The position numbers and the translations under genes are program-made. DNA of 64,000 bases. It comes from Alphaproteobacteria bacterium. Its GTDB lineage: Bacteria; Pseudomonadota; Alphaproteobacteria; UBA828. Under the pieces are notes generated by a model. The model saw nothing but the letters and a program-made list of their open reading frames with translations. It made no database searches and was not told where the DNA came from. The DNA lies in the NCBI GenBank assembly GCA_965214705.1, contig OZ243972.1, positions 1,376,001-1,440,000 of the forward strand, in the 5' to 3' direction. Shown here piece by piece: positions 1 to 64,000 of the stretch; positions within the stretch are counted from its first letter, which is position 1; every line of letters starts with the position of its first letter.

Positions 1-1662
1 ATCCAGAAGCTCGGTGCGCTGCCCCCGGTGCAGTCGGCGCTCGACCAGATCGTTCACCGGTTCGGCCACGACGCGGTGGCCGAGATCACCGGGCGTTCGC
101 GCCGGGTGCTCAGGATCGAGGACGCCAGGGGCGAGCGCCTCGCACTCCGCTCGCGGCCCGCCTCCGCCAACCTCGCCGAGACCGCCGCCTTCATGGACGG
201 GAGCAAGAGAATCCTGGTGTTCTCGATGGCGGGCGGCATCGGGCGCAGCTACCACGCCGATCTCGGTTGCCCCAACACCGAGCGCCGCATTCACTATCTA
301 CTGGAGCCCGGCTGGCGGGCCGACCAGGCGATCCAGGGGCTGGGCCGGACCCACCGCACGCACCAGGCGTCCGCGCCGCTCTTCCGCCCCGTCGCCACCG
401 ACGTGAAGGGCGAGCGGAGGTTCATCGCCACCATCGCGCGGAGGCTGGACAGCCTGGGCGCCATCACGCGGGGGCAGCGGGATTCGCAGACCGCCATGGG
501 CGGCGGCGACACCGCGCTCTTCAGGGCGAGCGACAACCTGGAGAGCCTCTACGCCAAGTCCGCGCTCAGGCAGTTCTACATCGCGCTCTGGCGCGGCAAC
601 ATCACGGGCTGGTCGCTCGCGGACTTCCAGGAGGCCACCGGGCTCAAGCTGGTCTACGAGGGCAACCTCAAGGAGGACCTGCCGCCCATGCCGCAGTTCC
701 TCAACCGGCTGCTGGCGCTCCCCATCGACGAGCAGAACCAACTTTTTGGGGCTCTGGAGACGCGGATCGAGGCCAACATCGAGATCGCCGTCGAGGCCGG
801 CACCTTCGAGCGCGGCGTCGAGACCATCGTTGCCGACTCGCTCTCCGTCGCCTCCCGCGAGACCGTGTTCACGCACGAGGGCTCAGGCGCCGAGACCGAG
901 ATCGTCGAGATCGCGCGCAAGGACCGGCTGGAACCGCTCGGTGCCGATGCGGCGATCGAGCTCCACGCGGCCACCTCCAGCAAGCCGCCGCTCCTCATCG
1001 TCAACGGCCAGTCGAAGCGGGCGGCGCTGGTCATGGACGCGCCGTCGCGCACGCTCGACGACGGCGACGTGCAGGAGCGTGTGCGCCTGGTGCGTCCCGC
1101 CATCCGCGAGACCGTCGCCCGCAATGCTCTGGAAGCCTCGCAGTGGCGCGCCGCCGACGAGGACCGCTGGCGCGCCCTCTGGGACGCGGAGATCGCGGGC
1201 CTGCCGTCGAACAGGGAGTCCCGGTTCTGGCTTGTCGCGGGCCTGCTGCTGCCCATCTGGGACCGGCTGCCCGACGAGAGCATGCGGGTCCGCCGCCTGC
1301 TCTGCGACGACGGGGAGCACCTGATCGGCCGCGTGCTCGGCCCCGCCGAGCTCGGCGACTTCCGCGCCGCGCTCGGTCTCGACGGCGGCCCCGGCCTCAC
1401 CGCCGCCGAGGTCCACGACGAGATCATGGTGCGGGGCGCGTCCTTCCCCCTCGCCAACGGCTGGAGGCTCGCGCGCCGCCGCCTCATGGGGGCGATGCGC
1501 ATCGAGGTCGAGGGACCCGCCGACGGCGATACCGACGCGCTCAAGCGCATGGGCTGCATCGCCGAGATCGTCTCATGGCGCACCCGCCTGTTCGCGCCCG
1601 ACCGCGCAACGCTGGAGCGCATCGTCGAACGCTGGCCCGTCGCGGCGCCGGAGGCGTCCTGA
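1..1662 (+). CDS. Strawberry-notch-like helicase, C-terminal part (5' truncated by the window)
   Basis: Frame open from base 1; motifs SMAGGIGRSYHAD and HYLLEPGWRADQAIQGLGRTHRTHQ typical of the strawberry-notch C-terminal helicase domain in alphaproteobacterial ICEs. Confidence 0.85.
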   Translation: MQKLGALPPVQSALDQIVHRFGHDAVAEITGRSRRVLRIEDARGERLALRSRPASANLAETAAFMDGSKRILVFSMAGGIGRSYHADLGCPNTERRIHYLLEPGWRADQAIQGLGRTHRTHQASAPLFRPVATDVKGERRFIATIARRLDSLGAITRGQRDSQTAMGGGDTALFRASDNLESLYAKSALRQFYIALWRGNITGWSLADFQEATGLKLVYEGNLKEDLPPMPQFLNRLLALPIDEQNQLFGALETRIEANIEIAVEAGTFERGVETIVADSLSVASRETVFTHEGSGAETEIVEIARKDRLEPLGADAAIELHAATSSKPPLLIVNGQSKRAALVMDAPSRTLDDGDVQERVRLVRPAIRETVARNALEASQWRAADEDRWRALWDAEIAGLPSNRESRFWLVAGLLLPIWDRLPDESMRVRRLLCDDGEHLIGRVLGPAELGDFRAALGLDGGPGLTAAEVHDEIMVRGASFPLANGWRLARRRLMGAMRIEVEGPADGDTDALKRMGCIAEIVSWRTRLFAPDRATLERIVERWPVAAPEAS

Positions 1663-1755
1663 CCGTCCGCTTCCGGCGTCGATCCCACCGTCGGCGCACC
1701 TTGCCGCCCGCCTCCGCGCGGGCGGCTCCGCCCCACCGCAACGAGGACTCCTTCC

Positions 1756-2016
1756 ATGGCCACGCACGAACTACCCGATGAGCCGGTCTTCGCCTTCGCG
1801 CCGGCCTACGAGCTGCCCGACCAGCCGCAGCAGATCCGTATCGTCTTCGAGGGGATGGACGGCTACATACCCACCGCGCTCGTTGCGCTCTCGCTCGCCG
1901 ATGCGGAGACGCTTTGCGACAAGCTTAACCACCGCCTCGGGCTCGACCGAGAGGCGTGGAGCCAGCTTGTCGCGCGCTCCATGGCCGCCGGCCGGCGGGA
2001 TGCCCCACTTCACTGA
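1756..2016 (+). CDS. Small hypothetical protein
   Basis: 86 aa, GAGGA RBS upstream, protein-like composition. Confidence 0.65.
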   Translation: MATHELPDEPVFAFAPAYELPDQPQQIRIVFEGMDGYIPTALVALSLADAETLCDKLNHRLGLDREAWSQLVARSMAAGRRDAPLH

Positions 2017-2124
2017 GATCCGCACCGCCACCCGTCACCCCGATGCACGCACGAGCGCCACGGTCGCCCCGCCCGTGCGATAAAGCGCATCGTTCGATTC
2101 GACCTCACCGCTGCAGGGATCGCC

Positions 2125-2886
2125 ATGACCCGACACCGCGCCCGCACCGCCGCAGCGATCGCGCTCGCCATCGCGGCCGTCCTCGCCGCCGGCCACGGCC
2201 ACGCCGCCGCCGAAACCTGGAACGGCCTCGCCGTCGCGCCCGAGCACCGCTGCGCGCCCTACGACCGGGGCGACTACCCCTATCCGCAGTCGGTCGAGGC
2301 CGAGATCGTCGCGTCCATGGGGAGCAGGATCTACGGTCCCTATACCGGGCGGCATTTTCGGAGTGCGCGCGAGACCGACATCGACCACGTGGTCGCGCTC
2401 TCGGAAGCGCACGACAGCGGCTTGTGCACCGCCGGCCCCACCGCCCGGCGCCGCTTCGCGTCCGACCTCCTCAACCTCACCCTCGCAGCTCCCGAGGTGA
2501 ACCGCTGCGGCGCCGGCGGCAAGTGTGGCTATGACGCCGCCGGGTGGCAGCCGCCGATGAACCGGTGCTGGTTCGCCGCGCGCATCGTCGCGGTCAAGCG
2601 CAAGTACCGCCTGACCGTCGATCGCCGCGAGGCCGCCGCGCTTGAGCGAATCCTCGCAGGCTGTGGCTCCACCACGATGATCCTGACCGCGCCGGGCGGG
2701 TCCACCGCCACGCCGCGCGAGCCGGCCGCCACCGCCTCCGACGCCCTGTGCCTCTACGACGACAATCGGAACGGCCGAATTACCTGCAAGGAGGCGCGGC
2801 GCCACGGAATTGCTCCCGTGCCGCGCGGCCACCCGGCCTACCAGTTCATGCGGGATGGGGACGGCGACGGGGTGGTCTGCGAGTAG
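2125..2886 (+). CDS. Secreted HNH-type nuclease (DUF1524-like) with C-terminal Excalibur Ca-binding domain
   Basis: N-terminal signal peptide; DIDHVV...NL...N HNH-like motif; C-terminal RDGDGDGVVCE Excalibur motif. Confidence 0.8.
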   Translation: MTRHRARTAAAIALAIAAVLAAGHGHAAAETWNGLAVAPEHRCAPYDRGDYPYPQSVEAEIVASMGSRIYGPYTGRHFRSARETDIDHVVALSEAHDSGLCTAGPTARRRFASDLLNLTLAAPEVNRCGAGGKCGYDAAGWQPPMNRCWFAARIVAVKRKYRLTVDRREAAALERILAGCGSTTMILTAPGGSTATPREPAATASDALCLYDDNRNGRITCKEARRHGIAPVPRGHPAYQFMRDGDGDGVVCE

Positions 2887-2904
2887 TCCCAGCCCGTCCG
2901 GGCT

Positions 2905-3348
2905 TCAGACGTCCAGCCCTCGGTGCCGGCGGCGGCGCGCGCACATCAGCCACGCCGGCAGGCTCGCCGCCGCCGCAACCGTCGCCACGGCAAGCGGCCC
3001 GAATCCCTCCAGCGCCAGCGTTCCCGCCACCGCCCCCGGCCCCAGCACGGCGAAAGCCGTGCAGGCAGCCCGCGTCCGGCCCCGCCGCCACAGCATCATG
3101 CACGCCAGCGCCAGCGGCACGCCTCCCGCCGCGAGCGCCGCCATGTGAGGCCACACGTCGGCATTTGCCGCCAGCACCATGCCTCCGGTCAGCGTCACTC
3201 CGAGGTGGAATCCGGCCGGCAGCCAGAGAACGCAGGCCGCGGCCGCGCCGATCCCCCGAAGCGGAAGCCGGACGCGCCGCCTGCCGCGCCTCCCGTCGAG
3301 GTTCCGCGGCGGGTAGCGAACCAGCGTGAGCGTGACCGGATCGGTCAT
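2905..3348 (-). CDS. Small membrane protein (about 4 TM)
   Basis: Hydrophobic stretches; start MTDPV with GGAGAG upstream. Confidence 0.55.
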   Translation of the reverse strand: MTDPVTLTLVRYPPRNLDGRRGRRRVRLPLRGIGAAAACVLWLPAGFHLGVTLTGGMVLAANADVWPHMAALAAGGVPLALACMMLWRRGRTRAACTAFAVLGPGAVAGTLALEGFGPLAVATVAAAASLPAWLMCARRRRHRGLDV

Positions 3349-3572
3349 TCCAACGACTCTCTCCTTCCCGGCCGGCCGCCGGCTGACCCCCATGTAGTGA
3401 GGCGGACGCCGGGCCGCACTGCCGCAACCGCCGCGCTCCCCCGTTCCCTCCCCATCCGTTGCGATTCCGCCACATGGCCGCCCCGCACAGCCTCGATTCC
3501 GACACCCACGCACCAGCAGGAGAGGTGGAGAGGGGCCTGGTTCGGGCGAGCCATCTCAGGGAGGAGAGCACC

Positions 3573-4121
3573 ATGACACAGCTCGTCTATGCCGGCATCG
3601 GATCGCGCGCCACGCCGCCGCCCGTCCTCGAAGCGATGACCACCATGGCCGCCTGGCTCGCACGCCGCGGCTGGCACCTTCACTCCGGCGGGGCGGCCGG
3701 CGCCGACACGGCATTCGCGGCGGGAGCCCCTCCCGGGCACCGCACCGTGTTCCTGCCGTGGCCCGGATACCGCGGCTGCGGGGGACCCGACTGCCGCACC
3801 CTGCCGCCCGAGCGCATGCGCACCGGCCTCGCCATCGCCGCCGATCTGCATCCCGCCTGGTACCGCTGCTCGCCGGCCGCCCGGACTTTGCATGCCCGCA
3901 ACACCGCGATCCTGCTGGGCGAGCAGGCCGACACGCCGGTCCATGCCGTGGTCGCGTGGACCTCCCAGGGCCGGATTGCCGGCGGCACCGGCCAGGGCAT
4001 CCGCATCGCGCGCCGCTACGGCATTCCCGTGCTGAACCTGGGCTCCATACACCCGCGCGCGGCGTGCGAGCGGCTGGAGGAGATCCGCGCCGCCGCATCC
4101 CCGGTCGCCCCGTCTGGGTGA
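3573..4121 (+). CDS. SLOG/DprA-like nucleotide-binding Rossmannoid protein
   Basis: YAGIGSR, SGGAAGAD, HARN and GGTGQGI motifs; strong GGAGGAG RBS. Confidence 0.75.
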   Translation: MTQLVYAGIGSRATPPPVLEAMTTMAAWLARRGWHLHSGGAAGADTAFAAGAPPGHRTVFLPWPGYRGCGGPDCRTLPPERMRTGLAIAADLHPAWYRCSPAARTLHARNTAILLGEQADTPVHAVVAWTSQGRIAGGTGQGIRIARRYGIPVLNLGSIHPRAACERLEEIRAAASPVAPSG

Positions 4122-4211
4122 CGGCGGACCCTTGCCGCCGCGGCGGACGATGAGCCCTGGACCGCGAGGCGGAGGGGAGCACCGTCCGGGCGAGTCCGAA
4201 GGGAGGAGAGA

Positions 4212-4541
4212 ATGCCGAACATCGCGAACATGAGGGACCGGCCGGATCTGGTCCGGCTGCTGAACGGACGCACCCGGCACGGCGGCATCGTCCGCATCGA
4301 CCGCCGCACGCGGTGGGGAAATCCGTTCCGGATCCCGCAGCACGGATCCCGCACCCAGGTCATCGAGCTCTACCGCCGCCATCTCTGGCAGCGCATCCGC
4401 GCCGGCGAGATCGCGCTTGAGCATCTGGCGGATCTCCACGCCAAGACCGTTTTTCTCTGCCACTGCCATCCGCTGCCCTGCCACGGGGACGTGCTGGCGC
4501 GGGCGGCCGCATGGGCCGCGGCCCGACTCGGGAGGACCTGA
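4212..4541 (+). CDS. DUF4326 family protein
   Basis: IDRRTRWGNPF ... CHCHPLPCHGDVL signature. Confidence 0.85.
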   Translation: MPNIANMRDRPDLVRLLNGRTRHGGIVRIDRRTRWGNPFRIPQHGSRTQVIELYRRHLWQRIRAGEIALEHLADLHAKTVFLCHCHPLPCHGDVLARAAAWAAARLGRT

Positions 4542-4543
4542 GC

Positions 4544-5104
4544 ATGACCGTCTTCGACCACGGCGCCGCGCTTGTGCCCAACCTCGTTACCGCGGCCGAG
4601 GAAGAGCGCATCCTGCTGCGCATCGCCCAGGCGCCCTGGCTCACCGACCTCAGCCGCCGCGTTCAGCACTACGGCTTCAAATACAACTATCGCGGGCCCG
4701 CCAACGGACGCCACGACCCGGCGCCCGCATTTCCACGCTGGGCCGAGGTCGTCGGGGCCAGACTCGCGCCCTACTTCGACGGGGCCATGCCCGAGCAGTG
4801 CATCGTCAACGAGTACCGGCCCGGCCAGGGGATCGGCATGCACGCCGACCATGCGTCCTTCGGCGACGTGGTGGTCTCGCTGTCCTTGGGCGACGCCTGG
4901 ACCATGAACTTCCGGTCCCGCTCGGCCCGCCCCTACGTCCGCGACGGGCTGGCGTCCGACGAGGTCGCGCTGCTTCCCCGACGCTCCGCCCTCGTCCTGC
5001 GCGGCGACGCGCGCCACCGCCACATGCACGGCATCGACCGCGCCGCCAACGCGCACCGGGCCGCCACGCGAATCTCCGCGACCTTCAGGACGACCTCGTC
5101 GTGA
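4544..5104 (+). CDS. AlkB-family 2OG-Fe(II) dioxygenase
   Basis: RRVQHYG, VNEYRPGQGIGMHAD (HxD), distal HGI and RISATFR motifs. Confidence 0.9.
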   Translation: MTVFDHGAALVPNLVTAAEEERILLRIAQAPWLTDLSRRVQHYGFKYNYRGPANGRHDPAPAFPRWAEVVGARLAPYFDGAMPEQCIVNEYRPGQGIGMHADHASFGDVVVSLSLGDAWTMNFRSRSARPYVRDGLASDEVALLPRRSALVLRGDARHRHMHGIDRAANAHRAATRISATFRTTSS

Positions 5105-5286
5105 TCTCCACCGACGCTGCCGTCCGTGCCGGCAGCAAGGTCATAGGCTACCCGGCAGCCATCGGGGCGGACGGCGAAGGAGAGGTTGAGGAGAGCTTTG
5201 AGAGGGGTGAACGGGGAGGGGACCGAGAGGGTTCCCGACCCGTTCGTCAACCATCGTCATAAACCAGGAAGCATAGGAGACGAATC

Positions 5287-5745
5287 ATGGCTTTCGGATT
5301 GAACCTGGCCCAAGTGATCGGGCGGCTGGGCGACGACGTCAGCGTCAACCACCTGGCCTCCGGCGGGCGCGTTGCCAACATGAGCATCGCGACCGACGAA
5401 AGCTACATCGACCGGCAGACCGGCGAGCGGGTGGACCGGACGGAGTGGCACCGCTGCGTCAGCTTCCAGAACGGTCTGGTCGACATGCTCGAGAAGCACG
5501 CGAAGAAGGGCCGCCTGGTCTACGTCGCGGGCAAGCTCCAGACCCGGCGCTGGCGCAAGGACGGCGAGGACTCCGACCGGTTCTCGACCGAGATCCTGCT
5601 GGTCCCCGGCGGGCGCATCCAATTCTTGGACAAGCCGGCCGGCACCAACGGCAACGCCGCCCCGGCGTCCAACGGTGAGGCGGCCCCGACCGCCGCGTCC
5701 GGCACCGTGGATCCGTCCGAGGAGTCAGACCCTATCCCCTTCTAG
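5287..5745 (+). CDS. ssb: Single-stranded DNA-binding protein (element-borne)
   Basis: TEWHR, KGRLVYVAGKLQTRRW, acidic C-terminal DPIPF tip. Confidence 0.95.
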   Translation: MAFGLNLAQVIGRLGDDVSVNHLASGGRVANMSIATDESYIDRQTGERVDRTEWHRCVSFQNGLVDMLEKHAKKGRLVYVAGKLQTRRWRKDGEDSDRFSTEILLVPGGRIQFLDKPAGTNGNAAPASNGEAAPTAASGTVDPSEESDPIPF

Positions 5746-5768
5746 CGGGTCCTCCCTCCCGCTGACCT

Positions 5769-5813
5769 GGGCCGGTGCCGCGTCCCTCCCGCGCGGCATC
5801 GGCCCTTCTTCTT
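5769..5813 (+). terminator. Intrinsic terminator-like hairpin after ssb
   Basis: GGGCCGGTGCCGCG...CGCGGCATCGGCCC stem followed by TTCTTCTT. Confidence 0.6.
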
Positions 5814-6014
5814 GCAGCCCGTCCAGAGCCGCCCCCGCCCGGACGGCACGGCTCGCGCTTCGCGCATCGCCCGCCGTCCCGGCGCCGGCGGGAGCCGGAG
5901 AGGGGCCGAGACCGGGCGTCCCCCCGGCAGCCGCGAGCGAGGATCTCCCATGCCCCCCAGAATTATCCGTCGTCCCGGCTTCGCCAGTGCCGTCATGCGC
6001 GCCGGAGGCGCGCC

Positions 6015-7028
6015 ATGAACGCCACCGCCGTCGCCGCCGCCCTCGGCGCGTGCGCCGAGGAGGTCTGCCGCCGCTACCTCCCCCACGGCCGCAAGCACGG
6101 CCGCTACTGGACCGCCGGCGACGTTCGCGGCGCCCGGGGGCGCTCGCTCTTCGTCCGCCTCGCGCCGCCCGGCGTCCCCGGCAAGTGGACCGACGCCGCG
6201 ACCGGCGAGCACGGGGATCTGCTCGATCTCATCCGCATCGCCTCCGGCGCGGGCTCGCTCCGCGCCGCCCTCGCCGAGGCTCGCGCCTTCCTCTCGCTGC
6301 CTCCCGCTCCCGTAGCCGGCGGCTCCGACTCCTACGACCGGACGGAAGCGGCGCGCCGCCTGTGGCAGCGCTGCCGCGCCATCGACGGCACCCATGCCGA
6401 GGCCTATCTGCGCGCCAGGGCGATCCACCGCTGCCGCTTCCCGGCGCTCCGCTTCCATCCCGCACTCTTCTACCGCGACCGCGGCGGCATGCGCCGCCTG
6501 CCGGCGCTCGTCGCCGCCGTCACCGGCGCCGCGGGGGAACACCCCGGTCACGGCGCCATCACCGGCGTCCACCGCACCTGGCTCGATCCCTCGCGCCCGG
6601 CCAAGGCGCCGGTGGCGCGCCCGCGCAAGGCGCTCGGCCGCGTCCACGGCCTCGCCGTGCGCTTCGGCGCGCCGGCCGCCGGCACGCTGCTGGTGGGCGA
6701 GGGCATCGAAACGGTGCTGTCGCTGGTCACCGCGATGCCGGACACCGTCGCCGCCGCCGCGCTCTCGGCCGGCAGCCTCGGCGCGTTCGCGCCTCCCGCC
6801 GGCCTCTCGCGGCTCGTCATCGCCCGCGACAACGACCCGGACGGCGGACGGGCGGCGGAACGCCTCGCCCGGCGCTGCGCGCGGGCGGGCGTCGCCGCCC
6901 ATGTCCTCGTTCCCGAAGGCGCGGACTTCAACGACGACCTGCTCGCGCTCGGCTCCGCTGCGCTACGCGCGCGCCTCGCGCCGCTTTCCCGCTTCGCGGG
7001 AGAGAGAGGAGAGCAGGAGTCGGTGTGA
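6015..7028 (+). CDS. Toprim-domain primase-like protein of ICEs
   Basis: GKWTDAATGEHGDLLDLI N-terminus, HRTWL, Toprim GEGIET ... ARDND ... DFND. Confidence 0.85.
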   Translation: MNATAVAAALGACAEEVCRRYLPHGRKHGRYWTAGDVRGARGRSLFVRLAPPGVPGKWTDAATGEHGDLLDLIRIASGAGSLRAALAEARAFLSLPPAPVAGGSDSYDRTEAARRLWQRCRAIDGTHAEAYLRARAIHRCRFPALRFHPALFYRDRGGMRRLPALVAAVTGAAGEHPGHGAITGVHRTWLDPSRPAKAPVARPRKALGRVHGLAVRFGAPAAGTLLVGEGIETVLSLVTAMPDTVAAAALSAGSLGAFAPPAGLSRLVIARDNDPDGGRAAERLARRCARAGVAAHVLVPEGADFNDDLLALGSAALRARLAPLSRFAGERGEQESV

Positions 7029-7040
7029 ACAAGGGGCGGG

Positions 7041-7322
7041 ATGGAGAGAGAGAACCCGCCCGCCAGGCACGAAGGGAGCACCCGGATGGGACGCTATCGC
7101 ACCGACCTCACGTTCGAGCTCGCCACGCCCGACGAGGTGCGCATCTACCGCGACGGCGCGTACATCGGCGACATCTACAAGGACGAGGACGTCCTCAACC
7201 CCGGCCGGCACCACTACCTGATCCACCTCTCCGAAGACTGGCGCGGCTGGAAGAGGGTGACCGACCGCCGGGAGCTCCGCGTCGCCGCGGAGCACTGGGT
7301 CGACACCCACCCGTTGCTATGA
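7041..7322 (+). CDS. Small hypothetical protein
   Basis: 93 aa (alternative start 7086), aromatic-rich beta-type sequence. Confidence 0.55.
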   Translation: MERENPPARHEGSTRMGRYRTDLTFELATPDEVRIYRDGAYIGDIYKDEDVLNPGRHHYLIHLSEDWRGWKRVTDRRELRVAAEHWVDTHPLL

Positions 7323-7939
7323 GTCCGCCAAACCGCCTTGCGGCGGTCGCGGCCAGGGCCGCGAAGCGGCTGCCGCCGCTTGGGTGGAGGGGAGGGACTG
7401 CTCCCCGTCGTGAAGTCCGATCGTGTCACACGTGCTCGCTTCAGCAACCCTGCGGGTCCTCCGGTCGCTCCGCTCCCTGCGGCCTGGCCCAAGAAACTCT
7501 AGGGCGGGCCGTGAAAGTCGCCGACCGTGAAGATCGCTTACCTCCAATCACCAACCGCCTCGCGTGGGGCACGCCGGCCCCTGAAGCGCGGGGCCGGCGT
7601 GTCGGGCCGGCGCTGGCTAACCGCCCGGCGTCCGCTCCCCGGCGCCCAACGCCTCGCGTGAAGGCGCGGCCTCGCGATCGTCCCGCAGGCCCGTTCCTGG
7701 ACGGGCGCCGGAGAGCGGACGCCTCGAAGGCCTACTCGAAACGCGGCCAGTCCCCACGGATGCGCGCCGGCCCTCCCCAAGCGGCACGAACGCGATCTTC
7801 CGCACCAAGATCGGCGACTTTCCGCACCAACTCCCGCCCAAGAGCTTCTAGGGCCAGGTGCTGCCGCTGCGCGCGCGTGCCCCGAAAGGACATCACGACG
7901 GGGCACAGGGTCCCGGAGGATACACAGAAGGAAATCGTC

Positions 7940-8860
7940 ATGACCGACACTCACATCGACACCCAGACCGCATCGCCCACCGCCGCCGTCTGCGAGAGCC
8001 TCGCGCTTTACGGCGGAAGCCCGGAGCGCGGCGAGTTCGACAGCCGCGACGTCTGGGACCGCGACGACGCCCTGGATGCGCTGTCCGAAGCGATCCGCGT
8101 GATCGTGGACGGCGTCACCGTCGAGGGGACGCAGATGGCCGACGAGCGCGAGCCGCTGCTGTGGGGCTTCGTGAACACGCTGCACAGCCAGGTCGCCCGC
8201 CTCGACCGCGCCGTCGACCGCATCGTCCCCGAGCTGCGCGACCTCGAACGCGCACAGGACGGCACCGAGGTGAAGGCCTGGGAGCTGGAGACCCTGACCG
8301 ACCGGGCGCGGAACCTCGGCGACCGCAGGGACGCGTTCGAGACCATGCGCGACACCGCCGCCGAAGCCTACCGCGTCCACACCGGAGAGGTCTGGCGCCC
8401 GCGTCACGGCTCGCACGCCAGCCAGACCGGCCAGCTCACCTCGGCCGCCATCGACGCCCGCGACTTCCGGCGCGCGCGGAAGGACCGCGAGACGCAGGCG
8501 CACCTGCCCGACGGCACGCTCGTCGCCATCACGGGCGGGAAGAACGTCGCCGACGCGGACGCGGTCTGGACCACGCTCGACCGCACGCGCGAGAAGCACG
8601 GCGACATGGTGCTCTTGCACGGCGGCGGCCCCGGCATCGAGAAGATCGCGGCGAGCTGGGCGGACGCGCGCGGCGTCGACCAGGTGGTCTGCCGCCCGGA
8701 CTGGACCGTGCACGGCAAGGCCGCGCCGTTCAGGCGGAACGACGAGCTGCTGAACCTGCTGCCGAAGGGCGTCATCGCGTTCCCCGGCTCAGGCATCACC
8801 GGGAACCTGGTCGACAAGGCCCGGCAGCTCGGAATCCCGGTCCACCACGTCGGCGCCTGA
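7940..8860 (+). CDS. DUF2493 (YspA/SLOG-like) domain protein
   Basis: VAITGG, LLHGG, AAPFRRND, FPGSGITGNL motifs; AAGGA RBS. Confidence 0.85.
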   Translation: MTDTHIDTQTASPTAAVCESLALYGGSPERGEFDSRDVWDRDDALDALSEAIRVIVDGVTVEGTQMADEREPLLWGFVNTLHSQVARLDRAVDRIVPELRDLERAQDGTEVKAWELETLTDRARNLGDRRDAFETMRDTAAEAYRVHTGEVWRPRHGSHASQTGQLTSAAIDARDFRRARKDRETQAHLPDGTLVAITGGKNVADADAVWTTLDRTREKHGDMVLLHGGGPGIEKIAASWADARGVDQVVCRPDWTVHGKAAPFRRNDELLNLLPKGVIAFPGSGITGNLVDKARQLGIPVHHVGA

Positions 8861-8884
8861 GGTCGGCGCGCCTGCCACTCGCAA

Positions 8885-8926
8885 GGGCCGGTCCTTCGCT
8901 GCCGCGAGGGATCGGCCCCCTTTTTT
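8885..8926 (+). terminator. Intrinsic terminator
   Basis: GGGCCGGTCCTTCGC...GCGAGGGATCGGCCC hairpin followed by T6. Confidence 0.7.
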
Positions 8927-9795
8927 GCGCCGTGCCCGGTGCCGCGCATCGCGGCGCGGCGCTTCGCGCCGGCGCCGCTCGCGCTCCCGGCGCCGCCATC
9001 CCGCCTCGCTCCGCCCGACCGGGCTTCGCCTCCGGCTCGGCGCTGACGCGCCGTCGCCGGACGCTCACTGCTGCTTCCTTCCAGCTACGGCTCCTCCATC
9101 CTCAGCGCGTCGGCTCGCCGTCCTGCGGACGGCTTGTCGCCGCCGCGCTTCGCGTGCCGCCACCGGCCGCTTCCTCGAGCCTCGCTCTTTCCGTCATCGC
9201 ATCCGACGCCGCCAACAAGCGACCGCTTGCCTTCCTGTTCGGCGAGCCTTCGATCCCTACAGCCTCTCAGTCGTCTCCGTCCATGGTCGATGACGGCCCG
9301 GTATCGCCCGGTTTTCAGGTCAGATGGTAAGGGCGCCCGCCCGGTCCTTCGGACCGGTCGCCGGGCTCTGTTCCGCCGGGCGCGGCTCCGCCCCGCCCGG
9401 CTCCACAAGCCCGCTGCGCGGTCTTCGCCGTTCCGGTGACGATCCCTGCCGCCTTCGCTCCCTTCGGTCGCTGCGCGCTTCGCTTGCAGAACAAGGCGGC
9501 ACGGTCCCGTCTTTCCGCCGCCACGGCTCGGTCGCTCCGCTCCCATCGCCGGCGGCTCTCCCGACCTCAGGGACTCGCGCTTCGCGGCGCTTCGCTTCGC
9601 TCCGCCCTCGCTTGCGCCCGCCTCGCCGCCTTTCGGCGCCTCGCGGTCCCCCACGGCGTCGCAACGTGCCCGGCGCTGTCGCGCCGTCACCGCTGCTCGC
9701 CCTCTCTCCACATCGGCTACGCCGAACATCGACCACGGCTCATCGCTCTTCGAGCGATATCGCCCTCTCGCGCCCGGCGCTTCGCGCCTGCGCGC

Positions 9796-10101
9796 TCAGA
9801 AGGGATCGCGTCCCGATTCCGTCTCCGCCGCCTGAGCCACGGCCTTCGCCGCCTTGCGTCCCGGCAGCTCCCCCTTGTCGAGGAACGCTTTGAGGCTCCT
9901 CTCTCCGATTTCGATTCCCCGCGTCTTCAACACTTCGTGCATCTGCGCCACCGTGACGCCCTTGGACCGTTGCTCGACCATACGGTCTCGCAGACGGTCC
10001 AGGACGTCCTTCAGGCTCAGCTTCGGCGGCGCCAGCTTCGCCAGGTCGCCGTCGATGGCCTCGAAGTCGATGTCCGTCTCGTTGAAGCGCCTCGCCGCCA
10101 T
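9796..10101 (-). CDS. Small oriT-adjacent DNA-binding/mobilisation accessory protein (TraK/StbA-like, tentative)
   Basis: 101 aa, GGAG RBS, HTH-like segment GVTVAQMHEVLKTRGIEIGERSLKAFL; divergent from the relaxase. Confidence 0.6.
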   Translation of the reverse strand: MAARRFNETDIDFEAIDGDLAKLAPPKLSLKDVLDRLRDRMVEQRSKGVTVAQMHEVLKTRGIEIGERSLKAFLDKGELPGRKAAKAVAQAAETESGRDPF

Positions 10102-10289
10102 TGTATCTCCCTCTCTCTTCGACCACTACATCTGGTGTGTCCGCATGATCGGCTGTCGGCCCCACCGTGTCAACGACGAGCCCTTATCGGGCTCGTATGG
10201 CGCCCGACTCGTCGTTCGGTCACCGCGATCCTGCTTTGGAATCCCCGTCTGACATGGTATCCTCGCTCGTAATGGCTAACTACGAGATA

Positions 10290-10322
10290 AGCCACTCTTC
10301 ACACCTATGCACTACAGTGCCA
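10290..10322 (-). promoter_or_regulatory. Putative oriT nic site (MOBF type)
   Basis: Minus strand reads GTGCATAGGTGT^GAAG, resembling IncN/F-type nic (TGCGTTAGGTGT^; TGCGTGGGGTGT^); lies upstream of the relaxase; hairpin ACGAGCCC/GGGCTCGT near 10176-10196. Confidence 0.6.
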
Positions 10323-10486
10323 GTTGCCGAGAAGAAAGGCCGATGATACAGTCGACGGCTGATGGATGTCACGAGTCTATTGGGTAACGATCTGAAGCCG
10401 ATGGCGACTCCCTCATTCGCTCTTGCGGCTGCGGCGCTGCGTGCAAGCACGGTCGCCGCGTATCTGCCGGGCAGGGACACCGCAAC

Positions 10487-13400
10487 ATGGTAGCCACCCT
10501 CGCCCAGGCCGCCTCGGCCTCGTACTACCTGGAGAGCCAGCGCTCGTTCCGACACCCTAACGAGTACTACACGGCAGGCGAGGAGCCGGACGGGGTGTGG
10601 TTCAATCCCAAGGGCCTACTCGGCCTTGAGAACGGAGGCAAGGTCGACAGCGGCGACTTCCAGCGGCTCTACAATGGCTTCGCGCCGGACGGCTCCAGCA
10701 GGCTCACCAAGAACGCGGGCAGCGAGACGCGCTCGCCGGGCGTGGACATGACCTTCTCGGCCGACAAGAGTGTGTCCACGCTCTGGGCCCTCGCCGATCC
10801 GGCCCTGCGTGGTGAGATCGAGCAGGCTCACAACACCGCCGCCCGGGTGGCCCTGGAAGAGACCGTGTTCCGCTACTGCGCGTATACGCGGATCCGGGAC
10901 AGGGAGGGGCGTATCAGGGTTCTGCCTGCCGATATCTCCGTGGCGATGTTCCAGCACGGCACCAGCCGTGAGAACGACCCGCAGCTTCATACCCACTGCG
11001 TGATCTTCAACGCGGCTCGCACGCACGAGGACGGCAAGTGGCGGGCCATGCACCAGTACCCGGTCTACAGCTGGGCCAAGGCTGCGGGCGCCGTCTACCG
11101 CAATGCCCTGGCCTGGAACCTGCGCGAGCGCCTCGGCATTCGCATGGAGCAGTACGGTCCCAATGCCGGGTTCACCCGCATCCAGGGCATGCCGGAGGAC
11201 CTGCAGGTCTTCTGGTCGAAGCGGCGGAAGGCGATCGTCGCCAAGGCCAGAGAGCTGGGCATTCCCTCGCTCGGCAACGCCTCGCGCATGGCCGGCGTCA
11301 ACAAGCTGACGCGGGCCGGCAAATCCCATGACAACGACCCGGAGGTACGTCACCGGCGCTGGATGGGTGAGGCGGAGGGTTTCGTCGAGCGCGAGGCGCT
11401 GATCGCCTCGGTGACCGGGCACGAAGTGAAGATCGATCAAGAGGCGATCCGGGAGCTGACGGACCGCCTCGACGATCTACCCGCTCACCTGGCTCGGGAA
11501 GAGGCCGTGTTCCGCCGTCCCGACATGGTGGAAGCGGCCGCGAATGCGGCGGCAGGCCTGATCGGCCCCGAAGCGCTGAAGACCTCCATCGAGCGGCTTC
11601 GCCGCAACCCCGAGATCGAGCGGCTGGAGCCGAAGAAGCCGACGGCAGAATCCCTCGCCGGCATGGTGCACACCGAGGTCTATTCCACCCGGCACAACCT
11701 CGGGCTCGAACAGGCCGTGAAGGACATGACGGCGGCCATGGCGACCGATACCGGCCACGGCCTGCCGGAAGAGGCGGTGAAGGAGAAGGTGGACGCACTG
11801 TTGGAGCAGGGATATCCGCTGAGCCAGGAGCAGTCGCTGGCCATCCGTCATGCCACCGTGAAGGGCGGCCGCGTGGTGGTGATCGAGGGTGCGGCGGGCT
11901 CGGGCAAGACCACCACGCTTCGTCCCATCACCGACCTCCACAAGGAGCGCGGCTACGAGATCGTGCCGACTGCAGTCGCCTGGCGCACTGCGGTGGCGCT
12001 CGGCGACGACTGTCACGCCAGGGCCTACTGCGTGGACAAGCTTCTCAAGCTCGCCGCCAAGGAGCAGGTCGAAATTGGCCCCAGAACCCTGATCGTGGTG
12101 GACGAGGCGGGGATGCTGTCCACCCGCCAGGCCCATCACATCCTGCAGCTCTCCGAGCGCCACGGCGCGAAGGTGGTGTTCGCCGGCGACACCCGCCAGC
12201 AGCAGCCGGTGGAGGCCGGCCCTGGGCTGCGGCTGATCCGCGACGTCGCCGGCAGCGTCCGCGTCGACCGCATCAGGCGCCAGAAGGCGGACCTCGAGGA
12301 CGTGCTGGTCCATGTCCACAAGGAGACGCCGGAGCAGGCGCGCTTCAGGGCCGGGCTGACCAATCGGCAGGAGCGCGACGCAATCCTTGCTGAGTACGAA
12401 GCACTGGAGAAGAAGCCCCTGTTCACGCCGTGGCAGCTGGCGGTCTCGGAGGCGCTCAGGGACGGCGAAGCCGAGAAAGCCATCGAGGCGTGGCATGTGC
12501 GCAACCGGATTCATCTCTGCCACGACGAGGAGAAGACGCTCACGAAGCTGGTGGACGACTGGGAGCGCCACGTGCGCGCACAGCCCGGCACGTCCACCGT
12601 CGTGCTCTCGCGCACGAAGGCGGAGGGCCGGGCGTTGTCGTGGCTGATGCGTCAGCGCATTCTCGCGCGGACCCCCGACGCGAAGCGCGCGGTCATCGAG
12701 GTGAGCCGGGACCTGGACGGGCGCCTGACGGAGCCGCTGGAGATCGCGGTGGGCGACCGCATCCGCATCGGCGCCACGCAGTGGGAGAAGCAGCTCTTCA
12801 ACGGCACCGTGGTCACGGTCGAGGACCTCGAAGTCAGGCCCGCAGAAGCTGCGGCGGTGTCGCGCAAGGCCCAGAACCGGCTAGCCGGCGGAGCCGCCGG
12901 GCGCACGGCGGAGCCGGACAGCGGCGCTCCCGAGCCGGAGTACTCCGTCCACATTACCGCGCGCACCGACGATGGGCGGCGCGTCACGTTCCGCCACGAC
13001 GAGATCCGCGACTGGCACGACAACATCCGCCTCGACTACGGCTACGCCATGACCATCGCCTCGGCCCAGGGGTTGACCGTGGACAGGGCGTTCCTCCTGG
13101 TGGACGACCGGCCGGCGCGCGAGACGATCTATCCGGCCGCCACACGGCACCGCGAGGCGCTCGACATCTACGTAAACCGGGCGCCGCTCGCCTTCGACAT
13201 CGCCGAGCACCGGCCGGAGGACGAGGCGGAGCGGCCCGTCCTCGACAGCGACGTCCGGGCGTATCTCGCCGAGCGCTGGTCGCGCTCGCAGCCCAAGGCG
13301 GCGGCTCTCGACTACGTCTCCGGTGGCATGTGGCGGGATGCGCGGGAGGACGCGCAGCATCACGAGCGCGATGCCGGAGACACGCGGCAAGGGACGGCCG

Positions 13401-14596
13401 AGTATCGTGGGCCGGCCAACGACAACGCGCTGATCCGCATCGCCCAGGAGATTCGGCACGCGGTCAACGGCTGGCGACACGGCACGGCAGTAGACGCGTT
13501 TGCGGCCGAGCGCAGCGAGGTTCTGGCGGCCTGGGACCGGCTGCGCGAGCAGGCGCGCGACGAGGGCGACGCGGTGGCGCTGAGCCCGGCCTTCCGCAAG
13601 ACCCTGGGCAGGCACGGCGCCCTGATGAAGCAGGCCGCCTCATTCAGGGCCCGGCCGCGCATATTCGAACGGTTGCTGGCGGAGCGCGCCGGGATCGGTC
13701 AGGGGGAGCTGGAGGAATTGCGCGAGGTGCATGCCCGCGCTCGCAAGTACCTGCGCTCGGTCAGCGCCAGGACGACTTCCGCCACCCGGCAAGCCGCGCA
13801 GCCCGAGGAAGCAAGAACCGGGATCGTTGCGGCGGATGCCCCGGCTCACGTCCCCGAGTCAACCGTCGACGAGCACGCAAAGGTACAGCCGAGCCAGCCG
13901 GCCGCTCCCGATCCCAGGCACGACACCGAACCCACCTGGGAGACCCTATACGACCGGCTGGAGCGCGACTGGAACGAACATGTCACCGTCGCCAACCGGG
14001 CCGGACTGCCGCTCCCGCTCGTGCGCGGGTACGACGAACTGATCGGCCGCGTGCAGGACCTCGCCGAACATCCGCGACTCCCCTCGACGGAGCGGGAGGA
14101 ACTGACAGGACTACTCGACTACCACCGCACGGAGACGGCCGCCCGCAGTGCCGTCCATGACTACGTCGCAGCGGCGGAGCGCCATGTGAAGGCCTTTGAG
14201 CCCCTCCAGCGCGATGCGGAAAGCCAGGGCGTACACGTTTCCGAGGTCGCCGGTTGGCCCGAGTGGCGCCACGAAGCGCAGCGTCTGGCAGAGGCCGGCA
14301 GAGCGATCCTTGCAGACGAGGGCACCTACGGTGCCTATCTTGACGCCCTTGCCGCCGGAAAGCCACGCGCTAGGCTTACGGTCGACCAGTTGCGCACCCG
14401 CATCGAGGACGGACGCGTCAAGGCAGCCAAGCCGGAGATACCCGAACCCCGCCGCGATTCCGCGGCCAAGCAGCAGGAGGGTATCGCGTATGTCCTTGAA
14501 GACCCCGCGAAGCTCAAGGAGCTCAGGGAGCAGCTCAAGAGGCGGGAGCGCCAAGTCGGTAGGCAACACAAGAGAAGCCGGGGCCTCAGCATCTGA
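10487..14596 (+). CDS. MOBF relaxase-helicase (TrwC/TraI/TraA-like)
   Basis: N-terminal YY...YY, DMTFSADKSVS, HGTSRENDPQLHTH (3H motif), Walker A GAAGSGKTT, VVDEAGM, YAMTIASAQGLTVD. Confidence 0.95.
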   Translation: MVATLAQAASASYYLESQRSFRHPNEYYTAGEEPDGVWFNPKGLLGLENGGKVDSGDFQRLYNGFAPDGSSRLTKNAGSETRSPGVDMTFSADKSVSTLWALADPALRGEIEQAHNTAARVALEETVFRYCAYTRIRDREGRIRVLPADISVAMFQHGTSRENDPQLHTHCVIFNAARTHEDGKWRAMHQYPVYSWAKAAGAVYRNALAWNLRERLGIRMEQYGPNAGFTRIQGMPEDLQVFWSKRRKAIVAKARELGIPSLGNASRMAGVNKLTRAGKSHDNDPEVRHRRWMGEAEGFVEREALIASVTGHEVKIDQEAIRELTDRLDDLPAHLAREEAVFRRPDMVEAAANAAAGLIGPEALKTSIERLRRNPEIERLEPKKPTAESLAGMVHTEVYSTRHNLGLEQAVKDMTAAMATDTGHGLPEEAVKEKVDALLEQGYPLSQEQSLAIRHATVKGGRVVVIEGAAGSGKTTTLRPITDLHKERGYEIVPTAVAWRTAVALGDDCHARAYCVDKLLKLAAKEQVEIGPRTLIVVDEAGMLSTRQAHHILQLSERHGAKVVFAGDTRQQQPVEAGPGLRLIRDVAGSVRVDRIRRQKADLEDVLVHVHKETPEQARFRAGLTNRQERDAILAEYEALEKKPLFTPWQLAVSEALRDGEAEKAIEAWHVRNRIHLCHDEEKTLTKLVDDWERHVRAQPGTSTVVLSRTKAEGRALSWLMRQRILARTPDAKRAVIEVSRDLDGRLTEPLEIAVGDRIRIGATQWEKQLFNGTVVTVEDLEVRPAEAAAVSRKAQNRLAGGAAGRTAEPDSGAPEPEYSVHITARTDDGRRVTFRHDEIRDWHDNIRLDYGYAMTIASAQGLTVDRAFLLVDDRPARETIYPAATRHREALDIYVNRAPLAFDIAEHRPEDEAERPVLDSDVRAYLAERWSRSQPKAAALDYVSGGMWRDAREDAQHHERDAGDTRQGTAEYRGPANDNALIRIAQEIRHAVNGWRHGTAVDAFAAERSEVLAAWDRLREQARDEGDAVALSPAFRKTLGRHGALMKQAASFRARPRIFERLLAERAGIGQGELEELREVHARARKYLRSVSARTTSATRQAAQPEEARTGIVAADAPAHVPESTVDEHAKVQPSQPAAPDPRHDTEPTWETLYDRLERDWNEHVTVANRAGLPLPLVRGYDELIGRVQDLAEHPRLPSTEREELTGLLDYHRTETAARSAVHDYVAAAERHVKAFEPLQRDAESQGVHVSEVAGWPEWRHEAQRLAEAGRAILADEGTYGAYLDALAAGKPRARLTVDQLRTRIEDGRVKAAKPEIPEPRRDSAAKQQEGIAYVLEDPAKLKELREQLKRRERQVGRQHKRSRGLSI

Positions 14597-14897
14597 GTCT
14601 CGACGTCGCCCCGATTCCGATTGATGGGGCACCACGAGCGAACCCGCGTTGCCCAGCGACCAAAACAGATGCCGTAATGGGGCACGGCATCAACCTGCAC
14701 CGTTGGAGCCTGTACCGATGGCGGCGAATCGGGGTGTCGTTGCCCTTACACGCTGAGCGTGTCCACGGGGTCTTGCCGAAAGGCGCGCCCCAATCCCTCG
14801 AAAGGAAAGGGCAACGATGGAGTGGACGCCCCCTCCCGACGGCATCGAATCGTGCCAAGGTGGTGTCGTGTTGAACCACCTGAGGAAGGAGGCGTCC

Positions 14898-15827
14898 ATG
14901 GAGAAAGTTACCATCATCGGGATCGACTTGGCGAAGAACAGCTTTCAGCTGCACGGGGCGCGGGATGATGGCTCCGTCGCATTCCGGAAGAAGCTAAGCC
15001 GCGGAAAGTTGCTCGACTTCCTCGCCGGCCAACAATGCTGTGTGGTCGCCATGGAGGCCTGCGCGAGCGCGCACTATTGGGGTCGCGAGGCCCAAGCGCT
15101 TGGACACGAAGTCAAGTTGGTCCCGCCGATCTACGTGAAGCCGTTCGTGAAGCGGCATAAGAACGATATGGCTGACGCGGAGGCGACCACCGAAGCGGCG
15201 CAGCGCCCAACCATGAGATTTGTGGCCGTGAAGACGGAAGAGCAGCAGGCCATGGGGATGCTGTTCCGCACACGCGATCTCCTGGTACGCCAGCGCACGC
15301 AAACGATCAATGCTCTGCGGGGTCACTTGGCGGAGTTCGGCGTCATCGCTCCGCAGGGGCCGGCTCATGTCAGTCGGTTGGAAGCAGCACTCATGGATCC
15401 GGGCTCGGGGCTACCGGAGGGGGTTCGTGAACTGGGTGGCCTTCTGCTGGAGCAGATCGCGGGCCTCAACTTGAAGATCGTCGGTTTGGAGAAGGAGCTC
15501 CGCGCCTGCGCGCGCCAGGACGAAGAAGCTTCGCGACTGATGACGATACCAGGCGTCGGGCCGATCACCGCAATGGCGGTTCAAGCATTCGCGCCTCCGA
15601 TGGAGAGCTTCCGTCGCGGGCGCGACTTCGCCGCGTGGCTCGGGCTCGTTCCAAGGCAGCACACGACCGGCGGCAAGCCGAGGCTGGGCAAGATATCCAA
15701 GATGGGCCAACGTGATCTCAGACGGCTCTTGGTCGTGGGTGCCATGGCGGAGATCGCTTGGGTAGTTCGTCGCGGCACCACAAAGGATCCGTGGTTGCTC
15801 AGTATGATGGAGCGCAAACCGCGCAAG
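14898..15827 (+). pseudogene. IS1111-A transposase/recombinase, N-terminal 310 codons
   Basis: GIDLAK, MEAC, KNDMADA, IPGVG, GLVPRQHTTGG; the frame breaks at ...ERKPRK. Confidence 0.92.
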
Positions 15828-15830
15828 GTT

Positions 15831-15872
15831 AAGGGTTGGGCAGGCTCTCTCTCGAGAGCCTGCCCAACCCTT
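15831..15872. repeat. Perfect 19-bp-stem hairpin at the oriIS end
   Basis: AAGGGTTGGGCAGGCTCTC-TCTC-GAGAGCCTGCCCAACCCTT. Confidence 0.95.
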
Positions 15873-16134
15873 TTGAACGAAGCCGCGGGCCACGAGAGGC
15901 GAAGTTGAGCTATGTGGAAAGTGCGCTGATGTCAGCGTCAGGCGGCATCCACCGGCAGCAGAGTTGCGCATGAGATCGACGCTCGCGCCGGCCTTTCGGC
16001 AGGCATGCGGGCGCACGCTGCGAGGACTGAGCGGGATGTGAGCCGAGGGCTGTCAGCCCGGCCCAAGCGGAGACAGGTTCGGTCGTGCGTCGGCGCTTTG
16101 GCGCCGTTGCGCGGGGCCGAAGCGAGCGGGCGTC

Positions 16135-17187
16135 TCACGGTTTCCCCCTGTGGGTCGGCGGCACGGCCGGCGGACCGCGCGTCGAGCGGGGCTCATGGCG
16201 GCGGCGGATTTCGCGGACGAGGCGCATGACGCCGCCGCAGTGGGGGCAGGCCACGGGCGCGGTGCCGATCTCGGGCTCTTCGTCGGGCTCGGCCTGAGCG
16301 CCGTCCACGCTTCCCTCGGGGGCGGCGCAGCCGAGGGCGCCGAGAGCCTGGCGTGCTCTCTCCAGCGTGCTGGCGCGGCAGCCGTTGGCGAGAATGCCGA
16401 AGTAGCGGATGCGGTGCATGCCGTCCGGCAGGACGTGCATCAGGAAGCGGCGGATGAACTCGTCTGCGCTCACGGTGGCGATGCCGTAGCGCGGCTTTCT
16501 CTGCCCCGGCGCCTTCGGCTTGCGGTGGCGGAAGGAGACCGTCTCGCCGTCGAAGGAGACGATGCGGCTGTCGGAGATGGCGATTCTGTGAGTGTAGTGC
16601 GACAGGTACCGGAAGACCTGCTCAGGCCCGCGGAAGGGCCGCTTGGCGTAGACCACCCAGTCCCTGGCCCGGGCGGCGGCAAGCGTGGCGTGGAACTCGC
16701 CGGGATTGGCGAGGTGGGCGACGGTGCCGTGGAACTCCAGGTCCCCCCGGCCGTGGGCGCGGGCGAGCTCCTTGAGGAAGAGGCGGCGGAACAGGCTGCC
16801 GAGGACCTTGACGGGGGCGAGGAAGGTGGTGCTCCCCGTCTTCCACTCGCCGCTGTCTACGTCGAAGCCCGCGTTGGGCACGACCACGTGCAGGTGCGGG
16901 TGGAAGCGGAGCTTCTGATCCCAGGTATGGAGGACCGCGGTGCCGCCGATGCGCATGCCACCGTGGTGGGGATCGGCGGCGATGGTGCGCAGGGTCTCGG
17001 CGACGGCCCGGAAGAGGATGTCGAACACCACCCTTCGGTTGCAGAAGGCAATGGCGGCGACCTCCTTGGGCAGGGTGAAGACCACATGGAAGTAGGGCAC
17101 CGGCAGGATGTCCCCGGCGCGGGCCTCGCTCCAGAGGTTGGCGGCGAGACCCTGGCAGGTCGGGCAGTGGCGGTTGCGGCAGGAGTT
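16135..17187 (-). pseudogene. IS91-family (Y2 HUH) transposase, C-terminal part
   Basis: NSCRNRHCPTCQ, YFHVVFTLP, LHTW...HPHLH (HUH), YLSHY (YxxxY), RIRYFG, CPHC. Confidence 0.92.
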
Positions 17188-17199
17188 CTTATGAGCTCT

Positions 17200-17532
17200 C
17201 TCCGCAAGGCCCGGCTTCATCTACGTCAATGGCATTCGCAATCTCTCCACTCGAATCCGCGGCCGATGTCCAGGCAGAACGTCGTTTCCACGCAGCGATC
17301 CGCCACGCTGCTCAGCTCTTATCCGGTTCGGAACTCCGGCGCTTGCCGGCTCCGTGACCCCAATACCGCATCCAGGCGGTGGTGACGTTCCGGGAGGCGG
17401 GACCCATCTGTAGAACGGTGCCAAGCGGCGACCCAACTCTTGCCCGGTCACACGCCTTGCCCGGCATCCTCCGCGGCCGCGTCCGACCACGTCGGAACCT
17501 CCTGTATTTTCCCGTTCGTTCGGCCGGTGCCC
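17200..17532 (-). ncRNA. Putative bridge/seek RNA of IS1111-B (boundaries approximate)
   Basis: Non-coding region downstream of tnp containing segments that match both target arms and both donor-junction arms, separated by hairpins. Confidence 0.75.
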
Positions 17533-18729
17533 TCAGGAGACGATGGCGCCCTCAGGCACCAGTCCTTGGGTGGCATAGCGCCACAGCGCGATCAGCAGCT
17601 TGCGCGCGACCCCCACGATCGCCCGCTTCCTCGCTCGCCGGTCCCTCCCGCCACCGGCATCCCTGGCGACGTAGGCGTGGAACCACTTCGTGATCGCGCT
17701 TTCCGGTTGCAGCTTCAGCCAGCGCCAAGCCATCTGGATCATGTGCTTCCTGACATGCGAGGGGCCGGCCTTGCTGATGCCAAGATCGTGGTCGACATCT
17801 CCGCTCGCCCACGGCACCGACGTCAACCCGGCCCAGCTGCCCAACTCCCGGCGATTGCGGAAGTCCCGATAGAACACCTCGCCAGCCAGCAGTGTGGCGT
17901 CATTGAGGCCGATGCCATGGATGCGCGTAAGCGCCGCGATCATCGCCGTCCCGTCACGATTGGTCGCGTCCTGGGCTTTCCGGCCAGCCTTCAGCAGGGC
18001 CCTCTTCTCGGCCTCGATCATCTCGATATGCTCCTCAACCAGGCGAAGCATCCCCACCGCCCTCTCAATCTCTGCCCGCGCACGCGGCGGCAACGGCGCC
18101 CCATAGCCCGTCCGCGCGGTCGCGAGGCGTTCGAGGAAGTCCGGCTTGCGCGGCGCCAGATCGAAGATGCCGTGCAACTGCAAGAGCCCTTTGATCCGGT
18201 TGTTGACGCGGGTACGCTCGCTGATCAGCGTGTCCCTCTCGCGCAGCAGGCGCTTGGCATCCTCCTGGTCCACATCGGGCACGCGCACCCAGGACATGGC
18301 CTCCGAATCGCCTTGGTCCCATGCCTTCAGAGCCCGAACCATCCTCCTCGCGTCGATACGGTCGGTCTTTTTCTTCTTGGCGCGCCGGTTCACCCGCAGG
18401 CTCGCCGGATCGTTCATGAAGATATCGATCTCCGCGTCACGGCGCTCGATATCGCGGGCAAGCCAGAACCCCTCGTAGCCCGCCTCGTAGGTCAGCATCA
18501 CCCGAGGACGGGCGCCGAGCTCCCTCGCCACCCGTTCCCGCACCGACCCGACGAGATCCAACAGTCCCGCCGTGTCGGCAGCAGCCAGTGTGTGGATGCT
18601 GATGCTGCCACCCGAGGCATCCGGGCAATGCACGCCAACGATCCACGATTTGAGGCTGATCTCCACCGCGACATAAATCGTGCTACTACTTGCGCCTGTC
18701 AGCGCGGTCGTGTCTGGACCATCCGACAT
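17533..18729 (-). CDS. IS110-family transposase/recombinase (IS1111-B)
   Basis: VAVEIS..W, YEAGYEGFWL, KTDRIDA, IHGIG, PWASG (catalytic Ser), ISKAG, VARKLLIALW. Confidence 0.92.
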   Translation of the reverse strand: MSDGPDTTALTGASSSTIYVAVEISLKSWIVGVHCPDASGGSISIHTLAAADTAGLLDLVGSVRERVARELGARPRVMLTYEAGYEGFWLARDIERRDAEIDIFMNDPASLRVNRRAKKKKTDRIDARRMVRALKAWDQGDSEAMSWVRVPDVDQEDAKRLLRERDTLISERTRVNNRIKGLLQLHGIFDLAPRKPDFLERLATARTGYGAPLPPRARAEIERAVGMLRLVEEHIEMIEAEKRALLKAGRKAQDATNRDGTAMIAALTRIHGIGLNDATLLAGEVFYRDFRNRRELGSWAGLTSVPWASGDVDHDLGISKAGPSHVRKHMIQMAWRWLKLQPESAITKWFHAYVARDAGGGRDRRARKRAIVGVARKLLIALWRYATQGLVPEGAIVS

Positions 18730-18837
18730 CCGTCCACTCCGTTGTTGACGATTCCGCTCGGAGAGAAGGTGCTGGCCTTCTCTCCGAGCTTGTCTAACCG
18801 CCAGAATCGATTCGGTGCCACCGTGCTCATGGTATCT

Positions 18838-19026
18838 GAAGAGCGGATGCTCGCGCCCGCAGCCCTCGCAGGCGTACATGTGGCCGCCGAGCACGGCGGT
18901 GCGGCACGCCTCGATGGCGCCCATGACCTTGAGCCGGGCGGCGTCGATGCGCCCTTTGTGGCGCTCACGGAAAGCGGCGCCGGCGCGGCGGAGGATCTCC
19001 GCCACGCCCGCGCGTTCGGCCTCCAC
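18838..19026 (-). pseudogene. IS91-family transposase, N-terminal 63 codons
   Basis: VAEILRR...AIEACRTAVLGGH..CEGC (first half of the Zn-binding domain). Confidence 0.9.
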
Positions 19027-19032
19027 GCGCCG

Positions 19033-19911
19033 TCAGTTGCGCAACGCTGCGAAGCCTGAGATCGGGTGGTCGAGGCCCTCGAACATCTTGCCGGTGACGC
19101 GGGCGTAGTGACGGGTCGTGTTCGCGCTTCGATGGCCGAGCATGTCCCGGATCACCTCGATATCGCCGCCGCGCTCGAGGAGATGGGTCGCCGCCGAATG
19201 GCGCAGGCAATGGAAGGTGTAGCTGCGGTCGAGCTCGGCAATGTCGCGCGCCCTCCTGAAGGCGGCCTGCAAGGTCTCCGTTGCGATGGGCCTGTCGAGC
19301 GAGACGCCGTAGAAGAGCCAGCTCGTCGGACGCGGCCAGATGTTCCTGTAGTAGGCGCGCAAGTAGTGGATGACGATGTCCGGCAACGGTGCCATTCTCT
19401 CGGTGCCGCCTTTGCCGGAGGGGATGTGCAGCAGCTTCTTCTCCGACAGGATGTCGCCGACCTTGATGGCCAAGGTCTCGGAGATGCGGAGCCCGCCGCC
19501 ATAGCCGGTGACAATGGCAGCACGGTGGCGGAGGTCGGGCGTCGCAAGGATGAGGTGCTCGACCTCCTGCTCCGACATGTAGCGCGGCAGCTTGCCGGGC
19601 TTCTTGCGGGAGCGCAGGCCGGCGACGTGGTCAGGCCAGCCGAGTGTGTCGATGTAGAGGAAGTTCAGCGCGGCGAAGGAGACGTTGGTCGTGCCCGGAC
19701 TGAGCCCCTTGTCGATCCGCCCCAGGTACCACTGGCGCACCTGCTCGGCGTCGAGCTCGTCCGGCGAGGCGTCGTAGTACCTGGCCAGGTTCTTGATCTC
19801 GCAGATGTAGGCCTTGGACGTGCTCGCGGCCAGATTGGCGATGCGGAGCTGCTCCTCCATGCGCTGGCGAAGAGGGGTGACGGTGTTCGTGTCGCACGCG
19901 GTCCCGGTCAT
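19033..19911 (-). CDS. Tyrosine recombinase (integron-integrase-like N-terminal SAM domain)
   Basis: PLRQRM...; catalytic R (GLRISE), K (GKGG), HCLRH, LGH, Y (TRHYA). Confidence 0.93.
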   Translation of the reverse strand: MTGTACDTNTVTPLRQRMEEQLRIANLAASTSKAYICEIKNLARYYDASPDELDAEQVRQWYLGRIDKGLSPGTTNVSFAALNFLYIDTLGWPDHVAGLRSRKKPGKLPRYMSEQEVEHLILATPDLRHRAAIVTGYGGGLRISETLAIKVGDILSEKKLLHIPSGKGGTERMAPLPDIVIHYLRAYYRNIWPRPTSWLFYGVSLDRPIATETLQAAFRRARDIAELDRSYTFHCLRHSAATHLLERGGDIEVIRDMLGHRSANTTRHYARVTGKMFEGLDHPISGFAALRN

Positions 19912-20143
19912 TATCGATCTCCCTGGATCGCGACGGCGCGCCGCCGGACCGATCCGGCGACGGTCCGTCGCAGGGGTCGATGCTAACCACTGGTGATCGG
20001 GAGGCTGCTGGGGATCCGCCACCCGACGGGCGGAGCGCCACTGACGCAACCGGGAAGCGAACGCACAGAACAAACGGCACCCGCGACGCCTCGGAAATGA
20101 ATGAACTCTACGCCGCTAACTCCGCGTAGCGGCTTCGTTCAAG

Positions 20144-20245
20144 GTCGTCGCCATCGCGTTGGCCAACCGCATGGCGCGCATCATCTGGGCACTGAACACT
20201 AAAAAGGAGCTCTACCAAGCTCCCGCCGCCGCCCTACAAGGGTGA
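20144..20245 (+). pseudogene. IS1111-A transposase, C-terminal 33 codons
   Basis: VVAIALANRMARIIWAL...* continues the frame interrupted at 15827. Confidence 0.92.
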
Positions 20246-20480
20246 ATGGCGGGCAGCCGTTGGGGGGATGTGAGCAGGTCGGAGGATCGGTAAGGGCAAA
20301 CGGTCAATGAGACGGGATCGGGAAAACCAGTTTCAATGTCAGAGTTTCGAACTCGGGGCAACGATATGGACTCGATCCTCGCATCTCCATACGGGCCAGC
20401 GGCGGCTGAATGCCGCACCAACAGGCCGGATAGACGACTGTACCTGACCACATGCACCAAGCCGTCCAAAAAAAGTGCTT
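20246..20480 (+). ncRNA. Putative bridge/seek RNA of IS1111-A (boundaries approximate)
   Basis: Contains GAAAACC and GGGCAACG (target arms) and CTCCAT and ATAGACGA (donor-junction arms) within stem-loops. Confidence 0.8.
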
Positions 20481-20929
20481 GCATCACCGGGGGCGTCCAT
20501 AGACGGTTTTCGCCTGTCCCGCTCGTCAGGTGAACTCCATGTCGCCGCAATGCGGCCAAGCCTTCACAGCGCTCGTATGAAGCCACCGGGCACGTTCTCC
20601 GATCGCGGCCTCGTCCCAACCGGAAGACCTCTCTGGCCGGCATCACACTCACCGACATCCGCGTCGTGATGCTCGCTCCACGTAGAATCTCCTGCGAAGC
20701 ATACCGAATGCTGCACCGAAACCAGATCGAATTGGCAACAGGGCGGCCAGGACGTTACACATGAAGTAGGTGAAGAAGTACGTTCCTTCCAGTAATAGAG
20801 ATAGATCGACCCGTGATATGCTACGGCTGTGCGGTCCGGCTGATGACGTCGCAGCGTCTCATCTGAGTCAACACCACGCAGTTGGGCAGCTTCTAACCCA
20901 ATTGGAGGCACCGACGGAGGACTTGGACG

Positions 20930-21766
20930 ATGTGTGAGCCGAAGCGTACCGCCGTGATTTATGATTTCGACGGAACGCTCGCCCGTGGCAATCTACAAGA
21001 GACCAGCTTCATTCCGAAAATCGATATGAGCAAAGAGGATTTCTGGACCGAGGTGAAGGCTCGAACCCGCAATCATGATGCCGATGAAGTTCTCGTCTAC
21101 ATGCACCTCATGCTCGACATGGCGCAAGAAAAGGGCGTCAAAGTGACCATCGAAGACCTGCGGCGACATGGCAAGAAAGCTCGGCTCTTTCCCGGTCTCT
21201 CGGACCGGTCATGGTTCGAACGCATCAACCAGCACGCCGCAACACGCGGCCTCGCCCTTGAGCACTACATCGTCTCCTCGGGCATTTACGAGATGATCGA
21301 TGGATGCTCGATCCGCGATGCCTTCCGCCGAGTGTTTGCGTCAAAGTTTATCTATGTTGACGGTGTGGCGGCTTGGCCGGGTGTTGGTATCAACTACACG
21401 ACAAAGACCCAATATTTGTTTCGGATAAACAAGGGCATCGATAACCACTGGGACAACGCCTCCCTCAACAGCTTCATGCCGGAAGACGAGCGCCCGATCC
21501 CGTTCGACCGTATGATCTTCTTGGGAGACGGAGATACCGATATTCCGACCATGAAAACGCTTACCTACATGGGTGGTCACTCGATCGGAGTCTATGATTC
21601 TAATGGGCACAGCCGCGACCTCACCAAAATCCACAGACTGATTTCCGATGGCCGTGTCGACTTCGTGGCACCTGCTGACTATGAGGAGAAGTCGCAGCTC
21701 GACATCATCATTAAGGGCATCCTCGGGCGCATCGCGAGAAAGTACGGATACAGGCCCTCAGCATGA
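20930..21766 (+). CDS. HAD-superfamily hydrolase/phosphatase
   Basis: Motif I YDFDGTL, motif II IVSSG, motif III K (TTKTQ), motif IV GDGDTD; GGAGG RBS. Confidence 0.9.
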   Translation: MCEPKRTAVIYDFDGTLARGNLQETSFIPKIDMSKEDFWTEVKARTRNHDADEVLVYMHLMLDMAQEKGVKVTIEDLRRHGKKARLFPGLSDRSWFERINQHAATRGLALEHYIVSSGIYEMIDGCSIRDAFRRVFASKFIYVDGVAAWPGVGINYTTKTQYLFRINKGIDNHWDNASLNSFMPEDERPIPFDRMIFLGDGDTDIPTMKTLTYMGGHSIGVYDSNGHSRDLTKIHRLISDGRVDFVAPADYEEKSQLDIIIKGILGRIARKYGYRPSA

Positions 21767-21837
21767 CGTTCAGATCGGCAATTACGAGCTAGTGTCGATC
21801 TTCAGGCGTCAATAATCGCCACCATGACTGTTCGACC

Positions 21838-22190
21838 CTTTCGGCACGGCTTCGATCCCGGAGTGCCGGAGGAGCTTGGAGGTCGTGCTGTCGCTGAGCG
21901 CCCGGCCGTGCGCCGACGGGAAGACCAGTCCCGTCTTGCCCGAGGGTTCCCGCGCTCCGTGCAGCCGGCGCGCGTGCGGAGAGCGGCACCCGTTGATCGC
22001 ACTTTGCCTTCATGCGGCTCGCCGGCACAGTCCAGGTTTCGACTCCAGGTCCACCTCGCCCCATCTGGCGTGCCGGACTTTGACCGACAGGTCATCAGCA
22101 CCAGGAACTCGAGCGCCAGGGCTGCGCTCTCGAACGCCCCTGACGCCTTCCTTCACCTTGTCGAGCGACCCGTCGACGTCGCTGCGGTCG
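21838..22190 (-). pseudogene. Degenerate fragment of a P4-like integrase, paralogous to the integrase at 29439-30686
   Basis: Frameshifted peptides TWTVPASRMKAKCDQRVPLSARA and GRALSDSTTSKLLR..GIEAVP; DNA similar to about 29660-29990. Confidence 0.85.
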
Positions 22191-22769
22191 GAGGGGGTCC
22201 CCGTGCTCGGCAACAGTGCGGCTGATCTTGCTGTGCCTATACGAAGCACATGTCCGGAGGCCGCGGATGAGCCCCATCGGCATCGCGATGGACCGACTGC
22301 CCCGCAGAGCCGATCTGGGCTCCCCAGGCGGGACGCGTGCCCCTCCTGTCGGAGGAGTTCACTGGACTGCGCCTGAGCGCCTTGGTAGGAACGAGTCGGA
22401 TGACCTGCGTGGCCATGCCTGACCGCGAAGCTGACCATAATCAGTCGTGGACACCGACAACGCTGGTGAGTACCCTTGCCCATGCTTAGTGGACGCCATA
22501 GCTAATGTCCATCTAGCAACACTACAAGCTCCACTCTAGGGCTGAAGAATTCAAGATACATCGGTTGTGCCGGCCATTCAACACCAACCACTCCAATAGG
22601 CAAGCGCTGATGATTCACCCATCCATCGAGAGGAGAGACTCGATAACTCAAACGAACCCGAAGGTGGGCACCTCTTGCGCTTATCCAGCGGCGACATTTA
22701 AAACACTTGCTCTCTTCATCAATTCGAACGAAGATTACTAGGAATACGTGCTACAGGCTGACATACGGA

Positions 22770-23894
22770 ATGAACTCCTATTACGATCTAATTGCTAAAC
22801 CTACCTTGGCACCCGAAGCGTGGCATACTTCCTGCACCCATAGCGAAACGACACTACACCAACTGTCGCCATACATTGGTAAACTCAAGAGTTCGATCGC
22901 TAAAGACCTCATTTGCGCATACTCTAAACCGGGTGATTTAATAGCAGATGTATTTTGTGGCAGTGGCACAGTACCCCTAGAATCGCTCAACTTAGGCCGT
23001 CGGATTTTTGCATCCGATGCCGGGCTCTATGCGATAACGTTGACTAAGGGTAAGCTACATGCGCCACAAGACATAGACGCTGTACACACCGCTTTGGACG
23101 AAGTGCTACTGGACGCACGCTCAGTGCGGATAGATCTCCGTAAAGTTCCCAAATGGGTACGAACCTTTTATCACCCAAGAACTTTGAAGGAAGCATTAAG
23201 CATACTTGAAGAGTTGCGCATCCGTGACGACAACTTCCTATTAGCTTGTTTGTTGGGTATTTCTCACCATCAGCGACCGGGTTTCTTGTCATTTCCTAGC
23301 AGTCACCTTGTTCCATACCTAAGATCCAACAAGTTTCCAGAAAGCGACTTTCCTGAGATGTACACTTATCGTCAGGTAGAGCCGCGTATTCGGGCAAAGG
23401 TAGAGCGTGCTCTTAAACGAGGTGCCAATCTTGATCAAGAGCTAATTGTTGACATCCAGAGAAGTTCCGTTGAAGACCTATCTATACCCTTCCAGATAGA
23501 CTGTTTTCTTACTAGTCCTCCCTATATGAATGCTCTAGACTACGGTCGGGACAATCGCCTTCGCAATTGGCTCCTAGGGTCCGACACTGCTGAGGGCGTC
23601 GACAACCGGCTATCCAGAGAAACCGGCTTTCGAAGTATGATTTCGGCGTTTGCGTTGTTAGTAGAGAAAACCTTAGCTACGCGGGGAACATGCGTGATAG
23701 TAGTCGGTGAAAAAACCGCGCGCAAATCTGATCGCTTCCCGTCAGAGGTAATATCTGATATCATGAGTGATTTGGCACCCTCAATCCAGCTCACAGACAT
23801 AATAAGCGACCACATTCCTGACATACGCCGGTCGCGCCGGCATCTTTCAGGTGTTAAGAGGGAACATATTCTTATCTACAAGAGGATCGCCTAA
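22770..23894 (+). CDS. Amino-DNA methyltransferase (SPPY; probably m4C, alpha-type motif order)
   Basis: HQLSPYIGKL, motif I DVFCGSGT, motif IV TSPPY; alternative TTG start at 22707. Confidence 0.88.
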   Translation: MNSYYDLIAKPTLAPEAWHTSCTHSETTLHQLSPYIGKLKSSIAKDLICAYSKPGDLIADVFCGSGTVPLESLNLGRRIFASDAGLYAITLTKGKLHAPQDIDAVHTALDEVLLDARSVRIDLRKVPKWVRTFYHPRTLKEALSILEELRIRDDNFLLACLLGISHHQRPGFLSFPSSHLVPYLRSNKFPESDFPEMYTYRQVEPRIRAKVERALKRGANLDQELIVDIQRSSVEDLSIPFQIDCFLTSPPYMNALDYGRDNRLRNWLLGSDTAEGVDNRLSRETGFRSMISAFALLVEKTLATRGTCVIVVGEKTARKSDRFPSEVISDIMSDLAPSIQLTDIISDHIPDIRRSRRHLSGVKREHILIYKRIA

Positions 23895-23895
23895 T

Positions 23896-26415
23896 ATGCG
23901 TGAACACTTACCCGACGCTGCTCATTTTATGGGAAAGACGTTGCCCAATTTTCCAAATTATACAATTGTTGAGCACGTTGGGACCGGCTTTAATGGCCAT
24001 GTGTATCGAGCGCATGCTAGTGAAATCAGTAGTGACCTGGCATTCAAATTTGTTCCAACTCAGAATGTGCCCTCCGACAAGAGGGGCACCCCAATCAATT
24101 TGAATGAAGCAAGAAAAGCTAACATTCTCGAGAACAGATGTGTGGTACGCTACGTGGACTTTCATATTTGGGCTGATAGCGAACTGGGAGAGAGCTTTGT
24201 CGTTTTCGTTTGCGACTATGTTCCCGGGTCGTCTTTGGACAAGTTTATATCCAAGAGACCTGAAGATGTAACTTTGGGATTCATTGAAACCTTTCTCCGT
24301 ACGATACTTGACCTACTTTACGAAATGCAACAGCGAAACATGGAGCACGGGGATCTACACGCGGGAAACGTATTGGTTGCAGATTCAGCATTTACCCTTG
24401 ATAGCGAAGCTTTGTTTCGGGTAACGGACTTCGGTATAAGGGAGATTACCAGCGGTCCCCACAATAGTGACTTCCTGCACCTCGCAGAAACACTGAAAAA
24501 GCTACTTAAATGCGTAGATTACAGGGCCGAAGTATCCCGAAATAGATACGCTTTTGAAGTACTTCGCCATGAATTTCTTGGTCGGCATCTAATTGAGACC
24601 GACCCGTTGGCAGACCCTCTAGCTCGCAACCCCGAAGGGCTACACAGAAAATTGCGCGCTTTGGATGACAATTTTAGAGAAAAGAACAGAGAGCACGCGT
24701 CGGCAAGTATGGTAACACCATTCGACTATCCTAATTGCGAGCAAATGGGGAACTCACATCTGCTGCTGCGAAATCTATATTCTAACAGACTTTTGGGACT
24801 GAACGAGATTATGGCACGCTCCAACCTAGTTCTAACTGGTCCCCGTGGCTGTGGTAAAACAACCGTATTTAGAGCTTTGAGCCTCGAGTATCTTTTGTTT
24901 GTGGAGTCATCGGATCTTAGTAACCTGGAGTTCATAGGAGTCTATTATCGATGCGATGATCTATATTTCTCCTTTCCACGATACAGATTGCCGGTGCGGG
25001 AGGAAGCAATAGACATACCGATGCACTTCGTGGTTGTCAGCTTAGCGATCGAAACGCTGAGATATTTGTCCTCATGGGCTGAACGTCAACACGTCAAAGA
25101 ATTTCAGGAAAAGGAGGTAGAAGTAACAACAAAGCTTTGGGACGTCTTTGGATTGGCTCAACCGTCCGGCCCAGCTTCACAGAGGTTTGCTTACCTAGTT
25201 TCGAGGTTACTGAAGCAGCGTACACGGGCTGCGAAGAAGCAACGTTTTTGCCACGTACCAACCGAGCCGATAGAAGGATATGTTGGCCCACGAGCGTTGA
25301 TGGAGTTTTGCGCAGTGTTGCGATCGGAGTTTTCGTTCCTGCAGGATCGGCCCTTTTTCTATTTCATTGATGATTATTCTACACCAAAGATCACAGGTGA
25401 TTTGCAACAGTGTTTGAACCGGTTGTTTATGCATCGAAGCTCCGATATGTTTTTCAAGATTTCGACTGAAAGCCCAATTTCGTTTGAGCGGAGGGATATT
25501 GACGGAAAGGAGTATGTAGAGGAGAGGGAGTATAAGCTGTTGAATTTAGGACTTCGGTATTTGAGGAACGAAGGAGGACAGGTGGAGGCGTTTCTTGCTG
25601 ATCTGTTTGAGAAGCGCTTTCGAGAGATCGAGGCGTTTCGTTGTGATACTCTGGTTGAATTGCTGGGAGAGAATAATCGAAACGAAAACGAGACAGCAAG
25701 ACAGGTCCGTGCTGGCAAGGGTAACAACACTTTCTTTGGGATTCAAACAGTGACCGCAATGTGCAGCGGCGATATTCATTCCATGATCCGTTTGGTGGAG
25801 AAGATGGTAGAGGACGCAGGTGGCATGGGGTCCATCAGTACAAGCAGTCAAGTACCGCGTATAGCTGCCAACACTCAATCTAGCACGGTGAGAAGGGCTG
25901 CCGGCGAGTTTATGGAGTCTGTTCGAACGCTGCCGCAGAGGGGAGAAGGCCTTGCAAAAATTGTTAGTGCTATAGGTAATGTGGCTAGCTCCTACATGCG
26001 GTATCGGGATGCACGCAATGAAACGGGAAACCCTCCGCACCAGGCGTCTCGCATAGAACCTTACGAGCCTCTGTGCTTGTCCCAAGACGCCCAAGACTTG
26101 TTGAATGACTTAATACGGTTCTCAATTCTGTTGGTTGATCCACGGGGAAAAAGCCGGAGAGGAAATATTGTTCCGCGATTCTACCTGCGAAGGTACTTGA
26201 TACCACATTTCAATCTAACCTTCAGCAAGAGGGACTCGCTGGAGTTGGAGAACGCAGAAATTGAGCTGCTTCTAGTCGACCCGGCGAAGTTTCAAGAGAC
26301 GAAGCGGCTAAAGGAAGCCGGTACAAAAGAAAAGAGAGGTACCTCCGGGACTAGCGGCCAAAAGGAGCTCTTCGAAAGAGTTTCGGTAGCCAAGCAAGAA
26401 AACAAAGATGGTTAG
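23896..26415 (+). CDS. Ser/Thr protein-kinase domain fused to a P-loop (ORC/CDC6/STAND-like) ATPase
   Basis: Kinase: VGTGFNGHVY, AFK, HGDLHAGN, TDFG; ATPase: GPRGCGKTT, FYFIDD; starts 1 nt after the MTase stop. Confidence 0.85.
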   Translation: MREHLPDAAHFMGKTLPNFPNYTIVEHVGTGFNGHVYRAHASEISSDLAFKFVPTQNVPSDKRGTPINLNEARKANILENRCVVRYVDFHIWADSELGESFVVFVCDYVPGSSLDKFISKRPEDVTLGFIETFLRTILDLLYEMQQRNMEHGDLHAGNVLVADSAFTLDSEALFRVTDFGIREITSGPHNSDFLHLAETLKKLLKCVDYRAEVSRNRYAFEVLRHEFLGRHLIETDPLADPLARNPEGLHRKLRALDDNFREKNREHASASMVTPFDYPNCEQMGNSHLLLRNLYSNRLLGLNEIMARSNLVLTGPRGCGKTTVFRALSLEYLLFVESSDLSNLEFIGVYYRCDDLYFSFPRYRLPVREEAIDIPMHFVVVSLAIETLRYLSSWAERQHVKEFQEKEVEVTTKLWDVFGLAQPSGPASQRFAYLVSRLLKQRTRAAKKQRFCHVPTEPIEGYVGPRALMEFCAVLRSEFSFLQDRPFFYFIDDYSTPKITGDLQQCLNRLFMHRSSDMFFKISTESPISFERRDIDGKEYVEEREYKLLNLGLRYLRNEGGQVEAFLADLFEKRFREIEAFRCDTLVELLGENNRNENETARQVRAGKGNNTFFGIQTVTAMCSGDIHSMIRLVEKMVEDAGGMGSISTSSQVPRIAANTQSSTVRRAAGEFMESVRTLPQRGEGLAKIVSAIGNVASSYMRYRDARNETGNPPHQASRIEPYEPLCLSQDAQDLLNDLIRFSILLVDPRGKSRRGNIVPRFYLRRYLIPHFNLTFSKRDSLELENAEIELLLVDPAKFQETKRLKEAGTKEKRGTSGTSGQKELFERVSVAKQENKDG

Positions 26416-27454
26416 GGACATGTTAACCAGGGTGGACGAGAGACTGCGTTCTGCCAAGTGGCCAGCGCTGCGACCGTTAGACCGTTTGGATATGGGTGAG
26501 AGGGACTGCCTGTTAGTGGTCGGCGGTTTCGAGGAAAGGGCGTTATCGGTGCTGCGATCTGCCGTTGAAGAATCAGACAGTTTTCGGGTTGTCCTTATCA
26601 AGTATCTTCCGGTGGTGACAGAGAACAGAGATGAAGAGTGTGTGAAATTGTGCAAAGATGCGTGCTTGCCTTTAGATCAGCTTGTGTATGACAGGGAGAA
26701 TCCATCGAACGCAGGCGACAGCATAGCAGATTATCTATGTGGTTTCGACAACGTTTTTGTCGACGTGTCCGGTATGTCGCGGTTGCTGATTGTCCAAATA
26801 GTTGTGGCAATGATTGAACGTGGTAAGGCTTTTATTGTGCTTTACACTGAGGCAGATGTGTACCCACCGGAGGAAGATGAGTTTCTTCGAAAGCAACATG
26901 GAGAACGGGGAAGCGTATCTTTCATATCTAGCGGTATATTTGAGATTGTCTCTTGTCCCGAGTTGAGCTCAGTATCTATGCTTGGAGGTGCAATTCGTCT
27001 GATTTCATTTCCGTCATTCGATCCCGTACAGTTGTCTAATGTCGTACAAGAATTACAGCCAACCCATAATGATGTGATCAATGGGGTTCCGCCGGATCTA
27101 AGCATGGGGTGGCGGACAAATGCCATAAGTGAACTGAACAAAGCAAATATGAGCGCCCTGCAACGCGTCCGAGAGCATGAAGCAAGTACGTTCGACTATA
27201 GGGAGACGTTGGAGATAATATTAGAGCTGTATAAAATGCACTCTGTATATGACCGTATAGTGATAGCGCCCACTGGTAGCAAGATGCAGGCTGTGGCAGT
27301 TGGCATTTTACGTGGAGTACTTACAGACCTACAAATAGTATATCCCACGCCATTGATGTTTTTGGATCCTGCTCACTATACCGAAGGCTCAAAGGCTACC
27401 TTTCAGCTATCTATCGGTTCTGTATTGACAGACGTCGGAGATGTGTCCAGGTGA
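26408..27454 (+). CDS. Hypothetical protein, possibly tandem CARF-like Rossmannoid domains
   Basis: Overlaps the upstream gene; two alpha/beta repeats (VVGGFEERA...DVSGMSR; ISFPSFD...IAPTGSKMQAVA). Confidence 0.7.
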   Translation: MVRDMLTRVDERLRSAKWPALRPLDRLDMGERDCLLVVGGFEERALSVLRSAVEESDSFRVVLIKYLPVVTENRDEECVKLCKDACLPLDQLVYDRENPSNAGDSIADYLCGFDNVFVDVSGMSRLLIVQIVVAMIERGKAFIVLYTEADVYPPEEDEFLRKQHGERGSVSFISSGIFEIVSCPELSSVSMLGGAIRLISFPSFDPVQLSNVVQELQPTHNDVINGVPPDLSMGWRTNAISELNKANMSALQRVREHEASTFDYRETLEIILELYKMHSVYDRIVIAPTGSKMQAVAVGILRGVLTDLQIVYPTPLMFLDPAHYTEGSKATFQLSIGSVLTDVGDVSR

Positions 27455-27792
27455 CGATTCAGGACTAGGAGGTGACGAGTATCTTTAGTCGGGCATAGTT
27501 GAGAATTGGGGGGCGGAGTTAGCGTATGTTGCTGACCCGACGGGTCGACAACGAAAAGCTAAGAAACGAGGGTCGGCGGTGGAGGGGGCCAAGGCTTTCG
27601 CCGGGTAGGCAAAGGCATCCGGTGTGGGGACGCGAGCCGAGAATGCGGAGACTATGATGCCGGATGGCGACACGGAGATTGCCGATCTCAGGCTGATGGG
27701 TCTAGGCTGAAGTACTATCTGTACAGCTAGCGCTCGAAATACAGTCAGCGGCTTGTCAATCAGCAGATCGAGGAGTTCGTAGTGAGCGCATC

Positions 27793-27821
27793 GGTGCGCT
27801 GGGTGGTGTGCTGGGTGGTGT
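27793..27821. repeat. Tandem 12-bp direct repeats (possible integrase arm-site relic)
   Basis: GGTGCGCTGGGT GGTGTGCTGGGT GGTGT. Confidence 0.5.
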
Positions 27822-28490
27822 CGGAGCGTGCCGCGTGGTCGGGGCGAAGGAGGTAAAGGGGGGCTGAGCCACCCGGAGGCCCGCCCAAATTGCGGTACGC
27901 GCGCATCTTGCATGCTAGCGTGAGGCAGGTGCCGGCGCCGACGGCCTGCAGGTGTTGCGGCTAGGGCGAGCTGTGGAAAGTCGACGAGGACAGGGCCGAA
28001 TCGCTAAAGGCGACCTTGCACCCGTGGAGAAGGAGACCCAGACCGTGGGCGAGATGTTCAGACCTCGAGCGATTTCACTGTTGCCAGTGCCCCCTTCAAC
28101 CAGTGGACCAGTCTCCGACAAGCTGCCTACGGGCAATAGAGCTGGCGGAAGTCGACTCCGTGGTCTCGGCGTTCAACAGACAGGTGATGCAGGAGATCGA
28201 CAACGACGATTTTCTGGAAGGCCAGCGCAAGCTGGTGTTGGTTGGCACCAACAGTGCCAGCCAGATCTATCTGGCAGTCGGTCCTGCACGTACGGGAGAA
28301 CCTGGAAGTGCTGATGCAACACGGTCCACCTGGTCACCTAGCTCGGGGGTAACCCGCAAATCAAAATGCCGCTTAAGGGAACGAGCCTCCCAGCGTCGAA
28401 CCGTCGTTGATCGATGACTTCACTGCGGGCATGGCTCATGATTAGCCCTCTTGCACTGGAACACAAGGCTACAGCCGATAGGATCCCACA

Positions 28491-29423
28491 ATGACAATTG
28501 GTAGCGAGGAAAAGAGGCAACTCGATGCGGTGCGACGCCTCGAACAAGTCACACGACGTCCTGTCAGCAAGGGGTTAGAGGACCTTCTCCACCAGGTGCT
28601 GCCCGTCCTCGATCATGGCTTTGTTAGAGTCGTTGATTATATGGGTGACGACTCTTCTGTCGTACAGGCTGCCCGTGTCTCTTACGGAACCGGAACTCGA
28701 AAAAAACGAGAAGATCACAATCTAATCAACTACTTGATGCAGCACAATCATACCACGCCATTTGAAATGGCTGAAATAAAGCTTCATGTGAAACTTCCAA
28801 TTTTCGTTGCACGTCAATGGATACGACATAGAACCGCGAGTGTCAACGAATACTCCGCACGCTACTCTGTATTAGATAGAGAGTTTTACGTACCGGATCC
28901 AGAGAATCTTGCCGCTCAATCACCATCAAATCGGCAAGGACGAGAAACCATTCTACACGGTGACGAAGCGCGCGAAGTCTTGCAAATGCTGCGTGACGAC
29001 GCGGAAACCGCCTACGAACACTATCAATACCTCCTGAACGAGGACTCGAAGGGAAAGAAACGCGACGAAAAGAGGCAAGGCCTTGCTAGAGAACTAGCAC
29101 GCTTGAACTTGAGCGTAAATTTCTATACGCAGTGGTACTGGAAAGTGGACCTCCACAATCTATTGAGGTTCCTTCAGCTAAGAGCGGATTCACACGCGCA
29201 GTACGAAATTCGTGTATACGCAGATCTGCTCCTAAATATTCTCGAATGTTGGGTTCCGCTGACTGCCCTAGCATTTCGAGAGCATCGTCTGGATGCCACT
29301 GTTTTATCTCGAACAGCAACAAACGTCATAAAAGAAAAATTGGCGGGAAAGTCGGTTTCTTTCGACGATAGTGGGCTGTCAAAACGTGAGTGGAACAATC
29401 TTACCAAAACACTTGGCTTATAG
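28491..29423 (+). CDS. thyX: FAD-dependent thymidylate synthase
   Basis: VLDHGFV, AARVSY, HTTPFE, RQWIRHRTASVNEYSARYS ThyX motif, ELAR, HAQYEIR. Confidence 0.95.
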   Translation: MTIGSEEKRQLDAVRRLEQVTRRPVSKGLEDLLHQVLPVLDHGFVRVVDYMGDDSSVVQAARVSYGTGTRKKREDHNLINYLMQHNHTTPFEMAEIKLHVKLPIFVARQWIRHRTASVNEYSARYSVLDREFYVPDPENLAAQSPSNRQGRETILHGDEAREVLQMLRDDAETAYEHYQYLLNEDSKGKKRDEKRQGLARELARLNLSVNFYTQWYWKVDLHNLLRFLQLRADSHAQYEIRVYADLLLNILECWVPLTALAFREHRLDATVLSRTATNVIKEKLAGKSVSFDDSGLSKREWNNLTKTLGL

Positions 29424-29438
29424 TGCCTCCACGCTTGG

Positions 29439-30686
29439 TTAAGACCTACCACCGCCTCGGCGGTCGCCGCTTTTGGCCGATCGCCCGACGAACCCCGACC
29501 ATTCCTCCATCAACACCCGCCGTCGCTCGAACAGGTCGGTCCGCCGATACGCGGCCTCCACGCGATCTGAATTCACATGCGCGAGCGCGAGCTCGCAGAC
29601 CTCGCGGGGCGCATCCGAGCACTCCGCCGCCCAGTCGCGGAAGGACGACCGGAAGCCGTGCGGCACGGCCTCGATGCCGAGCTCCCGGAGCAGCTTGGAG
29701 ATCGTGTTGTCGCTGAGCGCCCGGCCCTGCGGCGAGGGGAATATCAGCCCGGACCGGTCCTCGAAGGCGCGCGCCTCCTCCAGGATCTCCAGCGCGCGGG
29801 CCGACAGCGGCACCCGGTGATCGCGCTTCGCCTTCATCCGGCTTGCGGGCACCGTCCATGTGCCCGATTCGAAATCGACCTCGTCCCAGGTTGCGAGCCG
29901 GACCTCGCCGGACCGAGTGGCCGTCAGCACCAGGAACTCGAAGGCGAGCGCGGTGAGCTGTTGCGCACCCGACGTCTTCACCTTCTTGAGCGCGGCACCG
30001 ACCTCGGGGAAGGGGAGGGCGCGCTGGTGCCGGCGCACGCTGCCGTTCTTCGGCAACGCGGCGGAGATTGCGTCGCCGGCGGGATTGTCGTCGCGGTAGC
30101 CCTGTGCGATGGCCCACTTCATCACCGCGCCGATCCGCTGGCGCACGCGCCGCATGGTTTCGGTCTTGGTGTGCCAGTGCGGGATCAGGACGGCCATCAC
30201 GTCGGCGGTGGTGATCTGGTCGACGCGCCTGCGGCCGAGCCGCTTCATGGCGTAGTCCCGGAGCGAGGCACGCCATTGCTTCTCGCTCTTGCCGGCGTCC
30301 TTCCAGCCTTCGCGGTGGATGGCGATCACGGTCTCGACTGCGTCCGCGAAGGTGGGCACGTCCGGTTTGCGCTTGAGCGCGATCGGATCGCCCCCCGCCC
30401 ATGAGATCTTCCGGTACTCGAAGGCCTTTTGGCGGGCTTCGGCGAGGGAGACGTAGGGGAATGCGCCGAGGCCCACGTCGCGGCGCATGCCGTTGACGGT
30501 TCCGCGCCAGATCCAGTGTTTGGAGATCGACTTCCGTTTGCGCGACTCGTAGACTCGGAGGCGCAGTCCGTGCTGGTCGCCGTAGACGCCGGGCCGGTTG
30601 ACGGTCTTGACGAATGCGGCGGTGAGGCGTCCTTTCTTTGGGACTTTGATGGCGGACGCGGAGGGAATCGAACGCGTTTCGGGCAT
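29439..30686 (-). CDS. P4-like tyrosine integrase with arm-binding domain
   Basis: GLRLRV...GLGAFPYVSLAEAR; R (TATRSGE), K (RMK), HGFRSSFRDW, LAH, Y (AAYRR). Confidence 0.95.
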   Translation of the reverse strand: MPETRSIPSASAIKVPKKGRLTAAFVKTVNRPGVYGDQHGLRLRVYESRKRKSISKHWIWRGTVNGMRRDVGLGAFPYVSLAEARQKAFEYRKISWAGGDPIALKRKPDVPTFADAVETVIAIHREGWKDAGKSEKQWRASLRDYAMKRLGRRRVDQITTADVMAVLIPHWHTKTETMRRVRQRIGAVMKWAIAQGYRDDNPAGDAISAALPKNGSVRRHQRALPFPEVGAALKKVKTSGAQQLTALAFEFLVLTATRSGEVRLATWDEVDFESGTWTVPASRMKAKRDHRVPLSARALEILEEARAFEDRSGLIFPSPQGRALSDNTISKLLRELGIEAVPHGFRSSFRDWAAECSDAPREVCELALAHVNSDRVEAAYRRTDLFERRRVLMEEWSGFVGRSAKSGDRRGGGRS

Positions 30687-30697
30687 GCTTTCCGGTA

Positions 30698-30849
30698 CCC
30701 ATAATGAGTCCCACAATGCGATCGATATTGGCTGAGAACTGTGTAGAACGCAAGGCAAGAGTTGGGCCGGTAACCCTTTGATCTTGAACAACAGTTACGA
30801 ACGGTTGAGAAGCGTTGAAAACTCCCTTGGGCGGTCACCCCCTCCGCCA
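30698..30849 (+). other. att site: arm repeats, IHF-like site and tRNA-Ser 3'-end core
   Basis: CCCATAATG/CCCACAATG (30698, 30710); TAACCCTTTGAT (30771-30782) fits ATCAAnnnnTTR on the minus strand; TCACCCCCTCCGCCA (30835-30849) = T-stem + acceptor strand + G discriminator + CCA. Confidence 0.7.
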
Positions 30850-31002
30850 CCCAATCCTCGAATGGAGGTTCTCACGGGCGGCGGCGGAGTTGCTCAAACT
30901 CCTCAGTAAAATTTGTTCGAGCCTAGCTCGTTGGCGGCGTCAATGCTCGGCTGAGTGATCCTCTCCGCTGGCCTTCTCAGCGACTTCAAATCGGCGCCCA
31001 AA

Positions 31003-32895
31003 CTAAAACACAACGCGCAGGCCTACGTTCACCAGGTGGTCGCTGCGGGAGCCGTCGCCGGTGCGGCCTGAGTAGCCCAGGACAGCGCTCCCTTGCCCGC
31101 CGAGGCTCATGGAAACGCCGAGATCGACGCTCAGCCAGTCCTCGGGCGGCGCAAACCCCTCCACCGTGAACTGCCCGTTCATGGTGTTGGAGCCCGCCGT
31201 GACCGAGACGGGGTCGCCATGGAGCTCCTTGGCATAGGCGGCGGCAACGTAGGGACGAATGCCGAGGCTCTCCGAGCCCGCCTCGAACGAGAACCGGTAG
31301 CCGGCGCGGGCGACGAGGGAGCCGCGCTCGAACGCGGCAAAGTTCATGGCGGTGGAGGAGGTTCCGCTCTCGCGGTAGCCGTCCACCTCCTGATCGAGCC
31401 AGGAGAGACCGAGCGCGGGCCCGTGGCGGGTCCCCTCCGCCTCGCCCATCGTCCAGCCGAGGCCAAGATCGACGCCGACCTGACGCCCCGCCGTCGAGCC
31501 GCGCTCGGTGTTCACCGCCGGCCCGAGGGTCATGGAGCGCTCGATGTCCATACCGGTTCTGCCCAGGTTCACCGCGGCGCTGAGCTGCAGTCCGCCTTGC
31601 CGCCAGGTTCCGTGCAGCGAGCCGACGGCCGTCTCGCTCTCGAGGGAGGCACCCTCGACGCCGTTGTCGTGACGGCCCAGGCTGAGCGCCACGCCCCACC
31701 GGAAATCGCGTGACGCCCGCTGGCCGAAGCCGAGGGTCACGGCTTGCTCGTCGACCTGCGCCTCGCCGAGACGCGGCGGGGCCTCGACCGCGCGCCGGCC
31801 CGTGTGCGCAACCGCGTAGCTGTGCCAACGCCCGACGGAGTACTTTCGATCGGAAAGTTGCTCGGCCGCGATGACGCTGCGGTGTGCCGCCACCGCCGCC
31901 TCGCCCGCTTCGCCGGCGAGCGAGACCTGGAGCGGCGCCTTAAGGGTTGCCGTCACCACACTTGCGAGGATCGCGTGTGCCCCGCCGCTGGGGTGCTTGT
32001 CGTCCGCGAACAGGTGGCTTCGGTTGGTGCCGGGCTCATAGGTGACAGGCGAGCCCGAGCCCGCCGGGGCGCAGACGATCGAATTAATTTCCCGGCTGAC
32101 CGGCGCGCATGCCGTCCCGGCGACGTCGGTGAAGCCGTACCGCTCTGGGGTCGCCAGAAGCGCGTTGAACAGGCCGAAGGCGTCGATCGGGACGATTCCG
32201 TCGTCGAGCGTGCCGAGGCCCGCGTTCAGCGTCTGGTTGTAGGCCGTGACAAGCGCGGTCAGCGTCGGCGGGAAGCTCGGATCGGGGATACTCTGGGCAA
32301 ACGGAGTCTGTCCCGCATCCGGCAGGTTGAGGACCACGATATGGCGCGCGCCGGCCTGTTGCAGGCGCTGGATTTCGCCCACGTAGCGCTGTGCCGTCGC
32401 CGGAATGGCGGCCTGAGGATTGACCGGCTCGCCTGCCGCGACGGCCTCGAGAACGGCAACGAGGTCGTTGCTCCCGGCCCAGACGGCGTAAAGGTGGCTC
32501 GGATCGGCCTCCCCCTGGGCACGCATCAAGAGGTGCTGATCGATCTGTTGGTCGATCCTCGGCATTTCGATCCGGCCGAGCACCGGCACAGTGACGTGGC
32601 AAGGGATGTCCCTGTTCACGCAAGCGCCGCCGACAGCGAAGTTCGTGCCCCCGGTGAGTGATGATCCCCCCGGCACGCCGAAGGTCTCGGCCACGATTTC
32701 GGCCCAGATCGGGTCGGGGTTGGTGGTGAAGCTGCTTCCCGCCGGCAGCCCCAGCGGCAGCGCTTCGACCACGTTGCCGGAATCGCTCAGGCTGTCGCCG
32801 AAGATGACGATGGCGTCGTAGTCTTGTGCCCGAACGCCGGAGGCGCAGGCGACGATCGCGACGGCAACAAGGAAAGCGCGGATGTGAAGACGCAT
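31003..32895 (-). CDS. GDSL/SGNH esterase autotransporter (EstA-like)
   Basis: Signal peptide, FGDSLSDSG, NFAVGGA, GSND, DDKHP; beta-barrel ending in Phe. Confidence 0.92.
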   Translation of the reverse strand: MRLHIRAFLVAVAIVACASGVRAQDYDAIVIFGDSLSDSGNVVEALPLGLPAGSSFTTNPDPIWAEIVAETFGVPGGSSLTGGTNFAVGGACVNRDIPCHVTVPVLGRIEMPRIDQQIDQHLLMRAQGEADPSHLYAVWAGSNDLVAVLEAVAAGEPVNPQAAIPATAQRYVGEIQRLQQAGARHIVVLNLPDAGQTPFAQSIPDPSFPPTLTALVTAYNQTLNAGLGTLDDGIVPIDAFGLFNALLATPERYGFTDVAGTACAPVSREINSIVCAPAGSGSPVTYEPGTNRSHLFADDKHPSGGAHAILASVVTATLKAPLQVSLAGEAGEAAVAAHRSVIAAEQLSDRKYSVGRWHSYAVAHTGRRAVEAPPRLGEAQVDEQAVTLGFGQRASRDFRWGVALSLGRHDNGVEGASLESETAVGSLHGTWRQGGLQLSAAVNLGRTGMDIERSMTLGPAVNTERGSTAGRQVGVDLGLGWTMGEAEGTRHGPALGLSWLDQEVDGYRESGTSSTAMNFAAFERGSLVARAGYRFSFEAGSESLGIRPYVAAAYAKELHGDPVSVTAGSNTMNGQFTVEGFAPPEDWLSVDLGVSMSLGGQGSAVLGYSGRTGDGSRSDHLVNVGLRVVF

Positions 32896-33045
32896 CAGAT
32901 GGCTCCCTTACGGCACGTGGCCAGCGCCCGCGACGGCCAGAGGACCATCCGACACAGCGCTGACTCTCGGCCCTGTCTCCAAGCGACGAGCGCGTTCGCG
33001 CACCATTATCGACTCTCGCCGCCGTCTGCGCCACCGGCCGGCGTG

Positions 33046-33939
33046 CTAGGACGCGCCGGCCTCCTCGGCGAGCAAAGCGGCAAGGCCGGCGCGGTAGCTC
33101 GGATAGCGCAGCGTGACGCCCAGCTCGGCCTTGATGCGGGCGTTGGAGACCCGCCGGCTATCGGCATAGAAGCTCCGCGCCATCGGCGAGAGGTCCGCGT
33201 CCTCCAGGGGCGTGAGCGGCGGCGGCGCGACGCCCAGACGGGCACAGGCGTGCGCGACGACGTCCGCCGCGGGCGCAGGCTCGTCGTCGCACACATTATA
33301 TATGGCGCCTGCGTGGGGCTTGGCGATGGAGGTCGCCAGCACCTGCGCGATGTCGGCCACGTGAATGCGCGAGAAGACCTGCCCCGGCTTCGCGATGCGT
33401 TTGGCCTCACCGCGCCGCACAGTAGCGAGCGCGTTGCGCCCCGGCCCGTAGATTCCGGCCAGGCGAAAGACGTGCACGGCGAGGCCGTGTTCTGCGCCGA
33501 GGGCGAGCCAACTCCGTTCCGCCTCGAGCCTGCGCTTCCCGCGCGCGCCGGTGGGCGCAAGTGGGGCGTTCTCGTCAACCCAGGCGCCGCCGGTATCGCC
33601 GTAGACCCCCGTGGTGGAGAGATAGCCGATCCATTCCAGGCCCTCGATGGCGGCGATATCGGTGCCGTGGCAGTCGAGCGCCGGGTCGCCGTCTGCGTCC
33701 GGTGGGATCGAGAGGAGGACATGGGTCGCGTCAGCAAGGCTCCGCACCGGATCCGCAAGCGGCGCCTCGCGCGAGAAGGGGACGGCATCGACGCCCGCAT
33801 CCGCGAGTGCGCGGCAACCTTCGGGCGTTCGGCAGGTGCCGGTGAGGGACCAGCCGGCGGGGCCAAGCAGTTCGCCCAATGCCGAGGCGCTAAAGCCGTA
33901 GCCGAAGCAGAACAGCCGCTTGCCGCGCGCCGTCGTCAT
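33046..33939 (-). CDS. NAD-dependent epimerase/atypical SDR
   Basis: FGYGFSA, YLSTTGVYGD, RLAGIYGPGR, FSRIHVADI. Confidence 0.9.
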   Translation of the reverse strand: MTTARGKRLFCFGYGFSASALGELLGPAGWSLTGTCRTPEGCRALADAGVDAVPFSREAPLADPVRSLADATHVLLSIPPDADGDPALDCHGTDIAAIEGLEWIGYLSTTGVYGDTGGAWVDENAPLAPTGARGKRRLEAERSWLALGAEHGLAVHVFRLAGIYGPGRNALATVRRGEAKRIAKPGQVFSRIHVADIAQVLATSIAKPHAGAIYNVCDDEPAPAADVVAHACARLGVAPPPLTPLEDADLSPMARSFYADSRRVSNARIKAELGVTLRYPSYRAGLAALLAEEAGAS

Positions 33940-35111
33940 GGTCGGGCGCGGCCGGAAGCGCTTGCCGTGGGCTCGGCACCTCTCCATTCGGCCAACACCG
34001 CGGGGTCCGTCTCGGCTGGGGCATGGCGGGCACGGAGTGCGGCGAAATCAGCCGGTGGCGCGAGCCGCCGAGACGCCCAGACCGCCATGGCCCGCACCAA
34101 CGGGGAGGAGTCGCTGAGCAGCCGTTTCGCAGACGGCAAGACTGTGGCATCCCTGCAGTTACCGAGGGCGATCAGCACGTTGCGCACGAAGCGGTCGCGC
34201 CCGGTGCGCTTGATCGGGCTGCCAGAGAAGACGGTTCTGAAGGTCTTGTCGTCCAGCGCCGCGAGGTCGGCGAGCCGGGGCGCGGTCAGCTCGGCGCGCG
34301 GCAGGAAGGCGTACTCTTGCGTCCGGCGGGCGAACTTGTTCCACGGGCAGACCGCGAGGCAATCGTCGCAGCCATAGATCCTGTTGCCCATGGCCGCGCG
34401 AAATTCGAGCGCGATGTGGCCCTTATGCTCGATGGTGAGGTACGAGATGCAGCGCCTGGCATCCAGCCGGTAGGGAGCCGGGAAGGCGTCGGTCGGGCAG
34501 ATATCGAGGCATTGGCGGCAGGAGCCGCAATGGTCGGCCTCGGCCTCGTCGGGTGCGAGGTCGAGGGTCGTGAACAGCTCACCGAGGAAGAGCCACGAGC
34601 CCTGGCGGCGGGAGACGAGGTTGGTGTGCTTGCCCGGCCAGCCGATGCCCGCGCGGGCCGCCAGCGGCTTCTCCATCACCGGCGCCGTGTCCACGAACAG
34701 CTTTACCTCTGCGTCGAAGGTGCCTACGACGAAGCGCGCGAGCCGCCGGAGCCTGCTCTTGAGCACGTCGTGGTAGTCGCGGCCTTGGGCATAGGCCGAG
34801 ACGATGCCCCGCGTTGGTGCGTCGAGCAGGTGCAGCGGATCATGCGCCGGACCGTAGTTGAGGCCCACCACCACAACGCTGCGTGCCTCGGGCCAGAGCG
34901 CGCGGGGGGCTGCGCGTCGCTCGGCGGTGCGCGGCAGCCACGCCATGTCACCGGCATAGCCCAGGCGCAGGAACTGTCGAAGTCCCTCGCCGTCCTCCGG
35001 CACATCGTCGGCACTTGCCACGCCCGCGGCCTGGAAGCCGAGCGAGCGGGCGTGAGTCAGGATCGCGTCACGCGAGGTAGCGGGGTCGGTGGGCTCGGGC
35101 GCCGCCGTCAC
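33936..35111 (-). CDS. queG: Epoxyqueuosine reductase
   Basis: YAQGRDYH, VDTAPVMEK, CGSCRQCLDICPT, RCISYLTIE, IYGCDDCLAVCPWN. Confidence 0.95.
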   Translation of the reverse strand: MTAAPEPTDPATSRDAILTHARSLGFQAAGVASADDVPEDGEGLRQFLRLGYAGDMAWLPRTAERRAAPRALWPEARSVVVVGLNYGPAHDPLHLLDAPTRGIVSAYAQGRDYHDVLKSRLRRLARFVVGTFDAEVKLFVDTAPVMEKPLAARAGIGWPGKHTNLVSRRQGSWLFLGELFTTLDLAPDEAEADHCGSCRQCLDICPTDAFPAPYRLDARRCISYLTIEHKGHIALEFRAAMGNRIYGCDDCLAVCPWNKFARRTQEYAFLPRAELTAPRLADLAALDDKTFRTVFSGSPIKRTGRDRFVRNVLIALGNCRDATVLPSAKRLLSDSSPLVRAMAVWASRRLAPPADFAALRARHAPAETDPAVLAEWRGAEPTASASGRARP

Positions 35112-35611
35112 TTTCTCCCCGCACCTTCGATCATCATGTCGAGTGCGGTCGCCACGGTTGCCAATCGCACCGCGCCGCGATCGCCCGGATAGACCACGCG
35201 CCGGTGAAGGACCGCGCCGCCTGGCCCTGCGCAGGCGTGGTGCACCAAGCCGACCGGCTTGGTTGTCGTTCCCCCGCCGGGCCCTGCAATGCCGGTCACC
35301 GCGACCGCGAGGGTGGCGTTGGAGCGTGCGAGCGCGCCTGCCGCCATCGCCCGTGCCACCTCCTCGCTGACCGCGCCTACGCGCATCAGCAGCTCTTCGG
35401 GCACGCCGAGCATGTCCCGTTTGGCCTCGTTGGCATAAGTCACGAAGCCGCGGTCCACCACGTCCGATGAGCCGGCAATCTCGGTGAGACACGCGGCGAT
35501 CAGGCCGCCGGTGCAGGATTCCGCCGTGGCGACGCGCACGCCCCGCGTCCGGCAGAGCGAAAGTAGCCGCTCGGCACGCTCGGTGATGTCCGCAGGAAAG
35601 GTCACAGCCAT
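35108..35611 (-). CDS. cinA: CinA/PncC-family NMN amidohydrolase
   Basis: TAESCTGGL, GSS, VTYANEAK, TGIAGPGG. Confidence 0.9.
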   Translation of the reverse strand: MAVTFPADITERAERLLSLCRTRGVRVATAESCTGGLIAACLTEIAGSSDVVDRGFVTYANEAKRDMLGVPEELLMRVGAVSEEVARAMAAGALARSNATLAVAVTGIAGPGGGTTTKPVGLVHHACAGPGGAVLHRRVVYPGDRGAVRLATVATALDMMIEGAGRK

Positions 35612-36087
35612 ATCCAGACGTTCCAGAGCAGGACCGCTGCCAGGGCGCCGGCGACAATGTCATCCAGCATCACGCCGAGCCCGCCCTTCACGCGCTTATC
35701 GAGCAGGCTGATGGGCCAGGGCTTTACCACGTCGAACAGGCGGAACAACACGAAGCCCACCGCGTAGAGGGCGACGGTCGGCGGCACCAACAGCAGGGTC
35801 ACGAACTGGCCCGCGACTTCGTCGATCACGATGGCCGATGAATCGCGGGTTCCGGTGCGGCGCTCGTAGGCACCGGCCGCCCAAATGCCAATCACGATCA
35901 GCACGAGGGTGGCGATGGCGAGGCCGATCGTGCCGGTGTAGGTCCTGAGCAGCCACGCGAAGGGCAGCGCCAATGCCGACGCCACGGTCCCCGGCGCCCA
36001 GCGCACGAGGCCCACGCCGAAACAGGTCGCGATCAAGGTTGCCGGATCGCGCAGGTTGAGGCGGGCCGGCTCCGCTTCAGCGGTCAT
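35602..36087 (-). CDS. pgpA: Phosphatidylglycerophosphatase A
   Basis: [30 protein letters not shown]. Confidence 0.93.
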
Positions 36088-37306
36088 CGGCATCGTCTGC
36101 GGGCAAGCGGACCGTGGCGACCGCCTGCGCGGCGATGCCTTCGCCGCGCCCGGTGAAGCCGAGGCGCTCGGTCGTGGTCGCCTTCAGGCTGATACGCGCC
36201 GGGTCCAAGCCCAGAATAGTGGCAAGACGCGCCATCATGACCTCACGGTGCGGGCCGATCTTGGGCCGCTGGCAGATCACCGTGACATCGACATGGCTGA
36301 GGTGGCCGCCGCGCGCCGCCAGGAGCTTGAGCGCGTGGGCCACGAAGAGCGCGGACTCGGCGTCCCTCCACGCCTCGTCGGAGGGCGGGAAGTGGGTGCC
36401 GATATCGCCCGCCGCCATCGCTCCCAGCAACGCGTCGACGATGGCGTGGAGCACCACGTCGCCGTCGGAATGGCTGACCACGCCCTGCGCGTGCGGCACC
36501 ACCACGCCGCCCAGCATGAGGTGGTCGCCAGGGCCGAAGCGGTGGACGTCGAAGCCCATCCCGACGCGGGTTTCGAATGCGGCCTCGGCCGCGGTAGCAA
36601 CCTCGCGTTCGCCCTGCGTTGCCAGGATGCGCTCGGCACGGGCGAAATCCCGCTCGGTGGTAATCTTGAGGTTGTCCTCGTCGCCGGGGGTGAGGGCGAC
36701 GGCGAGACCGGCCTGCTCGGCCACCGCAGCATCGTCGGTCAGATTATCGCCCGCCGCGGCGCGGTGGGCGTCGAGAATGGCAGGATAGCGGAAGCCCTGC
36801 GGGGTCTGGGCGCGCCAGAGTTCCTCGCGCGGCACCGCGCCCACGACCAGGGAACTGCCGGGCGCCGCCTGCTTGAGGCTGTCGCTGACCGCCAGCGCGG
36901 GGAGGGCGCCGTCGTGGCCTGCGAGCGCGTCGAGCGCCCCGTCGATCACGGCGGCGGAGACCAGGGGACGCGCGCCGTCGTGGATCAACACCAGGTCGGG
37001 CGGCGATTCCGCGAGGCTTTCCAGTCCGTTACGCACCGAGTCCTGCCGCGTCTCGCCGCCGGCGACCGGTGCGAGCAGCGCAGCGTCTGCCGTATCGCCG
37101 CTTTCGCGCACTGCGTCGTCGTAGAGCGGCCGGTCGGCGGGATTGATCACTACCCTGACCCGGTCGATGCGTGGGTGGGTCGCGAAGCGCTGCACGCTGT
37201 GGCCGAGCACCGCGCGCCCGGCGAGCGCGCGGTACTGCTTGGGCAGCGGGCCGCCGACCCGGTGGCCGCGCCCGGCGGCGACGATCAGGGCGGCGGCGCT
37301 GACCAT
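36077..37306 (-). CDS. ispDF: Bifunctional IspD/IspF
   Basis: AAGRGHR..PKQY, IHDGARP, AQTPQGF; GFDVHRF, HSDGDV. Confidence 0.95.
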
Positions 37307-37352
37307 GGTGGATCTGTGGCGCGGGTGGCGGCGTTCCGCGCCCCTCCTCGAT

Positions 37353-37428
37353 TGGTGCCGGCGGCAGGACTCGAACCCGCAACCCCTTGATTACAAATCA
37401 AGTGCTCTACCAGTTGAGCTACGCCGGC
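37353..37428 (-). tRNA. tRNA-Thr(TGT)
   Basis: Cloverleaf, anticodon loop TTTGTAA, GTTCGAGT, CCA end. Confidence 0.95.
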
Positions 37429-37509
37429 CAATCGGCCGCTGCAGGCGCGCGCGATCACGGAAGGCCCGCTTTCAAGCGCGCCCTGCGGGCGGTGTCAAGC
37501 ACGCTGCGC

Positions 37510-38346
37510 TCATCGCCGCGAAACCTCGTAGAGCGCGATGGCGGCGGCATTGGAAACGTTGAGGCTCGTCATCGAACCCGGCATGGGAATGCTCGCGGTC
37601 GAATCGCAGCGCTCGCGGGTAAGCCGGCGCATGCCCAGGCCTTCGGCACCCAGCACGAGCGCGAGCGGCGCCTTCACGGAGACGGCCCCGAGCGGCTCGG
37701 ATGCGTCGGGGTCGAGGCCGAGGCACCAGAAGCCGAGTTCTTTCAACACGATGAGGGCGCGCGCGATGTTGACCACGCGGGCGAGCGGCACCGTTTCCAG
37801 CGCGCCCGAGGCGGCCTTGGCCAGCGCGCCGGCGCCCTGCGGCGAATGGCGGTCCTGCATCACCACGGCACCCACCGCGAAGGCCGCCGCCGAGCGCAGG
37901 ATCGCGCCCACGTTGTGCGGATCGGTCACCTGGTCGAGCACGACCACAGTCCGCGGGCCCTCCGCCCCTTGCGCCACGCCGCGGCAGGCCGACGCCAGAT
38001 CGACCGCCGGCAGCGGCGCCGTCTCCAGCACGATGCCTTGGTGCACGGCGCCCTCCGGCAACAGGGCGGCGAGGTCCTGGCGGGAGACGATCTGCGGTGC
38101 ATCGAGTAGGGCGCGGGCGGCAAGTGGCAGCGCGCGCGCGTCCGCTCGCTCGGCGAGCTGCGCTGCGCCCTCCTCCGTCGCGATCAGCCGGTGGCAGCGG
38201 CGGCTCGGATTGGCGAGCGCGGCGGCGACTGCGTGGGCGCCGTAGAGCCGCTCGCGGCGGGGTCGCGCCTGGGCGCGCTGCTCCTGATGGGTGCGCCGGC
38301 GCCCGGTCCCGCGCTCGCGCGGGCGGCGAGAACTGTTGCGTGCCAT
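37510..38346 (-). CDS. rlmB: 23S rRNA Gm2251 methyltransferase (SPOUT)
   Basis: HQG, LDQVTDPHNVGAILRSA, LGAEG, SLNVSNA. Confidence 0.9.
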   Translation of the reverse strand: MARNSSRRPRERGTGRRRTHQEQRAQARPRRERLYGAHAVAAALANPSRRCHRLIATEEGAAQLAERADARALPLAARALLDAPQIVSRQDLAALLPEGAVHQGIVLETAPLPAVDLASACRGVAQGAEGPRTVVVLDQVTDPHNVGAILRSAAAFAVGAVVMQDRHSPQGAGALAKAASGALETVPLARVVNIARALIVLKELGFWCLGLDPDASEPLGAVSVKAPLALVLGAEGLGMRRLTRERCDSTASIPMPGSMTSLNVSNAAAIALYEVSRR

Positions 38347-38477
38347 GACGCACCCTATTATAAGACTTCCATCCCTTTTGCGAGACGCCCCGGCACACGG
38401 GCCGCCCGGCGCGCGCTGACGCCGCAGCCGCGGCGGCCAATGGCGCGGTGGGCCGTCACGGAGAGCTCCTTTGGGCG

Positions 38478-38511
38478 TTGACAATCGACCGCGGATGTCC
38501 ATAGTGCGCCC
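38478..38511 (+). promoter_or_regulatory. Stable-RNA-type sigma70 promoter for tRNA-Tyr/tRNA-Gly/tuf
   Basis: TTGACA-16 nt-CATAGT followed by GC-rich discriminator GCGCCC. Confidence 0.7.
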
Positions 38512-38542
38512 TTCCGAGTCCCGGGCGCGTCCACCTCGGCGC

Positions 38543-38628
38543 GGAGGGGTGGCCGAGTGGTTAAAGGCAGCAGACTGTAAATCTGCCGACGTATGTCTAC
38601 GTAGGTTCGAATCCTACCCCCTCCACCA
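38543..38628 (+). tRNA. tRNA-Tyr(GTA)
   Basis: GGAGGGG...CTGTAAA...long variable arm...GTTCGAATC...CCA. Confidence 0.95.
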
Positions 38629-38681
38629 CACGGGTGCAGCACGTGCACGCGGGCTGCAGGGCGCGGGGGACTTGAGATCGA

Positions 38682-38755
38682 GCGGGTGTAGCTCAATGGT
38701 AGAGCCCCAGCCTTCCAAGCTGGTTACGTGGGTTCGATTCCCATCACCCGCTCCA
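38682..38755 (+). tRNA. tRNA-Gly(TCC)
   Basis: GCGGGTG...CTTCCAA...GTTCGATTC...CCA. Confidence 0.95.
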
Positions 38756-38846
38756 GAGTATTCGGCCGACACCGCAGCAGCGGTGCGCGGCTTGTGACGT
38801 CCTTTTAACTGCCGCGAAGACGCGGCAGACGGGGAATAGAGCACCG

Positions 38847-40037
<1,191 letters not shown>

Positions 40038-40071
40038 AGCGCGGCCTCCCGCCGCGGCACACAGACAGAAT

Positions 40072-40147
40072 AGGAGTGTAGCTCAATTGGTAGAGCGCCG
40101 GTCTCCAAAACCGGAGGTTGGGGGTTCGAGACCCTCCACTCCTGCCA
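40072..40147 (+). tRNA. tRNA-Trp(CCA)
   Basis: AGGAGTG...CTCCAAA...GTTCGAGA...CCA; canonical position before secE. Confidence 0.95.
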
Positions 40148-40175
40148 CCTGCGCGGGTAGGGGCGCGTGCTGACC

Positions 40176-40373
40176 ATGGCTCGCACGCCGCCTCTCGAGT
40201 TTCTGCGCCAGGCACGCCAGGAGATCGGCAAGGTCACGTGGCCCACGCGCAAGGAGACGACCATCAGCACCATCATGGTGCTGATCATGGTGATCATCAT
40301 GGCGGTCTTTTTCTTCCTGGTGGATCAGGTGCTCTCCATCGGGGTGCGGGCGATCCTGGGGCTCGGCGGATGA
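40176..40373 (+). CDS. secE: Preprotein translocase SecE
   Basis: KVTWPTRKET plus one TM; synteny. Confidence 0.95.
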   Translation: MARTPPLEFLRQARQEIGKVTWPTRKETTISTIMVLIMVIIMAVFFFLVDQVLSIGVRAILGLGG

Positions 40374-40399
40374 CGGACATGTCAGCGGCAGGCACGCAC

Positions 40400-40948
40400 A
40401 TGGCAGACGATCAGGGTCCGGTGCGGCGCTGGTACATCGTCCACGTCTATTCCGGTTTCGAGAAGAAGGTGGCGCAGTCGATCCGCGAGCAGGCCAGGCA
40501 GCAGGGGCTCGATCACCTGATCGCCGACGTCATGGTGCCCTCGGAAGAGGTCGTCGAGATGCGGCGCGGCGCCAAGGTCAAGTCGGAGCGCAAGTTCTTC
40601 CCCGGCTACGTGCTGGCGCACATCAGCATGACCGACGAGACCTGGCACCTGATCAACAACACGCCGAAAGTGACCGGATTCCTCGGCAGTGGCGGCAAGC
40701 CGGTGCCGATCAGCGACGACGAGGCGGACCGCGTGCTGAAGCAGGTCAAGGAAGGTGTCGAGCGGCCGAAGCCCTCGGTCATCTTCGAGATCGGCGAGAC
40801 CGTGCGGGTCTGCGACGGTCCCTTCACTTCGTTCAGCGGGCTGGTGGAGGAGATCGACGAGGAGCGGGCGCGCCTCAAGGTCGCGGTATCGATCTTCGGC
40901 CGGGCGACCCCGGTCGAGCTGGAATACGCGCAGGTCGAGAAGGCCTGA
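40400..40948 (+). CDS. nusG: Transcription factor NusG
   Basis: WYIVHVYSGFE, FPGYVL, KOW GPF, IFGRATPVEL; start may be 40370 or 40379. Confidence 0.97.
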   Translation: MADDQGPVRRWYIVHVYSGFEKKVAQSIREQARQQGLDHLIADVMVPSEEVVEMRRGAKVKSERKFFPGYVLAHISMTDETWHLINNTPKVTGFLGSGGKPVPISDDEADRVLKQVKEGVERPKPSVIFEIGETVRVCDGPFTSFSGLVEEIDEERARLKVAVSIFGRATPVELEYAQVEKA

Positions 40949-40966
40949 GGGTAGGGCGGGAGAAAC

Positions 40967-41398
40967 ATGGCCAAGAGAGTCACGGGGACGATCAAGCTGC
41001 AGGTGCCGGCGGGGCAAGCCAACCCGTCGCCGCCGATCGGCCCGGCGCTGGGTCAGGCAGGACTCAACATCATGGAGTTCTGCAAGACCTTCAACGCGCA
41101 GACCCAGAACCTCGAGCAGGGAATGCCGATCCCGACCGTGATCTCGGTCTATCACGACCGGACCTTCTCGTTCGTGACCAAGAGCCCGCCGGCCAGCTTC
41201 TTCCTCAAGAAGGCGGCGGGCATCGAGAAGGGCTCCGATACGGTCGGCCGGATCGACCCGGTGGGCCAGGTGACGCGCGCGCAGGTGCGCGAGATCGCGG
41301 AGAAGAAGATGGCGGACCTCAACGCTGACGACATGGATGCGGCCTGCCGCATCATCGAAGGGTCGGCGCGTTCCATCGGCATCCAGGTGGTGGGTTAG
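40967..41398 (+). CDS. rplK: 50S ribosomal protein L11
   Basis: [22 protein letters not shown]. Confidence 0.98.
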
Positions 41399-41403
41399 CG
41401 GCG

Positions 41404-42114
41404 ATGGCAAAGATCGGAAAGAGGCTGCGGCAGGCCAAGGAGCAGGTCGACCGCGAGAGGACCTATGCGCTCGGCGAGGCGATCACGCTGGTGAAGCAGA
41501 GCGCGAAGGCGAAGTTCGACGAGACCGTCGAAATGAGCGTCGGCCTCGGCGTCGATCCGCGCCATGCGGACCAGATGGTGCGGGGCGTCGTGGCGCTGCC
41601 TCACGGCACCGGAAAGTCGGTGCGCGTCGCGGTCTTCGCCAAGGGCGACAAGGCCGATGCCGCGCGCGAGGCGGGTGCCGACTTGGTCGGCGACGACGAC
41701 CTCGCGGCCGAGGTCCAAGGCGGCAAAATTGAATTCGACCGCTGCATCGCGACGCCCGACATGATGCCGGTTGTCGGCAAGCTCGGCCGCATTCTGGGCC
41801 CGCGCGGGCTCATGCCAAATCCGAAGCTCGGCACGGTGACGCCCGATGTGACCGAGGCCGTCCAGGCGGCCAAGGGCGGTCAGGTGGAGTTCCGGGTCGA
41901 GAAGGCCGGCATCGTCCACGCCGGCATCGGCAAGGCGAGCTTCGAGGAGAAGGCGCTGGCCGAGAATGCCCGCGCGCTGGTGGACGCGCTCAACCGCGCG
42001 AAGCCGAGCGGCGCCAAGGGAACCTACATGAAACGGGCGGCGCTCAGCTCCTCGCAGGGGCCGGGTGTGAAGCTCGACGTTGCCGCCCTGCAGGCGGAGA
42101 TAGCGGCATCGTGA
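41404..42114 (+). CDS. rplA: 50S ribosomal protein L1
   Basis: [18 protein letters not shown]. Confidence 0.98.
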
Positions 42115-42174
42115 CGGGCGGCGTGAGCGGCGCGCGTCTGCGCCTTGTGTCTGCCGGATAAGCCGGAGGAAGTC

Positions 42175-42717
42175 GTGGAACGGCTCAAGAAGGAAGAGAT
42201 CGTCGAAGCCCTGCGCGGCATCTTCGAGAGCACGAATCTCGTCGTCGTGACGCAGTTCAGCGGGCTCTCGGTGGCGGAGGCTTCCGACCTGCGCCGCCAG
42301 ATGCGCGCGGCCGGCGCCACCTTCCGCGTTACCAAGAACCGGCTCGCGAAGCGCGCGATCGAAGGCACGACCTTCGCCCCACTCGCGGACCTCTTCACGG
42401 GCTCCAGCGCGATCGCCTATTCGGACGATCCGGTGGCCGCGGCGAAGGTCGCGGTGGCCTACGCCAGGGAGAACGACAAGCTGATCATCGTGGGCGGCGC
42501 CCTCGGCGGCGCTGCCCTCGATAAGGGCGATGTGCGCTCGCTCGCCGAGCTGCCCTCGCTCGATACCCTGCGCGCCCAGCTGATCGGCGTCCTGAATGCA
42601 CCGGCGACCAAGATCGCCGCCGTGCTGAGCGCGCCGGCAGGCCAGCTCGCGCGCGTCCTCAACGCCTATTCGGAACAAGGAGACACCGCTAGCAAGAGCG
42701 AACCATCCGGCGACTAA
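42175..42717 (+). CDS. rplJ: 50S ribosomal protein L10
   Basis: GTG start with GGAGG RBS; KNRLAKRA, LPSLDTLRAQL. Confidence 0.95.
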   Translation: MERLKKEEIVEALRGIFESTNLVVVTQFSGLSVAEASDLRRQMRAAGATFRVTKNRLAKRAIEGTTFAPLADLFTGSSAIAYSDDPVAAAKVAVAYARENDKLIIVGGALGGAALDKGDVRSLAELPSLDTLRAQLIGVLNAPATKIAAVLSAPAGQLARVLNAYSEQGDTASKSEPSGD

Positions 42718-42765
42718 TCGCCAACGCATACCAAGAAAAGCCCAAGCCCCCAGGAGACCAACGAC

Positions 42766-43143
42766 ATGGCTGATCTGGCCAAAATTGCAGACGAGCTTTC
42801 GACCCTGACGGTGATCGAGGCCTCCGAGTTGAGCAAGATGCTCGAAGAGAGGTGGGGGGTCTCCGCGGCCGCCCCCGTTGCCGTCGCCGCCGCCCCCGGT
42901 GCCGCGCCAGCGGCCGAGGAGGCCGAAGAGCAGACCGAATTCACCGTGGTGCTTACCTCCTTTGGCGAGAAGAAGATCAACGTGATCAAGGAGGTCCGCG
43001 CGATCACCAGCCTCGGCCTCAAGGAGGCCAAGGCGCTGGTCGAGGGCGTACCGAACGCGGTCAAGGAAGACGTGTCGAAGGACGACGCGGCAAAGATAAA
43101 GGAGCAGCTCGAAGCTGCAGGCGCGACCGTCGAGGTCAAGTAG
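42766..43143 (+). CDS. rplL: 50S ribosomal protein L7/L12
   Basis: [23 protein letters not shown]. Confidence 0.98.
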
Positions 43144-43341
43144 AGACGATTGGCTATCGCCGGCGCACGCCCGGTCACGTGCCGGGTAGCACCGGCCCCG
43201 CCGTCGCGCCGTGGCGCGGGCGGGCACAATCACGCGCGGCCGTTGCTGCGCGGCGTGTGCCGCCGCACCGCACGTAAAGACTAACCCACGGCCCGCCGCG
43301 GCGCCTGAGCCGCGGCCGGGGCCGAGAGTCCGAGGGGTACC

Positions 43342-51954
<8,613 letters not shown>

Positions 51955-51983
51955 GCGCGCAAGCGCATAGGGGAAAACGCAGA

Positions 51984-52412
51984 ATGGCCGTGCGGGGCCG
52001 CCGCCTCTTCGCTGCGGCGACTCTCGCGGCCTTCGCGTTCGTCGCCGCGCCCACATTCGGGGCCAACGCAGCGGCCTGCCCGTCCGGCACCGAGCTATTC
52101 GCCGAATACAGGCTCTTCTTCGGGCGCAGCCAGGGCGAGGTTGAGGTGGTGAGCGACGAGGCTTGGCGCGCCTTCCTCGCCGAGGAGGTGACGCCGCGCT
52201 TTCCGGACGGCCTTACCGTGCTTGATGCTGCGGGGCAGTGGCGCGAGAGCTCGGGCACCATCGTGCGAGAGCGCACCAAGCTCTTGCTCGTGTTCGCTCC
52301 GCCGGGGAAGGACGCCATGCAGCGCACGGATGAAATCGCGGACGCTTACAGGCGTGCCTTCGGCCAATCCAGCGTGCTCCGCGTGGTGACCGAGGCCTGC
52401 GTATCGTTCTAA
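51984..52412 (+). CDS. DUF3574-like exported protein
   Basis: Signal peptide; LFFG...W..FL..EVTPRFPDGLTV.DA.GQW...FGQSSVLRV. Confidence 0.85.
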   Translation: MAVRGRRLFAAATLAAFAFVAAPTFGANAAACPSGTELFAEYRLFFGRSQGEVEVVSDEAWRAFLAEEVTPRFPDGLTVLDAAGQWRESSGTIVRERTKLLLVFAPPGKDAMQRTDEIADAYRRAFGQSSVLRVVTEACVSF

Positions 52413-52434
52413 CCGAGCCGGCAAGTACCGCGGG

Positions 52435-53103
52435 CTATTCTTCTGCGTCCCCGATAGGCGCCTCGACACGTGCCCGGATGTCGCGCAACAGACCGTCGAT
52501 GCCCTTGCGGTTGATGACCGAACTGAACTCAACCCGGTGGGTGAGCAGCATGCTGATGCCCTCGACGTAGAGGTCCACGACCTTGTGGGTCCCGTCCCTC
52601 GTGCGTACGCGGAAATCGAGTTCCACAGGATCGGCGCCGGAGGGCCGGGCGACCCGCGCGCGGACGATCGTGTCGCCGCTCTCGTCTGCGATGGCGGAGC
52701 GCACCGTGAACTGCTCGCCCCCGTAGGAATAGGAATCGAACCGGCTCGCGTACACGCGTGCGAGGAAGTCGAGAAAGATCGCCGAGAATTCCGCTCGCTG
52801 CTCATCGGTTGCCGACTTCCAGTGCCTCCCGATCACGAAGCGGGTGACGAGCGGAACGTCGAAGCCCCGGACCATCACGTCACGGAACGCGGCCTCGCGC
52901 TCCGCAAACGTGCTGTTGTCCTTGTTCCCGAGGATGGCCACGACGTCGTCGCCGACACCTTGGACGAACGCGATCGCCGGGTCGTCGGATGCGGCCACTC
53001 GCTGTCCCCCGACTGCAACCACGAGGGCGGCAATCAAGGCGGTGGCCATCAGGATGCGTCGAGACAGGCCACTGTGTCTCTTCGGGTCCGATGTCGTCAA
53101 CAT
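52435..53103 (-). CDS. MlaC/Ttg2D phospholipid-binding protein
   Basis: Signal peptide; FD...RFVIGRHW, VVDLYVEGISM...R.EF. Confidence 0.85.
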   Translation of the reverse strand: MLTTSDPKRHSGLSRRILMATALIAALVVAVGGQRVAASDDPAIAFVQGVGDDVVAILGNKDNSTFAEREAAFRDVMVRGFDVPLVTRFVIGRHWKSATDEQRAEFSAIFLDFLARVYASRFDSYSYGGEQFTVRSAIADESGDTIVRARVARPSGADPVELDFRVRTRDGTHKVVDLYVEGISMLLTHRVEFSSVINRKGIDGLLRDIRARVEAPIGDAEE

Positions 53104-53333
53104 TGTTGGCGTCCAATCCCGATAAACGTGTGGAGAGTGCCAAAGCCTCGTAGATATCACAAAGACGGTCTCAAGGAGGACCCGACCGCATCCGGCAAGG
53201 CAGTCAGGATTGCTGCTGTCCAACGAAGACGCGACAGACCTCTCCGGCCGGTCGGCGTTCTCGTGTTAATTCCAGTTTCTGCACTGCCAACCGAGCATTT
53301 TGGATCGACAAGTCCGGTCGGTTTGGGCTGCAG

Positions 53334-54419
53334 CTAATTGCGGCCATGTTGGTCGTCGGGTGGATAGAACTGTCTGCAATAGCGCCGATATCTGCCGATG
53401 GGGCCGTCGGAGCGGCACAAGCGGGGATGAGACCGGTAGCTCTTTCGGCTCCAAATCTCGACATCCTGGAGAACATCATGCTCCTGCACAGAAATCAGGA
53501 TCTTGTTCATGATCCTGGTGCGCAGCTTCACAGGCAAGAATCCGAGGCCAGAAATCAGGCGCTTGGGCTTTCGTATTTCCCGGGTCTGTCCGACCAGAAC
53601 CAGATCAATCAACGTGCCGTCAATCGGCGTCGCTAAAACCCACAGGCGAGTGTCTATGCCGATGGTGCGCTCGTGGATATCGACAAACGAATAACCCAGC
53701 CCATGAACGTAGGCGGTGGCGGAAACGTCGTAAGTGAGGTCGGCGACGCCGGCGATGCGCTGGCGACGCTTGAAGTCGAAACGACTCACGAGGCACGAGC
53801 CGTCCACCGTCGCCGTTCCGACGGCTTTCACGTTGTCGTAGCCATGCACATAACGCAAGTGACCCAAGTCTACTGAGTTTTCCGACGTCTCCTGCGGGTG
53901 ACCGGGAAATCGGAGAGTCCGGATTTCCAGGTTGCTCCACTTACCTGCAGTCGATGGCTCTTCAGGAAGGCTCCATTGCGGCGGGCGTCTATCGATACCC
54001 CACCATGCAAAGACGAGGCCAAGAATTTCCCGCGTGTGGAAGACGTTCAGCCTCACGGATTTGGGGGACTCAGCAAAAGGCGTTGCAACGCAGGTGCCGG
54101 CGACATCGTAGGTGAAGCCGTGAAAGGGACAGACCAGATGGCCGTCGCGCACGCGTCCGCCCGCTTCAGGACCCAAGGAGGAGCCCAGGTGAGGGCACAC
54201 CGACTCGGCAACGCAAGTGGTCCCCTCATCGTTGGACCAAGCAACAATATTCGTTCCGAGCCACTGCCTTTGGATTAATGTCTGCTTCAATATCGAGCGG
54301 CGGTCCGCAACGAAATACCATCCCTCCGGAAACGGGTGGAGAGAGAGAACATCGCGGCCCACGCCGAAAAGGTCTTCCACGTTTTGTGGAGTTTTCTGTC
54401 TAGGCAGAGGCTGCTGCAT
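53334..54419 (-). CDS. Rieske non-heme iron oxygenase (KshA/sterol-desaturase-like)
   Basis: CPHLG...CPFHG Rieske motif; ENSVDLGHLRYVH; DVEIWSRKSY. Confidence 0.85.
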   Translation of the reverse strand: MQQPLPRQKTPQNVEDLFGVGRDVLSLHPFPEGWYFVADRRSILKQTLIQRQWLGTNIVAWSNDEGTTCVAESVCPHLGSSLGPEAGGRVRDGHLVCPFHGFTYDVAGTCVATPFAESPKSVRLNVFHTREILGLVFAWWGIDRRPPQWSLPEEPSTAGKWSNLEIRTLRFPGHPQETSENSVDLGHLRYVHGYDNVKAVGTATVDGSCLVSRFDFKRRQRIAGVADLTYDVSATAYVHGLGYSFVDIHERTIGIDTRLWVLATPIDGTLIDLVLVGQTREIRKPKRLISGLGFLPVKLRTRIMNKILISVQEHDVLQDVEIWSRKSYRSHPRLCRSDGPIGRYRRYCRQFYPPDDQHGRN

Positions 54420-54613
54420 AGCAAAGTCAGTCAATCAAGAGCGCACGGCGTGCTATGTTCTTGGAGGTACAATACCCCTATCCGCGTCGCGCCCAATCAT
54501 CGTGAGTGCGCAGCACGCTGTTATCGACAGCGAGCGTCTCGCTCGGTCCATACCATAAACCATTCCTAAGTTAAGGCCATTCTCCAGGGCACCCGAGCGG
54601 TGAGAGTTGCGGG

Positions 54614-55132
54614 CTAGTAATCGGCGCGGTCGTCCACCGCGTGGCCGCGCTTCGGCACCAGCACCGTGCGCTCGTAAGTCATGAAGACGGTGCCGTCTGA
54701 CTTCTTGCCCGTCGTCTTGACCGTGACGATGCCCTGGGTGGGTCGGGAGCGCGACTCCCGCGTCTCCAGCACCTCCGATTCGGCATAGATGGTATCGCCG
54801 GCATAGACGGGCGCGGTGAGCTTGATGTCGTTCCAGCCGAGGTTGGCGATCGCCTTCTGACTGATGTCGCTCACCGACATGCCGGCGACGATCGCCAGCG
54901 TGAGCGCGCTGTTGACCAGCGGCTTGCCGAACTCGCTGTGCGAGGCGTAGTGGCTGTCGAAGTGAATCGGGTGGGTGTTCATGGTGAGCAGGGTGAAGGA
55001 GATGTTGTCGTACTCGGTGAGCGTCCGGCCCGGCCGGTGCTCGTAGACGTCGCCCACCACGAAGTCCTCGAAGTAGCGCCCGTAGGCTTCGCGATAGCGC
55101 TGCTCGGCCACCTCTTTACGCTCCACGGCCAT
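54614..55132 (-). CDS. MaoC-family dehydratase
   Basis: GRYFEDF.VG, MNTHPIHFD, PVYAGDTI. Confidence 0.9.
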   Translation of the reverse strand: MAVERKEVAEQRYREAYGRYFEDFVVGDVYEHRPGRTLTEYDNISFTLLTMNTHPIHFDSHYASHSEFGKPLVNSALTLAIVAGMSVSDISQKAIANLGWNDIKLTAPVYAGDTIYAESEVLETRESRSRPTQGIVTVKTTGKKSDGTVFMTYERTVLVPKRGHAVDDRADY

Positions 55133-55306
55133 GGTTCGATATCTCCTGTATTGCCGCCCATTTGCCGCCGGCGCGGCGGCCGCGACCTTAGGGACTCGCC
55201 CCAACGCGGTCAACGTGGGCAGGGCGCTTGCCGCCCGGACGCCATTGACTATAGTCATGGCGCGTTTGGCGGCGGTGTACGCCGTTCACGACGAGGGAGA
55301 TGGAGA

Positions 55307-56950
55307 ATGAAGGCGTTGAGAGCCGGTTTGATCTCGGCAGGCGTGGCATTGGCCGCGCTGACCGCAGCAGATGCGTTGGCGCAAGACGGGCACGTCACAT
55401 GGCATGACGATGGGTCTGTCGACCTCATCATGGAGGATGGCGCCGTTATCAAGACCTCGCGGGATGAGCTGGGCTCCCTGTTCGGGCCTGGTGAGAAACC
55501 TTTCGAAGGCACCACGATCACGGTGCTGACCCTTGATTCGGGGCCGCGCGGCGGCATCTCGGGGCCCATTTTCAGCTTCCGGCCCATCTGGGAAGAGCTT
55601 TCCGGCGGCAAGCTGGAGATCGCGTTGACTCCGATCACCGACCTCTACGCGAAGATGATGCTCGACCTGCGCCAGGGCACGGGCCTCTATGACGGAATCA
55701 TCGTCGGCGCCTTCTTCTATGGCGATCTGGTGGCCGGCGACTACATGCTCCCGATTGAGGAATTCATGGAGAGCGGCGAGCATCCGCAGTGGACCTACGA
55801 TTCCATGCCGGACTCGCTGAAGACCCTGCACACCTGGGGGGACACCGGCTACGGCGTGCTCAACGACGCCGACGGCCAGGTGCTCTACTACCGCCGCGAC
55901 GTGCTCAACGACCCCGAGCATCAGGCGGCATTCAAGGCGGAGAAGGGCTACGACATGCCGGTTCCGCCCAAGACCTGGCAGCAGCTCCTCGACATCTCGC
56001 AGTATTTCGACGGCAAGAACTGGGATGCCAACGACGACGAGCCCGATAGCGGTACCGTGCTCCACCTCAAGGTGGGCGAGCAGGGGCACTATCACTTCCA
56101 GTCGCTGTCTGCGTCCTTCGCCATGACGCCAGGCGAGGCAGTCACCCAGTATCAAAACGTCTACTGGTTCGACCCCACCGACATGACCCCGCTGATCGAC
56201 AGCCCCGGTCACGTCGCGGCGCTCGAGTTCCTGCAAGAGCTGCACAAGACGGGGCCGGAGGCGCAGGTGGGCTGGAGCCTCGGCGAGGCGTGGGACTACT
56301 TCCTGCGCGGCAAGTCGGTGTTCGTGTTCAGCTGGGGCGATGTTGGCTCGCTTTGCCAGGATGAATCGCGGTCCAAGATCAAGGGGATCTGCGGTTCGGC
56401 ACTCATGCCCAGCTCGGACAAGTACTGGGATCATGAGAATGGCACCTGGGTCGAGACCGATGACCCGCAGCCTGTTGGCAACACCACCGGCGGCTCGTGG
56501 CACGGCGTGATCTCGGCGTTCTCCGAGAACCCGGATGCCGCCTACTCGTTCCTCTCGCTGATGGCGATCAAGCCGTCGTCGAACTGGGGCGCGTATCACG
56601 GCTGGACCGGTGTCGATCCGGGGTACTACTACCAGTTCCTGGAGCCGCTGGGCGAGGCGAAGATCGAGGACTACGTGGCCGCAGGCTGGCATCCCGACGA
56701 TGTCGCCGAGTACACGCAGGCCTACTACGACAACTTCACCGCGCCGACGATCCTCACCTATCTGAGGATCGAGGGTGCGCCCGAGTACTGGGACATCATG
56801 GACAAGAACCTGTCGGCGGCCATGAGCGACCAGAAGACGGCGGCCGAGGCTCTTTCCGATACCGCAGCGACCTGGGAAGAGATCACGGACCGTCTTGGCC
56901 GTGACAAGATTCTCAAGCAGTATCAGGAAGCGATCGGCTACGGCGGATAG
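55307..56950 (+). CDS. Sugar ABC transporter substrate-binding protein
   Basis: Signal peptide; LYYRRD, PPKTW motifs; operon context. Confidence 0.9.
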   Translation: MKALRAGLISAGVALAALTAADALAQDGHVTWHDDGSVDLIMEDGAVIKTSRDELGSLFGPGEKPFEGTTITVLTLDSGPRGGISGPIFSFRPIWEELSGGKLEIALTPITDLYAKMMLDLRQGTGLYDGIIVGAFFYGDLVAGDYMLPIEEFMESGEHPQWTYDSMPDSLKTLHTWGDTGYGVLNDADGQVLYYRRDVLNDPEHQAAFKAEKGYDMPVPPKTWQQLLDISQYFDGKNWDANDDEPDSGTVLHLKVGEQGHYHFQSLSASFAMTPGEAVTQYQNVYWFDPTDMTPLIDSPGHVAALEFLQELHKTGPEAQVGWSLGEAWDYFLRGKSVFVFSWGDVGSLCQDESRSKIKGICGSALMPSSDKYWDHENGTWVETDDPQPVGNTTGGSWHGVISAFSENPDAAYSFLSLMAIKPSSNWGAYHGWTGVDPGYYYQFLEPLGEAKIEDYVAAGWHPDDVAEYTQAYYDNFTAPTILTYLRIEGAPEYWDIMDKNLSAAMSDQKTAAEALSDTAATWEEITDRLGRDKILKQYQEAIGYGG

Positions 56951-57047
56951 ACCGAGGCCATCCGGTAGGGTTTGCGGGGCGGTGCGCGGCTTGCCGTGCC
57001 CGCCTCGGGCCCTGCCGACTGCCGATCACGAAAATAGCTAGCCGGCC

Positions 57048-58001
57048 ATGATCCGCTGGACCAAGCCGGTCAAGTTCGTCTTTTTGCTGCCGGCCGTCTT
57101 CTGGGTGCTGGCGTTCACCGTCTTTCCGCTCGGCTACTCGCTCTACATCAGCCTTCACGATGTCGATCGCAAGGTCGTCGTCACCGGGCGCGAGAAAGTG
57201 CCGGTGCTGAACGAGGCCGGCGAGCCCGTGCTCAAGAAGAGCGGGGAGCCGCGCACCAAGACGGTGGTGCATCGCGAGCTTCAGACCAATTTCACCTGGA
57301 ACGGCTTCGCCAGTTTCATCCGCGCCTTCGGCGACGAGGAGGTGGGCTCTGCGGTGAAGGTCACCGCGATCTTCGTGTTCACGGCGGTGACCGCCGAGAT
57401 TGTGCTGGGATTCCTGCTCGCCTTCCTCTTCCACCGATACATATTCGGGCGACCCGTGCTGCGAACGATCATGATATTGCCGATCTTCGCGACTCCGATC
57501 GCGGTCGGATACCTATTCTTTACAGTGTTTTACGAGATTGGCGGCCCGCTCGAATTCATGGGAATACCATGGTTATCCCAGCCCGATTGGGCTCTCGTAT
57601 CAGTGATAATCGTCGACATATGGCAATGGACACCCTTCTGTTTCCTTGTGTTCCTCGCCGCCTTGCAATCCATCCCTGACGACCTGGTGGAATGTGCGCG
57701 ATTAGACAGCGGCTCGGCATGGGATCTCTGGCGTATCGTCGTGATTCCGATGATGCAGCCGGTCATCATCATCGTGCTGCTGCTGCGCCTGGCGGAGGCG
57801 GTTAAGCTCTTCGACATCATCGCGACGCTCACCAAGGGCGGGCCCGGCATCGCCACCCAGTCGTACAGCTATCTGGCGTTCACCCGCGGCTTCAAGCTCA
57901 ACGACTTCGGCTACGCCTCGGCCATGGCCTACCTGCTGCTGATCGTGGTGATGATCGTGGTCACGCTCTTCTTCCGCCGCCTGAGGCAAACTTATGCTTA
58001 G
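57048..58001 (+). CDS. Sugar ABC transporter permease
   Basis: TM helices, DIWQWTPF, EAA-like ECARLDSG, TKGGPG. Confidence 0.92.
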   Translation: MIRWTKPVKFVFLLPAVFWVLAFTVFPLGYSLYISLHDVDRKVVVTGREKVPVLNEAGEPVLKKSGEPRTKTVVHRELQTNFTWNGFASFIRAFGDEEVGSAVKVTAIFVFTAVTAEIVLGFLLAFLFHRYIFGRPVLRTIMILPIFATPIAVGYLFFTVFYEIGGPLEFMGIPWLSQPDWALVSVIIVDIWQWTPFCFLVFLAALQSIPDDLVECARLDSGSAWDLWRIVVIPMMQPVIIIVLLLRLAEAVKLFDIIATLTKGGPGIATQSYSYLAFTRGFKLNDFGYASAMAYLLLIVVMIVVTLFFRRLRQTYA

Positions 58002-58902
58002 CGGGCTGGGCAAGTCGCTGTTCGGGCAGCCCGCCGGCGTCCCCCAGGCACGCGGCAAGCGCAAACGGCTGTGGTTCGCCGATGCCGGCTTCTCGATCAT
58101 TGCGATTTTCGTCGCGCTGATCTTCTTCTTCCCGATCTACTGGGCGGTCTCCAACAGCCTGCGCGCACCGGCGGACACCTTCACGGTGGCCGGCCTCGGC
58201 GTCCCGTTCATCGACTTCACGCCCACGCTCGAGAACTGGATCTCCCAGATCTCGACGCCGGAGGCCTACAACGCCTTCGGCAACAGCCTGATCATCTCCG
58301 TCTGCTCGGTGTTGATCGCGCTCGTCCTCGGCCTGCCCGCGGCCTATGCGCTGGCGCGCTTCCGCTTCAAGCGCATCAAGAACAAGGACCTCACGATCTG
58401 GTTCCTGTCGCAGCGGGTGCTGCCGCCGGTAGCGACGGCGGTGCCCTTCTTCATCGTCTTCTCCTCGCTCGACATGCTGGACACCCACGCCGCGCTGATC
58501 CTGGTCAACGCCACCTTCATCCTGCCCTTCGTGGTGGTGATCGTGCGTCAGACCTTCCAGGACCTGCCGATCGAGCTGGAGGAGGCGGCGCTGGTGGACG
58601 GCGGCTCGCACTTCGTCGCGTTCTTCCGGGTCGCAATCCCGCTCGCGCTGCCGGCGATTGCGGCGTCCGCGCTCATTATGTTCGCGTTCGCGTGGAACGA
58701 GTATCTCTTCGCGGTGATTCTCACCATCAAGGAATCGGCGACCATGCCGGTCCACATTGCGGGCGGCGTGGATTCGCGCGGCGTGCAGTTCTGGTTCGTG
58801 GCTGTGCGCTCGCTCATCGCCATGGTCCCGCCGGTGTTGATCGCGCTCTTCGCGCAGCGTTACATCGTGCGCGGGCTCACCCTCGGCGCGGTCAAGGGAT
58901 AA
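57994..58902 (+). CDS. Sugar ABC transporter permease
   Basis: EEAALVDGG, AWNEYLFA, GAVKG C-terminus. Confidence 0.93.
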   Translation: MLSGLGKSLFGQPAGVPQARGKRKRLWFADAGFSIIAIFVALIFFFPIYWAVSNSLRAPADTFTVAGLGVPFIDFTPTLENWISQISTPEAYNAFGNSLIISVCSVLIALVLGLPAAYALARFRFKRIKNKDLTIWFLSQRVLPPVATAVPFFIVFSSLDMLDTHAALILVNATFILPFVVVIVRQTFQDLPIELEEAALVDGGSHFVAFFRVAIPLALPAIAASALIMFAFAWNEYLFAVILTIKESATMPVHIAGGVDSRGVQFWFVAVRSLIAMVPPVLIALFAQRYIVRGLTLGAVKG

Positions 58903-58918
58903 GCGGAGAAGACAAGCC

Positions 58919-59995
<1,077 letters not shown>

Positions 59996-60013
59996 TAGCC
60001 GCCCGTGGCGGCC

Positions 60014-60285
60014 TTAACCCGCATTTCTCACCAAGGTCATGGTCTGCGCGGCGCTGTCCGGCCGACAGGGTAGGAGCGGCGCGCAGCGCGATGCGGGGAC
60101 ATCGGACAAGCGGCGTGACGCACGCTGTCGGCCGGAGAGAGCCGCCCTTCGGGTCGCGCCCAGGCGCCCGCCCGCGGCGTCGCGGGCCTCAACCGTATTC
60201 CCTGATACGCTTTTTGGCCCGCTCCTGGCGGATCTAACGCCTGGGCGCGACGCAGGCCGTGACCCTGGTGAGAAATGCGGGTTAA
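60014..60285. mobile_element. MITE-like non-autonomous element
   Basis: TIRs TTAACCCGCATTTCTCACCA(A)GGTCA / TGACC(C)TGGTGAGAAATGCGGGTTAA (25 of 26 match); no coding capacity. Confidence 0.8.
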
Positions 60286-60749
60286 TGGTCGTGGTCGCCG
60301 CCCCGGACCTCGACCGCCACCCCGGTCGTGATGGCGCCTGAGCGCTCGAAGGTGAAGGTGACCGGGATGGTTTCCTCCGCCATCAGCATGAACTTGAGAC
60401 CGACCAGCATGACGTGAAGGCCGCCGGGCGCGAGCGCCACCGAGCCGCCCGCCGGCACGACGACGCCCTCCACCGCCTCCATGCGGTGGACGCCCTCTTC
60501 CATCGTGCTCCGGTGAAGCTCGACCTTCGTGGCCAGCGGCGTGCTGACGGCGACGAGGCGGTCGTCGGCCGTGCCCCGGTTGTGGATGTCGAGATAGATC
60601 ACGCCGTTATGCCCCTGCGCCGCCGGCCGCGACCAGGGATGGACGATGGTGATGTCGCCGGTCTTCTCCTCGTGCGCCTGCGCCGGCACCGCCGTGCCGA
60701 GAACGGCCAGCACGCCGAGCGCGGCGGCAAGAACCCTCAACCGAACCAT
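60282..60749 (-). CDS. Periplasmic copper chaperone PCu(A)C
   Basis: Signal peptide; ELHRSTME (HxxxM), PGGLHVML. Confidence 0.9.
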   Translation of the reverse strand: MVRLRVLAAALGVLAVLGTAVPAQAHEEKTGDITIVHPWSRPAAQGHNGVIYLDIHNRGTADDRLVAVSTPLATKVELHRSTMEEGVHRMEAVEGVVVPAGGSVALAPGGLHVMLVGLKFMLMAEETIPVTFTFERSGAITTGVAVEVRGGDHDH

Positions 60750-60801
60750 CCCGTTTCTCCTCGTTCGCCGTGAGGCATTAGACACCTGAAGCCGGCCCCG
60801 G

Positions 60802-61650
60802 TCACGGCTCGACAATCGGCGCGGCCTCGATGTCGGGCACGAGGCCCTGCGCCAGCGTCTCGCCGGGCACCTCGATGCGCTCGGCGGGGATTGCGAGGCG
60901 CCAGTCGTGATCGACCGGGACGAGCCGGGTGAGCCAGTCCTTGCCCAGCGTGGGCTTCCCGATGAGCCGGGCACCGGCGTAGCGGCGCAGGAGCGCCGCC
61001 AGCACCTCGGCGCTGCTCGCCGTGCCGGGGCCGATCAGCACGTCGATCTCGAACTCGCCGATGGCGCGGAGCGGCGCGGGCAACGCCACATCGCTCGCGC
61101 CCTCGCGGCCGAGCAGGCGGATCGCGCCCTCCATCGGCCCCGTGAAGAGGCTCGCGACCCGTCGCATCCGGTCGAAGTCGCCGCCGGCATTGGCGCGGAG
61201 ATCGAGCACCAGCCACGCCGGTGCTGCGAGCGCATGGGCGGCCACGGCATCGGCGATCTCGCGATCGGCGGTGCGGCCGAAGCGGTCGAGCACCAGGGCG
61301 AGCGCCCCATCGCTGCGCTGCTCGACCGCGCTGACCGAGGGGACCGTGTGGGCGCGCCGGATCGTGTCGGTATCCGGGTGGTTCACCGGGACCAGGCGGG
61401 CTGCCGGCAGGCTGTCCGCGATGAGCTGCGCGGCGCATCGCGTCCCGTCCGCCGGGCAGCGCCGCTCGATTTCCGCGCCGAGCGCTGCGGGAAGCGCCGC
61501 ATGACGTGCGACGGCGCCGAGCAGGCGGTCGCGCGGCGCGACCGACGACGCCTCGGCAGCGATCGAGGCGCCCAGCGCCGCGAGAGCCAGAGTCCCGGTG
61601 GCGATGCGAAAGGAAGCGGTCGTCGCGGTCCCCGGAACTCGTTTCGAACT
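60802..61650 (-). CDS. S41-family peptidase-like exported protein (start uncertain)
   Basis: LDLRANAGG, TASSAE, GKPTLGK, GLVPD. Confidence 0.75.
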   Translation of the reverse strand, partial: SSKRVPGTATTASFRIATGTLALAALGASIAAEASSVAPRDRLLGAVARHAALPAALGAEIERRCPADGTRCAAQLIADSLPAARLVPVNHPDTDTIRRAHTVPSVSAVEQRSDGALALVLDRFGRTADREIADAVAAHALAAPAWLVLDLRANAGGDFDRMRRVASLFTGPMEGAIRLLGREGASDVALPAPLRAIGEFEIDVLIGPGTASSAEVLAALLRRYAGARLIGKPTLGKDWLTRLVPVDHDWRLAIPAERIEVPGETLAQGLVPDIEAAPIVEP

Positions 61651-61690
61651 TACCGGTTCAGAGCGGCCCCAACTGTTCCCACCTCCCCCT

Positions 61691-61788
61691 GTCCCCCTCC
61701 CCCCAAAGGGCGGAGGGGGGACGAAATGTGCACCGCCCGTTCTCCCTCTCCTCCCCGTTGGGGAGGAGAGGGCTGGGGTGAGGAGGGG
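61691..61788. repeat. REP/RPE-like double-hairpin extragenic palindrome
   Basis: GTCCCCCTCC...GGAGGGGGAC and CCCTCTCCTCCCC-GTT-GGGGAGGAGAGGG hairpins. Confidence 0.75.
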
Positions 61789-61865
61789 AATCCTGGGCCG
61801 CACCGCGTGCGACACAAGGACCGTGCGCCAAACGGGTACGACCCCGTTCGCGCGGCTAGTGGTCC

Positions 61866-63023
61866 TTAGTGGCAGTAGTTGACTGCGCCGGCGATGTGCG
61901 CGCCCCAGGGCTCCTCGCCCACGCCCTCGATCGTCGCGGTCACGGCCTTCGCCTTCACGTCGATCACGGCGACCGTATTGGCATCGCTCAGCGCGACGTA
62001 GAGCTTGGTGCCGTCCGGCGTCACCACGCCGGTCTCGGGCGTGCCCGGCAGCGCAATCTCGCCGGCCGCCTGCATGGTTTCCAGGTCGATGATCAGTGCC
62101 TTGTCGTCGCCCCGGCTGATCACGTAGGCAAGCGTATCGAACCAGCCGGTGTTGACGCCGGTCATGTCCGCCGCGCCGGGCAGCCGCGCGACCTCGTCGA
62201 GCGTTTCGGTCGAGACCACCGAGACCGTCTCGTCGCCGTTGTTGGGGACGATCATGTAGCGGCCGTCGCTGGTGGTGAACGCGCGCCAGGGCGTGTCGCC
62301 CAGCGCCAGGTCCTTGAGCGTCCGGCCCGATTCGAGATCGATCACGGCCATGCGGTCGCCCTCGCCGTAGGCCGCGAAGCCGAGGCGCCCGTCGGGCGTG
62401 GCCGTGACGTTGATAATGCCCTGGTAGGCGGTGTCGTCGTCCTCGTGGTGCGCCAGCGCGCGGTCCGGCCCGATCACGATCTCGCCCGCGACCGTCGCCT
62501 GCGGCACGTCGATCACGCTGACGAAGCTCGCTCCCAGGTTGCCGACATAGAGGCGCTCGCCCGAGGGGTCGAAGGTCATGTTGTGGGGCTCGTGCAGCCC
62601 GTCCACGCGCGCGACCTCGTGCTCGGACCCGAGCGAGACCAGCGAGACCGTGCCGTCGCCGATATTGCCGATGGCGGCCACCGCGCCGGAGGGATCGAGC
62701 TCGATGTGCTCGGGCTCGTGGCCGAGCTGGATGGTGGCCGAGGTCCTGAGCGTTGCGAGATCGATCACCGTGACGGTGTCGTCGGCGGTGTTGCTCACGA
62801 TCATCTTGCCGAGGCTCTGGGAGACCGCGACCTGGTGCGGCACCTCGCCAACCGGCACATGCGCCACCACCGCGTCGGTGCGCGTGTCGATCACCGCCAC
62901 GTCCGCCGAGGCCCGGTTGGGCACGAACACGTAGTTCGAGAGGTCGTCCAGCGCGTGCACGCTCGGCGCCGTCACGGCCAGCGCGGCGAGCGCACCGAGG
63001 CCCGCTGTCAACAGCTTGTTCAT
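61866..63023 (-). CDS. YncE/YVTN beta-propeller exported protein
   Basis: Signal peptide; repeated V.VID...P.. blades, TPDG..LYV; ends in NYCH. Confidence 0.88.
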   Translation of the reverse strand: MNKLLTAGLGALAALAVTAPSVHALDDLSNYVFVPNRASADVAVIDTRTDAVVAHVPVGEVPHQVAVSQSLGKMIVSNTADDTVTVIDLATLRTSATIQLGHEPEHIELDPSGAVAAIGNIGDGTVSLVSLGSEHEVARVDGLHEPHNMTFDPSGERLYVGNLGASFVSVIDVPQATVAGEIVIGPDRALAHHEDDDTAYQGIINVTATPDGRLGFAAYGEGDRMAVIDLESGRTLKDLALGDTPWRAFTTSDGRYMIVPNNGDETVSVVSTETLDEVARLPGAADMTGVNTGWFDTLAYVISRGDDKALIIDLETMQAAGEIALPGTPETGVVTPDGTKLYVALSDANTVAVIDVKAKAVTATIEGVGEEPWGAHIAGAVNYCH

Positions 63024-63368
63024 TCCTTCCCCTCCTTGGGTTCGCGCGGGCGGTCGCCCGCCCCGCCGCCGGCGGCATGGACAGGCCGCCAGAATAGAAA
63101 TCGCCGCCCGCAGGGGTCAAGCGCGCGTGCTGGCTCACTCCGAAATTCTCGCCAGGGTCGTGCTCCGCGCGGTCTCGCGCGCGCTCCGTGGGACGGGAAA
63201 CTTAAATTTCATGCGGGACGCGCCGGGATTATGCGGGATAAGTGCGATGTCGCGCACGCGCGTCCCGCGAGCCAGAGTCGCGCAAGCCCGCAGGTTCTTG
63301 CGCGCAGCAATTGGGGTCTCGCGCGCGAAAGAAGAGGCCCGCGCGGCATCGAATCCCGCTCGTTCAAG

Positions 63369-64000
63369 GTTAAGGGTTGGGCAGGCTCTCTCTCGAGAGC
63401 CTGCCCAACCCTTTTGAACGAAGCCGCGGGCCACGAGAGGCGAAGTTGAGCTATGTGGAAAGTGCGCTGATGTCAGCGTCAGGCGGCATCCACCGGCAGC
63501 AGAGTTGCGCATAAAATCGACGCTCGCGCCGGTCTTTCGGCAGGCATGCGGGCGCACGCTGCGAGGACTGAGCGGGGTGTGAGCCGAGGGCTGTCAGCCC
63601 GGCTCAAGCGGAGACAGGTTCGGTCGTGCGTCGGCGCTTTGGCGCCGTTGCGCGGGGCCGAAGCGAGCGGGCGTCTCACGGTTTCCCCCTGTGGGTCGGC
63701 GGCAGCGCCGGCGGGCCGCGCGTCGAGCGGGGCTCATGGCGGCGGCGGATTTCGCGGACGAGGCGCATGACGCCGCCGCAGTGGGGGCAGGCCACGGGCG
63801 CGGTGCCGATCTCGGGCTCTTCGTCGGGCTCGGCCCGAGCGCCGTCCACGCTTCCCTCGGGGGCGGCGCAGCCGAGGGCGCCGAGAGCCTGGCGTGCTCT
63901 CTCCAGCGTGCTGGCGCGGCAGCCGTTGGCGAGGATGCCGAAGTAGCGAATGCGGTGCATGCCGTCCGGCAGGACGTGCCTCAGGAAGCGGCGGATGAAC
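63369..64000 (-). mobile_element. Second copy of the IS91-like element (oriIS end and transposase 3' end; runs off the window)
   Basis: Near-identical to about 15828-16460 with scattered SNPs; again preceded by CAAG. Confidence 0.93.

Follow-up and report, generated by a model that had tools for sequence, protein, structure and literature searches.

The window, a 64,000-nucleotide stretch of an alphaproteobacterial genome (contig OZ243972.1, positions 1,376,001 to 1,440,000), carries four mobile elements that lie one inside another. The outermost is a remnant of an IS110-family element, named IS-C herein, which contains element A of the IS1111 family. A is interrupted by an IS91-like element, and this in turn is interrupted by element B (Table 1). 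Specifically, A (14815-20503) is broken after exactly 310 transposase codons by the IS91-like element (15828-20143; 2666 bp without B), whose own transposase gene is broken after codon 63, within the zinc-binding domain, by the 1650-bp element B (17188-18837). The original prediction described a triple nest, and its three layers are present in the order given, with boundaries that are exact to the base. It missed the fourth element, into whose leader A has inserted.

Table 1. Coordinates of the nested elements and their predicted RNA features, numbered from the first letter of the window.
Feature	Coordinates	Strand	Evidence
IS-C remnant, 5′ leader, 152 nt	14666..14817	+	96-97% identity to IS-C leaders elsewhere in the genome
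A, left part: 7-base extension, left subterminal repeat (14822-14833), codons 1-310 (14898-15827)	14815..15827	+	
IS91-like element, 3′ part: terminal hairpin (15831-15872), transposase codons 64-413 (17187-16135), Y2/HUH domain	15828..17187	-	
B, apparently intact: transposase (18729-17533, 398 aa), 345-nt 3′ non-coding region (17532-17188)	17188..18837	-	
B seekRNA-like target loop (predicted)	17406..17445	-	Guide-to-flank matches and covariation (B86, B89 fragment, MAG copy L013)
In-frame fusion ORF, 497 aa	17533..19026	-	
IS91-like element, 5′ part: tyrosine recombinase ORF (20073-19033), transposase codons 1-63 (19026-18838), first half of zinc-binding domain	18838..20143	-	
A, right part: codons 311-343 and stop (20144-20245), non-coding region (20246-20503)	20144..20503	+	
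A right subterminal repeat; 3-base extension	20489..20500; 20501..20503	+	
A seekRNA-like target loop (predicted)	20314..20378	+	Consensus fold of 17 family members; covariation over 25 guide types

Removal of the layers in silico reproduces the open frames proposed originally. Excision of 17188-18837 restores an IS91-type transposase frame of 413 aa, and excision of 15828-20143 restores the 343-aa IS110-type frame of A. The B-free join is found as an exact 28-mer 66 times in the same genome, which also carries 67 full-length IS91-like copies that run uninterrupted across the B site (2664-2666 aligned bases, 98.2-99.2% identity). The ends of the IS91-like element agree with 94 left ends and 97 right ends, with a register ambiguity of one to four bases that is due to the CTTG target; indeed, the family consensus makes 15827-20142 an equally valid register. 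Although the genome has no uninterrupted copy of A itself, three relatives with 75% identity align without a break over the IS91 junction, from 14815 to about 20499, and A extends 7 bases to the left and 3 bases to the right beyond a 12-bp subterminal repeat, which fixes its ends at exactly 14815 and 20503. Thus, the uninterrupted relatives of both hosts, which might have revealed different boundaries, give the same ones. The joint 15827>20144 is absent from the contigs of four public sequencing runs, but such contigs drop rare forms and hence are silent on rare excision.

The middle element encodes a Y2/HUH transposase with an N-terminal zinc-binding domain, as is characteristic of the IS91 family. 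Pfam models place Y2_Tnp (1e-54) and positions 47-90 of Zn_Tnp_IS91 on the ORF at 16135-17220(-), and positions 1-48 of Zn_Tnp_IS91, followed by IS110-type domains, on the ORF at 17533-19026(-), which bears out the earlier reading that this transposase is split in its zinc finger. The second ORF joins 63 codons of the IS91-type transposase to 36 codons of the B 5′ UTR and then to the B transposase.

Members of the IS91 family insert beside a CTTG or GTTC tetranucleotide at their right end without target duplication, and some of them carry a tyrosine recombinase gene. The roughly 95 IS91-like copies in this genome likewise lack target duplications and prefer CTTG at the right end; the bases past 97 right ends are C (91), T (69), T (80) and G (51). 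A perfect 19-nt hairpin (15831-15872) also lies at this end. The element differs from the family in having a tyrosine recombinase gene (19033-20073(-), Pfam) upstream. The annotation pipeline PGAP labels the plasmid relatives of this element “IS91 family transposase.”

Elements of the IS1111 family are described as having terminal extensions of 7 bases on the left and 3 on the right, subterminal inverted repeats spanning about 11-13 bp, a transposase of 330-350 aa and a long downstream non-coding region (PMC11187229). This region encodes a seekRNA whose segment complementary to the top strand is located 5′ of the segment for the bottom strand (PMC11187229). Element A, whose ORF at 14817-15908(+) matches DEDD_Tnp_IS110 and Transposase_20 (Pfam), has extensions of CGATGGA and AGA without target duplication, 12-bp subterminal repeats with one mismatch (14822-14833 and 20489-20500), and a transposase that is 343 aa long after excision and is followed by non-coding sequence from 20246 to 20503. 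The extension pattern recurs in the listed family loci (61 loci with ends at the expected spacing), and the predicted guides of A are ordered with the top-strand match first.

In the predicted loop of A, an outer stem (20314-20322 and 20371-20378) encloses a top-strand guide (20331-20341), a hairpin (20342-20354) and the core of a bottom-strand guide (20355-20364). The same succession of stem, guide, hairpin, guide and stem is formed by 17 of 22 family sequences (L021, L022, L024, L032 and L086 have no anchor and were left out), with compensatory changes in both the inner hairpin and the outer stem. An Rfam scan of 14400-20900 at E <= 1 gave 0 matches, and the minimum free energy folds of the two non-coding regions (z of -1.16 and -2.13) are not clearly better than those of shuffled sequences. 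Among the 61 loci with ends found, which comprise 25 guide types, 19 types have a top-strand guide that fits their own right flank at 7/9 or better, compared to 24 of 600 non-cognate pairs, and 16 types have a bottom-strand guide that fits their own left flank at 6/7 or better, compared to 16 of 600.

For the copy of A in the window, the bottom-strand guide matches the left flank, which is the end of the IS-C leader, at 6/7. In contrast, the top-strand guide matches the present right flank at only 4/9, and 25 other right flanks at 5 or fewer, whereas it matches the sequence with which IS-C continues at 7/9, a level reached by 4% of non-cognate pairs. The leaders that resemble the remnant (C1:602266, C1:1325752 and C3:3042091) each continue into an IS110-type transposase, and a full IS-C copy carries DEDD_Tnp_IS110 and Transposase_20 domains (Pfam). 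Full IS-C copies thus combine a DEDD transposase with an upstream non-coding leader, of which the window holds the 152-nt leader and nothing more. We also considered whether 14666-14817 is the leader of A itself. This candidate was rejected because relatives of A begin at 14815 and have left flanks of unrelated sequence, and because the same 152 nt run into a different transposase elsewhere. A search of the genome for an empty site corresponding to the right flank of A returned none, and 20480-21000 is unique, so there is no uninterrupted target for the present pair of flanks. Because A is inserted in the IS-C leader, the nest has four layers, the outermost of which is truncated. More generally, guide segments of the IS1111 type can show if a given flank belongs to the original target, and here they expose a deletion beside A.

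Both host transposases are disrupted, as had been claimed: the IS91-type enzyme is cut within its zinc-binding domain, and A lacks its last 33 residues. The conservation of these residues matches that of the remaining protein (mean top-residue frequency of 0.85 versus 0.86 among 21 family members), and the truncated transposase of A has probably lost its function.

The assignment of B to IS1111 holds only in part. B has a 7-bp left extension (AGATACC), a 3-bp right extension (AAG), a 345-nt downstream non-coding region and guides ordered top before bottom. In contrast, its subterminal repeat comprises only six perfect bases, or eight with one mismatch (18830-18823 and 17198-17191), and its transposase of 398 aa falls outside the IS1111 size range. 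Because this longer transposase has IS110-superfamily domains, we describe B as having IS1111-type architecture within the IS110 superfamily.

The predicted seekRNA-type loop of B (minus strand) consists of a top-strand guide (17445-17435), an inner hairpin (17434-17417) and a bottom-strand guide (17416-17406). The top-strand guide can pair with the IS91 right flank at 9 of 11 bases. Its best match is not the IS91 site, but a second site (11/11) that is used by a variant of 96.7% identity and is also present in an empty version in the genome. This guide covaries with its target in the related elements B86 and L013 (9/11 each, compared to 4-7 for non-cognate pairs). The bottom-strand guide matches the IS91 left flank moderately (5/7), with cognate and non-cognate pairs poorly separated in this small set, and the core differs between target and donor at its second base (AA versus AG).

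The original prediction implied that B inserted by chance, which is at odds with its distribution. Of 21 B-family left ends in the genome, 19 lie directly after the same ...TCCGCTCTTC flank, which indicates that the insertion is site-specific and not accidental. B occupies the identical base in about a fifth of the IS91-like copies: among about 92 near-identical target sites, 19 are occupied and 73 are empty, and exact 14-mers on both sides of B in 17 copies compare with 66 empty sites. B variants with 96% and 92% identity use the same base, and an IS91 relative with only about 78% identity also carries a B copy there. The 13 occupied copies that align fully are located at 13 different loci and span 10 IS91 haplotypes; 7 of these haplotypes also occur among unoccupied copies. 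Such sharing could also come from recombination among copies. Most occupied copies have the usual CTTG-like right flank, and most B copies are identical to one another; a single base (17375) sets the copy in the window apart from the other full copies.

A search of 40 related genomes with B gave nothing above 71% identity beyond the genome of the window itself, and a search of PLSDB gave only 4 records with short, distant matches, none of which covers the whole element. Only three related loci were found for its transposase, and the closest (88% protein identity, from a Defluviicoccus sp. MAG) lies at a site that does not resemble IS91.

At the precise B site, two IS91-like copies without B show an additional AG or the loss of 3 bases; these are two of only five internal indel events among 77 copies. 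Moreover, two recent preprints report copy-out transposition for IS110-family elements, wherein the donor copy stays in place, and a 2026 paper reports that excision is less efficient than insertion. Given the indels and the copy-out mode, reactivation of the IS91 layer by scarless excision of B, as originally suggested, is doubtful.

We favor a history of four successive transpositions in a genome overrun by insertion sequences, with A and B directed by guide RNAs and the IS91-like element inserting at CTTG, and assign this explanation a probability of about 85%. First, IS-C would have landed downstream of a TrwC-type relaxase gene. The guide (seek or bridge) RNA encoded at the 3′ end of A would then have directed A to the junction between the IS-C leader and its start codon, after which the remaining ~1.5 kb of IS-C would have been lost. 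Next, the IS91-like element would have inserted beside CTTG in the A transposase gene, after codon 310. Finally, the guide RNA of B would have directed B to its fixed site among the zinc-binding-domain codons of the IS91-type transposase. As part of this explanation, and with the same confidence, B is a specialized hyperparasite of this IS91-like family that splits the transposase gene in about one fifth of its copies.

The strongest competing view, which we nonetheless consider improbable, is that B inserted once and that composite IS91::B elements then spread, mobilized in trans, such that the copy in the window may have reached A with B already on board. Rolling-circle IS91-type elements need only their ends, and the 67 intact copies could supply transposase. 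The distinct loci and CTTG-like right flanks of occupied copies, together with the identity of most B copies, also agree with such spread. However, it does not readily account for the 10 haplotypes and their overlap with empty copies, nor for the diverged B variants and the 78% IS91 relative that share the same base. We infer that the B insertions are independent, although the two processes may act together. Since the IS91 haplotype in the window is unique, it does not distinguish entry of B before landing in A from entry afterward; our placement of B as the last arrival is accordingly provisional.

A far less probable alternative is that the B transposase reads the IS91 site directly and that the complementary segments are coincidental. 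The weak left-flank match of B would fit this view, but guide and flank change together in B86, L013 and the 25 guide types of the A family, and RNA guidance has been demonstrated for IS1111 and IS110 members (PMC11187229, PMC11208160). From these sequence relationships, RNA probably does the guiding for both A and B at this locus.

There is very little chance that the nest is a misassembly of repeats. The IS91-like and B repeats exceed short-read length, and no contig examined spans a whole layer; the presence of B within this particular IS91-like copy is read from the assembly, as short contigs do not bridge the repeat. However, the genome is in 3 contigs without N, and the same B-in-IS91 join is seen 19 times. 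In addition, contigs from run X1 (possibly the source sample) follow A into one IS91-like end (15125-15852) and the other end through the right part of A into unique flank (20116-20700) with 0 differences, reaching 25 and 28 bases across the A|IS91 junctions, which is below the 31-base rule. Equally hard to sustain is an untargeted pile-up of three chance hits in an IS-rich region: some nesting is expected with about 95 IS91-like copies and many other insertion sequences, and the step into A needs just CTTG, but the single base shared by nearly all B-family copies and the guide segments that match their flanks and covary, including the left flank of A, contradict this for B and A.

More tentatively, B might act as an “IS killer” whose guide RNA takes it into a conserved coding string of the IS91-type transposase, while the guide of A serves as a record of a deleted target. 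In this view, read-through in the fused frame from the start codon of its host may express the B transposase. Like a homing element, B could exploit a site that its host cannot easily change. If there is an arms race with the host, the AG insertion and the in-frame 3-base deletion at the B site may be scars or B-immune escape alleles. Should the first idea be true, B has knocked out roughly a fifth of an IS91-like expansion that is still under way; should the second hold in general, lost genome states could be rebuilt from guide sequences.

The locus offers a clean natural data set for RNA-guided recombinases, with occupied and empty sites, single-base and indel site variants, a guide that imperfectly matches its most-used target, and guides that covary with their targets in two related elements. 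These data could be used to examine mismatch tolerance in nature, the scars that follow element loss, and how mobile elements restrain one another.

The targeting of other mobile elements by the IS110 superfamily is already known, and this locus is an unusually clear natural example. IS1383, another member of the superfamily with an insertion sequence as its specific target, is said to insert into the inverted repeats of IS1384 in Pseudomonas putida H, in work attributed to Muller et al. in 2001. Its target is thus the ends of an insertion sequence, whereas that of B is a transposase gene. B also resembles a known IS1111-type element that homes into the terminal repeats of another mobile element, in that both have subterminal repeats and insert into a fixed sequence in one orientation without duplication. 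B differs in its target within transposase coding sequence, the IS91-type zinc-binding domain, and in its longer transposase (398 aa) and short subterminal repeat.

Among the seekRNA systems described, those of ISEc11, ISKpn4, ISPst6 and ISPa11 share with A and B the downstream non-coding region, the 7- and 3-base extensions, and a pair of short guide segments, of which the one matching the top strand lies 5′ of the one matching the bottom strand (PMC11187229). The targets given for these elements are a short linear site, attC sites or REP sequences, and natural reprogramming between relatives is reported (PMC11187229); the RNAs of A and B are predicted. The bridge RNA of IS621 likewise places two guides on either side of a hairpin in an internal loop, and its donor and target share a dinucleotide core (PMC11208160, PMC13626964). 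In the A family, most listed loci have CG or TG both at the left end and following the right end. The IS621 RNA is described as being encoded at the 5′ end of its element (PMC11208160, PMC13626964), whereas the guides of A and B are located in the 3′ non-coding region.

The nested insertions are present exactly as first described. ORF listing and Pfam scans of the window place an IS91-like element within A, a member of the IS1111 family, and place B, an element of IS1111-type architecture, within the IS91-like element. The Pfam profile Zn_Tnp_IS91 is divided between two transposase pieces (profile positions 1-48 and 47-90), and the transposase gene of A is broken after exactly 310 codons. Upon scripted excision of the inner layers, open frames of 413 aa (IS91-type transposase) and 343 aa (A) are regained. 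Thus, the observation of nesting and of restored frames is confirmed, while the interpretation that accompanied the original prediction is partly supported and incomplete.

Features of the nest and related loci. Positions are those of the window unless preceded by C1, C2, or C3, the contigs of the window's own genome (G000).
Feature	Position	Strand	Source
TrwC-type relaxase/helicase, 1369 aa	10487-14596	+	
Remnant of IS-C leader, 152 bases left of A	14666-14817		
IS110-superfamily transposase of A, first piece	14898-15827 (breaks off at 15827)	+	ORF listing, Pfam
Inverted repeat at IS91-like right end	15831-15872		
IS91-type transposase, remaining 350 codons	17187-16135	-	ORF listing, Pfam
Element B, complete IS110-superfamily element	18837-17188	-	ORF listing, Pfam
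Predicted guide region of B	17445-17406	-	
Fused 497-aa ORF	17533-19026	-	
IS91-type transposase, first 63 codons	19026-18838	-	ORF listing, Pfam
Tyrosine recombinase of IS91-like element	20073-19033	-	ORF listing, Pfam
A, last 33 codons and 3' region	resumes at 20144	+	ORF listing, Pfam
Second IS91-like copy, without B, running past window end	63369-64000		
IS91-like copy with +AG at B site	C1:3005654		
IS91-like copy with 3-base deletion at B site	C2:15382		
IS66-in-B-in-IS91-like nests	C2:518994-523403; C3:1713791-1718200; C3:687404-691813		
Full B, second copy of its last 165 bases, IS91-like flank	C1:1873053-1874866		
96.7% variant of B in IS21-like element	C3:428447-430095 (public locus L016, 4448-6096)		
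Empty form of IS21-like site	C1:621480|621479		
86% variant of B, occupied site	C3:483684-485333		
86% variant of B, empty sites	C3:1422148; C1:4120317		

Uninterrupted relatives in the same genome (7.9 Mb in three contigs) agree with the predicted boundaries and reveal no differing ones. Without B, the IS91-like element is 2666 bp, and the join is spanned by 67 uninterrupted copies (98.2-99.2% identity; 2664-2666 aligned bases in 66 of the 67), with the exact 28-base B-free join occurring 66 times. Its termini are set by 94 left and 97 right ends. The left end begins TTGAACGAA after a variable base, and the right end, CCCTTAAC, is followed by C (91/97), T (69/97), T (80/97), and G (51/97). 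This is the CTTG-type flank typical of IS91, and target duplication is absent. Owing to the resemblance of the left end to the target, the window locus can be read in registers that differ by 1-4 bases, and positions 15828-20143 and the consensus-based 15827-20142 are one and the same insertion event. The right end also carries an inverted repeat whose 19-base arms match perfectly around a 4-base loop and which is kept in the other copies.

A is present once, and three relatives of 75% identity in the same genome align without a break over the IS91 junction (14815 to ~20499), their flanks diverging at the same points as those of A. A and these relatives each have a subterminal inverted repeat of 12 bp, set back from the left end by 7 bases and from the right end by 3. 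PMC11187229 states this spacing as a rule for IS1111-family members, so A can be placed at exactly 14815-20503.

The position of B within the IS91-like element is not accidental. In the window's genome, 19 of 21 B-family left ends follow the identical IS91-like flank at the same base, with exact 14-mers on both sides of B in 17 copies. Among these 19 are B variants of 96% and 92% identity, as well as one insertion in an IS91 relative of only ~78% identity. Given that the site is empty in 73 IS91-like copies, about one fifth of the copies have been hit. B is therefore targeted to this element. The 13 occupied copies that can be aligned over their full length represent 13 different loci and 10 IS91-like haplotypes, 7 of which are also found unoccupied. 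This spread favors repeated insertion of B over dissemination of one composite, with recombination among copies or trans-mobilization of IS91::B perhaps contributing some of the occupied copies. Contigs from four of four public sequencing runs, each from a different study, contain the B-free join and carry B at roughly 0.2-0.35 of the IS91-like depth. A reaches single-copy depth in only one run, X1, possibly the source sample itself.

Triple nests recur in this genome, as IS66-family elements with 8-bp duplications reside inside B in three other IS91-like::B copies. At another locus, the last 165 bases of a full B are repeated directly after it, ahead of the IS91-like flank.

B consists of a 7-base left extension, a short subterminal repeat, a 398-aa transposase, a 345-nt 3' non-coding region, and a 3-base right extension. 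Within the 3' region, we predict a structure in which a short stem encloses two guide segments separated by a hairpin. The first of these is complementary to top-strand sequence of the right flank, matching 9/11 positions at the IS91 site, 11/11 for the 96.7% variant in an IS21-like element, and 9/11 for both the 86% variant and an 85% copy from a metagenome-assembled genome (MAG; L013), compared to 4-7 matches for non-cognate pairs. The genome also contains the IS21-like site without an insertion, as well as both empty sites of the 86% variant. The second segment reads in the same sense as the left flank and the first bases of the element, and one of its positions changes along with that flank. 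It fits less well (5/7 at the IS91 site), and in this small set cognate pairs are not separated from non-cognate ones. For IS1111-family seekRNAs, PMC11187229 describes a top-strand match that precedes the bottom-strand match, and B has the same order.

The 96.7% variant, whose guide is the same as that of B, sits among IS21-like and Mu-like transposase genes, and its perfect top-strand match is better than that at the IS91 site. The occupied site of the 86% variant is one A short relative to both empty sites.

It was originally proposed that scarless excision of B could reactivate the IS91-like copy. The 66 clean empty sites are uninformative on whether B ever departed from them. Two B-free IS91-like copies are altered exactly at the insertion point. 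One carries an extra AG, identical to the first two bases of B, which shifts the frame, while the other lacks the three bases directly after the site and keeps the frame. Both alleles destroy the B target. Among 77 aligned IS91-like copies, the only internal indels are four events plus the extra AG, and chance is a very poor explanation for two of five events coinciding at one position, the B site. The most plausible reading is that both alleles are scars of B, left by imperfect loss or aborted insertion. Titles and abstracts on excision by IS110-type elements give a mixed picture: precise excision is reported for IS492 (title cited in PMC11208160), excision is less efficient than insertion for IS621 (PMC13626964), and copy-out with the donor left intact is argued in two preprints (10.64898/2026.08.31.748434 and 10.1101/2025.10.25.684509). 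Given the scars and these reports, reactivation is possible, but should not be expected. It would change little in a genome that already has 67 intact copies.

Predicted guide segments also indicate a fourth, outermost layer. Among 80 public loci with relatives of A, ends were found in 61, yielding 25 distinct guide types. The top-strand guide matches the right flank at 7 or more of 9 positions in 19/25 cognate and 24/600 non-cognate pairs, and the bottom-strand guide matches the left flank at 6 or more of 7 in 16/25 and 16/600, respectively. When 17 members were folded together, after omission of 5 of 22 sequences for want of an anchor, the consensus comprised outer stem, guide, hairpin, guide, and stem, and both the hairpin and the outer stem showed compensatory changes. 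The 152 bases left of A share 96-97% identity with the leader of IS-C, another IS110-family element, which elsewhere in the genome continues straight into the IS-C start codon. The bottom-strand guide of A matches the end of this leader at 6/7 positions and its top-strand guide matches the IS-C continuation at 7/9, compared to only 4/9 for the present right flank and at most 5 for 25 other right flanks. Thus, A most likely inserted immediately upstream of the ATG of a then intact IS-C, whose remainder was subsequently lost. Support from the right side is moderate because 7/9 is reached by 4% of non-cognate pairs.

In two MAG loci (L022 and L025), A relatives lie inside the non-coding region of another A relative, where the flanks are the family's own conserved 3' region. 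The TrwC-type gene ends 70 bases before the IS-C remnant, which places the nest within a conjugative-element region of the 4.17-Mb contig.

The proposal that each insertion inactivates the transposase of its host fits the IS91-type protein, which is severed in its zinc-binding domain, and loss of function is likely for A. Among 21 relatives, the 33 C-terminal residues missing from A are conserved to the same degree as the remainder of the protein, and its gene now lies 4.3 kb from its guide region and right end. Codons 1-63 of the IS91-type transposase, the 5' UTR of B, and the B transposase form a single open frame of 497 aa, so B might be translated from the start codon of its host. Such a frame could couple B expression to the host element, or its openness may be due to chance.

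Homing of the IS110 superfamily into other mobile elements is already established. Judging from titles in reference lists, IS4321/IS5075 target Tn21-type repeats and IS1383 targets the repeats of IS1384, while some members target attC (PMC11187229). Among the listed titles and abstract openings from the open literature on IS110/IS91 nesting or on IS targets of the IS110 family, we found no report of the pairing of B with an IS91-type element. What is new relative to these systems is that B targets an IS91-type transposase gene within its coding sequence, that targeting by B reaches this scale within a single genome, that scar alleles occur at its site, and that a guide serves to deduce a target since deleted, as for A and IS-C.

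Follow-up and report, generated by a model that had tools for sequence, protein, structure and literature searches.

How does a rolling-circle insertion sequence recognize the end at which it must stop, and what would a tyrosine recombinase encoded beside its transposase do there? A locus in a 64,000-nucleotide stretch of an alphaproteobacterial genome (contig OZ243972.1; hereafter the window) raises both questions. A sequence-only reading of the window had described an IS91-like HUH element at 15828–20143 that carries an integron-type recombinase and whose joined ends fold into a hairpin resembling an integron attC site. We compared this element with its other copies in the genome and with relatives from many phyla.

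An abundant IS91-family element with an upstream recombinase gene

Positions 15827–20142 of the window are a broken copy of a very abundant IS91-family rolling-circle insertion sequence, with genes on the minus strand; it runs from ori at 15827 to ter at 20142. The genome contains about 90 copies of this 2,666-bp element (90 ori ends and 97 ter ends), of which 61 are 2,666 bp and 9 are 4,316 bp in length; the ori end of a second copy lies on the minus strand at 63368–64000 (genome place C1:1439369) and runs past the edge of the window. In the 82 distinct flanks obtained from the 90 copies, the base preceding GTTAAGGG is always G, while the base following ...GTTCAA is variable (G 32, A 24, T 12, C 2; n=70). 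The invariant G and the variable base place the element at 15827–20142, one base to the left of its earlier assignment; the joint sequence is identical under either set of coordinates. The element interrupts an IS110-family transposase gene recognized by Pfam, the 5′ part of which (14817–15826, plus strand) breaks after ...CAA and continues at 20143. Paralogues of this gene are contiguous across the site, and comparison with such an uninterrupted gene (the empty site) revealed no target duplication.

The window copy is a composite of the 2,666-bp element and a nested 1,650-bp IS110-family insertion sequence (17188–18837, minus strand), which was delimited by comparison with an intact copy and contains the Pfam domains DEDD_Tnp_IS110 and Transposase_20. 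Contigs from four of four runs connect 17186 to 18837. The nested element splits tnpA into an N-terminal part of 63 codons (18838–19026, minus strand; GTG start at 19026) that holds the start of the zinc-binding domain, and a C-terminal part of 350 codons plus stop (16135–17187, minus strand; Y2_Tnp, 185.7 bits) that holds the HUH motif and two catalytic tyrosines. Because tnpA is split, and with the whole element lying inside another IS110-family transposase gene, the window copy is dead. The intact transposase (P0001) scores 382.5 bits against the IS91-family model NF033538 (cut-off 125) and contains the domains Y2_Tnp and Zn_Tnp_IS91; residues invariant among 10 sequences include H159, H161, H163, Y257, and Y261. 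The score above the cut-off, the HUH histidines and paired tyrosines, the absence of target duplication at the empty site, and a ter-like word beside ori assign the element to the IS91 family, as had been proposed.

A gene for a 292-amino acid tyrosine recombinase (19033–19911, minus strand; Phage_integrase, 113.9 bits; Phage_int_SAM_4, 46 bits) ends 6 nt before the start of tnpA. The element belongs to a recombinase-bearing subgroup of the IS91 family in which a gene for an Xer-like tyrosine recombinase lies just upstream of a HUH Y2 tnpA. Across many phyla, tnpA is directly downstream of the recombinase gene in 56 of 80 loci. Of 400 other genomes in the class, 13 encode homologues of the recombinase, and in 18 of 19 fetched loci tnpA starts at most ~120 nt downstream. 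Homologues also appear on 333 plasmid records, and NCBI annotates comparable gene pairs as “site-specific integrase” and “IS91 family transposase.” Some IS91-family members in ISfinder, including ISShvi3 and ISWz1, also have a “phage integrase” ORF upstream. These share the two-gene layout, and such pairs are widespread; the present element is a new, very high-copy member of this type. The searchable literature on integrase-bearing IS91 members describes neither a mechanism for the recombinase nor complementary ends. The classical members IS91, IS801, and IS1294 likewise encode a HUH Y2 transposase that begins with a zinc domain; their ori and ter ends are distinct, and they insert without target duplication beside a short word resembling the ter cleavage word. 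They also form a single-stranded circle of joined ends, as is presumed for the present element, and tandem and one-ended products. However, their tnpA genes are only 25–28% identical to that of the element, and in place of a tyrosine recombinase IS91 carries Orf121, while the others have at most a small ORF. The classical IS91 ori consists of a short hairpin and a CCTAT-type motif, whereas the recombinase-bearing subgroup has a terminal hairpin module of 42–90 nt.

The recombinase fits a Xer-like simple tyrosine recombinase, with a SAM-like N-terminal domain and R-K-H-R-H-Y columns. Columns invariant in 12 sequences include R142, K167, H234, R237, H260, and Y269, which we take to be the catalytic set. 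These presumed catalytic residues remain invariant over 29–67% identity, so catalysis by the recombinase is probably under selection. Its best solved relative is XerA (4a8e), followed by XerD, with IntI4 in third place; because it falls short of the equivalog cut-offs for XerA, XerC, and XerD, it is itself none of these three proteins. The suggestion that it is an integron integrase is not supported. It scores 130.2 bits against the IntI model TIGR02249 (cut-off 265) and 74.5 bits against NF011946 (cut-off 435). Its residues 182–212 (31 amino acids) align opposite IntI4 residues 175–245 (71 amino acids), which indicates that the IntI-specific insertion is absent; the alignment with XerA is continuous. 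In all copies the gene sits within the insertion sequence between the ter end and tnpA, with no attI, promoter, or cassette platform.

Complementarity of the ori and ter ends

The element begins with GGTT (15827–15830), followed by an ori hairpin at 15831–15872 with a perfect 19-bp stem (arms 15831–15849 and 15854–15872) and a 4-nt loop (15850–15853) that is inverted in 9 of 90 copies. Immediately adjoining the hairpin is the sub-ori arm TTGAACGAAGCCGC (15873–15886, plus strand), which we propose acts as a guide segment. The ter arm GCGGCTTCGTTCAA (20129–20142, plus strand), with which the element ends after ...CAA, is its exact reverse complement, as had been noted. We assembled the joined ends by coordinates in a script and folded them with DNA parameters; they form the predicted structure (−47.6 kcal/mol), in which a stem of 14+19 bp is interrupted at the joint by a 4-nt bulge. 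The bulge is the unpaired GGTT of the plus (bottom) strand, which holds the joint or nick site. Joining the ends yields an energy gain of −9.4 kcal/mol, compared with a mean of −4.2 ± 2.1 kcal/mol for 200 random internal segments substituted for ter, of which 1 attained the gain seen with ter. Contrary to the first supposition, the fold need not be confined to the junction: a miniature version already exists at the donor ori, where the same bulge separates a helix of flanking CAA and TTG from the hairpin. When ter is folded alone, the local hairpins described previously appear at 20086–20128, including a CCGC-loop-GCGG type kept in relatives; pairing in the long repeat's inner part has to compete with them.

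Does this complementarity extend beyond one element? A homologous ter/sub-ori inverted repeat was recognized in 35 of 56 loci containing both recombinase and transposase, from many phyla. In all seven families with mapped ends, the computed fold of the joined plus strand is a single long stem (−45.8 to −69.8 kcal/mol) in which a bulge of 4–7 nt, on one side only, starts at the joint. Co-variation was assessed in 36 distinct repeat pairs comprising 533 paired positions. Outer positions 10–17 pair in 84.0% of cases versus 47.5% with permuted partners, a value reached in 0 of 1000 permutations; inner positions 1–9 pair in 90.4% versus 72.5%. The complementarity thus characterizes the recombinase-bearing subgroup as a whole, in which it is conserved and co-varies, and the earlier proposal, which would have fallen had homologues lacked it, withstands this comparison. 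A perfect 14-mer between two 300-nt regions of a single locus barely exceeds the best controls (14 versus 9–13). Recurrence at the same two positions in so many loci, together with co-variation, refutes a chance match, the probability of which we regard as negligible.

The mismatches in the 36 pairs include 32 transversions and 19 transitions that produce G·T in the plus (bottom) strand, versus 2 that produce G·T in the other strand (binomial p 2e-4, uncorrected for relatedness). Grouping these transitions into lineages by eye gives ~15 events versus 1–2. Mutation among 61 copies shows no overall preference for one strand, with C>T changes at 14 sites and G>A changes at 15. Pairing is imperfect in places: in 12 of the 36 pairs, position 9 is fixed as a C-versus-G non-pair, and in four old copies the sub-ori arm contains two changes without compensation. 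Within the ter arm, the inner 4–5 bp have an alternative partner in a local hairpin, the variable base of which co-varies too (by eye), so the long pairing competes with another conserved fold. Among seven recombinase-less classical IS91-family loci, none has a ter/sub-ori repeat above shuffled controls, although this comparison is confounded by the phylogenetic distance of their tnpA genes noted above.

A target word shared with the ter end

The element inserts 3′ of a short plus-strand word, (C)AA, the same word that closes its own ter end. The flank preceding the element has G in 82/82, A in 66/82, A in 77/82, and C in 45/82, with G in 59/82 (−7) and C in 48/82 (−8) further out; these preferences match CG..CAA of ter. 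T occurs at −5 and −6 in only 13/82 and 20/82 flanks, which indicates that target pairing beyond 3 nt is not contiguous in the source genome. Across seven families, three elements co-vary: the word flanking ori equals the first nucleotides of ter (coding strand) and the complement of the sub-ori nucleotides that adjoin the hairpin. The flanking word is TTG in the element's own family, GATT in a second (4 copies, 3 independent flanks), and GACTT (5/5), GCGTT (11/11), GCGTTT (5/5), CGT (4/4), and CACA (3/3) in the others. Head-to-tail tandem copies would be expected if a ter end were the best target, and they occur as one pair in the source genome and in 2 of 11 copies in the genome G402. One contig end reads ter joined to ori, a join also present as a genomic tandem. 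Tandems and this join are indirect signs of rolling-circle transposition by way of a single-stranded circle. In L132, a relative from an E. coli plasmid, the site used was not the ter-like word located a few nucleotides from the insertion point.

Strand pairing and its alternatives

In our proposal, the sub-ori segment of the transposed strand base-pairs with ter and with the short target word, and the transposase reads the resulting fold, an explanation drawn from sequence comparison to which we assign roughly an even chance. The plus strand (5′-ori...ter-3′, complementary to the coding strand) would be the strand displaced and transposed. Once unwound, ter would pair with the sub-ori segment, and the helix would stack on the ori hairpin to place the ter cleavage site, CAA^, at the edge of the 4-nt bulge; the ori nick site in the donor would adopt the same geometry through its flanking CAA paired with TTG. 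The hairpin-bound transposase could then use this fold to terminate, to close a single-stranded circle, and later to choose a target word. Such a mechanism would be akin to the DNA-guide logic of the IS200/IS605 family, with a much longer helix. In IS608, cleavage and target sites are chosen by pairing with a short segment adjoining a hairpin, and the system shares with our element an HUH enzyme, a single-stranded circle (presumed in our case), sub-terminal hairpins, and a target word identical to the word at one end of the element (PMC3201880, PMC5934647). IS200/IS605 enzymes are Y1 dimers that use a four-nucleotide, partly non-canonical pairing, whereas the present enzyme is of the Y2 type and the proposed helix would comprise 14–35 Watson-Crick bp for ter and 3–6 nt for the target.

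The repeat might instead provide ordinary duplex binding sites that bring the ends together without strand pairing, as classical terminal inverted repeats do. The transposase zinc-binding domain or the recombinase would bind them, and the hairpin module would merely lie outside the right-hand repeat. We consider this possible but rather doubtful. The inner half is conserved in sequence across phyla and pairs well even when permuted, as a protein-recognition motif might; the repeat reaches at least 30 bp in some families, as in classical terminal repeats; and the fixed non-pair at position 9 fits the same idea. Co-variation of the arms is equally expected if one protein binds both as duplex. 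Restriction of the repeat to recombinase-bearing loci (35/56 versus 0/7) also favors this alternative, subject to the phylogenetic confounding described above. However, duplex sites do not predict the one-strand G·T excess, for which general mutation bias offers no explanation. Moreover, the repeat ends exactly at the ter cleavage site, but its ori-side arm is 46 nt away from the nick as long as the hairpin is not extruded.

A hybrid of rolling-circle transposition and single-strand recombination, in which the recombinase reads the folded junction as an attC-like site, appears improbable. The recombinase belongs to the same broad Xer/IntI branch as integron integrases and retains its presumed catalytic residues, repeat and recombinase co-occur, and the computed fold is real and, like attC, is a bottom-strand hairpin with unpaired bases. 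Host XerCD also integrates a filamentous phage by way of a single strand that has folded. Against these points, the protein lacks the IntI insertion that reads extrahelical bases and scores under both IntI cut-offs, and the element has no R/L boxes, attI, or cassette array. GTTAAGG at the joint does match GTTRRRY at 6 of 7 positions, as had been pointed out, but its GTT is unpaired in the bulge, and of the 7 families with mapped ends only 1 has the word, so the resemblance is due to chance. The fold shows none of the defining traits of an attC site, which are paired R″/R′ boxes (RYYYAAC / GTTRRRY) and L boxes with extrahelical bases. In addition, 80 of 80 true insertion flanks share just a 3-nt word without duplication, fitting HUH-type insertion rather than site-specific recombination.

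A different role for the recombinase would be to resolve by-products of rolling-circle transposition near ter, namely tandem multimers and cointegrates from failed termination, with the repeat being unrelated. This possibility concerns the recombinase only and is compatible with strand pairing of the ends; we regard it as unlikely. Other replicative transposons carry a tyrosine resolvase beside its site. Conserved palindromes occur in the 200-nt region upstream of the recombinase gene, tandem copies do arise, and termination failure is common in IS91 and IS1294 (1–14%; PMC13181058). Yet unresolved tandems persist in two genomes, no obvious two-arm core site with a 6–8-bp spacer is conserved across relatives, and an unconstrained resolvase acting on 90 identical sites per genome would scramble the chromosome.

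Returning to strand pairing, the best parallel for the recombinase may be Orf121 of IS91. As reported by Fauconnier et al. 2026 (PMC13181058), Orf121 is encoded immediately upstream of, and nearly overlapping, tnpA; it improves ter recognition, affecting its precision, and affects insertion of the bottom-strand circle, the only single-stranded circle that is inserted. Here we assume that the “bottom strand” of that study corresponds to the strand complementary to tnpA. Orf121 is described there as a 121-amino acid protein without a recombinase fold, whereas the present gene encodes a 292-amino acid tyrosine recombinase, so a shared function, suggested by the same position upstream of tnpA, is at most an analogy. 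The recombinase is probably an integral accessory that acts on the same ends, contributing to termination fidelity or to the processing of joined or tandem ends. Pairing between the ends, in turn, may explain how rolling-circle elements of this kind recognize where to stop copying and where to insert.

Structure, copies and ends of the element

The IS91-family element is a dead copy that extends from the ori end at window position 15827 to the ter end at 20142. A gene encoding a 292-amino acid tyrosine recombinase (19911–19033, minus strand) lies 6 nt upstream of the transposase gene tnpA, which is present as two pieces (19026–18838 and 17187–16135, minus strand) flanking a 1,650-bp IS110-family insertion sequence (17188–18837, minus strand). 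An intact copy elsewhere in the genome measures 2,666 bp, carries the same recombinase, and encodes a transposase of 413 amino acids, for which the NCBIfam model NF033538 ("IS91 family transposase", cut-off 125) gives 382.5 bits. The element interrupts an IS110-family transposase gene (14817–15826, resuming at 20143 and continuing to about 20245). Paralogues of this gene (about 80% identity; C2:656253, C3:633831, and C1:1912627 on the three contigs of the source genome) are contiguous across the insertion site, which indicates that exactly 4,316 bp were inserted without target duplication. Just upstream of the interrupted gene lies an open reading frame of 1,369 amino acids (10487–14596, plus strand). 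An Rfam scan of positions 14000–21500 gave no matches at E values up to 0.1, a promoter scan found no promoter-like sites, and a terminator scan found three terminator-like sites where 2.1 would be expected.

Full ori ends number 90 and full ter ends 97 in the genome, which comprises 7.9 Mb on 3 contigs. These ends pair at 2,666 bp in 61 copies and at 4,316 bp, with the same nested insertion sequence, in 9; the remainder are rearranged or further nested. In all 82 distinct flanks, GTTAAGGG is preceded by G; 2 of these flanks are not real targets of the element because a DDE-type insertion sequence lies upstream. Upstream of this invariant G stand A (66/82), A (77/82), and C (45/82), which places plus-strand insertion after (C)AA. 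The base following ...GTTCAA is variable (G 32, A 24, T 12, C 2; n = 70) and, together with the invariant G, places the ends of the element at G 15827 and A 20142. The donor ori site reads CAA^, as does the ter end. We conclude that this very high-copy element is new, and that it belongs to an IS91-family subgroup already known but mechanistically unexplored. Contigs from sequencing runs X5–X20, which are labelled as 11 other organisms and derive from 11 further studies, hold 15–61% of the words sampled from 19000–21500; the intact insertion sequence was confirmed in contigs of runs X5 and X7.

Eight copies seemed to have a distinct "...TTCGG" target. This was rejected, as they are preceded by a DDE-type insertion sequence of 2.1 kb. 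The DDE_Tnp_1 element (about 2.1 kb, 16 copies, NTTAA-type flanks) sits in the TTAA formed by nucleotides 3–6 of the IS91-family element, at C2:511120–513217 in the source genome (locus L179) and in seven other places; five cases have one variant, and a second is indicated by three further flanks. Genome-wide, the nested IS110-family element is present in 18 near-full copies, 15 of which occupy an identical position inside tnpA of the IS91-family element. Their hosts belong to at least two subtypes, the host in the window being 32 sites off consensus and the other eight composites 2–4. The nested element thus appears to target that tnpA sequence specifically, repeatedly inactivating the IS91-family element. 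The loop of the ori hairpin (15831–15872; loop 15850–15853) is inverted from TCTC to GAGA on the plus strand in 9 of 90 copies and in at least two sequence backgrounds, which suggests recurrent hairpin-mediated inversion or template switching.

Complementary ends and their co-variation

The ter end (20129–20142) is complementary over 14 nt to a sub-ori arm (15873–15886) directly inside the ori hairpin, as the sequence-only reading had described. The 19-bp ori hairpin and the local ter hairpins were also present where that reading had placed them, and folding of the joined plus strand with DNA parameters gave the 14+19-bp stem with a 4-nt GGTT bulge that it had predicted. A miniature of this fold is already present in the donor, where the flanking CAA can pair with the TTG after the hairpin across the same bulge.

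Homologous repeats were sought in relatives by comparing the 260 nt upstream of the recombinase gene with 240 nt starting 180 nt downstream of tnpA. An inverted repeat was found in 35 of 56 loci, picked by eye for a shared core ending ...CCGC; the other 21 do not enter the pair counts, some of them lying on truncated contigs and others perhaps genuinely without the repeat. Two loci, L132 and L151, were excluded from the pair count (indel, weak repeat). The repeat always lies 78–224 nt upstream of the recombinase gene and 250–335 nt past the end of the tnpA alignment. Its inner nine positions keep their sequence. Farther out, eight or more positions vary from family to family and yet stay complementary; they are paired in 84.0% of cases compared with 47.5% for permuted partners, and none of 1000 permutations reached the observed value. 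The co-variation between ter and sub-ori that the sequence-only reading had proposed to look for in homologues is therefore present, and a chance match was rejected, given the recurrence in relatives and the permutation result. A conserved motif resembling CCCCATAG lies on the coding strand about 20–30 nt upstream of the sub-ori arm in most of the 35 relatives; it reads CACATAG in the window element (about 15900–15915).

The mismatches in 36 distinct pairs include 32 transversions, 12 of which are a fixed C-versus-G at position 9. Transitions are distributed unequally: 19 leave a G·T in the strand equivalent to the plus strand of the window and only 2 in the other strand. Those leaving G·T are spread over 11 different positions and, when grouped by lineage (by eye), amount to about 15 events versus 1–2. 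A general bottom-strand C>T (deamination) bias was rejected as the cause, because the 61 full copies differ by C>T at 14 sites and by G>A at 15, with no strand bias. An old subtype in the source genome (C1:465113, C1:4080026, C1:391921, and C2:373975), which differs from the consensus at 38–55 positions, has two changes in the sub-ori arm and an unchanged ter; one change produces a G·T in the plus strand and the other a G·G mismatch.

Ends were mapped in six more families through multi-copy relatives. In each mapped family, the coding-strand flank word at the ori end equals the first ter nucleotides and is also complementary to the hairpin-proximal nucleotides of the sub-ori arm. The words are GATT, GACTT, GCGTT, GCGTTT, CGT, and CACA in the six relatives and TTG in the family of the window element; in small families they could be the element's own nucleotides, and in the source genome the word is clearly a preference rather than invariant. 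The joined ends of all seven families fold into one long stem with a one-sided bulge of 4–7 nt that starts at the joint. In two acidobacterial families, the stem reaches about 50 bp and the repeat 30 bp or more. A resident ter end, if it matches best as a target, should give rise to tandem copies with the next ori end directly after ter. Such head-to-tail copies occur once in the source genome (C2:646628–651960) and twice among 11 copies in the genome of a relative (G402; loci L138 and L142). Contigs from sequencing run X1 contain a loose end of 10 letters in which ter runs into ori, which a genomic tandem explains equally well.

The recombinase and its partnership with tnpA

Among 400 other genomes of the class that were sampled, 13 carry homologues of the recombinase (29–67% identity), and an IS91-family tnpA starts just downstream in 18 of the 19 loci examined. 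A pattern scan of one genome per species yielded 591 confirmed relatives. The best 80 of these span Proteobacteria, Acidobacteriota, Bacteroidota, Firmicutes, Planctomycetota, Patescibacteria, and others; tnpA lies directly downstream in 56, and 9 of the remaining 24 had less than 1.2 kb of contig left. Invariant columns in a 12-sequence alignment of the recombinase include R142, K167, H234, R237, H260, and Y269, which we take to be its catalytic set, and the HUH histidines and both tyrosines of the transposase are invariant in 10 sequences. Judged from this recurrent pairing and from the invariant residues in both proteins, the gene pair is an old, co-inherited module under selection. The recombinase also has homologues in 333 plasmid records. 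A distant pair (L132; tnpA 28.6% identical), found in only one plasmid record, lies on the Escherichia coli IncC plasmid NZ_LT985243.1 (470–2840) between qacEdelta1 and aadA1, in attC-like sequence adjoining GTTAGAC; the 14-mer at its ter end is identical to that of the window element. ISShvi3 has been reported next to an attC site (PMC9229058).

The sequence-only reading had called the recombinase integron-type and had likened a GTTAAGG core at the junction to the integron GTTRRRY. Neither proposal held. The enzyme is Xer-like, its best NCBIfam matches being XerA, XerC, and integron integrase, all under their cut-offs; its best solved relatives are XerA (4a8e), XerD, and IntI4. The alignment with IntI4 falls into two parts, and 31 residues stand opposite 71 in IntI4, which indicates that the insertion characteristic of integron integrases is missing. 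The GTT word is not conserved among families. The integron/attC framing is therefore not supported. Inspection of the ter region and junction by eye found no conserved two-arm recombinase core site with a 6–8-bp spacer. Insertion flanks have only a 3-nt word in common, consistent with insertion by the HUH enzyme.

Possible roles of the complementarity

None of seven recombinase-less relatives (IS1294 on pUB2380, an IS801-like element, ISSbo1, and four others), whose tnpA genes are 25–28% identical to that of the window element, has a ter/ori repeat above shuffled controls. This absence agrees with a statement in a 2026 study that members of the IS91 family lack terminal inverted repeats (PMC13181058). 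The repeat thus goes with the recombinase-bearing clade, of which the complementarity is a defining, co-varying feature. It could serve the recombinase, but presence of the enzyme and phylogeny are confounded in this comparison. The 2026 study establishes the bottom-strand circle as the active form in IS91 and reports that Orf121 improves precise recognition of ter and damps insertion of the bottom-strand circle (PMC13181058). The position of the recombinase, 6 nt from tnpA, mirrors that of Orf121. A title cited in PMC5714925 describes strand-specific cleavage of oriT by a nuclease under direction of the Tn916 integrase, which by analogy is a possible precedent for a tyrosine recombinase that steers an HUH-type nick. 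None of the papers searched describes such complementary ends or assigns the recombinase a role.

The likeliest function of the complementarity, to which we give roughly even odds, is pairing within the transposed strand. Here, ter would pair with the sub-ori arm so that the transposase meets it at the bulge beside the ori hairpin, and the target word would be presented by the same pairing in miniature. The main rival, which we hold to be clearly less probable, is that the two arms are a pair of protein-binding sites in duplex DNA. The excess of G·T-leaving transitions in one strand (19 versus 2) favors pairing of the arms as single strands and constitutes our main argument against solely duplex sites. 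A broader version of strand pairing seems improbable to us: the subgroup would comprise DNA-guided rolling-circle transposons, in which the sub-ori arm pairs with ter to stop replication and with a 3–6-nt target word to select the insertion site, together with an Xer-like recombinase that is catalytic on the folded single-stranded junction. Target choice, if DNA-guided, could be reprogrammed through the element's own DNA. If both parts were true, the result would be a two-enzyme HUH/tyrosine-recombinase machine, for which we know of no described counterpart.

IS91-family elements mobilise resistance and virulence genes, yet their means of recognising the termination end and targets are still poorly understood. 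The comparative data yield a concrete rule that can be tested in a large subgroup spanning phyla: ter complements the sub-ori arm, the joint lies in the bulge, and the target word is the ter word. They also frame the question of why a rolling-circle transposon keeps a recombinase with all of its presumed catalytic residues. If the pairing is functional, one structure would explain termination fidelity, tandem formation, and target choice, and the target word would be engineerable. Even if it is not, the finding corrects the view of IS91-family elements as devoid of inverted repeats.

Follow-up and report, generated by a model that had tools for sequence, protein, structure and literature searches.

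An IS1111-type element in an IS91-family transposase gene

We analysed a stretch of 64,000 nucleotides (the window), in which an IS1111-type insertion sequence (IS) interrupts an IS91-family transposase gene within its zinc-finger codons, as the first-pass annotation had observed. The host IS91-family element lies on the minus strand at 15824–20142 and is 2669 bp long without the insert; its ends were taken from approximately 100 genomic copies. Besides the transposase gene, it contains an ORF for a tyrosine recombinase (19036–20073, Pfam Phage_integrase). The transposase is split into its N-terminal 63 codons, with the first half of the zinc-binding domain (18838–19026, minus strand, positions 1–48 of the Zn_Tnp_IS91 profile), and its C-terminal 350 codons plus stop, which start with NSCRNRHCP and include the Y2 domain (16135–17187, minus strand, positions 52–90 of Zn_Tnp_IS91, and Y2_Tnp). 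It scored 327 bits against the NCBIfam model transpos_IS91 (cut-off 125). According to Pfam and NCBIfam the target belongs to the IS91 family, as a HUH transposase of the Y2 type that has a zinc-binding domain at its N-terminus.

The whole IS occupies 17188–18837 on the minus strand (1650 bp). In the orientation of the element (minus strand), its junctions read ...GAGCATCCGCTCTTC^AGATACCATGAGC... and ...GAGAGAGCTCATAAG^AACTCCTGCCGCAAC..., where the caret marks the junction, and the insertion point in the zinc-finger codons is CCGCTCTTC^AACTCCTGCC. These boundaries were determined by comparison with 71 other IS91 copies, in which the empty site CCGCTCTTCAACTCCTGCC was uninterrupted (the exact 19-mer has 68 occurrences). 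Therefore, this is a simple insertion of 1650 bp without target duplication. The left end (18825–18837, minus strand) consists of the 7-nt extension AGATACC (18837–18831) followed by the subterminal repeat ATGAGC (18830–18825). The right end (17188–17196, minus strand) consists of the repeat GCTCAT (17196–17191) followed by the 3-nt extension AAG (17190–17188). The repeat is a perfect 6 bp here and 7 bp in relatives of 55% identity; at the equivalent position the left end of relatives reads AGATCCT-ATGAGG. A possible promoter, TTGCGG-17 nt-TACCAT, spans the joined ends ..CATAAG^AGATACC.. when these are read by eye.

The transposase gene of the IS (17533–18729, minus strand) encodes 398 aa followed by a stop codon. 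On domain scores the protein belongs to the IS110 superfamily, with an N-terminal DEDD domain (DEDD_Tnp_IS110, PF01548, a partial match of 33 bits, cut-off 29) and a C-terminal Transposase_20 domain (PF02371, 45.8 bits), and it scored 174 bits against NCBIfam NF033542 'IS110 family RNA-guided transposase' (cut-off 140). Its first acidic residue reads as the E of VAVEIS. The gene is flanked by 345 nt of non-coding DNA downstream as compared with 109 nt upstream, which is the layout of the IS1111 group, and the extensions AGATACC and AAG exactly fit the IS1111 rule of 7 nt on the left and 3 nt on the right (PMC11187229). The IS1111 C-terminal motif GL-P----S/TG and the usual length of 330–350 aa (PMC11187229) were not found in this transposase, whose C-terminal region reads AGLTSVPWASGD, with GL and SG 6 residues apart and the P displaced. 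Judging from these features, the IS may belong to a sister branch with the IS1111 layout.

The N-terminal 63 codons of the IS91 transposase run in frame into the IS transposase, which gives an open frame of 497–499 aa. This frame is found in the reference element, in its 96% variant and in the metagenome contigs L067 and L072, and is absent from the 92% variant. We dropped the fusion as evidence, as it has roughly an even chance of arising by accident.

Site use in the genome

The genome contains approximately 100 copies of the IS91 element, with approximately 99.6% identity, and the site is occupied in about one-fifth and empty in 71 of them. Among 21 copies of the IS, 19 were at the IS91 site (16 of 18 full-length copies and 3 of 3 copies split by an IS66-like element), all in identical orientation; 14 full copies in the genome are near-identical (99.94–100%). 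The first-pass annotation expected other copies at the NSC motif, and these 19, together with two metagenome contigs, bear this out. The second IS91 copy, beyond the end of the window, which it thought might also be hit, is empty (junction at approximately 64728). Likewise, no insertion was present in five diverged IS91 copies, in which the site has synonymous changes or is a variant. Recognition is thus of the nucleotide sequence and not of the protein motif, because diverged copies with synonymous changes are not occupied.

The 14 occupied full-length IS91 copies represent 11 IS91 haplotypes; 7 of these haplotypes are identical to empty copies, and one is common to three occupied copies. One occupied host is only approximately 80% identical, with flank differences at 16 nt on the left side of the junction and at 17 nt on its right side. 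Further, three variants of the IS (100%, 96% and 92% identical) are each present at the IS91 site. Since occupied IS91 elements belong to several lineages, including the 80% relative, several independent insertions took place.

It could also be argued that a single ancient insertion occurred and that the IS91::IS composite then spread as a unit, in trans by rolling-circle transposition or by gene conversion. Mobilisation in trans is plausible because near-identical IS91 copies with intact transposases are abundant (63 of 65 empty full-length copies encode the intact 413-aa protein). The near-identity of the IS copies and the haplotype common to three occupied copies would fit such a spread. 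The 11 haplotypes, with 7 identical to empty copies, and the three IS variants at one site do not. For the 80% host, both transposition as a unit and homologous conversion are excluded, because the flank differences lie within 16–17 nt of the junction. Metagenome variants of the IS occupy the same site in other IS91 variants, and the covariation of guides and flanks among relatives, described below, needs no such process. As an account of the whole pattern we regard composite spread as quite improbable; it or gene conversion may lie behind a subset of the 19 insertions.

Other elements were seen at these loci. In some copies the IS itself is interrupted by the IS66-like element. A group II intron is located 10 bp upstream of the same IS91 site in 4 copies, and a fifth intron-cut IS91 left arm adjoins the IS copy at C1:4025031.

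Guide segments in the non-coding region

The 345-nt region 3' of the transposase gene (17188–17532, minus strand) contains the right end and, presumably, the seekRNA/bridge RNA gene; it aligns with those of 17 relatives. It holds the four guide-like segments described in the first-pass annotation. The target guide for the top strand (17434–17444, minus strand) consists of a 10-nt slot, GGCAAGAGTT (17444–17435), and a scaffold G. The reverse complement of GGCAAGAGTTG (17444–17434) is CAACTCTTGCC, which agrees with the target CAACTCCTGCC at 10 of 11 positions; the slot has an A.C mismatch at +6, present in every IS91 variant seen. The target guide for the bottom strand (17408–17418, minus strand) consists of scaffold CCG (17418–17416), a 6-nt slot TTCTAC (17415–17410) and AG (17409–17408). 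Here CCGTTCTACA (17418–17409) agrees with CCGCTCTTCA at 8 of 10 positions, one of the two differences being a U.G wobble, so that both original match counts were reproduced. The 6-nt slot alone agrees with CTCTTC, the six left-flank nucleotides next to the insertion point, at 4 of 6 positions plus one U.G wobble. The CCG, initially counted as guide, is scaffold in all 17 relatives, and thus it is not programmable sequence.

At the DNA level, 17444–17434 is complementary to the top strand and 17415–17408 to the bottom strand, and the two overlap on C^A. In IS1111 RNAs the top-strand match likewise lies 5' of the bottom-strand match and overlaps it at the insertion point (PMC11187229). The target-matching segments are therefore in the published IS1111 order, which agrees with the proposal of an IS1111-type RNA-guided element. 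The merged guides had also been read in frame as P-F-Y-N-S-C. The frame arithmetic was right, but the real target codons are P-L-F-N-S-C here (P-L-Y-N-S-C in L067 and L072), and it is nucleotides that are recognised.

We estimated chance matches with 5000 dinucleotide shuffles of the 345-nt region. A right-arm match of 10/11 was obtained in 33 shuffles and a left-arm match of 8/10 in 315, while both in the correct order and within 60 nt were obtained in none (0/5000). This bears on the view that the transposase protein chooses its DNA target and that the complementary segments are coincidental. We found nothing that specifically favours this view; the donor match GGTAT is compatible with chance (620/5000 shuffles). 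The view is extremely improbable in the face of the combined target match, of slots that vary with the flanks while transposase and scaffold stay 85–97% identical, and of the mechanism demonstrated experimentally for other members of the family (PMC11187229).

For the recognition of the element's own ends, the segment ATAAGAG (17316–17322, minus strand) is a likely donor guide, as it joins the terminal 5 nt of the right end to the outermost 2 nt of the left end. It was found in 54 of 5000 shuffles. In relatives it tracks the right end: ATAAGAG occurs with ..CATAAG (the reference clade and pC) and ATAAAAG with ..CATAAA (pB, L018 and L036). The other proposed donor guide, GGTAT (17363–17367, minus strand), complementary to ATACC of the left end, is only a possible one, and weak on its own because of its frequency in shuffles. 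It also shares bases with the 3' strand of the conserved hairpin CCGC/GCGG, and this confounds the covariation that it seems to show with the left end. A U-to-G change in GGTAT of relatives is compatible both with the hairpin and with an altered left end.

RNAalifold on 17 sequences placed the two target slots facing each other across an internal loop, with compensatory changes in the closing stems (pair 53–103: AU 9, GC 5, GU 3; pair 47–107: CG 12, UA 2, UG 3). This version superseded a poor one with 11 sequences. Single-sequence MFE folds were dropped, as the structure varied with the segment chosen for folding. Rfam gave no family at E <0.9 for 16500–19500, and two matches at chance level only. 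Contigs of a relative of approximately 92% identity cover the element region in four metatranscriptome runs of one study (X1–X4; 5–6% of sampled words, contigs 90–95% alike, most of the element covered), which indicates presence in an RNA library only. One contig of 760 nt spans 17188–17916 and says nothing on transcription, ends or strand.

Covariation of guides and flanks among relatives

The non-coding regions of 17 distinct relatives have a conserved scaffold and two hypervariable slots. A search of genome contigs gave three related loci (L011 useful, L012 and L013 distant). A pattern scan of metagenomes gave 90 stretches; among the 80 listed, 71 were without the rest of the scaffold and were discarded as unrelated or chance matches, and 9 were kept. 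In the plasmid collection there were 4 weak matches and no close relative. The set consists of two clades of one genus and of metagenomes, and for this reason the covariation events that are independent are few.

The 10-nt slot fitted its own right flank best or near-best in 10 of the 11 elements examined. The agreement of its reverse complement with the right flank was 9/10 for the reference in IS91 and 10/10 for the copy in IstB. For the 86% variant it was 9/10 at the intact empty site. Values of 9/10, 8/10 and 9/10 were obtained for L011, L018 and L036, respectively, 10/10 and 8/10 for pC with the register shifted by 1 nt, and 8/10 for pB_C1 with a shift of 2 nt. Comparisons of slots with the flanks of other elements mostly gave 3–6. 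The slot of pB_C3 did not match its right flank (5/10), and L084, L126 and L130 reached just 7/10. The 6-nt slot agreed with the six left-flank nucleotides at the junction at 6/6 positions in pB_C1, pB_C3 and L018, and at 5/6 in pC and L036. Guide and target thus covary, with retargeting between the reference, the 86% variant, L011, pB, pC, L018 and L036, while transposase and scaffold remain 85–97% identical. We read slots that match each relative's own flanks as natural reprogramming.

The hosts of relatives are IstB, DDE transposase and IS110-family transposase genes, and the ORFs that neighbour the insertions of pB_C1, L018 and L036 encode transposases (DDE_Tnp_1, DDE_3, HTH of IstA type). 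For the flank of pB_C3 an ISAs1-type transposase was guessed from motifs, and this was discarded as Pfam gave no confirmation. L056, L084 and a fragment at C2:623587 sit in unrelated sequences. The metagenome contigs L067 and L072 contain other IS91 variants that are interrupted at HPLY^NSCRNRHC by an IS variant of 91.5% identity; the right flank in L067 is 85.8% identical to the IS91 of this genome. The guide variants of the clade correspond to AAC-TCT/TCG/TCC/TCA-TGC/TGT, and judging from these codons it looks as if the guides follow synonymous variation in the NSC codons of IS91.

The guide had been described as programmed against IS91. It does match the site, though imperfectly, with the A.C mismatch and a short slot of 4/6 plus wobble, and this leaves room for another cognate target. 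One IS copy (C3:428447) is inserted exactly at the Walker-A site of IstB, the IS21 helper ATPase, and an identical empty site is present at C1:621480. There CAACTCTTGCCCG, the reverse complement of the 10-nt slot with scaffold, agrees at 13 of 13 positions. The cognate could thus be the IstB Walker-A site, or an IS91 variant P-F/L-Y-N-S-C with TCT, the IS91 of this genome being a near-cognate that happens to be abundant. Occurrence of the A.C mismatch in every IS91 variant seen would agree with such a cognate, and so would the better fit of TTCTAC to the CTCTAC of metagenome IS91 variants (5/6 plus wobble) than to CTCTTC. At the IstB site, however, the 6-nt slot agrees at just 2 of 6 positions. 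Only one of 21 copies lies in IstB, but the genome offers just two copies of that target. Three IS variants of this genome and the metagenome variants use the IS91 site, and related guides keep the pattern AAC TCN TGY. We therefore consider a cognate other than the IS91 site of this genome unlikely.

Comparison with known systems

The IS resembles ISEc11, ISPa11, ISKpn4 and ISPst6, for which seekRNA was demonstrated experimentally (Siddiquee et al. 2024, PMC11187229). It shares with them a DEDD transposase gene that has a long non-coding region downstream, 7- and 3-nt extensions, insertion without target duplication, and the same order of guides with overlapping matches. Its replaced matching segments resemble the natural retargeting within the pair ISEc11/ISXne4. 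It differs in the longer transposase (398 aa as against 330–350 aa) and the shorter repeat, 6–7 bp as against the usual 11–13 bp (PMC11187229; given as 7 to 17 bp in PMC11208160). Its target is coding sequence for the transposase of another IS family and not a short linear site, REP sequence or attC.

Targeting of mobile elements by IS1111 members is already known: IS4321 and IS5075 target the terminal repeats of the Tn21 family, and ISPa21, ISKpn4, ISPst6 and ISPa25 form the attC group (PMC11208160, PMC11187229). Like these, the present IS has a fixed target inside another mobile element, on which it rides and which it can cripple. Their targets are non-coding sequences, either terminal or for recombination, in contrast to the coding sequence for the IS91 zinc-finger motif, and its sister elements lie in IstB, DDE transposase and IS110-family transposase genes.

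Similarly to the bridge RNA of IS621 from the IS110 group (Durrant et al. 2024, PMC11208160), the predicted RNA has two parts, an internal loop that binds the target and a portion that binds the donor, and would pair with both strands around a common core dinucleotide, here AG after the 6-nt slot and in ATAAGAG. In the 55% relatives, positions +1/+2 of the target are AG. Unlike in IS621, the RNA region is 3' of the gene, the order of guides is reversed, the core identity in the reference clade is 1/2 (target AA, donor AG), and no right-hand donor guide can be clearly recognised. Group II introns homing into insertion sequences are also RNA-guided mobile elements, but they use a reverse transcriptase and are unrelated to the IS110 family.

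A search of the literature and of passages from it gave no case of IS91 as an IS110/IS1111 target; the supplementary target tables of PMC11187229 and PMC11208160 (>300 ISfinder entries) were outside the search and may contain one. The first-pass annotation had proposed a new bridge-recombinase specificity. The specificity, with its transposon-hunting target, appears to be new; the mechanism is that of seekRNA/bridge RNA known since 2024.

Proposed mechanism and meaning

Comparison of the genomic and metagenomic copies shows, at the level of DNA, site specificity, several independent insertions, a match between guides and flanks, and covariation across relatives. We conclude that this is very probably an active or very recently active RNA-guided IS of the IS1111 type, which repeatedly inserts into IS91. 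By the usual pathway of the family, a circular copy of the element with abutted ends (..CATAAG^AGATACC..) would be made. The transposase would bind RNA produced from the 345-nt region 3' of its gene, and in this RNA two short guides would face each other across a single internal loop. The 10-nt slot is predicted to pair with the top strand immediately right of the insertion point, and the 6-nt slot with AG to pair with the bottom strand immediately left of it. A second region of the RNA (ATAAGAG, perhaps also GGUAU) would recognise the joined ends of the element. In this genome the best abundant match for the present guide is CTCTTC^AACTCCTGCC, codons L-F-N-S-C of the IS91 zinc-binding domain. 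As this match lies in a transposon of approximately 100 copies, the element has inserted there repeatedly, in a single orientation and with no target duplication, and every insertion has split the IS91 transposase.

The element had been called a hyperparasite that disables IS91. Each insertion does split the IS91 transposase; a selected 'anti-IS91' role, like the junction promoter, is something that we infer. A wider reading is that a whole IS1111-type clade is specialised in coding motifs of other transposons, moves between them by swaps of its 10-nt and 6-nt slots, and acts as a brake on an IS91 burst. The targets of the clade are L(F/Y)^NSC of IS91, VH^NAY of IstB, the IstB Walker A, IY^NWW of a DDE transposase and an IS110-family transposase gene at its 3' end, and the ..C^AAC.. 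junction would be kept at each hop. We put this forward tentatively, with more doubt than confidence.

These results add a natural and well-documented specificity to the RNA-guided IS110/IS1111 recombinases. One genome with one guide offers 19 insertions, 71 empty sites and an off-target that fits the 10-nt arm perfectly but the 6-nt arm poorly. From these the tolerated mismatches can be read: A.C at +6, one mismatch together with a wobble in the 6-nt slot, and a core with just one of two bases in common. The alignment of 17 relatives separates programmable slots from fixed scaffold, which is the information needed to try a programmable recombinase. Further, transposons here parasitise the coding sequence of transposons: IS91 is invaded by the IS and, 10 bp away, by the group II intron, and the IS by the IS66-like element. 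This bears on the limits to IS bursts in IS-rich genomes. If the wider reading is true, the IS, with about one-fifth of approximately 100 IS91 copies knocked out, would slow down a transposon burst as a natural RNA-guided brake.

The IS element and the IS91 copy that it interrupts

The IS element lies on the minus strand of the window (18837-17188, 1650 bp). It comprises a left end of 109 nt starting with AGATACC-ATGAGC, a transposase ORF of 398 aa (18729-17536, minus strand; Pfam DEDD_Tnp_IS110 and Transposase_20) and a 3' non-coding region of 345 nt ending with GCTCAT-AAG. The ORF scored 174 bits against the NCBIfam model 'IS110 family RNA-guided transposase' (cut-off 140), and the 7-nt/3-nt structure of the ends is as published for the IS1111 family (PMC11187229). 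Layout, end extensions and guide order all fit the IS1111 group, whereas the transposase is longer than usual (398 aa versus 330-350) and the subterminal repeat is 6-7 bp only. The element is likely to belong to the IS1111 group proper, with incomplete membership.

We observed that the element interrupts an IS91-family transposase gene between codons ...H-P-L-F and N-S-C-R-N-R-H-C-P. Pfam Zn_Tnp_IS91 is divided across both flanks and Y2_Tnp follows; the interrupted protein scored 327 bits against NCBIfam transpos_IS91. The host IS91 (15824-20142 with the insert, 2669 bp without it) also encodes a tyrosine-recombinase ORF. Although this IS91 copy falls in a diverged subfamily (about 30 differences), the IS that it carries is 1 base off the other IS copies. 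An intact transposase of 413 aa was present in 63 of 65 empty full-length IS91 copies.

Within 17533-19026 (minus strand) the 63 N-terminal IS91 codons, the 109-nt left end and the IS transposase form one open frame of 497 aa. The same read-through was present in the 96% variant and in two metagenomic copies (L067, L072), and absent in the 92% variant. This stop-free frame may be due to chance (by our estimate about 1 in 3 for 36 GC-rich codons) or may serve expression from the host transposon. The genome has one copy of a second, unrelated IS110-family transposase ORF (14817-15908, plus strand, 363 aa; Pfam DEDD_Tnp_IS110 and Transposase_20). The right end of the IS91 copy overlaps the final ~85 nt of this ORF, and IS91 thus appears to abut or truncate it.

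Occupancy of the IS91 site in the source genome

The source genome consists of 7.92 Mb in three contigs (C1-C3), with a reported contamination of 8.7%. It is very rich in IS elements: one IS91-family element of 2.67 kb occurs in about 100 copies (~99.6% identity) and an IS66-like element in 33, alongside group II introns, IS21-type elements and several lineages of the IS110 family. Comparison of the element with this genome by blastn gave 27 pieces: 14 full copies (at least 99.9% identity), four full variants (96.7, 96.0, 92.2 and 86.3%), three copies each in two halves, and three fragments. The IS91 site held 16 of the 18 full-length copies. Both IS91 arms adjoined the element in 14 of these; in one, the right end of the element is repeated over 165 nt before the IS91 arm, and in another a group II intron interrupts the left arm 9 nt upstream. 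All three split copies were likewise at this site. The first-pass annotation had asked whether other copies sit at the NSC motif of IS91, and this was the case for 19 of 21 copies, at the identical nucleotide and in constant orientation, as well as for L067 and L072.

The aberrant tandem right end (in the full copy at C1:1873053-1874866) is a second copy of element positions 1486-1650, including the ATAAGAG region. The split copies are divided at three different positions by a 2752-bp IS66-like element (C2:520096-522847, C3:687936-690687, C3:1715128-1717879) with ends GTAAGCGGTA.., 8-bp duplications and 33 full copies in the genome; at these three loci an IS66-like element is nested inside an IS1111-type element inside IS91. 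Group II introns, with reverse-transcriptase ORFs antisense to the IS91 gene, interrupt four IS91 copies (C1:791408, C3:1615236, C1:4037210, C3:2984178) at GAGCA|...|TCCGCTCTTC, which is 10 bp upstream of the point where the IS inserts. At IS copy C1:4025031, 9 nt of the IS91 left arm are left beside the intron end. One 20-bp stretch of IS91 is thus used by two distinct kinds of RNA-guided element.

Among approximately 100 IS91 junction regions, 71 were empty and contiguous, three were empty with a small change at the site and three were diverged empty relatives; the remainder were occupied or otherwise disrupted. The IS91 copy running off the window end was empty (C1:1440729). Two of the altered sites (among C3:1695087, C3:1745261 and C2:15360) read CTCTCC instead of CTCTTC (F to S) and one lacks AAC (Asn); such changes might represent random variation, scars or evasion of insertion. 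The otherwise empty copy C1:3005632 reads CCGCTCTTC-AG-AACTCCTGCC, with an extra AG exactly at the insertion point. This AG corresponds to the outermost two bases of the left or the right end of the IS. It would shift the reading frame of the IS91 transposase and may be an excision scar; rejoined targets were not detected in the published IS1111 work.

Independence of the insertions

We aligned 79 full-length IS91 copies, 14 of them occupied, and compared haplotypes over 62 informative columns. The 14 occupied copies fell into 11 haplotypes, seven of which were identical to empty copies. One occupied host was only ~80% identical to the main IS91, differing from it at 16 nt on the left side of the junction and at 17 nt on the right side; this copy cannot be explained by transposition as a unit or by homologous conversion. 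Further, the 96% and 92% IS variants also occupy the site. From the haplotypes, the ~80% host and these variants we conclude that there were at least five independent insertions. Some IS91 insertions, a minority of copies, may reflect the spread of IS91::IS composites or gene conversion. Repeated, RNA-guided, site-specific insertion of the IS into IS91 is very probably the best explanation.

Target guides

The four guide-like segments reported earlier in the non-coding region (17444-17434 and 17418-17409 for the target, 17367-17363 and 17322-17316 for the donor) were all found. In 5000 dinucleotide shuffles of the 345-nt region, the right-arm match (10/11) occurred in 33 and the left-arm match (8/10) in 315, while both arms in the correct order within 60 nt occurred in none; therefore the target half of the observation is far beyond chance.

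We aligned 17 distinct non-coding regions, from the reference clade (the element and its close variants) and from ~55%-identical relatives (pB and pC in the source genome; L015-L019, L026, L034 and L036 in other genomes of the genus). The conserved scaffold contains two hypervariable stretches: a 10-nt slot between GTG(A/G)CCG and GGG, the top-strand guide, and a 6-nt slot between CCG and AGA(T/A)GGG, the bottom-strand guide. In the first-pass annotation the left-arm match opens with CCG, which all relatives conserve as scaffold; TTCTAC, with AG after it, is the programmable part. The 17-sequence RNAalifold model placed the two slots facing each other across one internal loop, with compensatory changes in the closing stems.

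The reverse complement of the 10-nt slot matched the right flank of its own element, while off-diagonal comparisons mostly gave 3-6 matches. The match was 9/10 for the reference (AACTCTTGCC with AACTCCTGCC), for the 86% variant against the intact empty site C3:1422157 (AACGCCTATT with AACGCCTATC), for L011 (AACTGGTGGT with AACTGGTGGA) and for L036 (AGGTGATGTT with AGGTGATGTC). It was 8/10 for L018, 8/10 with a 2-nt shift for the pB copy on C1, and 10/10 for one flank and 8/10 for the other, both with a 1-nt shift, for pC (GCCAGTTCTC). The exception was the pB copy on C3, with no match to its own right flank (5/10). The 6-nt slot matched the last 6 nt of the left flank at 6/6 in both pB copies and L018, at 5/6 in pC and L036, and at 4/6 plus wobbles in the reference clade. 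For IS1111-family seekRNAs, PMC11187229 describes a top-strand match that comes first, an overlap at the insertion point and 7-nt/3-nt ends; guide order and overlap here are the same.

Apparent core and candidate donor guides

The dinucleotide AG, both following the 6-nt slot and within ATAAGAG, corresponds to the first two bases of the element. In the ~55% relatives, AG at +1/+2 of the targets looks like a shared core; in the reference clade these positions are AA in four of four targets, so that one core base only is shared. Of the two proposed donor guides, ATAAGAG was moderately beyond chance (54/5000 shuffles), whereas GGTAT alone was not (620/5000). ATAAGAG becomes ATAAAAG where the right end is ..CATAAA, and this covariation makes it credible as a donor guide. 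For GGTAT, which shares bases with the 3' strand of the conserved CCGC/GCGG hairpin, the U-to-G change in relatives is accounted for equally well by that hairpin.

Relatives in metagenomes and the range of targets

Metagenome contigs were scanned with the conserved scaffold around the first slot, which gave 90 stretches; nine real relatives were found among the 80 listed. The contigs possibly belong to members of the same genus and do not count as fully independent. Two other IS91 variants, in L067 and L072, are interrupted between ...H-P-L-Y and N-S-C-R-N-R-H-C-P by a 91.5% variant of the IS, at CCGCTCTAC|AACTCCTGCC; on its right flank L067 shares 85.8% identity with the IS91 of the source genome. 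L084, L126 and L130 (90.7%) and L011 (85%, from a Defluviicoccus MAG) lie in a DDE_Tnp_1 transposase gene at ...I-A-L-I-Y|N-W-W-S-L-F. L056, L094, L104 and L114 consist of the non-coding region and right end, without the upstream transposase gene, and C2:623309-623587 in the source genome has the same form. Such solo copies are reminiscent of the additional ssr9 copies that the abstract of PMC12288879 describes for ISPpu9. They might be remnants of decay, or a source of guide RNAs acting in trans.

Every resolved target in the group was a gene of another mobile element: the IS91 transposase (reference, 96% and 92% variants, L067, L072), IstB at Walker A (C3:428447) or at the C-terminus, ...L-D-R-I-V-H|N-A-Y-R-I-E-L (86% variant), the DDE_Tnp_1 transposase (L011 and the L084 group) and the 3' end of an IS110-family transposase gene (pC). 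All reference-clade targets had ..C|AAC.. in common. In the IstB gene with the 86% variant (C3:483684-485333), the right junction is CATAAG|ACGCC versus the expected CATAAG|AACGCC; the missing A was lost either in a subsequent deletion of 1 nt or through imprecision of the event.

The proposed anti-IS91 guide is imperfect: each of the IS91 variants observed had an A.C mismatch at position +6. CAACTCTTGCCCG matches the antisense strand of the IstB Walker-A codons (G-T-G-K-S) at 13/13, and the 96.7% copy C3:428447 is inserted exactly there, an identical empty site being present at C1:621480. Since this used site matches the 6-nt slot at 2/6 only, the long (10-nt) arm seems to carry most of the specificity. 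IS91 may win partly via abundance.

The target is recognized at the nucleotide level and not as a protein motif: five diverged IS91 copies with the same or a similar motif (two CCGCTGTTC|AACTCGTGCC, three CCGCTTTAC|AATTCCTGTC) were all empty, although numbers are small. In the IS91 frame the slot reads AAC-TCT-TGC in the reference, AAC-TCG-TGC in the L084 group (10/10 to two empty diverged IS91 copies of the source genome), AAC-TCC-TGT in the L056 group and AAC-TCA-TGC in fragment C2:623587. The slot variants look as if they track synonymous variants of N-S-C; this is kept as a hypothesis, as the three non-reference variants are not themselves located in IS91.

Expression, mechanism and novelty

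Four metatranscriptome runs of one study contained contigs of a ~92% relative covering the non-coding region and the 3' part of the gene; presence in an RNA library is not equivalent to transcription, and the ends are not visible. A circle intermediate, a junction promoter (recognized by eye) and a selected 'anti-IS91' role can be proposed by analogy with the published biology of the family. The observation behind the first-pass annotation was confirmed, and its interpretation, an RNA-guided hyperparasite of IS91, was supported in part.

The class of mechanism was published in 2024, and IS1111 members that target mobile elements, namely Tn21-family ends and integron attC sites, were already known, according to text and citations in PMC11187229 and PMC11208160. 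Our search of full-text papers, which did not extend to the 2024 supplementary target tables or Partridge & Hall 2003, yielded no case in which an IS110/IS1111 element targets the transposase gene of an IS91 or, more generally, coding motifs of transposases. What is new here is the specificity of the IS for the IS91 transposase gene, the mechanism being already known, and these copies form an unusually informative natural data set on IS guide versus target.
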